Shown piece by piece: positions 1 through 64,000 of a DNA stretch of 64,000 nucleotides. The notes under the pieces were generated by a model. It was given only the letters and a program-made list of their open reading frames with translations. It was not told the DNA's origin and did not search any database. The stretch is taken from contig JAAILG010001560.1 in the NCBI GenBank assembly GCA_012026655.1, positions 1 through 64,000 on the forward strand, read 5' to 3'. The stretch's first letter is position 1. Every line of letters starts with the position of its first letter. The position numbers and the translations under genes were made by a program. Source of the stretch: Hydrolagus affinis. Lineage: Eukaryota.

Positions 1-146
1 CCTTGGATGTTGAGGCTGGCAGCGCCCGATGTGCGGAGGCGCTGGCTTGAGCCGATCAGGAGGGCCTCGGTCTTACTCACATTCAATTGGAGGAAATTGT
101 CCCTCGTCCAGGACTCGATGTCGGACAGACATGCTGTCAGAACATC
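1..146 (-). mobile_element. L2 LINE ORF2 fragment (runs off the window edge)
   Basis: Reverse complement translates DVLTACLSDIESWTRDNFLQLNVSKTEALLIG, typical of the end of the L2 RT domain. Confidence 0.85.
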
Positions 147-2404
147 CTCAAACAGACATTTGAGGACTAAAACTTTATTTACCTTTGACCTTAAATATCC
201 GAAGAACATTTGATGATGAAGTTAAAAAGTTGCTGAATTACACAGAAAAGTAAAATTTGAACTAAATTGGAGGGATTGCATGGATGAATGATGGAGAATA
301 TTAAGATGAAGACAGAACAAAGTGAACAGAACCCTGGGGGAACACAATAGGGACAGCTTACAATTAGAAGAGGTTTAGAACAGACATAACCTATTAATAC
401 TGGAGACTTTTCATTACAAAACAAATATTGCTTGATAATAAAAGTATTTTCCTTTACAACTAATGTTTTAAGCCCTATCAGCATTAATTATCATCACTGA
501 AAACACAACTGTACATTCAGATATGATTAAAGACGTTGGAAGCAACATAATCTCTCCTCTGGATTTAGTGAATACAAAAACATACACACAAAAATGCAGA
601 CCTTGTGAGGTTGCACATTTGGCTGTGTGGATTATATCTTATGTTGTTATAAATATAGTAGTTGTCATAGTGAGGTTGAAACCTTTTGAATTATATTTGC
701 TGCCTTAGACCTGGTTTCTGAAGGAATTCTCCTTTATCATATATCTCTCAATGCCATAGGCAGGAAAAAAAAATATTAGCCTATTGAATATTGTGTAATT
801 ACCGGTATCTGTAATCCCTGTGACAAGTACTCCTGGTATCTGTAACAAGGGGAAGCCTCCTGAGGCCTTCTTCAAATAAAACTGAAAAATAATTCGGAAG
901 AGGGAATGGAATATTCACAGGCATACACACTGGTAATACCTGTAATATACATGGTATATATATCATCTCAATATATACCATAATAGAATTCTGTGAATAA
1001 ATAATGCTAAAGTGAGCAAGTCAATTTTAATTAGATTAAAATTGCACTTCAGGTGACACAGATTTTCTAAAAAGATGCAAATATTTACAGTGTGTTTCTG
1101 TTTCGAATTGTCAGAGTAGTCCAATTTTACATGAAAATCAGCAACCATGGAAGAATTTTTTTTTTTATTTGTATAAATGCACAATTTATCATATTAAGGT
1201 ACATTTTGAAGACATTTTTCGATTAACATGCAATATCAAGGAATGTATATACGTTGCAAAGGTTTTGTTTTTCATTTAAATGGCCACTTGAACACAAGGT
1301 AAGGGCAGATACTGAGTCAAGTTCATATTACATGCATACCTTCTTGTTCATACTTCTCCAATTTACTGTATAATTGTACTTTTAATGTTTTTTTTCAGTG
1401 AGCGAAACACATTTCATTGCCCAGTTGAATTTTTGTCACACATCATCAATAACCTAGGAGGCAGTAAATGACCAGCTCTCAGACCTGCACTAATATTATT
1501 AATGGTGAGGGTGAGGAAGAGGGACTCTTATATGTGGTAATTTCTTTAATCCTCACTTCAATTGACTGAGAAAACCTGCTCCAACAAGATCCAGTTATTG
1601 TATGCTGCTTCCTTGTTAAGGAATCACATCAGTAAAACTTCAGGGCCAGATATCATGACATTTTTCTTTACTAAGAATGTAATTGATGACCGAATCAGAT
1701 TCCTCATTGAATTATTACCCTTCAAACATTTTGATCATCTAATAAATCTGTATAGAACATATTTCTGCTCTTCAAGTAACAATTGATACAGTGGGGGACG
1801 TATTCACTGGGTGATAGCAGATGTGAGTATTTGTTTATTGTGTTTATCAGGCAGTTACTTTCAGCAGACCTTTCCAAAATGTTCAATATTTCAGATGCCT
1901 ATATCCTTTCAGTACTAGCAAGGAAGGGATTTGCTAAGAAGATGAGATCTTGATATGCAGACCTACTGGTAAATCTTAGCATTACTTGCTGTGGCATTAC
2001 ATCTCAAAAATTGCTTGCTGCAATGGGATTATATCACCTGAATGTGAGAGGTTCTTAATGATGTATAGTTCCAGGAACGTTCAAATGCATGCTTAGGAAA
2101 AACATTCATCATAAGATTGCCAAATGTAATAGCCAATACATTATGTCAAATAAAAAGTATTCCTTTGTATGCCCCATTGTATATGTCTCATTGAGGATGA
2201 TTAAATTCAGGCTGAAAAGAAATTATTGATCATATTAACAGCTGGTAAGGAGATACTGTACATCATTTACCATTAGGTAAGGTGAATAATCTTACCTTAG
2301 CTGCAGAGCTCTGAAGAATAAGCATTTATTTCTTAACAGTAGCTAAGCATATCTAGTTCCAAATCATCAAGTATGCAAAACCACCACTGTCAATCCCCCA
2401 AATT

Positions 2405-2562
2405 AAACTGGTCACTCACTTCATGGCAGTTTATGGGACATTGCTGTGAGCAAATACAGTTGCTGTACTATGTATACAGTGATAATTATTTTACAGTAAA
2501 GCTGTGAAACGCTTTGAGACATCTCAATTACATGATAAGGCAATATACCAAATTCTAGGATG
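2405..2562 (+). mobile_element. Degenerate SINE 3' half
   Basis: Similar to the 3' part of the full copy at 57864 (gggacattgctgtg...cgctttgagacatctc). Confidence 0.65.
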
Positions 2563-3654
2563 CTTATTAATACCTCCATATACACAAAATATAAATGAAT
2601 AATAACTGGAATTAAGTGTACAATAAATTTAAGTACATAAATTGCTGAGTACCAGTCAATGTTAGAGTTTATCTGGTAAGCTGTGAAAAGATTAATTGGA
2701 TCTCAAAACAGCAAATTAAAAGTTTGAATCATTTGATCCATTATTTTAAAAGTGTAAGCACAATATTTGTACTGTTTATGAATATCAACATAGTGCAAAC
2801 GGATGTCAGTTGAGACATTTAAACTTTAGTGATAAATTAAGTTTGATGATTGAGAGAAACAGAATGTTCTTGTAGAGTGCAGTGGGTGGAAGCAGTTTAT
2901 TTCAGTATGGCGATTTTGCATATTTTTGTATTGTATTGTTATTGAAATAGGGATTGTGTTTTGAAAAGTTTTATTCAAGATTAAAGGACTGAAATGTATT
3001 CAAAAAATGGATTATATTTTCTTCTGAATCATTCGATAAGGATTTCAACCAGCATCTTTTCCAACATACAGCCATTGTGCTATGTTGATTCTACTTCTAT
3101 AGCTGGTTTGGGATTGATGTTTACCCTCTCTACTGTCTTGATTTCACATTCATAGTAAGTGTTGTTTCTTCAGAGAATGAACATTTAGCTTAAGGAGTTC
3201 TTTCACTATTTTCTTCTATAAATGCTTCTGACAAAATTTGAACCATTAAATTGTTTGATAGTAGGCAAGTTCACTATCCATTTCTTTTGTGATAGTTTTT
3301 CTTTGCTACAAACTATTTGAGCTGACACTCAGCATCTCCAGTCCTTTCACATGCATTTCAATGGAAATTTACCATTCCATGACCATGAAAAGGTAAATGA
3401 AGGTAATGATCATTTCCAAGAAAATGGGTATTTCTTAATCACAATTGTTTTTGAACCTCTTTCTTCCTGTTCGCTATAATTATTTGGTTAGTAGCATTGC
3501 CTTTTGATGCCACAGGAGCAAATCATATTTGTTGAAATATGTCATGTCATTCAAATGTGTGAAAGCATTTCTGAAGACTTACTGTAAAGCAACTCCGTAT
3601 TTGTAAGCGAAAGCAAATTTGCACTGTGAAGTGAATGATCAATTTTATCTGGAG

Positions 3655-3877
3655 GATTATTGGCTAGGACACTCCACTCTCTTTGCAAGTAGTGCCATGG
3701 GATTTCTAACACCCACCAGAATAGGCAGATGTTTCATCCAGAGGACAGCATCTGTGACAATGCAGCGCTCCTTCAACACTACACCATGGAATGTCAGCAA
3801 AGTGTCCTGACGTGGATCTTGAACCCCCAACCTTCAGACTCAGAAACGAGATTACTGCTACATGGGCAAAGCTGATA
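3655..3877 (-). mobile_element. Deu-domain (SacSINE/AmnSINE-like) tRNA SINE, 5' part
   Basis: agtgccatgggat...tttcatccagaggacagcatctgtgacaatgcagc...cttgaacccccaaccttcagactcaga. Confidence 0.75.
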
Positions 3878-3899
3878 AATGTAATTAGATAACTGTAAC

Positions 3900-4097
3900 A
3901 CAATAATAAAAATTGGTCATTTCAATCCACGTCTGTTTGTGGGACACTGCTGTGCGCAATTGGCTGCCGCGTTTCGCCCACAAATATACAGTCAATTCAC
4001 TTTACGATCTATTCTGTGAAGTGTTTTACAGTCTATTCTGTGAGATGTCGACAAGATATGAATAGCGCTGTATCAAATGCAAGGATTATTATAATTC
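3900..4097 (+). mobile_element. tRNA-SINE 3' half with small internal duplication
   Basis: Near-identical to 58020-58195; tctattctgtga occurs twice. Confidence 0.85.
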
Positions 4098-5501
4098 TTT
4101 ACCATCAGACTTCCCTTCTTATAATACCTGTGCCAGTTTTACAAACAATCATAAGAATGCATTGCTGGAGAATAAAAACACATTGTGACCTACTTCACCA
4201 ATCCCAGTTTTATCTTTAATATTTATATATTGTTTTGGGATCACGGCTGAAGGATTAAATTGATTACATCGACACACAATTCCAGGCAGCTGATCTGCAG
4301 TGGATCACTTGAAAGCTGCTGCACAAATATTGTCAAACATCACATGATCAATTGTGGCGATACTATTGGAATATATAGTTCATCTCCAACATAGAGGCTG
4401 TCATACAATAATATGACATATTCTATCTGACAGCATCTACCATCACCTTCCAAAAATACTTGAAAGGCACAGGAGAGGCCAGGCCATTGTGAGTGTGACA
4501 AGAAGAGTGGAAATATCTGGGTTGTAGTACAATTTCAATTGTACCATCACAAATATGACGTCTCAATGATCTGTCAACCAACCTGAATTATTAAACACTT
4601 CAGGATATGAAATACATCCTCTGGAAGTTCAAAGAGAAACAAAGTTTGGTTCATCCTGTGCAGTTCAATTGAAGCCCCCAAAAAAAGAAAAATGAGTGAA
4701 AGCCATTCGGTATTTCAGATTGTAAGAATATAAGCATGGAATTAAAAATCTAATCCAATTTCCTGTGGCCTGTACCGAAACCATTTCATCTCTTCAAGTG
4801 AGGTACTTAGAGGAATTAAAGTTGCACTTGTAACAAGAATGCAGATATCGTCTGATCTTTTGATTCGTGGTCATGCTCAAAACCATGTCTCTGAACTTTT
4901 TGCATCATTCTACAATAGATTTCTCTGCTTGCAGATTGTGCATTTACCAAAGTACATGAGATGTGGTGGAATGAATACAAAGTGATGGTGTCAAAATGCT
5001 GATGTCAGGTTGAATTTCTTTTGGTTTTGCTGTTATGAATCAGTTCAGGACAGTGATCCCAACTAATGTGACATTTCACTACTGAAAATTATGGGTCAGA
5101 TATTTCCTCTAGGTTCAAGGTACTTACCATCAGGTGTAAACCAATATTGGCAAATATTTTAGTCATGGAAGATTTATATGCTTCAATGAATGGTTTTATA
5201 TCACCAACTACAAACACGCAGAGATCCACACTATGAGGCTACTGGATATTTATGTGAATTTAGAATAGCTTTTCAAGGTCAGTATTTGTCAAGAGATTCA
5301 GGTTGTCTGATGCAGCAACAGAGAACAGTGGCAAATTCCCTACCTAAAAACCTTGAATGATTAAAAATGGTTTTAAAATATCCACACATCCCTATATTAT
5401 GCGATATTTTCTCCTTTCTTGGCCTCAAATCTCCAAATACATTCTTCTCATGCATAAACTGTATTACAGCTATTGTTTCCCCAGTATTGCCTCTATTATA
5501 T

Positions 5502-5590
5502 AGTCCCGTAGGTCAGTGGTTAGAGCACTCTCCTTACAAACGTAAGACCTGTGTTCGAATCCAGGCAGGGTGAAACCTTGGGAAATTTCC
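5502..5590 (+). mobile_element. Isolated tRNA-derived SINE head
   Basis: A-box-like taggtcagtgg, B box gttcgaatcc, then the SINE body start gggtgaaaccttggg. Confidence 0.8.
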
Positions 5591-5857
5591 AAGAGAAGCC
5601 TTCAATGTAACATTTCTATACACACTTCACATGAGAAGATACACTAGAGAGCTTAATGCATTTTCAGTTTTATAGTAAATGCCTTTTGTTGTTTTGCCTC
5701 TTATGCATACATGATTAAAGTAAGATTGAAACATGATTTAAAGTGTTTTCACCCCGGAAATTTGATGAGAAATTAACCTAAATACAATTTATCAATAAAT
5801 ATTAACTTTGAATTAGTATTAATTCAGGTGCAAGACTTTCAAATGGAAAACTTGTGT

Positions 5858-6267
5858 ATTCAATTCAAGATCCTGGTGCTCACATTCAAAGCCCTCCATG
5901 GCCTCGCCCCACCCAATCTCTGTGACCTTCTAATCCTCCTAACCAACCTGCTCACCCCCTCCGCTAAGCAGACTCCGGGCTACTCCATGTCCCCCGACTC
6001 ACCCGCAGGTGAGCCTTCAGCCACAGGGCCCCCAACCGCTGGAACTCCATCCCGCACTCCCTCCACCTCGCCCCCCTTCCTAGCCTCCTTCTTGTCCCAC
6101 ATCAAGACCCTCCTCTTTGCTAGTCCCATCAGTCACCCCAAATCCCCTCCTTTCCCTCCACCCTCCCCATCCCCGATCCCAGCTCAGGTGTGAAACAATG
6201 TCCAGCGCCTCGGGACGTCCTCCTGACTTGAAAGGTACTACATCAGTGTAATTTTGTTGTTGTTATG
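5858..6267 (+). mobile_element. L2 LINE 3' end
   Basis: IQFKILVLTFKALHGLAP motif, C-rich 3' UTR, (TTG)n tail. Confidence 0.88.
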
Positions 6268-7756
6268 TATTGCGGCACTTTACAACATACATTCACCAAT
6301 TTGAAAACTAAAAATATAATTAATAGATGAATTCTAAAATGCAATGGTGTTGTTAAGTAAAATTTAACCATTAACTGGATATATTTAGTATGCTGGTGAG
6401 CAATAAAGACTAAATAATAAAACATATATTCAGATAATTTATGCTTAAATTGAACATTTTACATGATGTGCTCTGGGATGCTACCCTGCTTGAGAACCGT
6501 TATATAAATGCTAGTTGTTGATAGAATGAATGGGATTTTTTTGTCAACTGGAATGCAATGCTATCAATTCAAAATGATTGGAAAGAGGTTGATATAAAGT
6601 ACTGCACTCACATTCTGCACAATATTGAAAAAGATATTAAGAAGTGGGCGGGTGTAAGGACAATCTGCTGGAATTCTACAAAAATTGCATCAAATAAGAA
6701 ATGATTTGGCTTATTGGAATTCCAGATCATCTGAAGCAGCTTAGTCCACTGGAATGGTACACAATGGCTATGAATGAGGTGCAATTTAGTTCAATTGAAA
6801 TTCTATATAATGGAAAGATACTTGATTCATACAGTTGTGGTGAAGTAGTTCATTTGGATTCTTTAATGGGATAGGAATAAGGAATTACAGTACTTGGTTC
6901 ATTTGGATTCTATACAGAGGAAGGTGAATGATAAGTGCTTTATCCATAGGATGCATTTGAATCAGAATTATATTTGGATATCCATTTGTGTGAATTGAAT
7001 TGACTATATATGAATAGTGAATTGAATTGACTATATATTTTGTGGGCGAAACACTGTTTGTTTGTTTGTTTCTTTATTTATTTATTATTCATAGCATAGA
7101 ATTAATTTGGAATCAATTATTTATTATTAGTATAACAGAATTATCTATTTAAATAGTAGTTGAAGCAAAGGGAATTTATATGGGAATTATTTTAAGAAAA
7201 ATCTAAAGGGTCACAGGAAAAAAACAGAAATGCAGGACTAAATCAATAGCTTTCACTGGTGCAATTAGTTGAATGGTCTCCTTCTGTAATGTACAATTGT
7301 CTTCCAGAGAATATTTCATTACAACCTTTTAGGACATTGGCCATAACCAGATACGAATTCTACGAACAGCTGAGAGAGAGACCTTCCAATTTGCAACTGT
7401 CTTCAGAAAAAATGGTTATTTAAAGCCAGAAAAGTCAGAAAATCACAAGGTGGTGGAAAATCATGCTGTTGCAAAGTCTATCAACTTTTGAGTAAGAATC
7501 AGTTTTGCAAAAATATTGGGAGTTATTTAAAAAAACTTAGAATTTATTGGTGAAAATCATGGAGTGAAAATCAAACCATTTAATATAATTTCTATGAAAT
7601 ACATTCATGTTCTGTAGGAGAAAGGCACCATATCTTTTTTAATTTTTGCTTTTGAAAAGCTGTCAGGGATAAGCATTTAAAACCTACCCACTCAATAAAC
7701 AAAATAAAGCTCTTGGTTTGTCTCAAAACTTACCAGTAACTATTGTAGTAAGTATT

Positions 7757-7823
7757 CAGCGCCTTGGGGCGTCCTCCTGACGTGAAAGGCACTCTGTAAA
7801 TGTCATTTTGTTGTTGTTGTTGT
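7757..7823 (+). mobile_element. Short L2 3'-tail insertion
   Basis: cagcgccttggggcgtcctcctgacgtgaaaggcactctgtaaatgt then (ttg)n. Related tails at about 6470, 13525, 15825, 16058, 16155 and 29235. Confidence 0.8.
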
Positions 7824-10800
7824 ATTTATTTATGGGACACAGATAATAATCTTGATTGAGTGTACAATGTCACCTCATCTGAAACTAAAGCAGCCAAATA
7901 CCAGAAATGAAAAATAACATTGGTCACCAACTGAGGTAGTATACTACAGTTTCTCATCTGAAAATAAACTTCTATCTGTGGACTGGGTGGAATTTTAGAA
8001 ATGCAACTATTAATAAAGGAGCACAACAATTTAAAGTACTATTATTTGAAATTATCAAAAACTAAATGACATCAATGGTGTCGATAAAAGATGAGCTATT
8101 AAAAATGTAGAGATTAACGTTTTACATTAATTAATATATTAAATTAATACTTTTCCCCAAAATGTGTTTTGAACCCAGCTATTCCTGGATATCGCGCTTC
8201 TCGCTCCACCATCTGTGGATTGGGCCTTTATCCTTTCTGTCTCCACCCTCTGGAATGCCATCCTGGATTCCCTTCACCTCTCCTCTTTTTCTCCTTCAAA
8301 GATCTTCTCATGACCCTCTTTGACTGTGCCGTTCAGTCATCCTTCCACGTCCCTTGTCCGCCGTTCAGAGGTTCTTTCAGAAAATTAGCTCTTTTATGTG
8401 TTTGGTATTAAACAAGCAGTAGTTTTCTGTGGGTATCGTGTAGAAAAGTCTAGATACCATTTTTTTTTTAAATTGAGTGATGGATAATGTAGGGAGGAAT
8501 TTTTACAATCTTGTGTAAAATATAGCTTAGATACCTCCTTAGGCAGAACTTCATATTATCAGTGCCTGGGTGCCATGGACACTTGAGTGGTTGAAACAGT
8601 TGCCCCATGGACAGAATTTGGTTTGTGAAAATCATCAAACAAACCAAAACAATATCCACTACTGATGTGCTGTTATTTGAATGTATACTGTATTTGTATA
8701 GCCTGCTGGAGACAAAGTGAAAAGGTTCTACATCCCCGTATCCAGATTACCCATTTATGACCTACATATTTTTAAAACTTGAATATTTCAGATTCTGCAT
8801 TAATTCTTTTCTCCTGGTACTCACATGTGACTTTAAATAAAGAAAATGAGAACAGAGAAATGACCTGAGCTACCTTTTTATTAATTTTAAGAAATCATAA
8901 AGAGTAACACTATTAACAAACATTTTCAAATACATTTTTCATAAACCTCACTGGTCATGGTAAATTTGAATTACAACTTTGAATACATCAATATATACAC
9001 CAGTAATTTGTTCTGTATTATGTTATTTGCAATATGACATACCCAACTGTTACAGCAATGAAACACAGTGCTACATGCGCCTTGATTTTATGGTATTAAC
9101 TGCCCCTTGTCCTTTTTATAATTTAACTGATATCAATAATGTCAACCCCGGGCTCCAACAAAAAGAACAAAGTGAAATTTAACTCTAAACAACTGACTGA
9201 AATTTTAAGGATCTACAAACATAAAAATCAGTACTAGTGATATACAATACCAGGTTTCGTGCAACATCACAATACCTCTGGGCTGTAATTCCCTTGTATT
9301 CCAGGAGAGGTACCAACATCCTTTCAATGTGGAGCAATAAGAGTCAGGGGCCAACCAAGCACTTTGGAAGGTTAGCCACACCTCTGTACAAATCCAGCAT
9401 AGTTAAAAATCAGTTTTGAGATTGTGTTGGTCTTCACTTATCTAGAGCTGCGTAGCACATTCTGACCGAATTACTATTAAATTGATGGAATGGTATATTT
9501 AAAAGCCTGTTATATTTTTGTGATGGTAGACCGGAGTCACAGGGTGAGTCATGTTTCTCATCAAGTCTCTGTGTGTAAAAAAACAGATTAGGCAAAGAAT
9601 CTGTTATTTTAAAGACAGTGGATAGAAATCTGAGTTAGGGGTAATAGATTATTTAATTTCAAAATTGAAGGCCTGAAGCCTGCTGCTGGACAAACCAGTT
9701 AATCAAATGGTAATAAAATGAGGCAACAGGAATATAGGGGTGTCCTTCATGAATTTTGCTTGAAGGCTTCAAAAGTAATAATACCCTAGAAAATATTTTA
9801 ACACCAGATCAATACATTGACTGCTGTCATAACCCATGCCGTTTTTAGAGGTTTTAACTACCATAGCAACAACTTATAAAAATAAAATGTTCTTCTTGAA
9901 TTATATCCAATTGGAATACCAAATTTGTTTTTAAAAAAAGGTATCAGAGAGCAATTCGGCAAAAAAAGGAATAGAATTGTGCTTTCAAGGATTCAGAAAA
10001 ATATATTCTAATATGTCATGTCAGACCAATATTTGCAGGTGGTGCAGTCTTGACAATGAAACAGTATTTTTAAATCCCTGAATGCTTGGTTGCTGACTCA
10101 TGCCATGCCTTTGTACGTGGACAGTTCCTGAAACTAAGTTGAAAGGCTGACAAAATAAAAGGTCAAATCATACAGGGAAGTCATTTGCATTTCCTTTTAC
10201 CCATTAGGATTGTACTGTACAGTGCTGTTTAGGTCGAGAAACGAGTTGACAATTTATGCTTTTCAGCTCTGCAACCTGAGAAAAACAAGAAAATAACTGA
10301 ATAATTATAATTTTTTTGTTTTATACAAGTCTTTTGGACGAAAATGTACATCTCAAGTAAACTGCCAAAAAGGCCAGTTTAACTGGAATTAATTAAGGGT
10401 TTCAGTTGCAGTTGTAGATGATGAGTGCTAATATTTCCTCGACCCAAAAGATGGCCAAGTTTCTCTTTTGGCCTTATACTGTAGAAACCTTTCCAACTTT
10501 TGAACAGTATTACCATTGAAATTCATGTATCCCGGGTGCAGCAATTTAAATACTTTGTACAAATTAAAAATAAAATTAATACTCAGCAAAATCTCTGTGG
10601 GGCACTATGCAGTGTTCATTCCATTCAATCGTTTCAATCTGCTTAGTTTTGCACTTGAAATATTTTGATCAGTCGTACTATTTACAGACTTTCCTGCATT
10701 GCCATAAAAGATATCCGAATGAGAAGGAACTTTACATCAATGATATGTCCTTACAGGGTTGTTACAATTTCACCATGGAGTGGTACACACTGTATATTTG

Positions 10801-13800
10801 GGAAAGAAAAAGCTTAACATATACTATATTTCTAACAAAAACCTGCTGAGAAAATTCCTACTATACCACTAAAAATAACGGAATTCTTGAAACTAAAATG
10901 TGCTGACAGACAGTAATGTTTTATAACTTCCATTTCTTCTTGGAAACATTTGTCATGATGCTGGAACAACACCCCAAACATTTCATAGAATAACTCTTCT
11001 TCCCTGCTATGACAATTTCAAGGTGCGCATAATTACTTAATCCATATAAGGCTTCTTCAGGCTTTATTCATTCCCTGAACAATGCAGTACTTAAGTAAAT
11101 GAAGTATGTACATGAAATGATGGAATACATAAGAGTAGCAAGCACAATGTACGTCTGCTAGTTGATTTATAAATCCCTTTCCTCTCGTGGAATTTATAAA
11201 CGTTTATCAAATGCTTGAATTTTCATAAATGCTTTAAAAGCATTTCCTAGGCATCAATATATACCCTCACCGAGTTTCGAGGTGTTTGCATTCTTTCCCA
11301 CTTCATAGCATTCCAATTGTTAAGCCCCATGGCGTATTTTGAAATCAGGTGTGAGAATTTATTTTATCATTTTAGAACTACACTTGTGCAATGCTTTGTT
11401 CTTTACCAGCCCCATCAAATCCCAGACTTTGGCCCATTTGCCTAGATGTACGTCCCCATTAGGAGAGATCTATTGGGGATGAATTCAGATACGTGTATTT
11501 TTATATTTAGCTGGGTTAAACCAGTAATGCATGAAGGAAGTTAATTGGTATGCTTGAAATAAGAGGAAGAAGATGGATTCTCCATGTTTATTGAGACAAG
11601 GTTGAGATAAATTCAAGATTTGTTTCCATTCACAAATGCTTAAGCTTACACTAGTTTACGTAGTAGTTGAGCACAAGCTGCCAGGGAGGTAGCAGACGCA
11701 CTGCAAGCATACATGTGAGAGCGGGGAATTTGAATAGGCTTGTTGGTCAAAACTAAACCATTCCAACACAAAAACAAATTGAAATTTCAACAAAACACAT
11801 TCTCTAAGTTATATAACTGACTGAGATTCTATGAAGGAAATTCACATGATAGCAATATGATTTAACATGAACTTCATCAGTGAAGTAAATCACTATGACA
11901 AAACACAGTGCACCTTGGAAATTAGTCAATGTGAGTGTGCAATTTGTGGTAGGGTTACTGCGGCTTATCATGCTTGTTACTCAGTTCAAACAAATACATG
12001 AGTGTTAGGAACAAAGGAAGTATTAACAATACTTTTATACCACGGAAAGATGCTGTGCAAATCACAAGTGATAGATACAGCCCCAATGTTTTTTTTTGAT
12101 GCATGTAATGTTTTGATCCAGTGGGAAGGACTCTACTTGATGCATGTTAATGAAATAGGTTTTAGTAAGACTCCACAATGCTTAGGGACATGTTGTGGTA
12201 CCCATGACATGAACTGCATGTTAGGTGGTTTAAGAGGATGCAGCGATAAGACTAGGAGTGTCCAGGATTAGCACTGTACCTTGGTGGAGCCATTTGTTTA
12301 GTTCTTTATTTAGACGGTTTATTGTGGATCAAACCCATATTTTATGCATGGAGCAGCTTTTTTATTGTTGATATTCCAGAATGGCTCAATGCAGGTATGG
12401 TGAGGGAGTTGCCATGGTAACATGCAGTGCTTTCAAATGTTCAAAGTGAGCATATAGCCACTTATTTTGGCTGAATTATGATATAATTTGGAACATGTTC
12501 TCCATCAGAAATGTGCCCGTGTTTACTTTAAATCACACGTTTAGGGCTAGTCTGTTTATCTTCTCACATTCCCAGTGACAGTAAATATGAATGCCTACAG
12601 TATTGTGAACAGTACTACTATTCTCTTGTATTCCCATTGTTTATCAGTGGCAATTTCTGTAGAAGGATGTTATGACAGAATAATACATATAGTATTCACG
12701 TGCTAGTGAATAAAATGACCAATGAAATATCTTCCACAAGGCAACTTGAGCTAAATTGAATTTTTCAAACTCATTATTTCCAAAGTCAGCATTAATACAT
12801 GAGCATTTTTGTTTTAAAAACAGGTGTTTTATATATGGGCTTGGGGGAAAAAAACAGTGAACTAGTTTGGATTTCAAAGATATCTGTTAGTTAATTTTAG
12901 TCTGATAAATGCTACAACGAGAATGTTATACAGTAGTTAAGGATCAGGTCAAGTAAGCTTCAAACTTTCCCAATGAAACGATGCTCCAAAAGTGCCAGGC
13001 TGACACATTTTTTTCATGTAGTGGAAACTGGTGCAATCACTTCCTTTAATACTCCTGAAACAATATTTGCATTATCTTATTCTGTGACTTTTAGCCCAAT
13101 GATTTATCTCCTGAATAATGACCTTTTGTCAACATCACTAGAATTTGAATTTTATATTCCCACAATCACATAAAACAAACCAAGATACAGGTGCTCTGTG
13201 TAAACACGTCACTGAATCCATTCATTTTTCAAACAACATTATCAGCATATTTTCAGTTGCATTAAATACATCTGCAGCATGTTAAAAAGTTGTGCCTCTC
13301 GAGTGGGATTTTTTTTCAAGCCTAATGTGCTTCCATTACCCCGGTATACAGGGAAAGAGGAGCAAATCCCTCTTTTGTAGCTGTGACAGCATTGTCGAAT
13401 GTAATGGCAATGCTGCATGAACAGCTGTAAACTTGATTCTGCATTGACTCAAACAATGAAATCTAAGCATAGCCAATAGACATAAATTAAAAAGAAACTA
13501 CTACCTATCCAGTTTCAATACTGTTGGGGACAACCTCCTGACGTAAAAGGTGCTCTATAAATGTAATTTTGTTGTTGTTTGGTGCTGTTCCAAAAATTTG
13601 AACTGTAAAATACCTTGCATTATTGTCAGAATGACTCAGTCTTCGAGAACAGAGCTAAAATGCAGATTATTCATGTATTGGGGTTTGCCATTTGCTGCTT
13701 GATCATGTTCACTGGGCTAGTGAAACAATTCACAATATGTAGTTATGCATTATGAAACGCTTATCTGCCTTTACTGTTGAGAAACATATTTGGAAATAAA

Positions 13801-15419
13801 AGCGTTACTGTTAAAAAACGGTTTGTTGTACGAAAGGGCTAAAGACCCAGAGTTTTACTATTGACCCTTTGTTGCTACACAATAAGACATATAGTATTAG
13901 ATGAGGATTTTTTTTTCCCAAATTGCTCCTGTTCACCATATAATGTAAAAAGGATGTGTATCAACTTCCCAATGTTTTAAAGAGGCCGTTGACACTTTGA
14001 TAAATGGCTTTGTTACTGTTTCATATTGTACCTATGGTACTTGCATTGTCATGAAGGGAAATGTAATTAACCAAGTAATCTCACAATGTTTATACACATT
14101 TTAGTTCCCATTTTAGGTCACAACAAATATACCTCAAGTTTCCTAGATGAAAATGTTAAACCAAAAATCCTGTTCACTGACTAAAGCCATAGGATGTATT
14201 CTATCTCCTTCCTACCCCATTTTCAGCCTTGCAGTCCATGCAAGGAAACTTCACAACAGAAAAAAAACAATACAATAGGATTTCTAGCATGTGACATTGT
14301 ATACAAACAATATAGCTAAGAGCCATGGGGGATACCGTGAAACATAGGCTTTATCACTGCTTAAGGATTTCTGGTGCAGATGCCTGTGGGTTGCTTGACA
14401 CTTTAGTCTGTCAGATCTGTTTGTATCAATTGGGTCAATTTAATCAATCCTTAGGTCAAACTGACTACATACTAGGTTAATAATATCTGAAGTGATGCTC
14501 TCTTGCCCATACTTTGTCCTTTGATCATGTTTCACTAGACTGTAAAAGGTCAGTAACAGTTTTCTATTGGAAACAAAATGCTGTACTGTAATAGGCTCTG
14601 ATATGGTTTGAATGTTTAGAGTTTAAATGAAGTGTAAAACCACTAACTGGTTGACTAACGCAATTGTAGAGATATGAAGCTTCAGTAACATAATACCTCC
14701 CATCACCAAGGTTAGTTCTTGTTTAGGGAGATTATGGTCAGGTGAAAGATAGAATAGTATTTGCATGTTATTTGATGTCTAATACATAAACCTCTTAATT
14801 TTGCATTATTATTTCATGGGTTCATTGATTAGCCATTACTTTAGAACAAGGACTCCTTATTTATATTAATCTCCCATCAATTCTCCCTCCAGCTATTTAT
14901 TTGCAAGTGTGGTTATTCACCTGTATTCAATAACTTGATACAGCATTTAAGTGTTCTCCAACAGAATTTATTCCACAGTTGAGAGACTTCTTTTTTTTGG
15001 GGGGTGGGGGTTGGGGGGAACTACAATTGCTACATTTTTATGGCAGAATGCTACAAGATATGAGATGGGAGTGATGTCTTATGAGGTACTGAGCCTGCTT
15101 TCAAGAACAGGTATTTTGGGCAGCACAGGAGATATCAATGTAAACATGGTCTTTAGTGATGTGTGTCACGTGTCTTTTGTTTGGCTGCAGGTGAGATGAG
15201 GTCTCAAAGCCAGAGTACAAAGCCAGAAACACAGGGTTTGTGCATGCTATACTGAGAAAATGTTCCTTAAATATTGGAGAAAGGACAGCAGACAGAAATG
15301 TCACGAAGACCAAGCAGATGAAGATATGAGACTGGTTTCTTAGTGCCGGTATGATATATTTGGTCATGCAATGAAAGAAGGGCAAACGCCACAGTATTGA
15401 CTCCTATTGTTCTGTAAGT

Positions 15420-15527
15420 AAATAATAATCCTTACATTTGATACTGTGCCTTATCACGTCTTCTAGACGTCTCAAAGTGCTTCACAGAATATACTGTAAA
15501 GTGAATTGACTATATTTGAGGGCGAAG
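15420..15527 (-). mobile_element. SINE 3' fragment
   Basis: aataataatccttacatttgata...ctcaaagtgcttcacagaatatactgtaaagtgaattgac. Confidence 0.8.
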
Positions 15528-15821
15528 TTGTAAAAGAAAAAAACCCTAAAATATAAGCTGATAACATCAATTTGAAATATGTTCTAAGTGTCCATACCAG
15601 AAATATATAACTAATTATATAGTTCATGTGAATTATGAGATGAAACTTGCACACAATGAAGAAAAGGCAAATTTCTAGTGGAATAACATTACCACAAGCT
15701 GTGCAATGTAATAAGAGAGATTCATTCCCATTACTTTTCAAGTTTGCAGAATTGACTGGGCTACCTTGAGCAGGGAACTCTCCTATTGAATAAACAGGAA
15801 ATGGAATACAAGTCACTTTGT

Positions 15822-16242
15822 ATTGCGCCTTGGGACGTCCTCCCGACGTGAAAGGCACTCTGTAAATGTAAGTTTGTTGTTATTGTTGTTGTATTGACTA
15901 TTTACAGGCCTATCATCCAAGGTGTAGAAAGTGTGCACAAGAGTGAAAATCTCCTAATAAAACATAAAATATACATGAGTCAGTCAGATCTATATAATTG
16001 AAATACTTGAGTGAGTAGGGAATAGTGATGTATAGGAGAGGGGCCTGGTAGGGGCAATTGGGATGTCCTCCCGACGTGAAAGGCTCCTCTATAAATGTAA
16101 TTTTGTTTTGTTGTATAAACACCGGCATGACTAGTTGGGCCAAATGGCCTGTTTTGGGGCGTCCTCCTGATGTGAAAGGCACTATACAAGTGTAATTTTG
16201 TTGTTGTTGTTTCATGCTGTAGAGTCTATGGGATTCTATGAT
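15822..16242 (+). mobile_element. Cluster of three L2 tails and one interrupted CR1-type tail
   Basis: L2 tails at about 15825-15892, 16058-16114 and 16155-16207. CR1-type tail halves at 16121-16154 and 16213-16241. Confidence 0.75.
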
Positions 16243-16449
16243 AAAGTAAAGCTGAAGAGTGTACTACCAACAACTCCACTATAGATATAAAAGTGTAATT
16301 AAATTAGTGACTACTTGACAAGCATTTGAAAATATTTCTGGAAGTCAACAAATTCCTCCAAGGATAATAAAATGAAGATTTCCCCCAAATCATGGTTGAA
16401 ACGGCTCCACTTTAGAAGCTTTGTATAGTAATTATTTTGGAATGACTTG

Positions 16450-19400
16450 TGCTTGTTCTCATTTTATTTTGTCTGATCCTTTGAAGTCAGAAATGCAACA
16501 TTTGTAATAACCCCAAAATATAGTTTCGAAAATAGAACTGCAAGTAATTGCCCATATAAAAGAGAAAAATAGTTCACCGCCAGGGTCTTTGATGGGCAGG
16601 GGAGGCAGTTAATTTTATAAGTCTCAAAATGAAACAGTGTTATCTGAGACTGCAAATGGTGCAATATGAGACAGGTCCAGACTTAATAGGGACTATAGAG
16701 GCTGAGAAGATAGTCAAGACATAGTCAAAATGTGGCATTGCCTGCAGGAATAGTCAAACTGAAAATGGTGGGCTAAATTTTGAAAACAAAATCTGGTCTT
16801 GTACATGTCATCACAAACATAAAATATCTTATTACTACTACTGTAATTGGTGTGATCTCAATTTTCATTATACTGTACTTTTCTTTCTTGCTAACTTTTT
16901 AAATATTCTGGGTTGGACTAAGTTTACAATTTTGGAGGTGGGGGGAATAAAATAAAATCTACAATACTTCTGTAGAGGGGTTAATACAATGGCACAGTGT
17001 GAATTTAAATAAAATGTTATAAGACCTCGTCAATTACATAACAAAAATGTACTTGCTGGGAATTGTCAAGTTGCTAATCAATTAAAACAATACTTAGGAT
17101 CCAGCTAACAGATATTTACTGAGTGAATGCAGATAATTTTTAATCCCACATCAGAGCAGACACTGCTTTTTCTAGCATAGGCACAACTGAATGACACATA
17201 AAATTATTTAAAGTGCAATTTCTTACTTATAGTTTTCTCCATTATGCAAATTCAGTATTTCAGTTTATAGTTCATTCTGCATATCTATATATCTATATAT
17301 AAGTATTATTTATACCTTATTTCATTATGAGCAAAATATTGCACTTGCATGGAGCATGACATTTTTAACACAGAATTATTTATATTTAGCAAATTATAAA
17401 TCTGCAAGGACCTGGGCAACACTGAACAACAAAGAAATCAGAGTATTCAGCTGCCATTATGACATTTACACATAACTTGTATGCATAATTCAAGTTGGCT
17501 ATTCTAAAATGTAGAACACCACAACAGGACACTTATCATGACATTTACGTGTCACTTTGTGCAGTCCTGATGCATCTTAGTGCTTGCTGAATAATGAAAT
17601 CTAAAGCCTCCATAACATCTTAACTCTTTTGCTTAACTTAAATTTTAGTTTACATTTGCATGTTATCAGGCAATCACTAAAATAAAATTGAGAATATCTA
17701 TGGATAATGTACCTTTTGTTAATTTGACAAATTAAAATAGTTTTACAAAAACTAAACTTCAAAAACTAAATGATATACAGTATTATAGTTTCGATTTGTC
17801 TGGTCCTGCTCAAATCATCAAGTTTACAAATGTGACAGAGTGAAGCTAAAAGGTTTTATGATCCAAATTGGTGAGTAGTCATACTCAACTGAAATCTTAT
17901 TCAGTGATGGATATAAGCAGTTCTCAGCAATGCTTATCATTTAATCATACCTTTGTGATGATTACACAATGCAAAAGGAAATAAACAGAACAATCTTATC
18001 TGGGAGTTCCTACAATAAAGATTTTGAGACACTTTTTTAAGGGTGGATTCTCTAATTTCTCGTCCACTTAGTTTCTCTGTAGAAATCCCATCCCCGCTGG
18101 AGATAATGGCAACCTGCTTCCTGGCTTCTGCCAAACAAAAAGGTTATTTCAACTTGCCTGCAACCTTATAGAGCTACTTGGAGCTTGCTGACTCCCCTTC
18201 GCCCTCACTACACTGGTATAAGAATGTTTGGTTCAGGACTTCAAAGTGGTTGCACCAACATATCCCTATTTTGAATCTCAAAACTGCACATCCCATAACA
18301 TGTGAACTACCCGTTGCTACTTTTTACACACGTTCACAATTTCTGATATAAGAATTGTAATTTTTCCATTACACATCAAAAATAAGTATAAAGGTTTGGT
18401 TTTCTATCAAATGACGAAATATTTAGCTCATTTTTTTCTGTGAAATACAGCTGTTGAGAACCTCTGGGACTTGCATATGATTTAGAAACTGAAAAGTTAT
18501 ATCTAACTGATTGATGGAGAGATCATATTTAATGTAATACATTACCAAAAATAATTCTGGACAGTCATTAAACCAAAGGATTAAATGGTATATTTGATGC
18601 TTGAGTTGCAACAACTGATACAGCTTCTTTCATTTATCTGTCAACAATTTGAATGGGAAGTCAAACATTCTTTCTACCATGATAACCTACAGTTTAGCAT
18701 CTATTTTAGTGATGCAATTACACAGAGATTGTGCAAACTTTTGTGTATGGTCTTGTAATCTCTGAAACTGGATTTTGAGACTGTACAATCTATTCACAGA
18801 GTATTAAAAGCCATACAGGAAGATTTTCACTCAAACTGTAGGTTTTCATGGTAAAAAGAATATCACCCCATCAGTTTGATTTGGGTTCAAACTTAGCATT
18901 TTATTGTAGCCATCGATGTTAAATATATAATAATAATAATTTAAAGATATTCTGAAGTAATTAACAGGAAAGGTAGCATGTCTGCTAACTAATGTCAGTG
19001 ACAGTGCAATCATCGATTTACTCAAAACCCAGGATTCATATTCCATCAAATAGACAAAGAATACAATTTCTTTCCAAGTTTTGCCTACAGACAGCAGTAT
19101 GGAGAAGAACTGGACTATTCATTCTGGTTGTACTCACTAAGATTCTAGCAAACAACATTACTAGTGGAGAGAGAGAATTAAACCAACTTGAGAATTAAAC
19201 CAACTTGAGAGAACCTTTTCCATTTTTAAACTGCCTCAGACTTCATCTCTTTCAAATAATAAGTACAGTAGAACAGGCATTATAATGCACAATTTTACTG
19301 TATAGCTTGCAGTATTATAGAAATCATACTTTTGAAAAAATTTAACTTCAATTTATTTTTAAGATTTTCGTTCAAAGCAAACAATGTAATCACCAGATTA

Positions 19401-19980
19401 CCTACTTTTAAAGCAAGGTAACCAGTTGTCTGTTCTGTTAAGGCTCTTTCTATTCATTGGAAAAATGTTCTTCCTGCTACAACAGATTCATGCAGTTTAA
19501 TTGAAATATAAGACATTTGTATTCGCTATTTTAAAGATAGTGCAACAAACCGTTCCACAGTTGCTTTGGGAATTTGTTAGAAATCCCACTAGTCATGACA
19601 CGAATAATCTTTTACTGCTGACTGATTCACATCCAGATCATTACAGATTCATAAACTGCACAGCTGCTAATCTTTTCTTGTCCTGCTCTTCTCCACCCTG
19701 GCAATTTTTCCCCTGTATTTTGAGCAAAACTTTCTTCCAAACCAAAATGCCACAAATCATAATAATGAATCGTTTCAAGAAACTCAAAGTGTTCAAAATG
19801 TCGAGACAGTAGCTAGTCGTTGCATCAGTCAGGTATGCAGGAGCTGGATTTAGAATCAGTTCCTTAGTGAGTTAAAAGTGGACCAGGTAAAAGCAAATAG
19901 TGCCAAGTCTAGGATGATAAAACTTTTATCCTGCAGGGTATCCTGCAATGGAAAATTTTAGTAACAGGGTTTGTCTAGCT
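16450..19980 (-). other. CCSER2: Probable CCSER2 3' UTR (true end uncertain)
   Basis: Directly follows the stop codon, AT-rich, no transposon that I recognise. Minus-strand AATAAA at 19352-19357, 18900-18905 and 16463-16468. Confidence 0.5.
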
Positions 19981-20928
19981 CTAAAAACTATAGTTTGAGG
20001 GGTTGGACACATGCATCTTTGGTTTAGGAAGGCGAGAATATCTGATGGAAGTTGCCATTTTCTCTATCTGGGATTCATGCTGCTGTCCAGGACGGTCGTT
20101 TCGGGATGATTGGGGTTTCTGTGGCTTGTTTATTGGTAGATACCGAAAGTGGGGCTCATTCTGGTGACGAGTTGCCTCAGCATTCTGATTCTCTCTGATT
20201 GGTGATGCAGACTCAATCGAGGCCCCGGCAGTCTTAGTCTTTAGAAGTGATGAATACAATGATGGTCGTAGTTTAGAGATTCTCTTTTGTTCATTGTTTT
20301 GGTTTGGCAGGTTTAAGGGTATTTTTAGCTGAGATTGATGACTCTTTTCTTTCGGGCCATGTCCAATGGTTGAAGATGGTTGAACTGGACATTTTGTAGG
20401 TAAAGGAATTGTTTGAGTGACTGGAGCAGCATTCTTTCTAGATCTTACGGAGAAAGGGGACGGCAATCGTGAAGACAAGTTCTGGGTTGCAATATTTAAA
20501 TCCTTAGAAGGCTGACATTGTCTAAAGGAAAATGTGGGCTGAGAGTCTTTATTTATGGTTTCTTCTGTGAATTCCAAAGGTCCAGCGATACAGATCTGCT
20601 GCAAAGAAGCCTGATTAGGACCATGTTCCTTAGATGAAAAGTTAGGCGGAATATTTAGAATCTGCTTGCCTGTATTGTGCACTTTGCTCTTTGGAAGATT
20701 TTCAACAGAATCTTCCATCGTCAACTGTGAGGCTAAAAGAAAGCTAAGCTTGTCTGAATCCATCTGTGGGGAATCAGTAACTTTTGCGTTTTGATTGGTT
20801 TGGCAGTTTTCGGACAAAGCTTGCTCCATACACCTACTGGGGTCCTCGATATGCACTGTTTTTGCTAGTTTTTCCACGTGGAAGTCGCTTGAGCTGAGTG
20901 TGTGGCTGGAAGGCTGTAGTACTGGAGG
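19981..20928 (-). CDS. CCSER2: CCSER2 terminal coding exon, long frame (315 aa plus stop)
   Basis: Longest ORF in the window. Acceptor ctaac...ttcttcttcctgcag|CCT. Blocks PPVLQPSS, QLTM, SKLRP and RYSRLPKPKMH match the recalled long human isoform (PQVLQPSS, QLTM, SKLRP, RYSRLPKPKIH). Confidence 0.9.
   Translation of the reverse strand, partial: PPVLQPSSHTLSSSDFHVEKLAKTVHIEDPSRCMEQALSENCQTNQNAKVTDSPQMDSDKLSFLLASQLTMEDSVENLPKSKVHNTGKQILNIPPNFSSKEHGPNQASLQQICIAGPLEFTEETINKDSQPTFSFRQCQPSKDLNIATQNLSSRLPSPFSVRSRKNAAPVTQTIPLPTKCPVQPSSTIGHGPKEKSHQSQLKIPLNLPNQNNEQKRISKLRPSLYSSLLKTKTAGASIESASPIRENQNAEATRHQNEPHFRYLPINKPQKPQSSRNDRPGQQHESQIEKMATSIRYSRLPKPKMHVSNPSNYSF
20834..20928 (-). CDS. CCSER2: CCSER2 terminal exon, alternative short frame used after the 85-nt exon
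   Basis: A|CC makes Thr, then SSTTAFQPHTQLKRLPRGKTSKNSAYRGPQ and TAG at 20836-20834. Recalled human short isoform ends TSSTTAFQQPSQTHRSHPGKTNKATTYRGPQ*. Confidence 0.83.
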
Positions 20929-23900
20929 CTGCAGGAAGAAGAAAAGCCATGTTAGAGCACTTTTACACATAAAATGCTTTTCTAAGACCAAACCTGTCCA
21001 ATCACCAGGACAGCCTACTTTATTTTGTTTCTATAGACCATGCATGAATAAAATCTAGAAGAAGGTATGGGTACTGGATGGAAGCAACATAATCATTTGA
21101 TTGAGAAACAAAAGCATTTGGAAGCAAATCACACAGGAATATTTAAAACTGTGGCACTTGTTTCGAGGATGAAGCATACAAGATGGATGGTGGAAGGATT
21201 TCTTTTAAAACTGGTAATATGAATATTTTCTGTCTAGCTGAAAATTCTACCATAAGATAACATGTCTGGGGTTATTGTTACCTGTGAATTTCTCTCCTCT
21301 CCTCGAGGAGTTTTGCCTTCTTTTTCCATGTGGCTTTAATACAGCAATTATGTTAAATTGCTCATTTCCTGTTACAACTTTTGTCACTTTACAGCTCAGA
21401 AGCAAACTTTGGCAATCTTCAACACTCAACTGCTATTCATTCCCCAAGCTCAGTTTTGCTCTTTTCTGATTGAATGTTTTCACTCCTATCCTTACCCAGC
21501 CTGTGCAGTGATCCTTGGGAATCTTTAACCCTACCTAAACTCATCCTGCTTTATTCTCTCTCATTTCTCTGCTCCTTATCCTAAACCTTTACTAACTTTT
21601 CCACTTATGGTGGGTGATTCACTCAACCCTTCTGTTACACAAGGTTTTTCCACTTCTCTGCTAGTCTCATGCAAGCATGTTGCGTATAAATTATCTCGCC
21701 ATTGACCACCATAAATAGATTAACCAGGTTTGGTAGTAATAAATTTATATCCTCGAATTAACATTTCGACATCAACTATCTGTGGCAATGATATTTGTGC
21801 AGAGATAAACTTAAACTGTGATTTAGAATGCTGTGACATGGACTCCTAAAATACCATCCAGTGAGAGTTTGGGAATATTTTAATAGGCATAGATATCTAC
21901 GGATACCTAAACGGAGAGTAAAGATGAATGAAACAATTAAAGGACAGTTCTGGTGGTCTTTTAGTTCACCCTCATTTGGCATAAATTGGCTACACAGCCT
22001 CTCATTCAAACATATCCTAAAAGGCCAGTTACAATGTTTATATTTCATTTGGATAGTTTTCCCCAAAAAAGCTGTTTATATAGGATTTTCGATATCTATT
22101 CATTAACAATTCATTACTATACCAAGTTAAGAGTGCACTCAATCAAGCTCAACTAAAAGGTTTAACCACGTCAAACACTTCTAACATTCAGTAAAAGCTA
22201 CACCACAGTAACAATCAAATATCTCAGTTAACATCATAAACTGCAAAGAGTAAGGCTGCTCGATTCACACTGCAGTTAAGTATAGATTCATTTCTGATTT
22301 CCCATCAAATGAAAGCTGAAAGTGCAGAATAAATCAGGTTTAAAACACATCAATTCAATTCAGAATACAACACCTCCCCAAACAACCACAGGAGATGGGT
22401 TTTTAGTATTAATGCATGGACTAAAGTATAAATAACCTTTGTTAAAAAAGACTGTAGTGCACTTTTAAAAAATTGGACTCTATTACTATAAAATTAAACC
22501 ATGTTGCTGTCAATAAATGGAGATTTGTGCATTCATTTAGTTGTGCATAAAGATAGGTTTCATAGTGTGATTTAACATAACCCCAAACTTTTTACTGACC
22601 TTATGAACAGTTAACCTATACATTATATTTTTGAAATAAACAATCAGAATGATTTAAAATCCCATATTTATATTATATTGGATGATATAGATATTTAGGT
22701 TTAAGTATGCTTTAAAAAAAACAGCATCACTAACTTTAACATCTTTATTTCATATGTTTGTTGATTTTAATTGGAGCATCTGTTTATAAAGCGTGAATAA
22801 AGGTGAGAGCTGCTTGGTGAATTTGCTGAGCTATCATTGAGGAGTCAAATTAATGTGGTAATTAACTTGCAGCACTTTGATAATCATGCCATTATAACTG
22901 TGTACATTAATCCCTTGAGTCACTCATACCAGGCAATCTCCCCTATGACAGCAGAAACAATTGTTTAAAGGTGAAATCTACAAAGAATAATCCTTCAAAA
23001 AAAATTCAGGATATTTTTTCTGAAGGAGGAAGATTTGCTTAAACACAGTACCGTTCTTGGAGCCTAGCTCCTGTACTTGGGTGCTTTAGTGAGTTACATT
23101 GCAGAGACTTTTGTAAATCCTACGTGGCCATACCTCATATGATAGTTCATGTTGGTAAGCTAGTTGGCCATGAAAGCATGACTGCAGACTCCAACTCACT
23201 CATCACCGGACATAGATGGATACAATTGGCATCATTGGGAATGAATTTTATGGATAAATATCAATTTAAAAATGCAAGGATGTTTATTATTATTTATTAT
23301 TATCCAATGAACCTTGGATGATTTTAAGTTTTCTCTACAACTACAGGAGACATATACCATGGAAATGAATGATTTTGATGGAGATGAATTTTGTTCTTGT
23401 TATACGTTGGGTACTTGTAACATGTAACTGTTATTGGGTACAGTAATAACCTAGAAATTTTGCGAATGATGTGCACAATCCTATTCATTTAAAACCATTA
23501 GAAACTTAGAAACAAAGACAAAAAATGTAGATTAATAATAATATATGTTTAATTAGCTGAAAGGTTGTTATGGCAGTTTTTTTAGGCAAGCTTTGTGCCC
23601 ATGCACAATTTTAACACATCACACAGAGGTTGAATCACAGAGGAGATGAATGTAAACTAATATTGACATAATAAAATGAAACCAACAGACAGCTGCATTC
23701 CATCTATCCTGAACCCATCTCTGTAAATTAACAGCCTGTTGAGTTCAACTGTTGGACTGAAAAAAAAGCGCCATGCACTGAGAAATTAATGAAGGTATTG
23801 TTTTAAGAAAATTTAAATCTAACATCAAAAGCCTGTTTTAATGAACAGATATTTCTTTTTTTTTCTAAAAAATCTCTTCAGTGTGTTCTATCTGAAAGAA

Positions 23901-24879
23901 TATAATTTACATTCTATGCATATACTCGAGGGCAATAATAATTGACCAATTATTTTACCACTTGTGTATCCGTTTTAAGCACCAAGGTAATGTGCTTGAA
24001 ACAAATTTTTGTAGCTTTTATATTAATCTGCATCGCTTCTAGAAAAAACAAAGATTGTTTTTTGCCTGCTGGTTTGTATTTGGGGCTAGTGGTAACTGAC
24101 CTTTTTTTTGTTGGTTTAGCTCTTCGATGTTTTAAAACACTTCCTTATAATAATAATAAACATCCTTGCATTTTTAAATTGATATTTATCCATAAAAATG
24201 TTCCACATCTGGGTATCAGATGAATAGTGACATAATTTGCTGCTCCTCTAATGTCAATTCCTGGGTGCTAAGAATGCGACTTTGCACAAAAAGCACCACT
24301 GGTACCCAAGTTATTTCTTCCAAATGTTTTTTTTCTTTGGAAGATATAAATTGATAAATGATGACTCAACCACAAACTAATGATTTTCTTGACAGTAGTA
24401 TTTTGTAATTGACGTTTGAGCAAAGTGTTTCTTGAAAACGCATTTATCTTTGTTAATTTTGTGAAATCAATTGTATAAAATAAAAATGCATTTTGATGCA
24501 CTTATGACATTTTTGTGGCACCAGCAAATTCCTGAAAAAAGCCACATTTGCGAAGATCACAGACTCATGGAATGCTCCAGATCTGCTGGAATTGTCCTCA
24601 TTATTCTGCTATATCGCAATTCCAAATCTTTACTGTGACTTAAAATTATCCTCTGTGCTCCTCCCAGTGATGTAGAATTGCTCAGTAAGCACAAGACTGC
24701 ATGAACAAGTCAGGTAGGAATCTACAGTATTCTGTAATATAGAAACTCACTGTCTGTATGTATTATACAAGATAATGAACACATATCACTGAATGAGGCA
24801 AGTGACTCAATTGAATAGATGTTTCAGATATCAACTGTGAGGTGAAAATGTCAGTGAATTGTGTTCATTACCTGAACAA

Positions 24880-25205
24880 GTAGCATAGGAACATTAGGCC
24901 CTTCAAACAGGTTTCACCAATTTATTTGATCTTGAAAGATCTTTTAATCCCATTGCCCTGTCCTTTCAAGATAATGTCTCTATTACCTCGCTCGCTTCTA
25001 AATACCAGTATTGATTCTGCCTTTAACAGCTTTCTGGGGCAAAACATTCCACATTTTCATAACACTCTGTGAATAAATGTTAGCTGAACTAAATTCTAAC
25101 AGTTTTAGTTCCAGTTTGAAAATTCTGTCCCTTGTAAGGAATCCCTCTACCACACCGAAGAGGCAGCCACCATCTAACCTATTAATTCCTTTCATTATTT
25201 TAATA
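24880..25205 (-). mobile_element. CR1 LINE 3' fragment (old)
   Basis: SQSVMKMWNVLPQKAV motif and CR1-like 3' tail. Confidence 0.7.
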
Positions 25206-26716
25206 GCTCAATCACATAGCAGGGGTTGCTGTAGACCAAAATATATTGCTTCATGCAGTGGCGCTTACAGTGTGATTAAGTTCACGGGAAATCTTAAGAC
25301 TTCACTACTTTGTTTTCATATATAGGTATATTTGCATGCTTGTGTATTGCACATAAAAAGCACATATAATTTGTGTAAAACTTCATCATACATTGATATA
25401 ATTCTGCCGTGTAGGATTAACAATACATGCAGGATTTTGTCATTCATGCAACATGCAGGCAGCAGTGCAATATTATTTAACTGTACTGTACCACGCTTTA
25501 TCATAGAAGTAATGGACAACATCCTCATATCCTTGCATCAGGTAATGGATAGGGAGAGACAAAGAAGACAAGGAAATGGACAGTGACTTCACAAACAAAC
25601 CAATGAATTACATCAAATAATTCGGAGCACTGGATTAACATTTTAATTTGTATAAAAAAAAGTCATTAACTTTAATATATAATTTCCCTTTTCTAATGGA
25701 AGATAATCCATAAAGATTTTCTTAATAACCATAATGTATTCTTTAGTTGGCCTGTGGAAGCTTCATTCTTTAATGCATTGTTGAGCACACTGAGCTCTTC
25801 TAGCAAATTAACTATTTAAAGAGCTGTGGAAAATGTTAGGAGTAATATTTATAATCAAAGTAGATTGGAAGCTGATTGATCTGTGAGACAGATTGGAAGC
25901 CGATCGACCTGTTTAATTTAGGAGTGAAAAAAATGAAGGGAGGCTTGTCAGTTCTGTGGTTAATACCCAGAGATGCTCTTTGTGATAATCTGTTCAGCAC
26001 ACAGGACCTCCTTCTTAGGAACTATATACCTTTTACTACAGTTCCCTTTGTCTAATGCAATAGCTACTCCATTCAGAAATCAGCAGTATGATGCAACAAT
26101 GCACAATTCATTAAGTCTGATATAACTACAAATAAACACACGGTTCTGCACAAAAAGTTTAGTGATTGTGTATTTTGTAGGTGAACACGGCAGTCAATTT
26201 GCGCACTGCAGTGTTCCACAAACAGCTGTATTAGGAATGACTATTTTTTCTCATGTTGCCTCTCTTTGGATTATACATCTCTAAAGACTGATAAAGAATG
26301 GCAGACAGTCTACTCCTAGGCTTTCTTCAAATGCAGTCTTGATGCAACTACAAAGAAGTAGCAGATCAACCTCCATCCTTGTGGGGAGGGTCCTCAACTA
26401 CTCCTGGCTGGTTAGAAACTCATAAAGTGCCACCGCTTTGCATGTTGTAAAGTGTGCTCCGCAATTTAAATTCTATGGTAACAGTTATTCATTTCCATTG
26501 TTCTTTTATTTATTTCATCAACCTCCTCAACCAACGAAAAGTATCACAAGGGATCCATCTCTTTAAACTGCTTATGTATATGGATTGCACTTTTCGAAAA
26601 ATATACAAAGGTACTACAATTTACAAAGAAACTTTAATCCTCTTTAATGATCAGCACTACCTTTCTAATAATCTGGAATCTTCAGAAGGAGCAAGGGTCT
26701 TTCTGAAAGTAACCAT

Positions 26717-26850
26717 AATAATAATACTCCTTGGATTTGATATAGCACCTTATCACATCTTCTAGACATCTCAAAGCACTTCACAAAATATACTGTAAAG
26801 CGAATTGACTATGTTTTGTGGACGAAACATGGTATGCCAATTGTGCACAT
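26717..26850 (-). mobile_element. SINE 3' fragment
   Basis: Matches the reverse complement of the 57864 family tail. Confidence 0.8.
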
Positions 26851-27289
26851 AATCTAATTTTATTATGATGTCTCTTATTCCAGATGCTTTTGACTATAAA
26901 ACAGCATGAAGGAGCAAGGGGAAAATTCTTGGGCTTCACAAATGAAATATTTCTCCTAAACCATAAATATTTTATAGTTCATATTGCAAATGTGTTGATG
27001 ATAGATTAATTATTTTGACTGCCCATTGCTTCTCAGCTGTCAAAGCCAGTGCATTGTAATAAAAGCCCCCTGCTAAAATGTTGACAAAAAGTAGTTTGAA
27101 TGTATTACTCATTGGAAATAAGAAGCTGTGGATTATCATAAATTATTATTTTTTTTAAAATGCAGGTCATTGCAATGTTTTTTCCCTAAATACATTTGTT
27201 CAGAAGCTTAACCCATATAATGTCAGTCAATACCATAAAACATGGTGACTGCAAGTTCTTTTTAAAAAGAAAATATTTAACTAGGACTA

Positions 27290-27460
27290 CCTTGTATTTG
27301 ATATAGTGCTTTTCATGTATTCTAGATGTCTCAAAGCGCTTCACAGAATACTGTATAGTGAATTGACTGTATATTTGCAGTCGAAATGCAGCAGCCAATT
27401 GCGCACAGCAGTGTCCCACAAACAATCATGGATTGAAGTTTTAATTTATTATTGTTATTA
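27290..27460 (-). mobile_element. SINE 3' half
   Basis: ctcaaagcgcttcacagaata...gccaattgcgcacagcagtgtcccacaaac. Confidence 0.82.
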
Positions 27461-28123
27461 TGATAATATCACAATTTAGCACATCACCATGTTTCAGATG
27501 TTTTCAGAATAAAGTTTAAAATGGACAATATGTTCATGTAATACTGTATGGAATGTTTACCACTTATTATTGCCTAACAATTAATTCAGAACAAGAAAAA
27601 TGAAGTATCGCTTCAGAATCTACTTGTGTTAGTTTACACTGTGTACAGCCATAAAATACATGTAATATCTAATTGCAGATTCATTGGGTGCTAAATATCT
27701 ACATATTTCAACTTCAGCATCAAAGTGGAGACTAAGAGTTGCTCTTCATCTAATTTGCGAAACATACATGTGCTACCTTTGATGTATTTTGCTGAACAGG
27801 ATTCCTAATATTTTTGAGAGGGGAGTTGGCATCATGCAGCATTCTAGTGAGGGAAGTTGCCATTAATAAATTTGTCACTTACTCTCTTTTACTACAAGCA
27901 AAGCACATGGCCACCCTTCACAGAATGATATTACCAACACTAGCAGCTTGTGTGTTCATCTCTCATGAGAATCATGTCCATTAAAAGCACACTACATCAC
28001 AATGATCTCAAAGTGTGTTTCCCATTGCCAAGCATGCTGACTATCACTCTTACACTCTTACTCAGGAATGCACAATCAAAGTGTGACATGTGTGCATGCG
28101 TCTGCCAGAATGGCTTCTGATTA

Positions 28124-28222
28124 GATCAATCAATCCATCAATCAATCCATCAATTCACCAACCAATCAACCCACCCACAACCAACCAACCCACCCACCCA
28201 CAACCAACCAACTAACCAATCA
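28124..28222 (+). repeat. Compound tetranucleotide microsatellite (ATCA/ATCC grading to ACCA/ACCC)
   Basis: Directly visible. Confidence 0.85.
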
Positions 28223-29792
28223 CAGAGCAATATTTCCACTCAAACGCACACCTGCCAATCATCCCAGTCAGTGTGACTTTGAGCTGCACTTGTAGGTCAC
28301 AATTACAGGTTGTCAATCCTACTGCAAACTCACACCTGTCAATCAGTCTATGACATTCTACAACAAATACACCATCACCCAAGGGCAACGGGCCAGTAAT
28401 TCTGAATCCTTTTTAGCAGATACTAAAAATAAAAAAATGATAAAAGCCTATGGACGGTATTTAGCGTTCATTCATTGTAGTGAATTAATATGTCTTATTA
28501 ATATGCTTGCAACATTTTAGATGTTTTTGTCAACTGATTTGCATCTTAAAAGCCTTTCATTGAAAAGAAATTGCAATGGAAGCAGTTCTTCTCCTGATAT
28601 TGTTTATTGCAATTTTTCTGCAAGGCATTTAGATAACAAAAAAAAATCCTGATTTAAGCTTGGATAATCAAACCTAACCTATCAAAACATCACTTTTTGC
28701 AAGCTTCAGCATTGAATTTCAATGAAAGGTCTCAGAATACGAGGATTTTTTTTTCCAGCAACTTGGACAAGTGCAAAACTAAATCAGGAATCCTAGGGAT
28801 GCTTAACCATGTTTGGCTTTGGATGCAACTAAAATTGTGGCACTTGTGCAATGCACAGCGGTATCAAAATACCATTTTCTACGATTTGAACAATTGATAT
28901 GTAATGGCATATTCTCCTTCACGCTACTTCTACCGAGGTCAAGTCAGAACAACACAGATAGGTTATTTTACTTTGAAAATTTGAAATTCACAATTTTTAC
29001 CCTAAAACTACGCAAACTAAGGGAACTGAACCTGGAATCTTCTACTTTATGGCAACAAGGTAAGCCATTATTAAGAAACATATAATTTGTAAAGTCTTTA
29101 ATTGGTGATCATGAGGCAGAGTATGCTCGTGGTTTCTTTATTTGAAATAAATCTTGTTATGCTGTCAAAGTGAGTCATGTTAATGGAGGAATTCCCCCTC
29201 CCCGTGGCTTGGCCTCAGGCTCCGCAACTGAGAAGCTTTCTGAGACACTGCCTGCGTGGAGGGCACTATACAAATGCAAGTTGTTGTTGGTGACATTTGA
29301 ACATTCTTTCTGCAACTCTTGAGCATTTCTGAGTCAGACATATGAGCAAAAATATAACTTCTTTCTTTCTCTATAAAGTAGATGGATTCATGAAGAAATA
29401 CTTTAATCTTTTCATGTTGACTTCATGCCATTAGAAGCATAAATTTAACACAAAATTCCTAGTACTGTATATGGCAACAGAAAATCACTTAGAATCGGCC
29501 TCCAGACACGATCCAAGTTAGCAGCTCAACACTGCATTAGTTGCTATGCAGACGTGTTACACTGGAGCCAGAACAGCACTCCAGAAATCAACATGCGTTA
29601 TGATGGGCCCATCAAAGTGAATCCAGCTGCTTAGTGGCACAACTCCAACTCCCCAGGGATGGTACTTGTAAGTAAATTAAGTGTGTGCAGCTGGGTGAAG
29701 CAGCAGACATGTGGCGCTTTGGTTACCAAAAACATAGAATGCCATAGTACAAGTGTAAATTATCTGTAAATGCAACTAGAAATGTCTAAAAT

Positions 29793-30030
29793 TATAGAAT
29801 TTATACAACACAGGAGGCTATTTAGTTATATGTGCTTGTGCCAGCTCTCTGGAAGAGCTATCCACTTGGTTTCACTTCCATATTCTTTCCCCATACTTGC
29901 TAATAGGTAAATATTTAGATAACTTCCTCTTTAAAGCTCTTAATAGATTATGTTTCAACCATGCATTTTAGGATATTCCATTCCCTTAATAATTACTGCC
30001 AGAAACTGAACAGTTTCTCCCTATTTGAAT
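29793..30030 (-). mobile_element. Old CR1 3' tail
   Basis: atagaatttatacaacacaggaggctattt...gccagctctctggaagagctatcca. Confidence 0.6.
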
Positions 30031-30037
30031 ATCTATC

Positions 30038-30440
30038 ATAACAACAACAAAATTGCACTTATATAACATCGGGAGAATGTCCCGAGGCGCTGAACAATCA
30101 GGTAGGGCCCCGAGCGGGGGGTGGGGTGGGGGGTGGGCGAGGTAGGGGAAAGAGGAAGGAGAGTGGGAGAGGGGGAAGAGTTAGTGGGGCAGCCGAAGGC
30201 GTGGTTGAAGAGGAAGGTCCTGAGACCGGCCTTGAAGGAGGAAAGGGAGGAAGCAAGGCAGAGGGGCTGCAGGATGGAGTTCCACAGTGTGGGAGCAGAG
30301 CGGCTGAAAGCCGGGCCGCCGATGGTTGGGCGGTTAGGGCGGTGCACGCGGAGTAGGCCTAAGTCCGCTGAACGAAGGGGACGGGCAGTCTGATAGGGAG
30401 ACAGTAGGTCAGAGAGATGGGCGGGGGCAAGGCCTTGAAT
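30038..30440 (-). mobile_element. L2 LINE 3' end (GC-rich, fairly young)
   Basis: (CAA)n tail; GGPAFSRSAPTLWNSI...SFKAGLRTFLF. Confidence 0.9.
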
Positions 30441-30530
30441 GGGTGGTCCAACCTTTCCGCTGTTGAGGGCAGGATACCGGATTTAAGAAACACTCCCGGG
30501 TTGCATAAGCAATATTTTAGTATTTCCTTT
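30441..30530 (+). mobile_element. Possible truncated hAT-like end
   Basis: gggtggtccaaccttt resembles hAT termini; no partner end found. Confidence 0.35.
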
Positions 30531-30678
30531 CCAGGAACCTAACCCCCAAGGATCATATAGAAATCCTAGGTTTTTAATTGTGTAATTTTATTTCATTAAA
30601 TTTTAGTTACAATGCAAACTTTAAACAATAGAAAAATTAATAGAAACTTTTAAACAATAATGCAGCCAGCTATGAACA

Positions 30679-30851
30679 TCTGTCTCTCTGTATCTGCGTG
30701 TGTCTGTTTGTGTGTCAATCAGTCTTTCTGTCTGTGTGTCTCTGCATCTGTCTCTCTGTCCATCTGTACCTTTCTATCTGTATGCATGTGTCTCTGTATC
30801 TGTCTGTCTCTGTAACTATCTATGTGTGTCTGTGTCTGTATCTCTCTCTCT
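30679..30851 (+). repeat. Degenerate (TCTG/TG)n microsatellite
   Basis: Directly visible; explains the spurious 137-aa ORF. Confidence 0.85.
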
Positions 30852-33800
30852 CCAGTTCCCAGTTTGAAAGTGATTTAAGAGGTTCTCCTGCTAACCTATG
30901 TTTGTCACTGTTTTTCCCACAGCATCAGACTAGACCTGGGCTCCAGACACACAGTGTGACTATATTTGTACGTCAGATGAAATCATCCCCCAGGCCTGAT
31001 GCAGCCTGTGGGTTGCTGTTTGGATCAGTCTGGATAAGGTATTACAATCAAACAACATCTAGACATGTCATCATCCATGGCTTACGTATGTTATGCTCCT
31101 CTGTGGACTGAACTTCTCAATCAATCCCAACATCAGTTTCCCAAGAAACCAGCTCTCTTCACTAGGTTTTAGTGTTTTCATAGAAACCTTTAAAACCTTT
31201 AATCTTTAAAAACTTTGAAAGCTTTTGGAGCGCTTTGGGACATACTCTTGAAACAAAAAAGCATTATCAAATACAAGGATTCTTAAAATGTTTTGATATA
31301 AAATGTGTGCCAGGAAAGTAGTGTACTTAAAATAATATTTAATACATTGAAAAAAAGTATAAAACTATATTTTGGATTGTTTTGAAAAGTAATTTTGTTG
31401 TTGTTATTACTACAGTGCGTTGTTATTACTGCAGTTGGTTGTCATCCATAGGAACATGCTGTGGGCATTTCCCAATTTCTGCATTCATGCTTAATATTAT
31501 GGCGCTTTAAAGGACAAGGAACATGGGAGTGAGTACTGAATTCCAAGTGTGGAATTTAATTAAGCCTTCTTCTGTTTGGACCTGATTATAATTTTTAATT
31601 AGTATTAGCTAGATTGTTCCTCTAAGTTAACATCCGTTTTTTAAATCACACCAAATGTTATTCTCTGGCTAATAGGTTATTTAAGGCCTGGCCTCAGCTT
31701 CTGCTAGTCCACAGTCTATGAATAATCAAGCATAGAAATGTGAAAGTGGCTTAGAATTAGTATCCCTCCATATTGGGAGGCAAATTGACTACACTCAGTA
31801 TGACCTATTCATTTTCCCTATTTTGCCCTCTGACAAACCATTTAAGTTTAGAAACTCTCCTGTTTTGAAATTCAGGGGTAAAACTCCATCCCATCAGGTT
31901 CTTGTACAATTCGCTGGTACTCCATTGCAAAATGCCACCCTATGTTAAAAGCAATTTATGGTCTATAAACTTAGCATTCTTGTGTCTAGTTTGTTTTGTA
32001 AATGTAAAATACTAGTACATTTTCATATTTATGAAATCAATTGCAGCAAATTCCAAGCACATATTCAACTAAATTTTCTTTTCTTTTTTAAGTTATTTGA
32101 GTAGTAAGCCTAAATTATTCAGGCCTCATAATTAGCAGAACACTACACAGATTTTAATATAAATTATTGACTAAATTGGGTTACTAAGATTAGCATATTG
32201 GTAACATTTGTCTTCCACTTTCAATTATAATGTCAGTTGTATATGAATCACAAGTATCACAGCACTTTCATCACTCCATACAGCACCTACATTCGGTTCA
32301 AGTCAGCAGTTAATATTCGATTAGTATTGGAGCCATGTCTTCACTGCTGCACACATATTGGCCTCTAGCATCTGATCTGAAATTCAATTTTGCTCTGCAG
32401 AATTGTATGTCATATTTTCTGTGAACAAAGCATTCTGGCTCTTCAGAAATCTCTCCAGATTCAGAATGTTGATCATTTGCCAAGAAATGATTCAGAATGC
32501 AGTTGTACATGGCAGAAAACACTGCAAATTAAATCAATGCTACCTGCAAAAACAGACCCAATTCTAATCATATTTTTACTCAATGCTCTTGGTATAGATG
32601 TGCCCAATTACTTACACATCAGCTATACTGGGTGGAAGTAATCTAAACACTATCTTTGCCCATTCAATACTATCTTAGTCCATGCTTTGGTGAGTCCCAC
32701 GAGGCAAAGTCAGGACCCGTCAACATAGATGCAAACATGTGGGGAAGGCAATACATCATACCACCAGTGTATCCTGTGAAGCACTTTGAAACATCTCAAC
32801 AAAATGCTAAAATGCAAAGATTATTATTATGTGTAACCTAATACCCACTGGAGGCTGTGGTTGAAGGATGAAAATTACACAAGGCACCTGTTTTTGATTA
32901 ATATCCAACAACACCCATCATTTAAAACTGGAGGAATGATGATATACAATTGAAATTGTTCTAGGTGCTTATGTATTAGTGCTAAAAAGTTCTCCATATT
33001 TTATAATAGAAAGTAGCATTACAGAGTCAAACTCTAGAGTAACCTGCTAACAGCACACCTCTGTTGACAGTAAATTGCATGCTAGACTTTATTACAGAAA
33101 TGTGATTGCTACTGACCTATCATAATAATAATGATGTTTCATGAAAAATTAAAACACTTCCATTTTGTAGGTCATAAATTGCCGTGGAGTATGTCTTTCA
33201 GAACAATGAAGCGGAGTACCTCTGATTACAATCTCTGACTAGATACAGAATGACTATTGCACTTTGAATGTTTATATGGTTCTATTACAGCAAATGAATG
33301 GTTTCAGGGTCACAATCCCTTTTGCAAATGGCCATTCGGTTTGAAGTTAGACTCACAAAATGAAAGGAACTCAATCTATCCAGAGTCTTTGACTCAATTC
33401 TTGAAATAGTGAATCAAATTTCACTTCTGAAAATTTTATTGCAGTAGAACTCAAACAAGTATATTAGGATTGGCTCTTCATATAAAATCCCATAGGATTG
33501 TTTTACGAGTACAAGTCATTACGTGACAAATAACATAATAACATTCTATCTTTGGGCACTTAACTATTCACTTGAAAAACAAATAAAAATTGACATTTGA
33601 AAAGTTCAAACAGTTCTGATTTATTCAGAAATTGCTTACAAGAATATGACTAATTAAAAGCCCACGCAGAGGTAATCGGTAAACACTGAATATGTGTTAC
33701 TTCATGAAGTTGAAAGTCTCATAAATCATGACAGAAGTGTTAGGGTACACCCTTCACATCAGTGACGACATTTATGATTGGCTTGTGGAGAGTCACCTAA

Positions 33801-34921
33801 ACTTGAATCATGTTCCACATTTTGATTTATTTTTCCTATCAATTTTCTCCTCTCCTATCTTGAAGGCAGTTATCATTCTGAATTATACTTTCACGTGTGA
33901 CAATTGCTGGAACTCAACCAAAGTCTGTTTTTATGTGTTATTCAAGCAGGATATTGTATGGACTATTTGCTGGGAAAGAGCCCATTGAACAGCAATTCAA
34001 ACCCTTTTCTCCTCCTCGTGCTCCATCAAATACCTGTTGACTTTGTGGCAGAGTATGAGAGTGGATATTGCAGAAAGAATATCAAAGGAAAGTTCAGCAT
34101 TGTTTTCACAATGGACTGGTAGAGGAGAAGAAATCTCCATCATCAGGCCAAATAATTTATGACTTTGCAACACCCTGAATTCCAACATAGTTACAACTGT
34201 TACTTTCTTTACACGTTCAGGTAAAGGCCATGTAGTTCCAGTGCCAGCTACCAGTTTTTACTTTACAGGACTTGTTTGGTTTCCACAATCATTCAAAACA
34301 CCCAGGTGAATGAGAAATAGCTACATGATCAAAAAATGTTACATGCGGGTATCAAGTTTGTGCAGGGGTTTTTGTCCCAGTTTAATCCCACTTGCCTGCT
34401 TGGTCTCCATACACTTTATTATTCTTTCGACCAAGCATCTATCAAGTTCCATTTCAAAGTAATTTGTGATTTATTATCAAATGAATGAAAATATTTATAG
34501 TCAGACAGTCCATCATTAAGATAATGTAGGCCCAAACATGCTTTATCTGCTGGACACAGAGGCTGAGAGCAAGATGAATAATCTTTTTGATCAATGTACC
34601 TCTGTACTTTTGATGTTTTCTACACTCATATTTTCTTATATTAGGAAGATCAAGTTTCACCATGTAATTTTGTTGTTGCTGTTGTTCCACCACCATAAAA
34701 CAGATTAAACCGTGAATAACCATAAGATTCATGATTAATGAGGACTAGCTCTGCTTGTAGTCTTCATATGAGCAATATGCCCTCTTTTGCTTTCCATTAC
34801 TAATGCTGGTTTGATTTTAATGGACTCATTTATTTGATAGCATCCTTGTGAATGTACACCACAGCTGAACTGACTAGCAATTACTTAAATCAGCTTTTTG
34901 CAATGTAGTATTAAATCTGTG

Positions 34922-34989
34922 TCTAAAGTACTATAATCTAAGAATATAAATCTAAAGTACTATAATCTAAGAATATAATCTAAGAATAT
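34922..34989 (+). repeat. Short tandem duplication (about 29-nt unit tctaaagtactataatctaagaatataa)
   Basis: Directly visible. Confidence 0.8.
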
Positions 34990-36439
34990 CAGGTGCTCCC
35001 AGATCATGATGACACTTGTGCATATTACATACTGTTCTGCTGTATTTTTCTTGTATACAAATGACAAAAATAGCAAGAAAGATTATAAAAACAAACAGTT
35101 TGGCATATATTCATTCACCCTGTATACAAGATTTGCATTAACATATAAATATTTTTTCCCCCAATGGTATTGGTATCTCTTTGCTCATTTTAATTTTTCC
35201 TTTGATATTATTCTCTTGATTATTTTGATCCCAAGGTACCACTAGCCAATCCGAATTATCACCTGCTATAATAGCATTAATAATAAGGCTTTATGTTGCA
35301 TTAATATAATTTTGTGAGTTGATTTAAATCTATAAATTATAATTTATGTAATGAATTATGACACATGAAGATAATTCCTTTTCACTAGTTGTAATCTTTT
35401 GTGGTCACAACTTTTCTTTGTAGTAGCTGTATATGTCATGAGAATTGTTTAATCAGTTCTTTACTTTATGGGTTTTCTTTTGCTTTAATGTTAATCTAGT
35501 TTTATTATTCATTGCCCCTCCTCTTTATGTTTCCCGTTCTTGATCTTAACCAAACATAATGAAGGAATTCACTGCTAACACTCTATCCTTATCATTTCTA
35601 CTTCAATGGTACAAATTCCTCAGCGCTATTCAAAAGATTTTGCTGAGATTTCATGTAATGTTCTACGTAGTCTTCTTCGTATGACTGCCTTAATTTCATA
35701 GTGTCTCTGAAAACAAGACAACAAGCCTCCATATCGAGGGTTTTTTTTAGCTTTTATCTGAACATACCTGTGATTTAATATTATTTTGTTTTTGAAGAAT
35801 TTGTTTATATTTTCATTTGAAACATAAGTTAATTATTCCTATACTTCTATTTCAGTCAAATTATCACAATATCCTTCAAGCAAATTGTCTCTCAAAAATA
35901 TATAAAACACTTGGCATAGACACAGACACAGTGCTCACTAGCCTTTGGTGTGAGGCTGGAAGGTGCATCAGTAGTAGGGAACAAACTCTTCTTTTTTGTC
36001 CTAAGGTAAGCACCTAGGCTTTACTCGGTAACTCTCTACTGTAAACATGACTGTAGTCAGGAATTCAGTGTGTGGGAATTGGTGGTTAGGACCTATGTCC
36101 CAGCACACTGGTGCTTGAGGTTAGTAATTTAAAAGCTGTCACACCCCACAAGTTTCACATTATTTATACTGCCAGTTTATAGGAAGCTAAAGCATTCTGT
36201 CTTTCCAGAACCATTTATTAAGTTATTTTTCACACCATTTCCTGCCATTTCCCAAAGCTTTTATATCAGTGGTAGCAGTTACATAATTATCCAAGTCCAT
36301 TTAAAGTGACACAATTCAGTTGGTATCAGTATCCTCTTACAGTAAAATGTTCCACATCCTATTTCTGACTTTGTCCTCTTTGCTTCTAGTAACAATCTTG
36401 AGTTTATGTACTTTGTCTCCAATTCAACAATAAAAGGTA

Positions 36440-36972
36440 ATAATCTAATCTCACAAACTCTTTCATTCTTTCAACATTTATCTGTCTCTACGGTAGAGAG
36501 ATCAATATCTGTCTTCACTACATCTCATCGAACAGCTTGCTTCTCCTGTCATGTGTGGTGTTCCTCTAGGCTCTATTCTTTGATCCTCTCCTTTTCTTCA
36601 TCTACTTCACCATTAGTGATATCACCTGGATCCATTTTCAACTCCATGTATAAGACCCATATATGTAGAAGACACTCTTTTTATCTCCATTCTCAAGTCT
36701 AGACTAGTGCTTTCTGAAAGACAGTTTGTTAGGCATCAGGTCCTGTATGAGCCTTAACATTCTCCAACTCAAGGTTGACAAAATAGTATTTTGCTCATTC
36801 CTGCCAGTGCCTCCCCATCTCAGGCACTGAATGTATCAGTTGCTGCTTACTCATGGAGCCTGCGGGGAATCTTGGTGTCTGTTCCACCTTCCGTTTTCCG
36901 TTTAAGTCTTTTATCCGGGCTCTGACCAAATCTGCTTTCCTCCGTCTGCACAACATCACTTACCTTTGCGAT
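36440..36972 (+). mobile_element. Old degenerate L2 RT fragment
   Basis: tgtggtgttcctctaggctctatt (GVPQGS-like), ctccaactcaaggttgacaaa, aatcttggtgtc. Confidence 0.6.
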
Positions 36973-38371
36973 TAGTGCACCATTATCAGGACACCTCATT
37001 ATTGGATGGTACCCCACCAATATATAAGTGGAGTTGATTAGATTTCTGGATTATTATATTATTATTATATTATAACCCATTTAGATTATTATGTTGAAGA
37101 TAATAATCTGCAGAGTAATAAAATATGGTGATACAATAACGGGTTGAGATGTCTGAAGTATTGAAGATTACAGTAGTGTCATATCTCCTAGATTAATTTG
37201 TGCCAATGAATACAATCCAAAGAATCAATTAAAAACAAATATTTAAACTTACCAAGCTTCACCCTTTCCTGTTCCTTTTACAGCAATAGCCAGTTTGCCT
37301 CTGCGATTAAATCATATGGCTTGGCAAACAGGGGTATTGACAAGCTGAGACACCAGAATTTATCTAAACAAATATCCTAAACTTGCATAGATAACAAAAT
37401 AACCATGTTGAAAGTCACTCACAAATCATTCTGCACTGAAGGAATCAGAACTGAAAGGCATACTCTTTTCCTCTGGTACTATTAGAAATCTTTTGATCTC
37501 ATGGATGTTCAAGAGCATCAAAGACTCCATTTGAGAGGTATATTATTTGGAAGGTTATCAAGGGCTGAAGATGGTTTTGCTATTAATAACTTAAAATAAG
37601 AGTACAATTTACCACTTATAATTACTTAAAACATGAAGTTTACTTTACCAACATTATAAATAATATCAATTGTTCATTTTTATGTTCTTAATAGCTGTGG
37701 CAAAGGTGCTACCCTGCTTTTAAGGACATTTTATAGATGCAAGTTTTTATTGATAGCCACTATACTGTACATATTAGTTTTTTCCCCCACGTAGAGGTTA
37801 CACAGTGCAGGTTTGAACTGAATAAAATCTAAAATGTGCAGCAAGTATCCCTAGCTTGCTTCTGTACAGAAGAAATAGGCTTCTGAATAAAATGAACTGT
37901 TCAGGCAAGAATAGTTGAACGGGACAATCCATCTCACTCGCAGGATGGTTCCTTCAGATAGGTGCTAGGCAAGAATATTTTTCATTTCCACAAAGCTAAT
38001 TTATTGTCTCTTTTAAAAAAAAGGCATGATTTCATTAGTACAGCTTGGAGTGAACTGCACAGCAACTCTAGTAACCTTATTGTTTCCCATGACTGCCGCT
38101 GCTGAAATCTTTCAAAGAATGTCACATTTAGTAAGAAGTAATAAACATCACTAAAACAGCTTACATCATTGAGCCAACAAGCTGGATTATATGAAAATAG
38201 ACCAATTCCCAAATGGAAGCTGCAGCATTGCATTGGGTCTTTGTGTTAGATCGGTGTTTTTTAATCAGATATCCCAAATCATGGATAATTTGTGATTAAA
38301 GATCAAAAGCAAGTTTATTCTTTGTTTACTGGCAGTGTTGCAGAAGTCTGACTGTAGAGTGTTAAACTCAC

Positions 38372-38456
38372 TCGGTCGGCGTTGTAGCTGGATGGGACGC
38401 GCGTTCCTCTGGAACAAACTCTGCCAGGAAGAGGAGGACGGAGCAGAGGGCCCAGC
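38372..38456 (-). CDS. CCSER2: CCSER2 85-nt frame-shifting (probably cassette) exon, phase 0/1
   Basis: About 60-nt pyrimidine tract ending ttcctgcacag|GCT; donor CCGA|gtgagt. Encodes AGPSAPSSSSWQSLFQRNARPIQLQRRP plus 1 nt; compare recalled human GGYSAPSFSPWQGSFQGIPRTVPPHRRQ. Confidence 0.85.
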
Positions 38457-39631
38457 CTGTGCAGGAAAGAGAGGGAAAGGAATGGAGGGAAGAAGGTATA
38501 AAAACAAAAAAAGAAATAAACTAGTTATGTCAGGAATAATTTGGACAGAATCAGACACACAGTGAAATTGCCTTTGGGAATTGAAAACAGCTAAGGAGCT
38601 GCTTTAGAAAGAACTATACCCTATAATTTTCAAACGATTCATTTTAATAGGTGTCACACAAAATTGCTGCAGAAAAACATAACTTGTAACACTGTATTTT
38701 AAATGGATTACAACCCACACACAGGAAATAGAAGCAACACCTTCTCCATAAGGATACATTCATGTAACATTTCCAGGTTGTGGAAGAAAGTGTAAGTGTA
38801 AGATTTAAATAAAGGAACCAGTGAATCTAAACTGCTTACAAACATTGCAGCTCAGACTTCCACCACTTCATATAGTAGTGCATTGGGTTAACCTGGATTG
38901 TTATGTTATGCTGCTTCTTCTGAAATTTTCAATCTTTCCCAACTATTCTAAGTTGTCTGTTATCCTATGCATTGTTTTGTGACAACGAATGTGACCAGCT
39001 CTGACAGAACCTCTTATTCAGTTGCGATATGATGTATGAGAACAACTGCATTTGATTTACTCTGCTAAGCAATATGACTAAGATAAATAGTGGAGATGAA
39101 CGTGTGTCCCATAGTTCTGTGGCATTTGAATAATGTAATATCTCATTGTCTCAATACTTCTGAATATAATGTACTTTCTAGTGTACTATTGTTGGTATAA
39201 GTGAGGAAGATGTGGGAATAATGGCAGAGAACTTTTCCAGTGCAGAAAACAGGCCAAAGTACCAAAGAAAATCTCCCTTGTGATTCATAAATGCTATTTA
39301 GAAACATTATGCAATTTCTAGTCATACAGCTTTTCTACAATCCACACCATCTAATGAAATATACATCAATTACATTAGAATCAGGAGATATTGATAATTG
39401 CTATAACCCAAAACACCACTACAGTCCTCAAATTTAAGTGTTATTTGACAAATGTCAGTGCACGAGGCAGCACCCCAGGTTGCTACTTTTTCAGGTGCCC
39501 CAAATCGCAAAGAAAAGTCTTCACTCTATTGTACACTCAAAAAACAATGCTCAAGGTGGAAAATTTCAACCTATACCAATATCAATGTGGATGGTGAAAA
39601 TTTTGTATTAATCTATAGATACATGATGTAC

Positions 39632-39994
39632 AGAATCTCTATTTCCACTCGTGGGCGAATCTGTGACTCGTGGTCACAGATTTAAAATAGTTTCAAGGCG
39701 AATTTCAACCTATACCAATATCAATGTGGATGGTGAAAATTTTGTATTAATCTATAGATACATGATGTACNNNNNNNNNNNNNNNNNNNNNNNNNNNNNN
39801 NNNNNNNNNNNNNNNNNNNNNNNNNNNNNNNNNNNNNNNNNNNNNNNNNNNNNNNNNNNNNNNNNNNNNNTATTAGGCTATGGGGAGCGGGCAGGGCAGT
39901 GGGATTGAATCGCTCTTTTCAAAGAGCCGGCACAGACTAGATGGGCCGAATGGCCTCCTTTTGTGCCGTAAAATTCTATGATTCTATGATTCTA
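39632..39994 (+). mobile_element. CR1 3' end spanning the assembly gap
   Basis: GESVTRGHRFKI before the gap; tgggccgaatggcctcct...(attctatg)n tail after it. Confidence 0.8.
39771..39870. other. Assembly gap (100 N)
   Basis: Run of N. Confidence 1.
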
Positions 39995-40779
39995 ATTCAG
40001 ACTAAACACAGAAAACATATGTAATTTACAGATCCCTCAATACTTCAGCTCTGGAGAAGCCAGAAAGAATGTGTCAGTGATACAAGTTTGATACAGGTTA
40101 CACTCCCAAATAAACAGATATATATATATATGTATGTATATTAGGTTATATACACTGTTCATTAATCTATTGTCACCAATATTTCTGCTCAAATGACACA
40201 TTGGACTAGACAAGACCATGGAATTTTATCTGCTTGGTCCCAAATGTATTATTTTTTAGATGCAAAACAAATAAAGCTACACTAATTCATTTATCACATC
40301 CCACAAGTGAATTATTCACCAAATAGCTAATACTCTCTGCCTCCTCCTAGTTCCTGGGCTGTTGTTCACAAATTCACAAATGCCTCATAGTTTCTACCCA
40401 GGTGACAGAAACTAACAAATTGAACAAACAATAAATACTGTATCTAAATTCCAAATCGTGACATACAGCAAATCTGTAATAATAGGAACAATTTCTGTAA
40501 AGATTATAACAGTGAGATTTTCAATTATAAATTTCTTGTCAATTGCAATTGAAAAGAATGAAGCAACTCTTAAATATCATCTTAAAATATTATTTAATTT
40601 AACTGATAATTTCAGTTTAACAATCATTTGCCCTTGTATAGCATCTTCATATAAGTAAATGTTTCAGAAGTTTCTCACAAAGGTGGATGGAGTGCTACTG
40701 TACTGGGAGACAGTTGGGGGAAAGTGAAGAGGTATTGTATATACTTTAAATATTCATATTGAAAGAAAACTTGCCTACC

Positions 40780-40960
40780 AATAGTTGTATAGAGTGGTCA
40801 GGGATAATGAAGCAAGACATAGTTGGCAGAGCGATAGCAGGTGGCGGGGAGTAGGATTCTAGAAGATTGTAGAGGTAGGAAGTGGCAAACCTCTGGATGT
40901 ATTTGAAGTTATAAAAGCAACTTAAAAATTGTGAATTCAGTTTTAATTTGGATGGTGTTC
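40780..40960 (-). mobile_element. Old L2 3' fragment
   Basis: FKYIQRFATSYLYNLLESYSP resembles L2 FKALHGLAPSYL. Confidence 0.55.
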
Positions 40961-43094
40961 CACTTTTAAAAATTATGGAAAACTTCCAAAGTAAATAGAA
41001 TTGAACAATTTTCAGCAATTCTCCAATCTTGCACTTTAGGATGAAATGGTGTTAAAGGGTAAGGTTAGGTGGATTTCTGGACTTTATAATTTTCTGCTAC
41101 TATTTTAGTTTCTTCTGGATCGGTTGCACAGAGTGGCAGTCTCATTAGCTGCAGTCTCATTACATTGGGCTTAAAGCAGTGTCACAGCCTGAGCATGATG
41201 TTGCATAATCAACAGTATCTGACCTACAGCACAAACCTCATTTTAATGTCCTAAGAAACAGGAAACAACAATTATGAGTGAGGGCTCCAGCTACTAAAGT
41301 CTACCTAGTGACCTCTGATGGGGCCTGGTTATAAATGTTTCTTCTCCTCCTGTATGGTTGAACAGCTTGTTGCAACTCACTGTTTAAATCACACGTAAAG
41401 CAAGGCAATTTGGACAAGATATCAGAGAGCCGTGAGCACTCATGGAGTGCTACTCCAAAATACCTTAAGAAAGGGAATGAACACAAAGGAAGAACATTTG
41501 TGAAATAGAGCAAATTATTGAAATCTGAAAGTCCAAAGAAAATCATGCTCAAAAATGTCATCTTCGATGAATAGGAAACATCTCGGGCTTAAACGAGCCT
41601 TCACTAAATCAGCTGCATACTAAAAGGGCAATGCTTCCATAAAAACATAATATAAACATATAATTTACTGCAGATCATTATCCTTCCCTACAAGCCAACA
41701 CATCATTAACAGCATTAATGTGGCTGGTTCATAAAATGTTCGACAATGCTATTCGAATTCAACAAGATAAAGGTTGCCAAAGGTCAACGTGCCTTGTCAC
41801 TCAATCATCTACTTCTCTTTCAGTATTCATATTGAGCATTTGCTATCTAATATTAGTGGCACAACAAGGAATGTTAAAGAAAACATATCAATTCACCTTT
41901 TTCAACTCAAAAAGTAAGTTAACAATTGGTACACTCTAATACAATTTATATTGTAGGGAGAATGCAAAAGGTTGTTTTATTATTTCTTATTTGTAACATA
42001 AGGTTGGATGTGAGAAAGAATTTAGTTTCCTGTGTTTTCCCTTATGACTTATCTTGACATAATGAGATGGTCTCATTAAATTCTGACATTGAGGCAAAAA
42101 TTCAATTATTTTAAAATAGTATTCACATTTAAACTGTGATAGTAGCCATTAATGTAGATCGATAAAGTCTCATCTTTTCACAAATTACTCCTGAGGATCT
42201 GTGTAGAGGCAAGGACAGAGTAAGAGCGAACCATTTTAAATATTTTTGGTTAAATATGTAGGGACTGCAAAAGTTTGAATAAGCAGGTTTTACAGAACAA
42301 GGCTGTAGATCATTATAAATAATATTCTCCCGATTGGATGCACAGTAATTATTAAACTGCTTGCCCTAAAACCTCTGGGTAAAGTTGCACAGCTGGAGAG
42401 TTGTTGGTTGGAAGTTCAAACCAACAATATAGTTTTTATTAAAAATCCTTTCTCTTATGAGCACAATGTTATTCAACTGATGATAACAATATACAGTTTA
42501 GGTGAGCAGGATCACAGCAAATATAGAGATATAGAGAAGCAAAGCTCTAATTTTAAATTCACTACTGCTGGGTTTGCTTTTCATGGGTGGAATGTAGGTG
42601 AACCATAGTGCAATTTGCAGGTTGACTATTAGTGTAGGCTGCATTTAGAAGAGAAGAGATATCTGGACTAACCAGGAAACACCATCATGGAGGAATTGGG
42701 CTAGAAAGATGCACAGTCAAATCCCAGGGTCTGAGGGATACAGAGAGACCTCTGTGACTAAGAGAGTATAATGCAGCCAGATGAAGCGTGGATTAGGGCA
42801 GAAGTGACAGGAAAATAATAATGAGTAAAGGAGTATAGCTGAACAAGAGTAATTGAGAGGCATATGCAGCAAAGGTAGTGAACAGTTTCAGGTGTGCGTA
42901 AGGACAAAAAACAGGAGGAATAAATAACATGTATATCTATCTGCAAGATTGATGTAATGGTACAGGTTGAAAACGCCTTTATAATGCTATTTTTTATTCT
43001 GAGCAAAGTGGATCATGTAAGAAAGCAAACGTTTGGTCAAGAAAACAAACCTTTTCAAAAGACGCTAGGATAATTGATGGCTGACTGAAAGCTA

Positions 43095-44335
43095 CAAGCA
43101 ACAACAACAACAATTTGGATTTATATATAGCGCCCGCCACGCCGGATGGCGAATCAAGAGCGGTTCACAATAACGGATCCTGGGGCCAAGCCTGGGGGAG
43201 GGGGAAAAGGTGACCAAACGCGCAGTCAAAAAGAAAGGTATGTAGTTGTAACCTGGAAATGGGAAAAGAGGGCGCGAGGCGAAAGGAGTGAGGAAGGGAG
43301 TTCCAGAGCCTCGGGGGGGAGTGGCTGAAGGCACGGCCGCCAACAGTGGAATGGAGGTTTCGGGAGACAAGAAAGAGGCCAGACCCGGTAGAGCGAAGGC
43401 AACGGGTGCTGTTGTGAGGAGAGGAGGTAGGGTTTGCAGAGGAGTGGAGAGAGTTGAAAACAAGAGTGAGGATCTTGAAATCGATCCGCTCCGAGACAGG
43501 GAGCCAGTGAAGTCTGGCAAGGATTGCGGTAATCGGGGAGTGAAGTTTGGTATGGATCAGAATGCGGGTGGCAGAATTTTGAATAACCTGGATTTTATTA
43601 ATGGTGGTGGAGCGGAGACCGAGGGGGGGACATTTGAATAGTCCAACCGAGAGGTGACAAAGGCATGTGTTTTAGCACTTTTTGTGGTGAGATATTGGCG
43701 GAGATGGGCGATGCGTCGGAGCTGGAAGAAAGCAGTGCTGGTGAGGGACCGGATGTGGGGGAGGAAGGATAATTGGGGGTCAAATGTGATGCCTAAGTTG
43801 AGTACGGGTTTGGAGAGTTTTAGGGGAAGGTCGGGTAGATGGAGGAGGTGAGAGGCATGGGACTGAAGACATCGATGAGAGCCAGAGTATGGCCTCTGTC
43901 TTGTCAACATTGAGCTGAAGGAAATTCGCACTCATCCAGCTCTTGATGTCTGACAGGCAGGCTGACAGAACATCAGGGACTGGGGGTCACAAACTGGGTT
44001 GGGTATCAACCGCATATATATGGAAGTGTGCCCCATGTCTGCGGATGACATCACCAAGAGGGAGCATGCAGATAAAGAATAGAAAGGGTCCAAAGATAGA
44101 TCTTTGGGGTACCCCAAAGGCAACTGGGCAAAAGTAGGAGGAAATGTCGTTAGTAGAGATGTACTGCTGGCGGTTTGTGAGGTAGGACACAAACCAGGTG
44201 AGTGCGTTCCCACTGAGGTGGACGACGGAGGACAGGCGGTGGAGGAGGATGGCGTAATCGACTGTGTCGAAAGCAGCGGAGATGTGGGAGACAAAGGAGG
44301 CAGAGGGAGCCCTAGTCACAGATAGAGGATAGTTC
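43095..44335 (-). mobile_element. 5'-truncated L2 LINE (about 1.2 kb), frameshifted RT
   Basis: SAAFDTVD, GVPQRSIFGPFLF, YAVD (decayed YADD), NLGITFD, HAFVTSRLDYSN, (CAA)n tail. Confidence 0.93.
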
Positions 44336-45602
44336 TTTCTATCCAAAGCAGTTCTTTGCTTTTTCAAACTTGAGTTAAAAACTTGAGAAGCTTGAGAGCA
44401 ACATAACAATTGAATATTATAAGATTCTTATTCTTTATACTATAGATTTCTATTACAAAGAAAATCAATATCGCCATCATCCTAAGTACAGTAGTGTGCA
44501 CATAATATAGATGAAAGAACACCTATATCAATGTGAATTGGGAACTGAAAGTCCAAGGAATAACTTAAATGGCACTCAAAACAAACATAAAATGCATATT
44601 GTAAACTTATTATTTAATATTCTGTATTTTGGTATTTTAAATGTCCTTGAGTAAACTGGAAATGGCGCTTTAAAGAAGATCTTTAAATTTTTTAAATGGA
44701 AATAATTCAAAAAAGGATATAATTTCAGTTCATAATAATATACATACACTATAAGGAATGTAACATTTCAGATGTGAAAATCATTACATCATTGTTTCAG
44801 GCATTTACAAATGGCACCCCTACCAATAACGTTTCAGGTGACAAAACCCATTTATCAAACATATAATAACATTGGTGCACTGTACAACATATGAAGTAAG
44901 TGAGCATACTGATGATGGACTCCTCCAAATGCTTCATGTCCCCACGTTTTCAAATAAATGATTATCAGCATTAATAACGAATTACTAAATACTTATTAAA
45001 AATCTCCTTTGTAAAATAGAAATGCACAGGAACCAAAAGACCATTGTGATTTAACTCCCCAGAAAACAAACACTTGTACATAGCAATAGCGAGCATCTGA
45101 ATCGCAGTTAAAATGGTAACTGTTACTTGCTGAACTACATGTATCACAACTCCTCCAAATTTGTATATTTATTACAACCTCCAAATCTCAATTTACTGAA
45201 CAAAAAAGTGAAAATGATCTTGCACTGGACTTATTGAATGTAGATTTACTGTTAGTGGACAAATTGCTATTTTAACTGCCCAACAAATACATTATGTACC
45301 TTATTTTGAAAGATGATAATTTATAAAACTTTCAACTTTGTCCTGAAAAGTACAAATCATTAATTGATGAGCATGAATCCAGATTTTTGTTCCTTCAGCA
45401 AATGTTTTATTTTAATGGATAGTTCTACAATTTCATCTACTCTACAAGTAGAACTATCTTGGAATATGTAAAACTGCACGGTTCTTGTAAGAAGGAGATT
45501 AGCTTCTTGGGTGTATTCTAATTGCTACTCAGTTGTATTAATCAAGGATTAGATATAGAGGATATTTCAACATCTGTATTCACTCAGATGAAACAAGGAC
45601 AT

Positions 45603-45907
45603 ATTATTAATAATAATCCTTGCATTTGATATAGTGCTTCATCATGTCTTCTGGACATCTCAAAGCACTTCACAGAATATATCGTAAACTGAATTGACTG
45701 TATATTTATGGGTGAAACACAGCAGCCAATTGCACACAGCAGTGTCTCACAAACAGTCGTGGATTGAAATGACCAATTTTTTTTGAGGGATTATTATCAG
45801 GTGTGTGGAGTAAGGAAGGTTGACCAAGGTTTCGCCCCGTCTAGATTCAAACCCAGGTCTCTCGCCTTGTAAGGCGAGTGCTCTAACCACTGAGCTACAG
45901 GACTGCA
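45603..45907 (-). mobile_element. Full-length tRNA-derived SINE
   Basis: tRNA-like head with A and B boxes, family body, (TTA)n tail. Confidence 0.92.
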
Positions 45908-46690
45908 CGAACATGCTAGAAATACACAACAGTTGATCAGCATGAATGGAAAAGATCAATTTTATGAGTATACCCAACCTCTTTCGGAAGCTTGATGATT
46001 TGCTGTGCATTTCTTGTACTCACTGCGTTTACTTCAGATTTCCAGCATCCAACATTGTGTCTTTCTATCTCTTACTTTACTCAAGTTTGGATGTGTTGTA
46101 TTAAAATCAATCTCAGACCATTCCAGTGAAGTGTTTTTTGTACTGTCTGGACCATGCATCTTCCCCGACCAAGCATGCAGGAAAGAGACCTGAAATCAGG
46201 TTTCTGTGAATCTTTTGGATAATTACAAGATGTGCAAAATTGCTCATGGTGAACATATCTATTGATTTTTCTCCTGTCTCCCTGCTGATTGTTTGGTAAC
46301 TCTCTGGTATGTTTGGCATACACAATGCTGTACAATGTAGGATTTTCATTGCATATTTCTGTCAGACACTGGAGAGAGGAAAAGTTTGGGTATTCTTGTG
46401 ATGAAAGTTTTTTCCATCCAACTCAAAATTAAATGGTATACAATGTGACATTGCAGAGATTATTTTATGAAAAATTATTCAAATTTACCATTTTAAATGG
46501 AGCAGAAATCATTTCAAATCAAAAAAAATGTTCTTGAATTGGTAAGTAACATTTTGCTTTTTAAAAAAATCTAATTAAAGGGAACATAAAGCATTGAATC
46601 AAGAAATGGAGAATGAGAGAATGAATGATGAACACAAAAAATGTACATAAGGCATTGAGATACCACCAGATGCACAGTAGTCAGACTTAC

Positions 46691-46789
46691 ATGAGTTTCT
46701 TTATGGACAGTTTGGGTAGTTTTATCAACACGTGAAACCACTTCTCCTTTTGTGGCGTGGCCCTCTTTTTGACAATTACATTTAATGCT
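46691..46789 (-). CDS. CCSER2: CCSER2 internal coding exon (99 nt, phase 0/0) with a KxTQT motif
   Basis: Branch point TGACTAAC, pyrimidine tract, then ccacacag|AGC...CAT|gtaagt. Encodes SIKCNCQKEGHATKGEVVSRVDKTTQTVHKETH; compare recalled human ...CHQKCKEEKCTYADKYTQTP. Confidence 0.88.
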
Positions 46790-46853
46790 CTGTGTGGAAT
46801 CAAAAAATAAGAGTTAGTCAAGTAAGATTTAATAAGACTGTTCATTCTACATA

Positions 46854-47066
46854 AAGTAAAAGTATGTTTATCTGGCACCCGGTCAATCACAACTTCCGTT
46901 TAACCGGCATTGCCAAAAAAAATCAGCATTCGATTAATTGGAATTTATCTGGAAAAATGCATAGAATTTTTTTTATATTTTGTTTTGCGTTTTCGGCCGA
47001 ATATCCGGCAGACACTTTAACGGGCATTGGCCAGGTCCCGAGGGTGCCGGATAAACGCCTTTACTG
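46854..47066 (+). mobile_element. Tigger/pogo-type MITE
   Basis: Decayed TIRs of type CAGTAAAAG...TTTATCCGGCACC, flanked by TA; homologous to 59065-59275. Confidence 0.85.
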
Positions 47067-47944
47067 TACCACCATTCTAGACATTTTAGTCACTAACATC
47101 ACTTATTATGTTGCACTCTAATAGCCTGATGACCCCAGGCGAATGCCACTTAATGAAAGCATCCAAAATGATCAGTTCTAAACCAGTCAAGAGCAAAGCA
47201 AGGTCAAATTCTAATTGGGTCATAAATTAAAAAGTTGCTGTTTTAAAGCCATCCTCCACTAGATATAGTGCCTTTTGTTAAAAGAAAGTGAGATGTTTCA
47301 CTATTAATGAAATGACATCAATAGAATGGCACTTTACTATCTTACTATTGTAGTTTCACGTAAATATTTATGACTTTGCATATCAATAATAGGCATGTCT
47401 GCTCTCAAATCTCAGTGAAGAATACTATACCATCTTGTAAAGATTTCCCTGACATTCTACATTTCACAGTACACATCATAGTTCCTAGAACAATGGTTGC
47501 TGAATTATATTCTATTGAATATAATGCTCTTTAATTTTATGACATTATTTTCCGCTTATTTTTCTCTGCAAAATCTATATAAAATATTGTGTGCTTTGGC
47601 AGATTATGTATTGTTTCCAAATATGTTACTTACACAGGGTGTGTTGTATTTCAATGTGGCTATTGATGAATTAGTAATAAAGAAATCCATAATTTGTCAT
47701 ATGGCGAGTAAATACTGGTGGAAAAACATTTAATTATGTACTCATTAATAATACACTTAATGGAGAAAGATTCTGGAGATGTCATGCCGTGTCATACATC
47801 CTGAGGCAAAACAATTTCTTGCAGTAATGAGTTTCTGTCCCTATCATAATGCCCTTATTCTAATCAGGAACAGATGGAGGGTACACTACTAAAACAACAG
47901 GAACATTTCTTCTTTCAGCAGCTGCGAGATGGCATCCTTTACAG

Positions 47945-48535
47945 CAGTGGCTTCCAAACTTTGAATAGCAACACCCCCCCGAACTCAGCAATGTTTTTGT
48001 TACGCCCCCACCATGCTTCACACTCGGCTCCACACTCTCGGGTCCTCGGCTCCGCCCCTGCCCAGAGTCGACTGACTCCACCGACCGACCCCAAAAAACA
48101 AAACTTGCACAATAGTTTTAACACAGAATGTTTCTTGTCTAAGCTCCCTTTAACATAGGTTGATCTCCAATAACCATTAAAGGCAGTGACAAGCTTTATG
48201 CCCTGCTATATAAATACAGCAATGATGAGCAGAAGGAGGTGCTGCCATTTTGGGCTTTGATTTTCTCAAGTTCCTCCTCCGTGACATCACTTCCGCCCCT
48301 CAAGTTTGAATCCTTGGCAACGGGTTTAGATAACTCACACTGGGGCAGTGGCTTCCAAACTTTGAATAGCGGCACTCCCTAACTCAGCACCCCCCCATCC
48401 TTCACACTCGGCTCCACTCGGGTCCTCGGCTGTCTCGGCTCCACACGCACTCGGAGGCTCGGGACGATAAAGCTCTGCGCCCCCCCAGCCTACGGTACAC
48501 TCCCCCAAAAGTGCCTCACAGTTTGGAAACCACTG
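47945..48535 (+). mobile_element. hAT (Charlie-like) non-autonomous element with duplicated left end
   Basis: TIRs cagtggcttccaaact and agtttggaaaccactg; 8-bp TSD ctttacag/ctttatag; ctcgg subterminal repeats; second left end at 48346. Confidence 0.85.
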
Positions 48536-49045
48536 CTTTATAGTGTTCTGGTCAATGATGGGTCTTCTCAGCTTACCAAGGTAATTCAGTAATTAAAATG
48601 AAGAAGTGTACTATTCATAATTACTAGTACCATATGAAGACTGACTTAGAATATTTAAAATTATATAATCTTCACAGTCAATCATGAAATGCATTTTCTA
48701 TGTAAAAAGGAACAAGATATAAATGAACACTTACAAAGTAACCATATTGAATCCCATAGATCTAGTAACTATCAACTGAGACAGAACATACTGCAGCAGG
48801 AAGAATGTCTGAAGAGCTATACTACAGTTGAAATAGGTGATTAATTGAACAACACAAAGAGCATAAATATATGAACAAACAAAACAGGTGAGCTGAGAAA
48901 TGAAGGTAGATTTTAAAGTAGATAAATATGTTAAGCATAATTGAACAAAACCCAGAAAAATATATTCAAACTATGAAAGGATGTCCCTGAACAGAGATGG
49001 AAAAAGAATAGGATTTTGGTGTGATCTTCCACTGAAGGTTATCAT

Positions 49046-49210
49046 CAACAAGAACAACTTCAATTTGTATAGCGCCCTCCACGCCGGACAGCGTCTCAGA
49101 GCGCTTCACAATAGCGGATCAGACGAGCTGAAGCTGCTATCAACAAATCTAATCGCTTTGGGACTACGCCAGGGATGGTGGGCGCTATATAAATGCAAGC
49201 TGTTATTGTT
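49046..49210. mobile_element. Two oppositely oriented L2 3' tails
   Basis: Minus tail at about 49046-49120, plus tail at about 49153-49210. Confidence 0.75.
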
Positions 49211-51601
49211 AATCAAATAATCAGGTTGCACGCTGAGGTCATATGACTATAAGCCACAATAAGTTATTCTAACCTTATAGTGGCCTCTAGATCACCAGTG
49301 ATTCGATTATCCTTTGTACAAATATTAACTTTCTAAAATATTTAGAAGCTTCCAAAGCAATTCAATTCATTAAAATTAACTTGTGAGTTTGAAATGCACA
49401 CAACTGCAAACAAATACTTATTTGTTGACATCCAGCCCATTGCAACCAACAAAGCTAATGAAATACTAGATTATACCTTGATTGAATTGACAACAAGTGA
49501 AAAGAAGTTATTTGAATTATGTATGGATGGTTGGAAGGTAGTGTGCAGTTTTGAGCGTCCTATCTGCAAAAGGAGATTGAAACATTTGACAAGGCAAAGG
49601 CAAGAGCAACAAGGACAATTCCAGACCTTAAAACTTGATAGTAGTTTATTATACCAATTGGAAATAGGGCAAGGTCTCTTACTGACATGAAAAGCCAGAC
49701 CTTCCTCAGATATTTTACAGTTCTGTACTCTCAAACAATGACTTACAACAACAACAAAATAACATTTGTAGAGCAAGCGCATTTCACATCCGGAGGCATG
49801 GGACCCTAAAAGATGGATCTGTGATAATAATAAGTAATAATAAAAATAAATTGCATGATCCAGACTTTGGTTGGGCAAGAGGGTATGAATAAAGTATGTC
49901 TCTTGAGGTCTATTGAAGAGTCACTGGACTACAAAATACAGCCATTCCACTTCACAACATATTCTGTGAAGTCCTTTGAAACATCTCAATGATGTGATAA
50001 GCTGCTATATCAAATGGAAGAATTATTATTATATTGCAATTGCATTAAATCTAGTTGAGCTGATAAAACTCATCAGTCTTTCACCTGAAATAGACAACTT
50101 TTCTGATATTAATTAGTTGGTTTCAAGTACACTGGTAGTAGAACTAGAAAGGCTTAAAGTTATGTTCCAGGAGTTTGTAAATTTGCAATTCCTAATGTTA
50201 TTTTGAAAGTAAAGTCTGCTCCAAAGATATCGTAACATACATAACACTAAAACAAGAGGATGTGGTGTTCTATCAATTTCAATTGGAAAATGTTCATCAA
50301 AACAAAAGGAAACATTTCTGCTATAACACATTTACTCTCGAACAATGTTATTTATTACTTCCTGGAAATTGAATATTTTCCAATGTTAAATGTATGATGA
50401 CAATAGCATTTAAAAGCTAAATATAGTTAATGTTTCAGATGTACCACTCTCAGAACATAAAATTTTGAGATTCAAAGCAAGAAAAAAACAAGTGCTAAAG
50501 AATGATCATCACTCAAACATTAATCTAATTTGTTTTCCAATGGAGGAATCCATTGATGAAGAAAACTGAGAGAGAGCTATTCCATCTCCATTTATTCAAC
50601 TGTTATGCACTTATGCAGTACATTAAGGACTGCTTTCATCGGTTGAAATTATAAGAGGAAAGTTCTTCAAGCTTGGCAAATGCAATTAGCCACAATGGAA
50701 ACAACACTTGACATTTTAGCATTACTGTAATTTCCAGGTTTCACTTAATAGGAATAATACTTGCATTTGATTGACCTTATGGTATGGGCAATTTTTCATG
50801 TTTCAGTTCTTCATTGGCTACAAAACCAGTCTCTAAAATTGTGTTTCAGTAAAAACAAAATCATTTGTCAAAGATGTGTCCATGAAAGCAGGACCCATTA
50901 ATGTAATTTTACAAGTATTTGGAATTGGGTGTCTTCAGTTTTAATATTTTTAACGAAAGGAATTTATAGTTAACACTTTATTCCAATATTTTACTAAGTT
51001 CACACAAAAATAACAAATTTTAGAAAATAATTCACAAAAAAATGTTATATTTTCAACAAAACAATATAGTAGTTTGAAAAAGTTAAAATAATTGATGATA
51101 TGGCATTTACTTGAGCTGGATGGAATTTAGCAGCTACAGTGATAAATGAAAGGTTATACTGATCTGTTTACATGAACAATTAACTGATCAGCATTTACAA
51201 GAGCAATAATGAGGTAATTAATCTATAGCCTACATACATATTGATTTACAATTGGCAAACCTGACCATCTTAAGTGATATACTTTCCCCAACAGAACTGC
51301 TTTTTATGTTCAACTTGCTTATGAACATCATTAATATTCTTTTTGGGTTCGAGTATATTTTGAAAAAAATAACATTGTAATGGGGAAGCAATCTAAATTG
51401 AGTTATTGAACTGAACAGTGCAGGAAAACTGATTTACTAATTTACTTAGTTGCAATGACAGCATCACTGAAGCAATCCAGATAATTTGGTGTATTTGACA
51501 ATATTAAATGTATCTGTTGTTTTGGTCTCAATTGATTCTAATTTATCTTCAAGAAGTCATTAGCACTCCTTGTTGAAACAATGCAAAATAAATGGAGATA
51601 T

Positions 51602-52745
51602 ACAACAACAATTTGCATTTATATAGCCTCATTCACACAGGACAGTGTCTCAGAGCACTTTTCTACTCCCAGATCATTCTCAAGCCCCAAGACATGCCAA
51701 AATCCTGCACCATTACCTACCACCTCCTCCACGCCCCTTTTGAAGCACCCTTGATCCTCACCTCTAATGCCAAGAGCAAAGAAGTCCTGAACTTTTTTAT
51801 CTCTAAGACAGATAACAGCCGCCTGCCTGCCTCCTCCTGTTCCCCCCCACCACTTTTTTGCCTACCATGGTTTTCGCCCAGCCCAAACACAGAGACAGCC
51901 CCCGCCAAAGAAACAAATGACGTCTTCTCCTTATGACCAGGTGTTCCTCTACCTCCTCGACCTATCCACCACATTCAACACAGTCGATCACACTATCTTC
52001 CTCTACCACCTTTCCTCCCGAATCCACTTAAGTGGAACCTCTCATGGTTTGAGTCTGACTTAACAGACGACAATACATCTTTTTCCTTCTGTCCTCACCC
52101 GGTCACCTGTGGGGTAACCCCAAGGCTCCATCCTTGGCCCTTTTCTAACCTTAGTTATCTGTGTCCTCTCGATGATGTTATCCGCAGATATGAGGTCAAC
52201 TTATTTGGATGATACCCTAATCTACTTCTCCTGCTCTAGCTGTGACTCCTGGCCCACTGATATCCTGTCAGTTTGTTTGAAGGACATCAAAGCCTGGATA
52301 AGCACTAATTTCCTGCAGCTGAATATTGTTATGATGGAAACCATACTCTTTGGCTTGCGTCAACGTTCTCTCTCATGCAGATCTGAAGGCCTCAACTTCC
52401 CTAGGCTTCCCTCAGACTCACTGAACCCGTGTGCAACTTACGCGTCAGTTTGAATCCCCAGCTTTCCATTCTACCCCACATCCACTTCCTGACCATGACC
52501 ACTTTTTTCCACCTCCATCACATCACCTGCCTCCGTCTGTATCATAGAAGAAAATTCTATTCCTAAATAGTGGGGCTTGATTAAAAGTTTCACCAAAAAT
52601 GGGGTTGAGGTATGAGCATGTAATATTCTGGAGGTGGAAGAAGGCAGCTTCGGAAAAAGTCCAGTTGTGAGGTTTGAAAGGAAATCCAAGGTTGCTCAGT
52701 GCCTGGTTCAGCCTGAGTGAGCAGCACTGGAGATTAAATCAGAGG
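51602..52745. mobile_element. Mosaic of L2 fragments (minus tail, plus-strand RT piece about 51680-52535, minus piece about 52590-52745)
   Basis: FNTVDH, YLDDTLIY, CLKDIKAWISTNFLQLN. Confidence 0.8.
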
Positions 52746-53529
52746 CATAGAGATTCTAAGCCTCGCAGATCAATAGAGTTTTTTTTGTCTGTTTGATTAA
52801 TGTGGTTTGAGATACACAATGGTCTCTTGTAAGGTTCTTTTCAAATAGTGTTAGTTTAATTTTATTTCATTTTTCTAGATTAAAACGCATGCTGTTGAAA
52901 TCGAAAGATTGTTTTACCTAATTCTGAGACTGAGAATTGACACTACAGATATTCAAATATTGACAATGTTTTGTATTTCGCATTGTCATGAAAAGTTACA
53001 ATGACTTTAGTTCCAATCACAAACTGATAGTGCTAGTGAAAGCAGCTGATTATTGGAGAAGTCAAAAGATATAAGCTTTACTGTAATAATTCATTTGCTT
53101 TAATATTATGGATCTGGATTATGGTTTTGATCCTAATTGGGCTTGCTTGCCTCAGATGGATGGGTCTTGGGCATTCTTGCCTGGGTTGGGTGAATCTGAG
53201 TCTTATGCGCAATTGACTGAACTTTAGTGGCTTTCTCAAGTCATTAGATAAAGCACCAGGTTATTTTGAGTAATGCCAACTCAGATTAGGGTAATTCTCA
53301 TTGTTCAAATGGAAGCAACCTGCACATAACATTGAGCCCAGGTCACAAACTGGTTAAATGCAATCTTTCATGTTTTACTTAGAATCTGGTTCTTGAAGAG
53401 ACCTTTTGAAAAAAATATATAATACTTGCATGCACAAAAAAAATACACACACACAACAGTATTGTGTTGATACCAAGTTTTGGAGGAAGGTAATTAATAT
53501 AAGGAAGATAAATATTGTATTAAAAATGA

Positions 53530-53735
53530 ACTAATTGAGCAGATGAGCCAAAGAATGGCAGATGGATTTTAATACAGATAAATACCATATGATTCGCATT
53601 TTATCAAAAATAAGAAATCTGTACACATTAAAGGGGTGACTATTAGCAACAGTGAAGAAGGAAAAGGAGTTGGGCGTGATTATTGATTATTCACTGAACG
53701 TTTTCTCTCAATGTGAAACTACATCAAAAAGTTTT
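53530..53735 (+). mobile_element. CR1 RT fragment
   Basis: AKEWQMDFNTDK and EKELGVII motifs. Confidence 0.7.
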
Positions 53736-53831
53736 GTTGCGTCTTGAAAGTATTTGACTGGAAGATTCAGTATATTAATCTTTAAAGTTTTAAATTCTGA
53801 TAAAATACAGTAAGTCATCATTGATGAATTA

Positions 53832-54225
53832 TAATAATAACAACCTATGCATTTGCTATAGTTCCAATCCATGGGATTTTAAAGAAGTGTATTTGGGACT
53901 GTATTTGTAGGAAAATGCAGGAGTTAATTTGCGTATGTCAATGTCCCTCAAAAAGCCATGAAACAGATGACCAATTTTATTTGTAGGGTTGTGGACCAGG
54001 TCACTGGGAGAAACTCACTTCTCTTTTTGAATAGTGCCATGGGATCTTTAATGTCTACCTTAACGAAAGATGGTATCTTGCTTTAATATTTCATTTAGAG
54101 GACTTAATCTCTGATGAAGCAATATTCCTCCTATGGAATGTTAACGTAAACTGAGAGATCAAAGTCCTGACATAGGACTTGAACTTACAACTTTCTAACT
54201 TACTTAGAGGCAAGAATTTGCCTAC
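53832..54225 (-). mobile_element. Old Deu-domain SINE
   Basis: gaatagtgccatgggatctttaatgtctacct...ggacttgaacttacaactttct. Confidence 0.7.
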
Positions 54226-54356
54226 AAATAGTATAATTACACAAATTTTATTGATACAGAGAAGCATCCATGAAGGTTTTCAAATCATTTTCAAATCATT
54301 TTCCACAAAAAAATAATGGATTTCATAGTCACTTCTTCCTTGAACCATTTTCCTAA

Positions 54357-55075
54357 TACACTTTATCCACGACTTGATGCACCAGCAATTCCGTATAACC
54401 GGCATGCACCCCAAAAAAGTCCCCATTCGATAAACCGGAACTTATCCGGAACAATAGCAGTGGAGCATTTGTAAATGCATAAATAAGAACATAATAATAG
54501 AATATTGTATTGGTACTTATTATTAAAACTACTCTCTTGTGTTTTTTACCTTTGCTGGTAGATTCTGCGCTTGAAGCCATGATGCTGCGGTTGAGGTTTA
54601 TAGTCCAGTGATTCTTTTTAAAATGGAGCGGGTGAAAAAAGCGTGTATAACTTTAAAGTCATACTAGCGGCAAGTCGATAACGCTAGCCGATAACCCACA
54701 TTGTCACGCAGGTACAGTATTTCGGTTTGCCACTAGTAGAGTCTAGGGCTTCGGCTTGCAGCTAGTACAGCTGCTCGACTTTAAAATCGCGCTGCCGTTT
54801 TTTTCACCTACTTGGCTCCATTTAAAAAATAATCACTGGACTGTAAACCTCAAGCAGTAAAAGTGAGAAGCGCAAGAGAGTAGTTTTAACAATAAGTACC
54901 AATGTAATATTCTATTATTATCTGTTATTACTTAGTCTGGTGTGTATGGTGTGTGTTAAAAGAACTTTAATTTTTTTGTAGTGGGCTTTTGGCGGCGGGC
55001 CGCCCGAATATCTGGCAGGCACTTTAACCGGCATTGGCCAGGTCCAGCGGGTGTCGGATAAACGGGCTTCTACTG
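54357..55075 (+). mobile_element. Tigger-derived element with internal inverted duplication of the transposase start
   Basis: Right TIR ...gtcggataaacgggcttctactg followed by TA; decayed left end; KRKRVVLTIS-type coding remnant on both strands. Confidence 0.8.
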
Positions 55076-57863
55076 TAGCAGGAGACAGCTATAATTAATT
55101 CTACCAACATATCTACCCAAGTCAAAGTTTCTTTTTGAACTTTAAAAAAAAAGTTCCTCTAAAACAACAATGGTACCGCACAAGTGTATTCAAATGCTGC
55201 TTTTATACTTCTGAGAAAAATTGCAATGTGTATTTGACAACTGTTTTATACTTTCTGCTCTACATCACTTTGAAATAGGACCAGAGCTGTTTTGCACTAC
55301 ATGTGAAGTAATGCAGTATAAGTGGATCTGATATTTGCAAACCATACATCCATTTTTGTTTGTGTTTTTCTAGCACAGGCCGGAGTTTTTATTTTTATGC
55401 ACCATCTAGGATGTCAAGCTTCACGACAAAAAGATCTTTGCTCAGTACCTTGCTTCTGAGCAGCTCATTCGGAGGGAGGTTTCTCAGTTGCACTGCTTTA
55501 TGAACAATTAAAAAAAAATGTATTATTGCATTCTTAAATAGGAATGTCATTTTTTACATTAATGTAATTCCCCAACACAATGCGCAATGGTTTAATACTT
55601 TTTTAATTTGTCCAAAAAAATTATGTTCTAGGTTACTTTTGAAAATGATGCGTTATCTTTGCAAATGAAGGAATATTTTATACTATGTATTATGCACTTT
55701 TGTAATCAATGCAAAATACAGTAAGAAGTTAATTTAACCGTTTGTTCTGTAATAACACATTAATAATTTTGCTACACATTTGATTGCAACAAAGGATTCA
55801 TTTGCAAGCTGGTCATTGGTGATGAGAGTTGAATATAGAATGGAAATAAAAATGAGCAAGCTACAATTAATGTTGCCCAAATATTGGCTGCTCTTCAATA
55901 GTGTTAAGGTCAATATTGCTTGAGGGATACAGACAGCAACTATTAATATTCTAATATGAACTATCCAAATTGAAGCCAGATTTTAAATATCCAGACCAAT
56001 TACATATATGTACATATATGTGTTTGTAAAACACATTTGGGGTTTTATTATGTTTTATTTTATATAGTATTGGTATGTATTTTATATAACCTAGATTTGT
56101 TAAATAATCTACTGCTCTATTTGGCTCGTGCTGCCTGTATTATCTGACTTCAGAATCCCTTTAATATTTTGAATAGAATTTTTTGCAGTATTTAATTTAT
56201 TGTTCTTATTCACATTATGTGCACTAAATATCTCTGTTATAATTTATTTTATTAGTTAACAATAAACTTAAAAAAAAGTTTATCTTCTCTATGATTGAGC
56301 TTTTTTTTTCTACAATTGAGCTGTTTCTCCCCAGACATGTGGAAGAAGGAAAAGTATAGATTCAAATCCCTGCGTGTATTGAGTAAGGTGAGATATTCAT
56401 TGCTGTGACTAAAGCACAACTGTGTTTGGTGGATGGCCAGCAAAGGAACTCTACCCCAGTGAAAGGGAAGCTAAAGCTAATTTGTATCCAGCAATTTTAT
56501 CACCCCCTCTTGAAGAGAGAATAAAAAATTTGGTGGGTAAAAATTAATGAGAAAACTACTGTCTACATGTCACTGAATGAATGAACAATCAACTGCTTTA
56601 CTACCAATTCTAGTTTATATCTGGACAGCTCAGATGAAAAACAACTGCTGTCTCACTTCCACACAAATTCTCCCAAGACAATCCTGATCATTTTATAAAT
56701 AAATAGGTTGTTATACAATATTGCCTTCACACCTGAAGTAAGATACAACAATAACTTGCACTTATATAACACCCTCCATGTCCTGTAGTGTCTCAGAGAG
56801 CTTAAAATCATTAAGATATGGTTAAATCTGTCCTCATTACTGAATGTCAGGAGAACTGTTGTAAATATCGAGTCCTTCCTGTTCTTAAATGTTGAATAAA
56901 AACAATCCTTTACATTGTGTCTCCTCATTATCACTCTGTTCATTTATTTGATCAGTCAGAACTGTTACCCAATAGATATTTACACTAAAATGCACTCCAT
57001 AATCACTTCAATAAATCTAGCTTGATTTACTCATTTTATGTTAAACCCAAGCAAATGTTTTTTGAATGTACTGAAAGTAGACATCATTATACAGTGAAAT
57101 CTGTCTCTAAACCCCTAGAGCTGCAGAAAAGAATCACCAGTGAAAGTTACATCCAGAATATAACAATGACCGACTTTACAACCAAGAGAAAAGTTGTATT
57201 CCTGAACACTCTTAGTTGTTGTATATCTGGATATCTAAAATGCTGATACAGTCCATGTACTGAAAAGCGATGGTTATCTCACTCCCTTAACAAGTAATCT
57301 TCCCAGTAGATATAAATCATGTTATGAAGTACTGTTGTAAGCTTTCATACTATCTAGACCTCAAAGGATGAATTAATATGTATAGTACTTGTATCTGCCA
57401 TCTTTTGCTTAGGTGAGATATGGTAGAAGTTATGTTTTAAAATGTTTCCTTTCTCTGGTTTCCCAATTATAATAAATAATAATTATGCTTGCATTTGATA
57501 AAGTGTTTTTCTTGTCAGAGGACGTCGCAAAGCACTTTATGGAATTTATTACACTGTGCAGTGACTGTATTTTGTAGGCAACCAATTAGCTTTTATTTGG
57601 ATTTATGACTTAGTTATTATCCATTTCACCAATACAAAGATAATTATTTCTGGCATTTGAATCAATTTAACAAACCTGAATTTTGCAAAGTACAGGGTAC
57701 AAATATTTCAGCTATAGTGAACTATAGAGATTGATTAAAAAGCAGGTTGTCCCATTTCAGTCCTCCTTGTATCCAGCTTCTTGAGCCAAATTCTAGTACT
57801 ATATATCAATAAATAACAGAAGTATTTCCTTATTTTCAGTCTGCTTTTCATATGCAACCATTG

Positions 57864-58212
57864 TGGAGCTCCTGTGGCTCAGTGGTTAGAGCACTTGTCT
57901 TGCAAGCTGGGGAGACCAGGCTGGGGAGACCTGTGTTCGAATCCAGGCAGGTCAGGGTGAAACCTTGGGCAAGTTTCCTTACTCCACATGCCTAATAATA
58001 ATCCCTCCAAAAAAATCACAATAATAAAATTGGTCATTTCAATCCACGTCTGTGTGTGGGACACTGCTGTGCGCAATTGGCTGCCGCGATTCGCCCACAA
58101 ATATACAGTCAATTCACTTTACAGTGTATTCTGTGAAGCGCTTTGGGACGTTGATAAAATGTGGAAAGCGCTATATCAAATGCAAGGATTATTATTATTA
58201 TTATTATTATTA
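57864..58212 (+). mobile_element. Full-length tRNA-derived SINE with L2-like 3' end
   Basis: A box tggctcagtgg, B box gttcgaatcc (57935-57944), duplicated gctggggagacc, (TTA)n tail. Confidence 0.93.
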
Positions 58213-58596
58213 ATTGAGTTGTTTCATGTTTACAGAATAAAAAAGACACATTTTGAACTGGAACTTATGTGTTCCTCTAAACCTCTAGAATGAAGCTAAA
58301 GATGGATCAAAAATTTTTTTATATGGGGTTGTGTGGGGATGGTCGGAAGGAAGGAGGGAAAGATTAGCACTGAAAAGACTCACAAATAAACAATCATAAA
58401 TTGTCTTTGCAAGAATCATCACAGAGACGCTAGCAATCAATTGCATCTGATTTCAATTAAATTGTGAGGATTATTTTAAAAACAGGTGCCCACCAAATCA
58501 TGCAGTGTTCTTTAGTTATTGGGATGACATGGTGTCCTCCATTTAGCGGTAATTGAATAGATATGAACTAGTTCTCAAGTTTGCCGTCAGACTTAC

Positions 58597-58683
58597 CAGT
58601 TTCTGTTGAAGCTGTGTAATCATCTCATCCTTCCTTTTCATTTCTTCCTGCAGCTCTTTGATCTCATTGAGAAGCTCCTCCGT
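58597..58683 (-). CDS. CCSER2: CCSER2 internal coding exon (87 nt, phase 0/0), coiled coil
   Basis: Minus strand reads atgaacag|ACGGAG...AAACTG|gtaagt and encodes TEELLNEIKELQEEMKRKDEMITQLQQKL. This resembles human CCSER2 NEDLLNEIKQLKDEIKKKDEKIQLLELQL as recalled. Not in the ORF track. Confidence 0.9.
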
Positions 58684-59064
58684 CTGTTCATTATATATAT
58701 TAAAAAATTAGCCATTAGGCAACAGTACAGTTAACAAAATGGATGACATACCCTTACAGGTAATGACAATTGAGGCACAGGTTCAGTGCAGTACAACAGT
58801 ATTAATAAACTTGTGTGTTTGGGTTTTCTGGATTTCTCTTCTGAAAGTGACAATTTATGTTTATTCAGCTTATACTGTACATTTCTACATGGATGGAATC
58901 CCCCCTTATTCTGTGGTCATTGTTCAAAGTGAGTTGAGCTAGTGTTGAGTTAGCAGATGACTTGACAGTAAGGGACACTAAAAACTAGAGTTGAACCCAA
59001 TTCTGTGTCGATCCAAATGGCAATATTTTTTATAGCACCTTTCACCACAGTAGAATTGATAATA

Positions 59065-59275
59065 CAGTAAAAGCCTGTTTATCCGGCACCCGATCAACCG
59101 TAATTTTCGTTTAACCGGCATCACAAAAAAAAAGTTTGCATTCGATTAACCGGAATTTATCCGGAAAATGCATTGAAATTTTTTTTATTTTTTGCGTTTT
59201 CGGCCGAATATCCAGCACGTGCTTTAACCGGCATTGGCCAGGTCCCGAGGGTGCCGGATAAACAGGCTTTTACTG
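59065..59275 (+). mobile_element. Tigger/pogo-type MITE (best-preserved copy, 211 bp)
   Basis: Perfect 27-bp TIR cagtaaaagcctgtttatccggcaccc; TA TSD. Confidence 0.95.
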
Positions 59276-59597
59276 TATCTATTTTCTTACTTGCAGGCAG
59301 GAAAAAATATAAACATTAATGCAAAGTACTGATATCATTATAAGCTAATGTTTATGCTCAAAAGTTTTTTGGTGATACAAGTGACATTGCTTTTGTAAAT
59401 GAATTGTGATAATAGACATAAGACCTCCCTTATTCACATGAGGAACTGTTGCTAAATTCAATGCCATAACCACTTAATAGATTATTATTGTTACTTATTA
59501 TATTCAAGGATAGTTCCTTGGCTCTTTAGAATGTCTTCAATTTTGTTCATCTCTATTGTTAATGACCAGGACAGTAACCAAATTTCATTTAGCAAAT

Positions 59598-59874
59598 TAT
59601 TATTAATAATAATAATCCTTGCATTTGATATAGCGCTTTTCACATCTTCTAGATGTCTCAAAGCGCTTCCTTAAATATACTGTAAAGTGAATTGACTATA
59701 TATGTGGGCAAAACGCGGCAACCGATTGCACACAGTTGTGTCCCGCAAACAGTTGTAGATTGAAACGACCAATTTTTTTTTTTAGGGATTATTAATAGGA
59801 ATAAGGAAACTTGCCCAAGGTTTCACCCTGCCTGAAAATGAATCCAGGTCTAACCACTGAGCTACAGGACTCCA
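59598..59874 (-). mobile_element. tRNA-SINE with a deletion in the head
   Basis: Family body and tail present; spacer between A and B boxes collapsed. Confidence 0.88.
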
Positions 59875-61753
59875 CTATTATCTGATATTAACAGTGATAC
59901 TCCATATAGATTGTGACACTGCAGTCTGAAGTCTGCTGTATCTGTTTCTCATTCTGTGCTGTGTCTCACATCTCATCACAGCCAATCCTGACATCACAGC
60001 CTCACACATCACACAGACAGAAATATAGTCCTCCATTTTATTGTGATACCAATACAATACACAATTACATATGTATAAGCGCCTTTAGAGCATATTAATG
60101 GGCAAATTAAATGTACTCACAAATTATGTTGTAGGAAATGGTGTTCATTAACCAATGGAATACATAAATGTATGTATTCCATTGATTAATGAAACACAAT
60201 AAAAAATCCATTGCAGAATCTAATCTAATTATAGTACTTATTGAGGTAATGTTTGGCCTTTAGGTTCTTAAAGCATAAATAATGCAGCAAAACTCCTTTG
60301 GTTTGCAGTTAAAATCTTTAGGGCCAAGTGTGACAAACAATGATTGACAGTACAGATAAACCATTTTATTTGGCTTTGCAGCATTATCTTATGTTCAACT
60401 CCTCACAAAAACTAATGGTGCCATTCAATTCATTTACTTACCTTGAAAAAATAATTTCCCTCTAATGCTTTATTTCTTCTGGAGACCATATCTACTTATT
60501 TGGATTTTTCTAAAAACAACAGAATATTGTTCCATGCTGTGCCTTACTCAGACTGTATTCAATTTGAAAAAGACAGCATTCTGGGTCTGCAGCAAACTGC
60601 CTCAGGCACAAAACAACTTGGCATTATTCAGGGGAATTCTTTGAATTCTTTGCTTTCCTTAAGCGAAAGGTTACAAAGAAACTTTTTCAAAAAATGAATT
60701 TTTTAGATTGATGTCAATTTTTCAATATCTCAATGCCTTGAGAAAAGATCCGGCTAACACTCACTATGGTCTGTGGAATAAAATACACCAGCAATGACAC
60801 CTTATCCTGAACTTTAATTGCTGTCTCTGGGCTAATTGAGTATCAAAAAATAACTAATCCGATTTAAATATTTCTTCTTTAAGTACACCAATATTTCAGA
60901 TATTTTTACATATCGTGGATGGTTCATGAATATCCAAAATTGTTCTGCACCATAATAAAGCCAATTTTATCTTTATTGAAGCAGGCTATGATGCATGATA
61001 CACAACCAACTTTCTGTTCACAAGTTACACTTTGACATAAAATGCTTGAATATATGCTTTGATAGAGCATTTGATAACACAGTGGTAGGAATAATTCTAG
61101 CATCATATCCCTAAAATTTGGTTTGGAAATTGAGATTAACAGTGTTAAGATTTCCTGTATGTCAGATTGATACACAAGTGAGAGTGGGGCAAAACCAGCT
61201 TTGAGGGTTGATTTTCTGAACAAACAATCGATGGTGATATCCTCAGGCTGCAACATTCTAATTTCCCAATCAGATACAATCAGGAGAGATAAACATTTTC
61301 ATATCATTTACCACCATCGCCCCTATCTCTTCCCCAGCACTGAGATTCATCCTCAACCATGCATTCATCACATCCAGGCTCAACTATGCCCCTGCAGATA
61401 AAATTCAAGTAGTTTTCTCCTTTTCATTTTCGTGACAAAGTGGGTGAAGCAACAGTAACAAGGCATTTTTTTTAAACTGATCTTAGTGCAATTCTGAAAT
61501 TTGATGTTCAATACGATACCGTCAGTTTTGCAGAACAATGTTTTTTTTGTCAGCTGAGTGAAATGCTAATTTACCCTTAGAATATCCTGCAGCTGTCATA
61601 AACATCAATTTCATTTCAACTAGTCCAGGGTAGATTCAAATCCATATTGTATATATAAATGCAATTTGTTGTTGTGATTCTCCTTATACCTTACTAATTA
61701 GTTTTGTCTATATGCATTATTATTATACAAAAATAAGCAGTTTACTATTAGTA

Positions 61754-62540
61754 CAGCAGAAGCCTGTTTATCTGTGACCCGATCAACCGTAACTTCCGTA
61801 TAACCGGCAGTGAAAAAAAAAGGTCCGCATTCGATAAACCAGAATTTATCCAGAAAAAAGCAGTTTTGTTGGTGTTTTGTGTTGTGTCAGTATTTGGAAT
61901 GCTGCTACTAGGTGTCTGATGGTGGCACTAGCTCAGAGTGCTGCTGGTACTATAAAGCAATGCACTTTCCGGAGTGTACTCTTTGAGAGGTAGAGTGGGG
62001 TGAGTTGATTAATTTAGATTTAATTTAGCCACAAAACAGCAAAACACACATCAAACCTGAGCAAAGCTTGCAGATCAATTCATTGGCTTTTATTTTAATA
62101 AAAAACTCATCCCTGCAATGCTCGTTTTACAGAGTGCAGTGTTTCAAGTTAGTGCACACACACACACAGGCATCGCAAGGCTTTTTTGGAAAGAAAGTTA
62201 ACTGAACTGAGCAGCCGCCGCTCACTCTCTGCTTTCTCAATTATACAAGCTTTCCTCTCTTCTGCCCCCAATGAGAACAGTGTCATTCAGACGTGTAATT
62301 TTTGCACTAGTTTACAGATCTCTCTGAACTGCCCGGTCGCTGTGTGTAAAATGACTAGACTATAATTATTATTTATATATTATATTATCATATAAATGAT
62401 TATTTAGTCTATTATTAATTTGCTATGGTTTAACAAATTAAATTTATTTTTGTGTTGGGTTTTCCGCTGAATATCCAGCAGGCACTTTAACTGGCACTGG
62501 CTAGGTCCCGAGGATGCCGGATATATATGGGCTTTTACTG
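61754..62540 (+). mobile_element. Longer (about 790 bp) member of the same Tigger family
   Basis: Same termini with TA on both sides; different internal sequence. Confidence 0.82.
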
Positions 62541-63753
62541 TATTATGCTTTTGAAAACATTATTTAAAGCACACAATTAATTTTTCATTCTCAAGCCTTC
62601 TTCTAACTCTTTACTCCTAGGTTTAGAATGTGCAACCCATTTTAATGATAAATTATACCAACCTGTTTTTCATCAGCCATTTTATTACAACTTAATGTAA
62701 TTTATGGAAACCTTAACCTGGTGGCATCTTTAATTTATTTTTACTTAAAGTGTAACTTTGGAGTATTGAAACCGAAGGGCAACTTTCATGATTACATTAG
62801 CATAAATGCAATGGTCAGAATTTAAGAAACATGAGAAATATGGAATGGGCAATCAAATCCTTTTCTGTAGCTTCAAACTTTAAATTGTTCTCTACTGTAT
62901 CGGAGCAGTTAATCATTTGCAGTTTAATACCTACTCACAGGTATCTGAAATATCCCAAACACTGAACAGGTTTGGCACAACAGTCCTTTGCTCAAAATAC
63001 AATTTTACAAATACCTTGAAATTTAAAAGATTCAATACCTTGAAATTTTGACTCTGTATACTGACTCTTAGGTCCATCAACTCAAGCAATTCATGTCTTA
63101 AACTGCATGGCAATGCTGTATGATAGGCACCAAAGATGGGGGTAGGAGCTAAATGTAGTGGAGAGCACAAAGATGACCGAAAGCATCATCAAATACCAAC
63201 AAAAGGATAGAATGAGGTTTTATAAAAGCTACAATTACACAAGTAAATCTGAGACTGAGTAGGAAGTCGTTAGAAATAAGGGACAACTTACAATCATTTC
63301 TGAAAATGTTTGTAATTACTGTTTCCTATGTTGGGTGTATTCTATCTAGAAAGCATATACTGACTGAAAAATGTTTGTGTAAAACATTGTATTACAGAAT
63401 AATAACAACAACAAGAACAACAAAATTACATAAATGAGTGTCTGATTGATATTACATTAAAAAAAAGCAGTGTCTGAGCAAATACAGGGCAGGGAATTAA
63501 AAGGTGTTCAGAGGTAGGCAGAATATAAGAAAGCATGCAAAATAGTACATAATTTGGAAGATATTCCAAATGTTGTAAATGTGAGCAAAAGGACCAAATA
63601 AATTATGTTAAGAAAGAGTAAAATGCAAAAATATAAAGAGAAGGGGATAAAGAAATAAGCGAAACCCTGATGAAGCAATTGAAAACAAAAATAAATGTGA
63701 TTTTTCAGGAGTCATTGAGGTGTGTTGCAAAAGTATTACTGCAAAATTAGATA

Positions 63754-63961
63754 CAGTAAAAGCTCGTTTGTCTGGCACCCGATCAACTGTAATTTCCGTA
63801 TAACCGGCACACAAAAAAAAAGGTCTGCATTCAATTAACCGGAATTTATCCAGAAAAATGCATTTAAATTTTTTTTTTTGCATTTTTGGCTGAATATTCG
63901 GCACGCGCTTTAACCGGCATTGGCCAGGTTTGGCGGGTGTCGGATAAATGGGCTTTTACTG
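63754..63961 (+). mobile_element. Tigger/pogo-type MITE
   Basis: TA|cagtaaaagctcgtttgtctggcaccc ... ggcttttactg|TA. Confidence 0.9.
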
Positions 63962-64000
63962 TATAACTAAAATACACTGTACTGTAGTGGCATTTTAATA

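What the first reader, a model, noticed from the sequence alone, without database searches (positions are those of the whole stretch)
20834..20928. Dual-coding 95 nt with both frames apparently conserved from cartilaginous fish to human
Seen: the same bases read PPVLQPSSHTLSSSDFHVEKLAKTVHIEDP in one frame and (T)SSTTAFQPHTQLKRLPRGKTSKNSAYRGPQ* in another. The second frame is absent from the ORF track. Against the recalled human sequence it has the same length, an identical start (TSSTTAFQ) and an identical end (YRGPQ*), and looks at least as conserved as the long frame. Deeply conserved overlapping frames are rare in vertebrate genes. Inference: the basic YRGPQ-COOH tail is functional, and its partner is unknown to me.
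Basis: partly seen in the sequence, partly recalled or inferred. Interest (0 to 1): 0.8.

Follow-up and report, generated by a model that had tools for sequence, protein, structure and literature searches.

The report
Triple-frame last exon of CCSER2
The start of the last exon of the microtubule-tip gene CCSER2 in a cartilaginous fish can be read in three frames, set by two optional upstream exons, which likely lets splicing swap the protein's tail; this is real and under selection, but a 2026 preprint already reports it.

Summary
It is the 5' end of the last exon of CCSER2 (minus strand; best hit Callorhinchus, 82%). On a 22-tip tree, 51 of 106 inferred changes are silent in the RGPQ frame (27% expected) and only 17 in the long frame, so the short frame carries the strongest constraint. 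A relative's contig shows the 40-nt exon joined to the last exon. All three frames, with selection and peptide support, are already in bioRxiv 10.64898/2026.05.28.727796. Additions not found in print: lamprey gene models carry two of the frames and the RGPQ end; crocodilians have lost the last nine residues; RBFOX-type motifs follow the 40-nt exon. The tail's partner remains unknown. Already known; modest interest.

The parts
20834..20928 (-). 5' end of the last CCSER2 exon, read in the long frame and in the short (RGPQ) frame; short-frame stop TAG at 20836-20834
   Evidence: 26 of 30 residues identical to the Callorhinchus 836-aa isoform P0005
20865..20928 (-). Triple-coding part: third frame of 21 codons ending in TAG at 20867-20865
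   Evidence: annotated isoforms P0006, P0015, P0021, P0023, P0048
20837..20848 (-). Codons for RGPQ; all 5 inferred changes outside crocodilians are silent in the short frame and change the long frame
19981..20928 (-). Long frame of the last exon, 315 aa plus stop; poorly conserved between its ends
20026..20037 (-). Conserved SxIP-type motif (SRLP) near the end of the long frame; absent from both short isoforms
25492..25531 (-). Exon D, 40 nt, optional; together with exon C it shifts the last exon into the third frame
   Evidence: junction to the last exon seen in a contig of run X3; a human CCSER2 exon of 40 nt is listed in PMC9770155 Table S7
25426..25457 (-). Three TGCATG (RBFOX-type) motifs 35-66 nt downstream of exon D; a fourth at 25257-25252
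   Evidence: function inferred
38372..38456 (-). Exon C, 85 nt, optional; shifts the last exon into the RGPQ frame
   Evidence: human 85-nt and zebrafish 82-nt orthologous exons in PMC9770155 Table S7
46691..46789 (-). Exon B, 99 nt, phase 0-0, last exon shared by the three isoforms
58597..58683 (-). Exon A, 87 nt, phase 0-0, coiled-coil segment; skipped in frame in a sawshark isoform (P0002 against P0009)

Best explanation
Two optional exons of 85 and 40 nt set the frame in which the last CCSER2 exon is read, giving three protein tails, and this likely works as a splice-controlled tail switch on a microtubule plus-end protein. Shown from sequence: exon sizes and phases, the three frames, and that only the long frame keeps the C-terminal SxIP motif. 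Shown by comparison: the RGPQ frame is under purifying selection at protein level, and the third frame keeps its stop. From papers on human and mouse: CCSER2 tracks plus ends through EB1-binding SxIP motifs and binds NDEL1 through residues 657-687, upstream of all three tails. Inferred: the long form binds EB1 through both ends. The RGPQ form keeps the NDEL1 site and the N-terminal SxIP but swaps 315 poorly conserved residues for a 59-residue basic tail (8 K/R, no D/E). That tail would favour the microtubule lattice or acidic tubulin tails, and its free RGPQ end would act as a short C-terminal binding motif. Inferred: exon D is switched on by RBFOX-type factors in neurons or muscle and replaces the RGPQ end. 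All stops lie in the last exon, so none of the forms would be an NMD target. Odds: three-frame anatomy about 0.97; protein-level function of the RGPQ tail about 0.85; the tail switch changing microtubule or EB1 binding about 0.6.
For: Exon map with GT/AG sites and phases 0-0, 0-1, 1-2. In 22 of 22 species with annotated long and short isoforms the two peptides fit one DNA, against 20 of 414 cross-species pairs. 51 of 106 inferred changes in nt 1-92 are silent in the short frame (27% expected; omega-like 0.41), 17 in the long frame (omega-like 1.9). The short-frame stop occurs as TAG, TAA and TGA at one position; the third-frame stop as TAG or TAA in 22 of 22 tips. Simulations reject long-frame-only selection. 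Long-frame identity to tetrapods is 49% over codons 1-31 and 15% over 32-290. In crocodilians, which have an earlier short-frame stop, the R codon of RGPQ has changed, the only such change among the 22 tips. The D-to-last junction is in a contig of run X3, and contigs of X1 and X2 end exactly at 20928. Literature: three frames, selection, peptides; deleting both SxIP regions abolishes microtubule binding; SxIP motifs 1 and 4, NDEL1 site; 85-nt and 40-nt exons respond to RBPMS2 loss; no NMD predicted.
Against: No experiment on the short tails was found; the preprint says the isoform functions are unknown. Two mouse isoforms both localised to plus ends (their frames were not determined), so the switch is not on/off. 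Three crocodilian genera lack the last nine residues; Aotus, Phyllostomus hastatus and a frog each change one of the last four residues. The third frame shows no excess of silent changes (about 22 observed, 20 expected). The one pairwise DNA comparison is not significant (5 of 95 against 19 of 214 differences, p 0.36). B-to-last, C-to-last and C-to-D junctions were not seen in reads, and no RNA of this species was laid. Ortholog DNA was inferred from peptide pairs, not read.
Confidence: 0.62

Rival explanations
1. The short frames are truncation devices: what matters is removing the SxIP-bearing long tail without triggering NMD, and the tail sequence is only loosely constrained.
For: Crocodilians tolerate loss of the last nine residues. 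The middle of the tail varies. One unnamed protein also stops early (P0287).
Against: A mere truncation needs no fixed stop position or RGPQ. RGPQ ends 100 of 113 short-frame tails, is present in lamprey, and its codons change only at silent positions.
Confidence: 0.2
2. Conservation reflects DNA or RNA constraint (exonic splicing signals near the acceptor) plus selection on the long frame; the short frame hitchhikes.
For: The first 27 nt are the most conserved (12 inferred changes, 0.44 per nt, against 1.25-1.59 further on) and lie next to a regulated acceptor. The preprint warns of this artefact for short overlaps.
Against: Changes fall at short-frame silent positions and avoid long-frame silent positions, also in the dual-only part (18 of 35 silent in the short frame, p 0.005). 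Three different stop codons occupy one position. A region-wise null also fails.
Confidence: 0.06
3. The RGPQ end is a C-terminal degron that makes the short isoform short-lived.
For: An invariant extreme C-terminus is typical of C-degrons (own knowledge). TRIM7 recognises a C-terminal glutamine (search listing and abstract starts).
Against: The TRIM7 abstract start describes a C-terminal helix with a hydrophobic residue; G-P-Q fits that poorly. From own knowledge the end does not match the -GG, -RG, RxxG or -EE classes. Not tested.
Confidence: 0.12

Closest known systems
Human CCSER2 (GCAP14, FAM190B) triple-coding last exon; bioRxiv 10.64898/2026.05.28.727796
   Same: Same gene and exon, three C-termini, conserved to jawed vertebrates; human exons of 85 and 40 nt match the window's sizes; also listed as dual-coding region 361 in PMC13160074 Table S1.
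   Different: Only the species. The read sections of the preprint do not mention the lamprey dual frame, the crocodilian truncation or the RBFOX-type motifs; they mention premature stops in bats for one frame, which my bat sequences did not show.
Callorhinchus milii CCSER2 isoforms of 1089, 836 and 839 aa
   Same: All three tails are annotated; 26/31, 27/31 and 16/21 identical to the window.
   Different: About 18% protein divergence in the long tail; the window has a second SRLP at 20472 that Callorhinchus lacks.
Other splice-derived multi-frame C-termini (SH2B1, NDEL1, DCLK1, MAP4, MARK4)
   Same: A frame-shifting upstream exon changes the frame of a last exon; many are microtubule or neurite genes.
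   Different: No sequence relationship was tested; in CCSER2 the short frame, not the long one, is the most constrained across the overlap.
CCSER1-like paralogues (label recalled, not from a call)
   Same: Share the coiled-coil region and the TQT anchor.
   Different: The five such proteins seen end in a different C-terminus without RGPQ.

Membership tests
CCSER2 orthologue | Best protein hits are annotated CCSER2 | tested here: met
   (3 of 3 hits)
CCSER2 orthologue | Same late exon sizes as human (85 nt and 40 nt optional exons) | tested here: met
CCSER2 orthologue | N-terminal SxIP and NDEL1-binding segment in this genome | not tested
   They lie outside the window; present in Callorhinchus
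Splice-derived dual or triple coding region under selection | Frame-shifting upstream exons with canonical splice sites | tested here: met
Splice-derived dual or triple coding region under selection | Frames and stop positions preserved across species | tested here: met
   short frame 20 of 22 tips, third frame 22 of 22; crocodilians are the exception
Splice-derived dual or triple coding region under selection | Purifying selection on the short (RGPQ) frame | tested here: met
Splice-derived dual or triple coding region under selection | Purifying selection on third-frame residues | tested here: inconclusive
   stop kept more often than the null (2-42 of 2000) but no excess of silent changes; the preprint reports significance
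Splice-derived dual or triple coding region under selection | Spliced junctions in RNA | tested here: inconclusive
   D-to-last seen in one contig of a relative, in a run only guessed to be RNA; other junctions rest on RefSeq models
Splice-derived dual or triple coding region under selection | Frame-specific peptides | not testable with these tools
   reported for human in the preprint
SxIP plus-end tracking protein (long isoform) | S/T-x-I/L-P motif in a basic, serine-rich context, conserved | tested here: met
   SRLP near the end of the long frame in 21 of 22 tips, Hypanus excepted
SxIP plus-end tracking protein (long isoform) | EB1 binding and comet tracking | not testable with these tools
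   shown for human protein in PMC10486078 and bioRxiv 10.1101/2024.06.13.598865
TRIM7 C-terminal glutamine degron | C-terminal helix ending in a hydrophobic residue before glutamine | tested here: not met
   tail ends G-P-Q; requirement taken from an abstract start only

The most novel reading that the evidence does not exclude
The free RGPQ end is a binding motif as old as vertebrates: lamprey models already have the 28-codon-plus-one frame-shifting exon, both frames and the RGPQ end. It would be read by a still unknown partner, and the RBFOX-type 40-nt exon, a later addition in jawed vertebrates, would switch the motif off in neurons or muscle. Crocodilians are a natural knockout of the motif.
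Probability: 0.35. Interest if true: 0.55.

Novelty: already known. Interest (0 to 1): 0.27.

Why it matters
It is a clean case of one exon encoding three conserved protein ends, and the short isoform, not the longest, carries the strongest constraint. The human plus-end studies map SxIP motifs that, by my comparison, lie partly in the long tail, so the two short forms of this dynein and NDEL1 regulator are open to direct test. The existence and selection of the three frames are published, which caps the interest. The lamprey extension and the crocodilian loss are small, checkable additions.

Tried and rejected
Pfam scan of the long frame and four other window ORFs: 0 families. PDB sequence search with the 836-aa isoform: nothing below E 0.5. 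Run search: no holder on record as RNA. Laying four runs on 19.1 kb: joint tables were swamped by repeats, and no exon junction was listed. Pairwise overlap-against-downstream test with the relative's contig: not significant. First simulation allowed a root without the short-frame stop and was biased; it was redone, which is the one cited. Whether the lamprey gene is CCSER2 or precedes the CCSER1/2 split was not resolved (best 78 bits to CCSER2, 70 to CCSER1-like). The main text of the other dual-coding preprint does not name CCSER2; its table does. The FEBS Lett paper on mouse Gcap14 is not held. Searches for isoform function found none. Earlier findings of this scan: none. No fold or complex prediction was run, as there is no candidate partner and the tails are short and likely disordered.

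Full report
Observation. Position 20928 follows a pyrimidine tract and CAG, and the long frame continues for 315 codons to 19981. That frame finds three proteins, all CCSER2 of cartilaginous fishes, the best from Callorhinchus milii at 82%.

Anatomy. tblastn of the Callorhinchus isoforms places four upstream exons in the window, with boundaries read from the sequence: A 58683-58597 (87 nt), B 46789-46691 (99 nt), C 38456-38372 (85 nt), D 25531-25492 (40 nt), all with AG and GT ends. B joined to the last exon keeps the long frame. B-C adds one base and gives the 31-residue tail ending RGPQ. B-C-D adds two bases and gives a 21-residue third tail that stops at 20865. The first 64 nt are thus triple-coding and the next 31 dual-coding. 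The three forms are annotated in Callorhinchus as 1089, 836 and 839 aa. In PMC9770155 (one passage, one section and Table S7 rows seen) a human 85-nt exon with an 82-nt zebrafish orthologue, and a human 40-nt exon, respond to RBPMS2 loss; the 85/82-nt exon is marked UP in human and DOWN in zebrafish. Three TGCATG motifs lie 35-66 nt after exon D, against 0.44 per kb on that strand; RBFOX proteins promote micro-exon inclusion in brain, muscle and heart (PMC4317164, abstract seen). This was noticed after the fact and is an inference.

RNA evidence. No holder on record as RNA was listed. In contigs of organism A, a relative about 91% identical in runs guessed to be RNA, one contig (X3, depth 137) leaves the last exon into letters that match exon D. 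Contigs of X1 and X2 stop exactly at 20928, intron-reading contigs have lower depth, and X4 does not cover the site. All four runs are one study. The exon before D was not visible. The five differences listed inside the overlap match five of the six that I inferred for Callorhinchus; this checks the inference method and means organism A is not an independent lineage.

Conservation. Among 369 fetched proteins, 113 carry a recognisable short-frame tail: 103 are 31 residues long and 100 end in RGPQ (81 Y, 16 H, 2 N, 1 S before it). The 13 others are 7 crocodilian tails stopping at 22 residues, 2 GGPQ, 2 RGLQ, 1 RGPK and 1 unnamed early stop. 59 carry the third tail, 51 of them 21 residues long. 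These count proteins, not species, and two searches used the tail as query (120 of 215 hits listed), so the sample leans towards intact tails. The human protein was not fetched; orangutan and macaque stand in.

Which frame is selected. For 22 species with annotated long and short isoforms, the two peptides fit one DNA in every case, mostly at 93-94 of 96 positions; only 20 of 414 cross-species pairs do. I mapped changes by parsimony on a fixed tree (topology from own knowledge) of the window plus 21 species. Lamprey was left out because its tail is three codons shorter; teleosts, amphibians and Chiloscyllium plagiosum lacked paired isoforms; crocodilian changes beyond their stop were not counted. 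Of 106 changes in nt 1-92, 51 are silent in the short frame (27% expected) and 17 in the long frame; all 5 changes in the RGPQ codons are silent in the short frame and alter the long one. Changes silent in both frames cannot be seen, but few are expected. The short stop appears as TAG, TAA and TGA; the third stop is in place in 22 of 22 tips. Under long-frame-only selection, across 12 settings of 2000 runs, at most 10 runs kept the short length in 20 tips, none kept RGPQ-stop in 20, at most 2 reached the observed silent fraction, and 2-42 kept the third stop in all 22. The long frame is weakly conserved beyond the overlap (15% identity to tetrapods over codons 32-290) until its SRLP motif. The third frame shows no excess of silent changes, so my support for it rests on its stop, on exon D and on the junction.

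Two additions. A Lampetra fluviatilis model (XP_078731501.1) and an L. planeri model end in a 28-residue tail with HRGPQ after a 28-residue exon-C equivalent; the longer L. fluviatilis isoform fits the same DNA in the long frame, and the third frame has no stop at the usual place. This would date the dual frame before the split of jawless and jawed vertebrates. These are automatic models, the long lamprey tail lacks the SxIP end, and orthology to CCSER2 rather than CCSER1 is unresolved. Second, Alligator, Gavialis and Crocodylus stop the short frame nine residues early. A search for CCSER2 with lamprey returned only the preprint, which dates the frames to jawed vertebrates.

Mechanism. Human CCSER2 tracks plus ends; removing both SxIP regions abolishes microtubule binding (PMC10486078, parts 1-2 of 3 read). 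It has four such motifs, of which 1 and 4 are the most conserved, and binds NDEL1 through residues 657-687 (bioRxiv 10.1101/2024.06.13.598865, passages and one section). In the fetched orthologues one motif sits at residue 13 of all full-length isoforms and one at the end of the long frame only; matching these to motifs 1 and 4 is my inference. The RGPQ form replaces the long tail by 59 residues with 8 K/R and no D/E in shark, mammal, bird and lamprey. I therefore read the locus as a splice-controlled tail switch. Against a strict switch, two mouse isoforms both reached plus ends (PMC9974511, passages). No partner for RGPQ is known to me or found in the searches.

What is known. bioRxiv 10.64898/2026.05.28.727796 (abstract, all CCSER2 passages, sections 8, 16, 25, 27 read; supplements closed) reports CCSER2 as one of two genes with three frames under selection and with peptides, conserved across jawed vertebrates. 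PMC13160074 Table S1 lists it as a dual-coding region without NMD.

Verdict. Real, selected, triple-coding and already known. Interest 0.27.

Noticed in passing
window 25492-25531 (-): Exon D is also open in phase 0, so joining B-D-last without exon C would give the RGPQ frame with a different lead-in; not seen in any annotated isoform here.
   Followed up: no
window 25532-25545 (-): The acceptor of exon D has a TGC between the pyrimidine tract and the AG, resembling SRRM3/4-type enhancers (label recalled).
   Followed up: no
proteins P0099, P0104, P0128, P0146 and others: Many mammalian models use a 16-codon longer exon C (alternative donor) that keeps the downstream frames; the window's intron is open for a similar stretch but the sequence differs.
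   Followed up: no
proteins P0117, P0323, P0341, P0345: Mammal and crocodilian models also use a shorter exon C, 12 or so codons less at its start, again keeping the frames.
   Followed up: no
proteins P0133, P0342-P0352: Three crocodilian genera end the short frame nine residues early and have changed the R codon of the former RGPQ.
   Followed up: partly
proteins P0281, P0366, P0367: Lamprey models show both frames and the RGPQ end; the long model runs into an arginine-rich tail without SxIP, possibly a model error.
   Followed up: partly
protein P0225: An unnamed 681-aa protein starts its tail like the long frame and ends in HRGPQ, as if the frames had been fused by a deletion.
   Followed up: no
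window 43092-44427 (-), 30036-30482 (-), 52118-52453 (+), 5777-6193 (+): Broken ORFs resembling LINE reverse-transcriptase fragments (by eye); very high-copy repeats at about 26700-27450 and 29250-30550.
   Followed up: no
window 39771-39870: A 100-N assembly gap in the intron between exons B and C; an exon hidden there cannot be excluded.
   Followed up: no
window 16468-19501 (-): Seven AATAAA or ATTAAA hexamers downstream of the long stop; the relative's contigs suggest a last exon of up to about 3.7 kb.
   Followed up: partly
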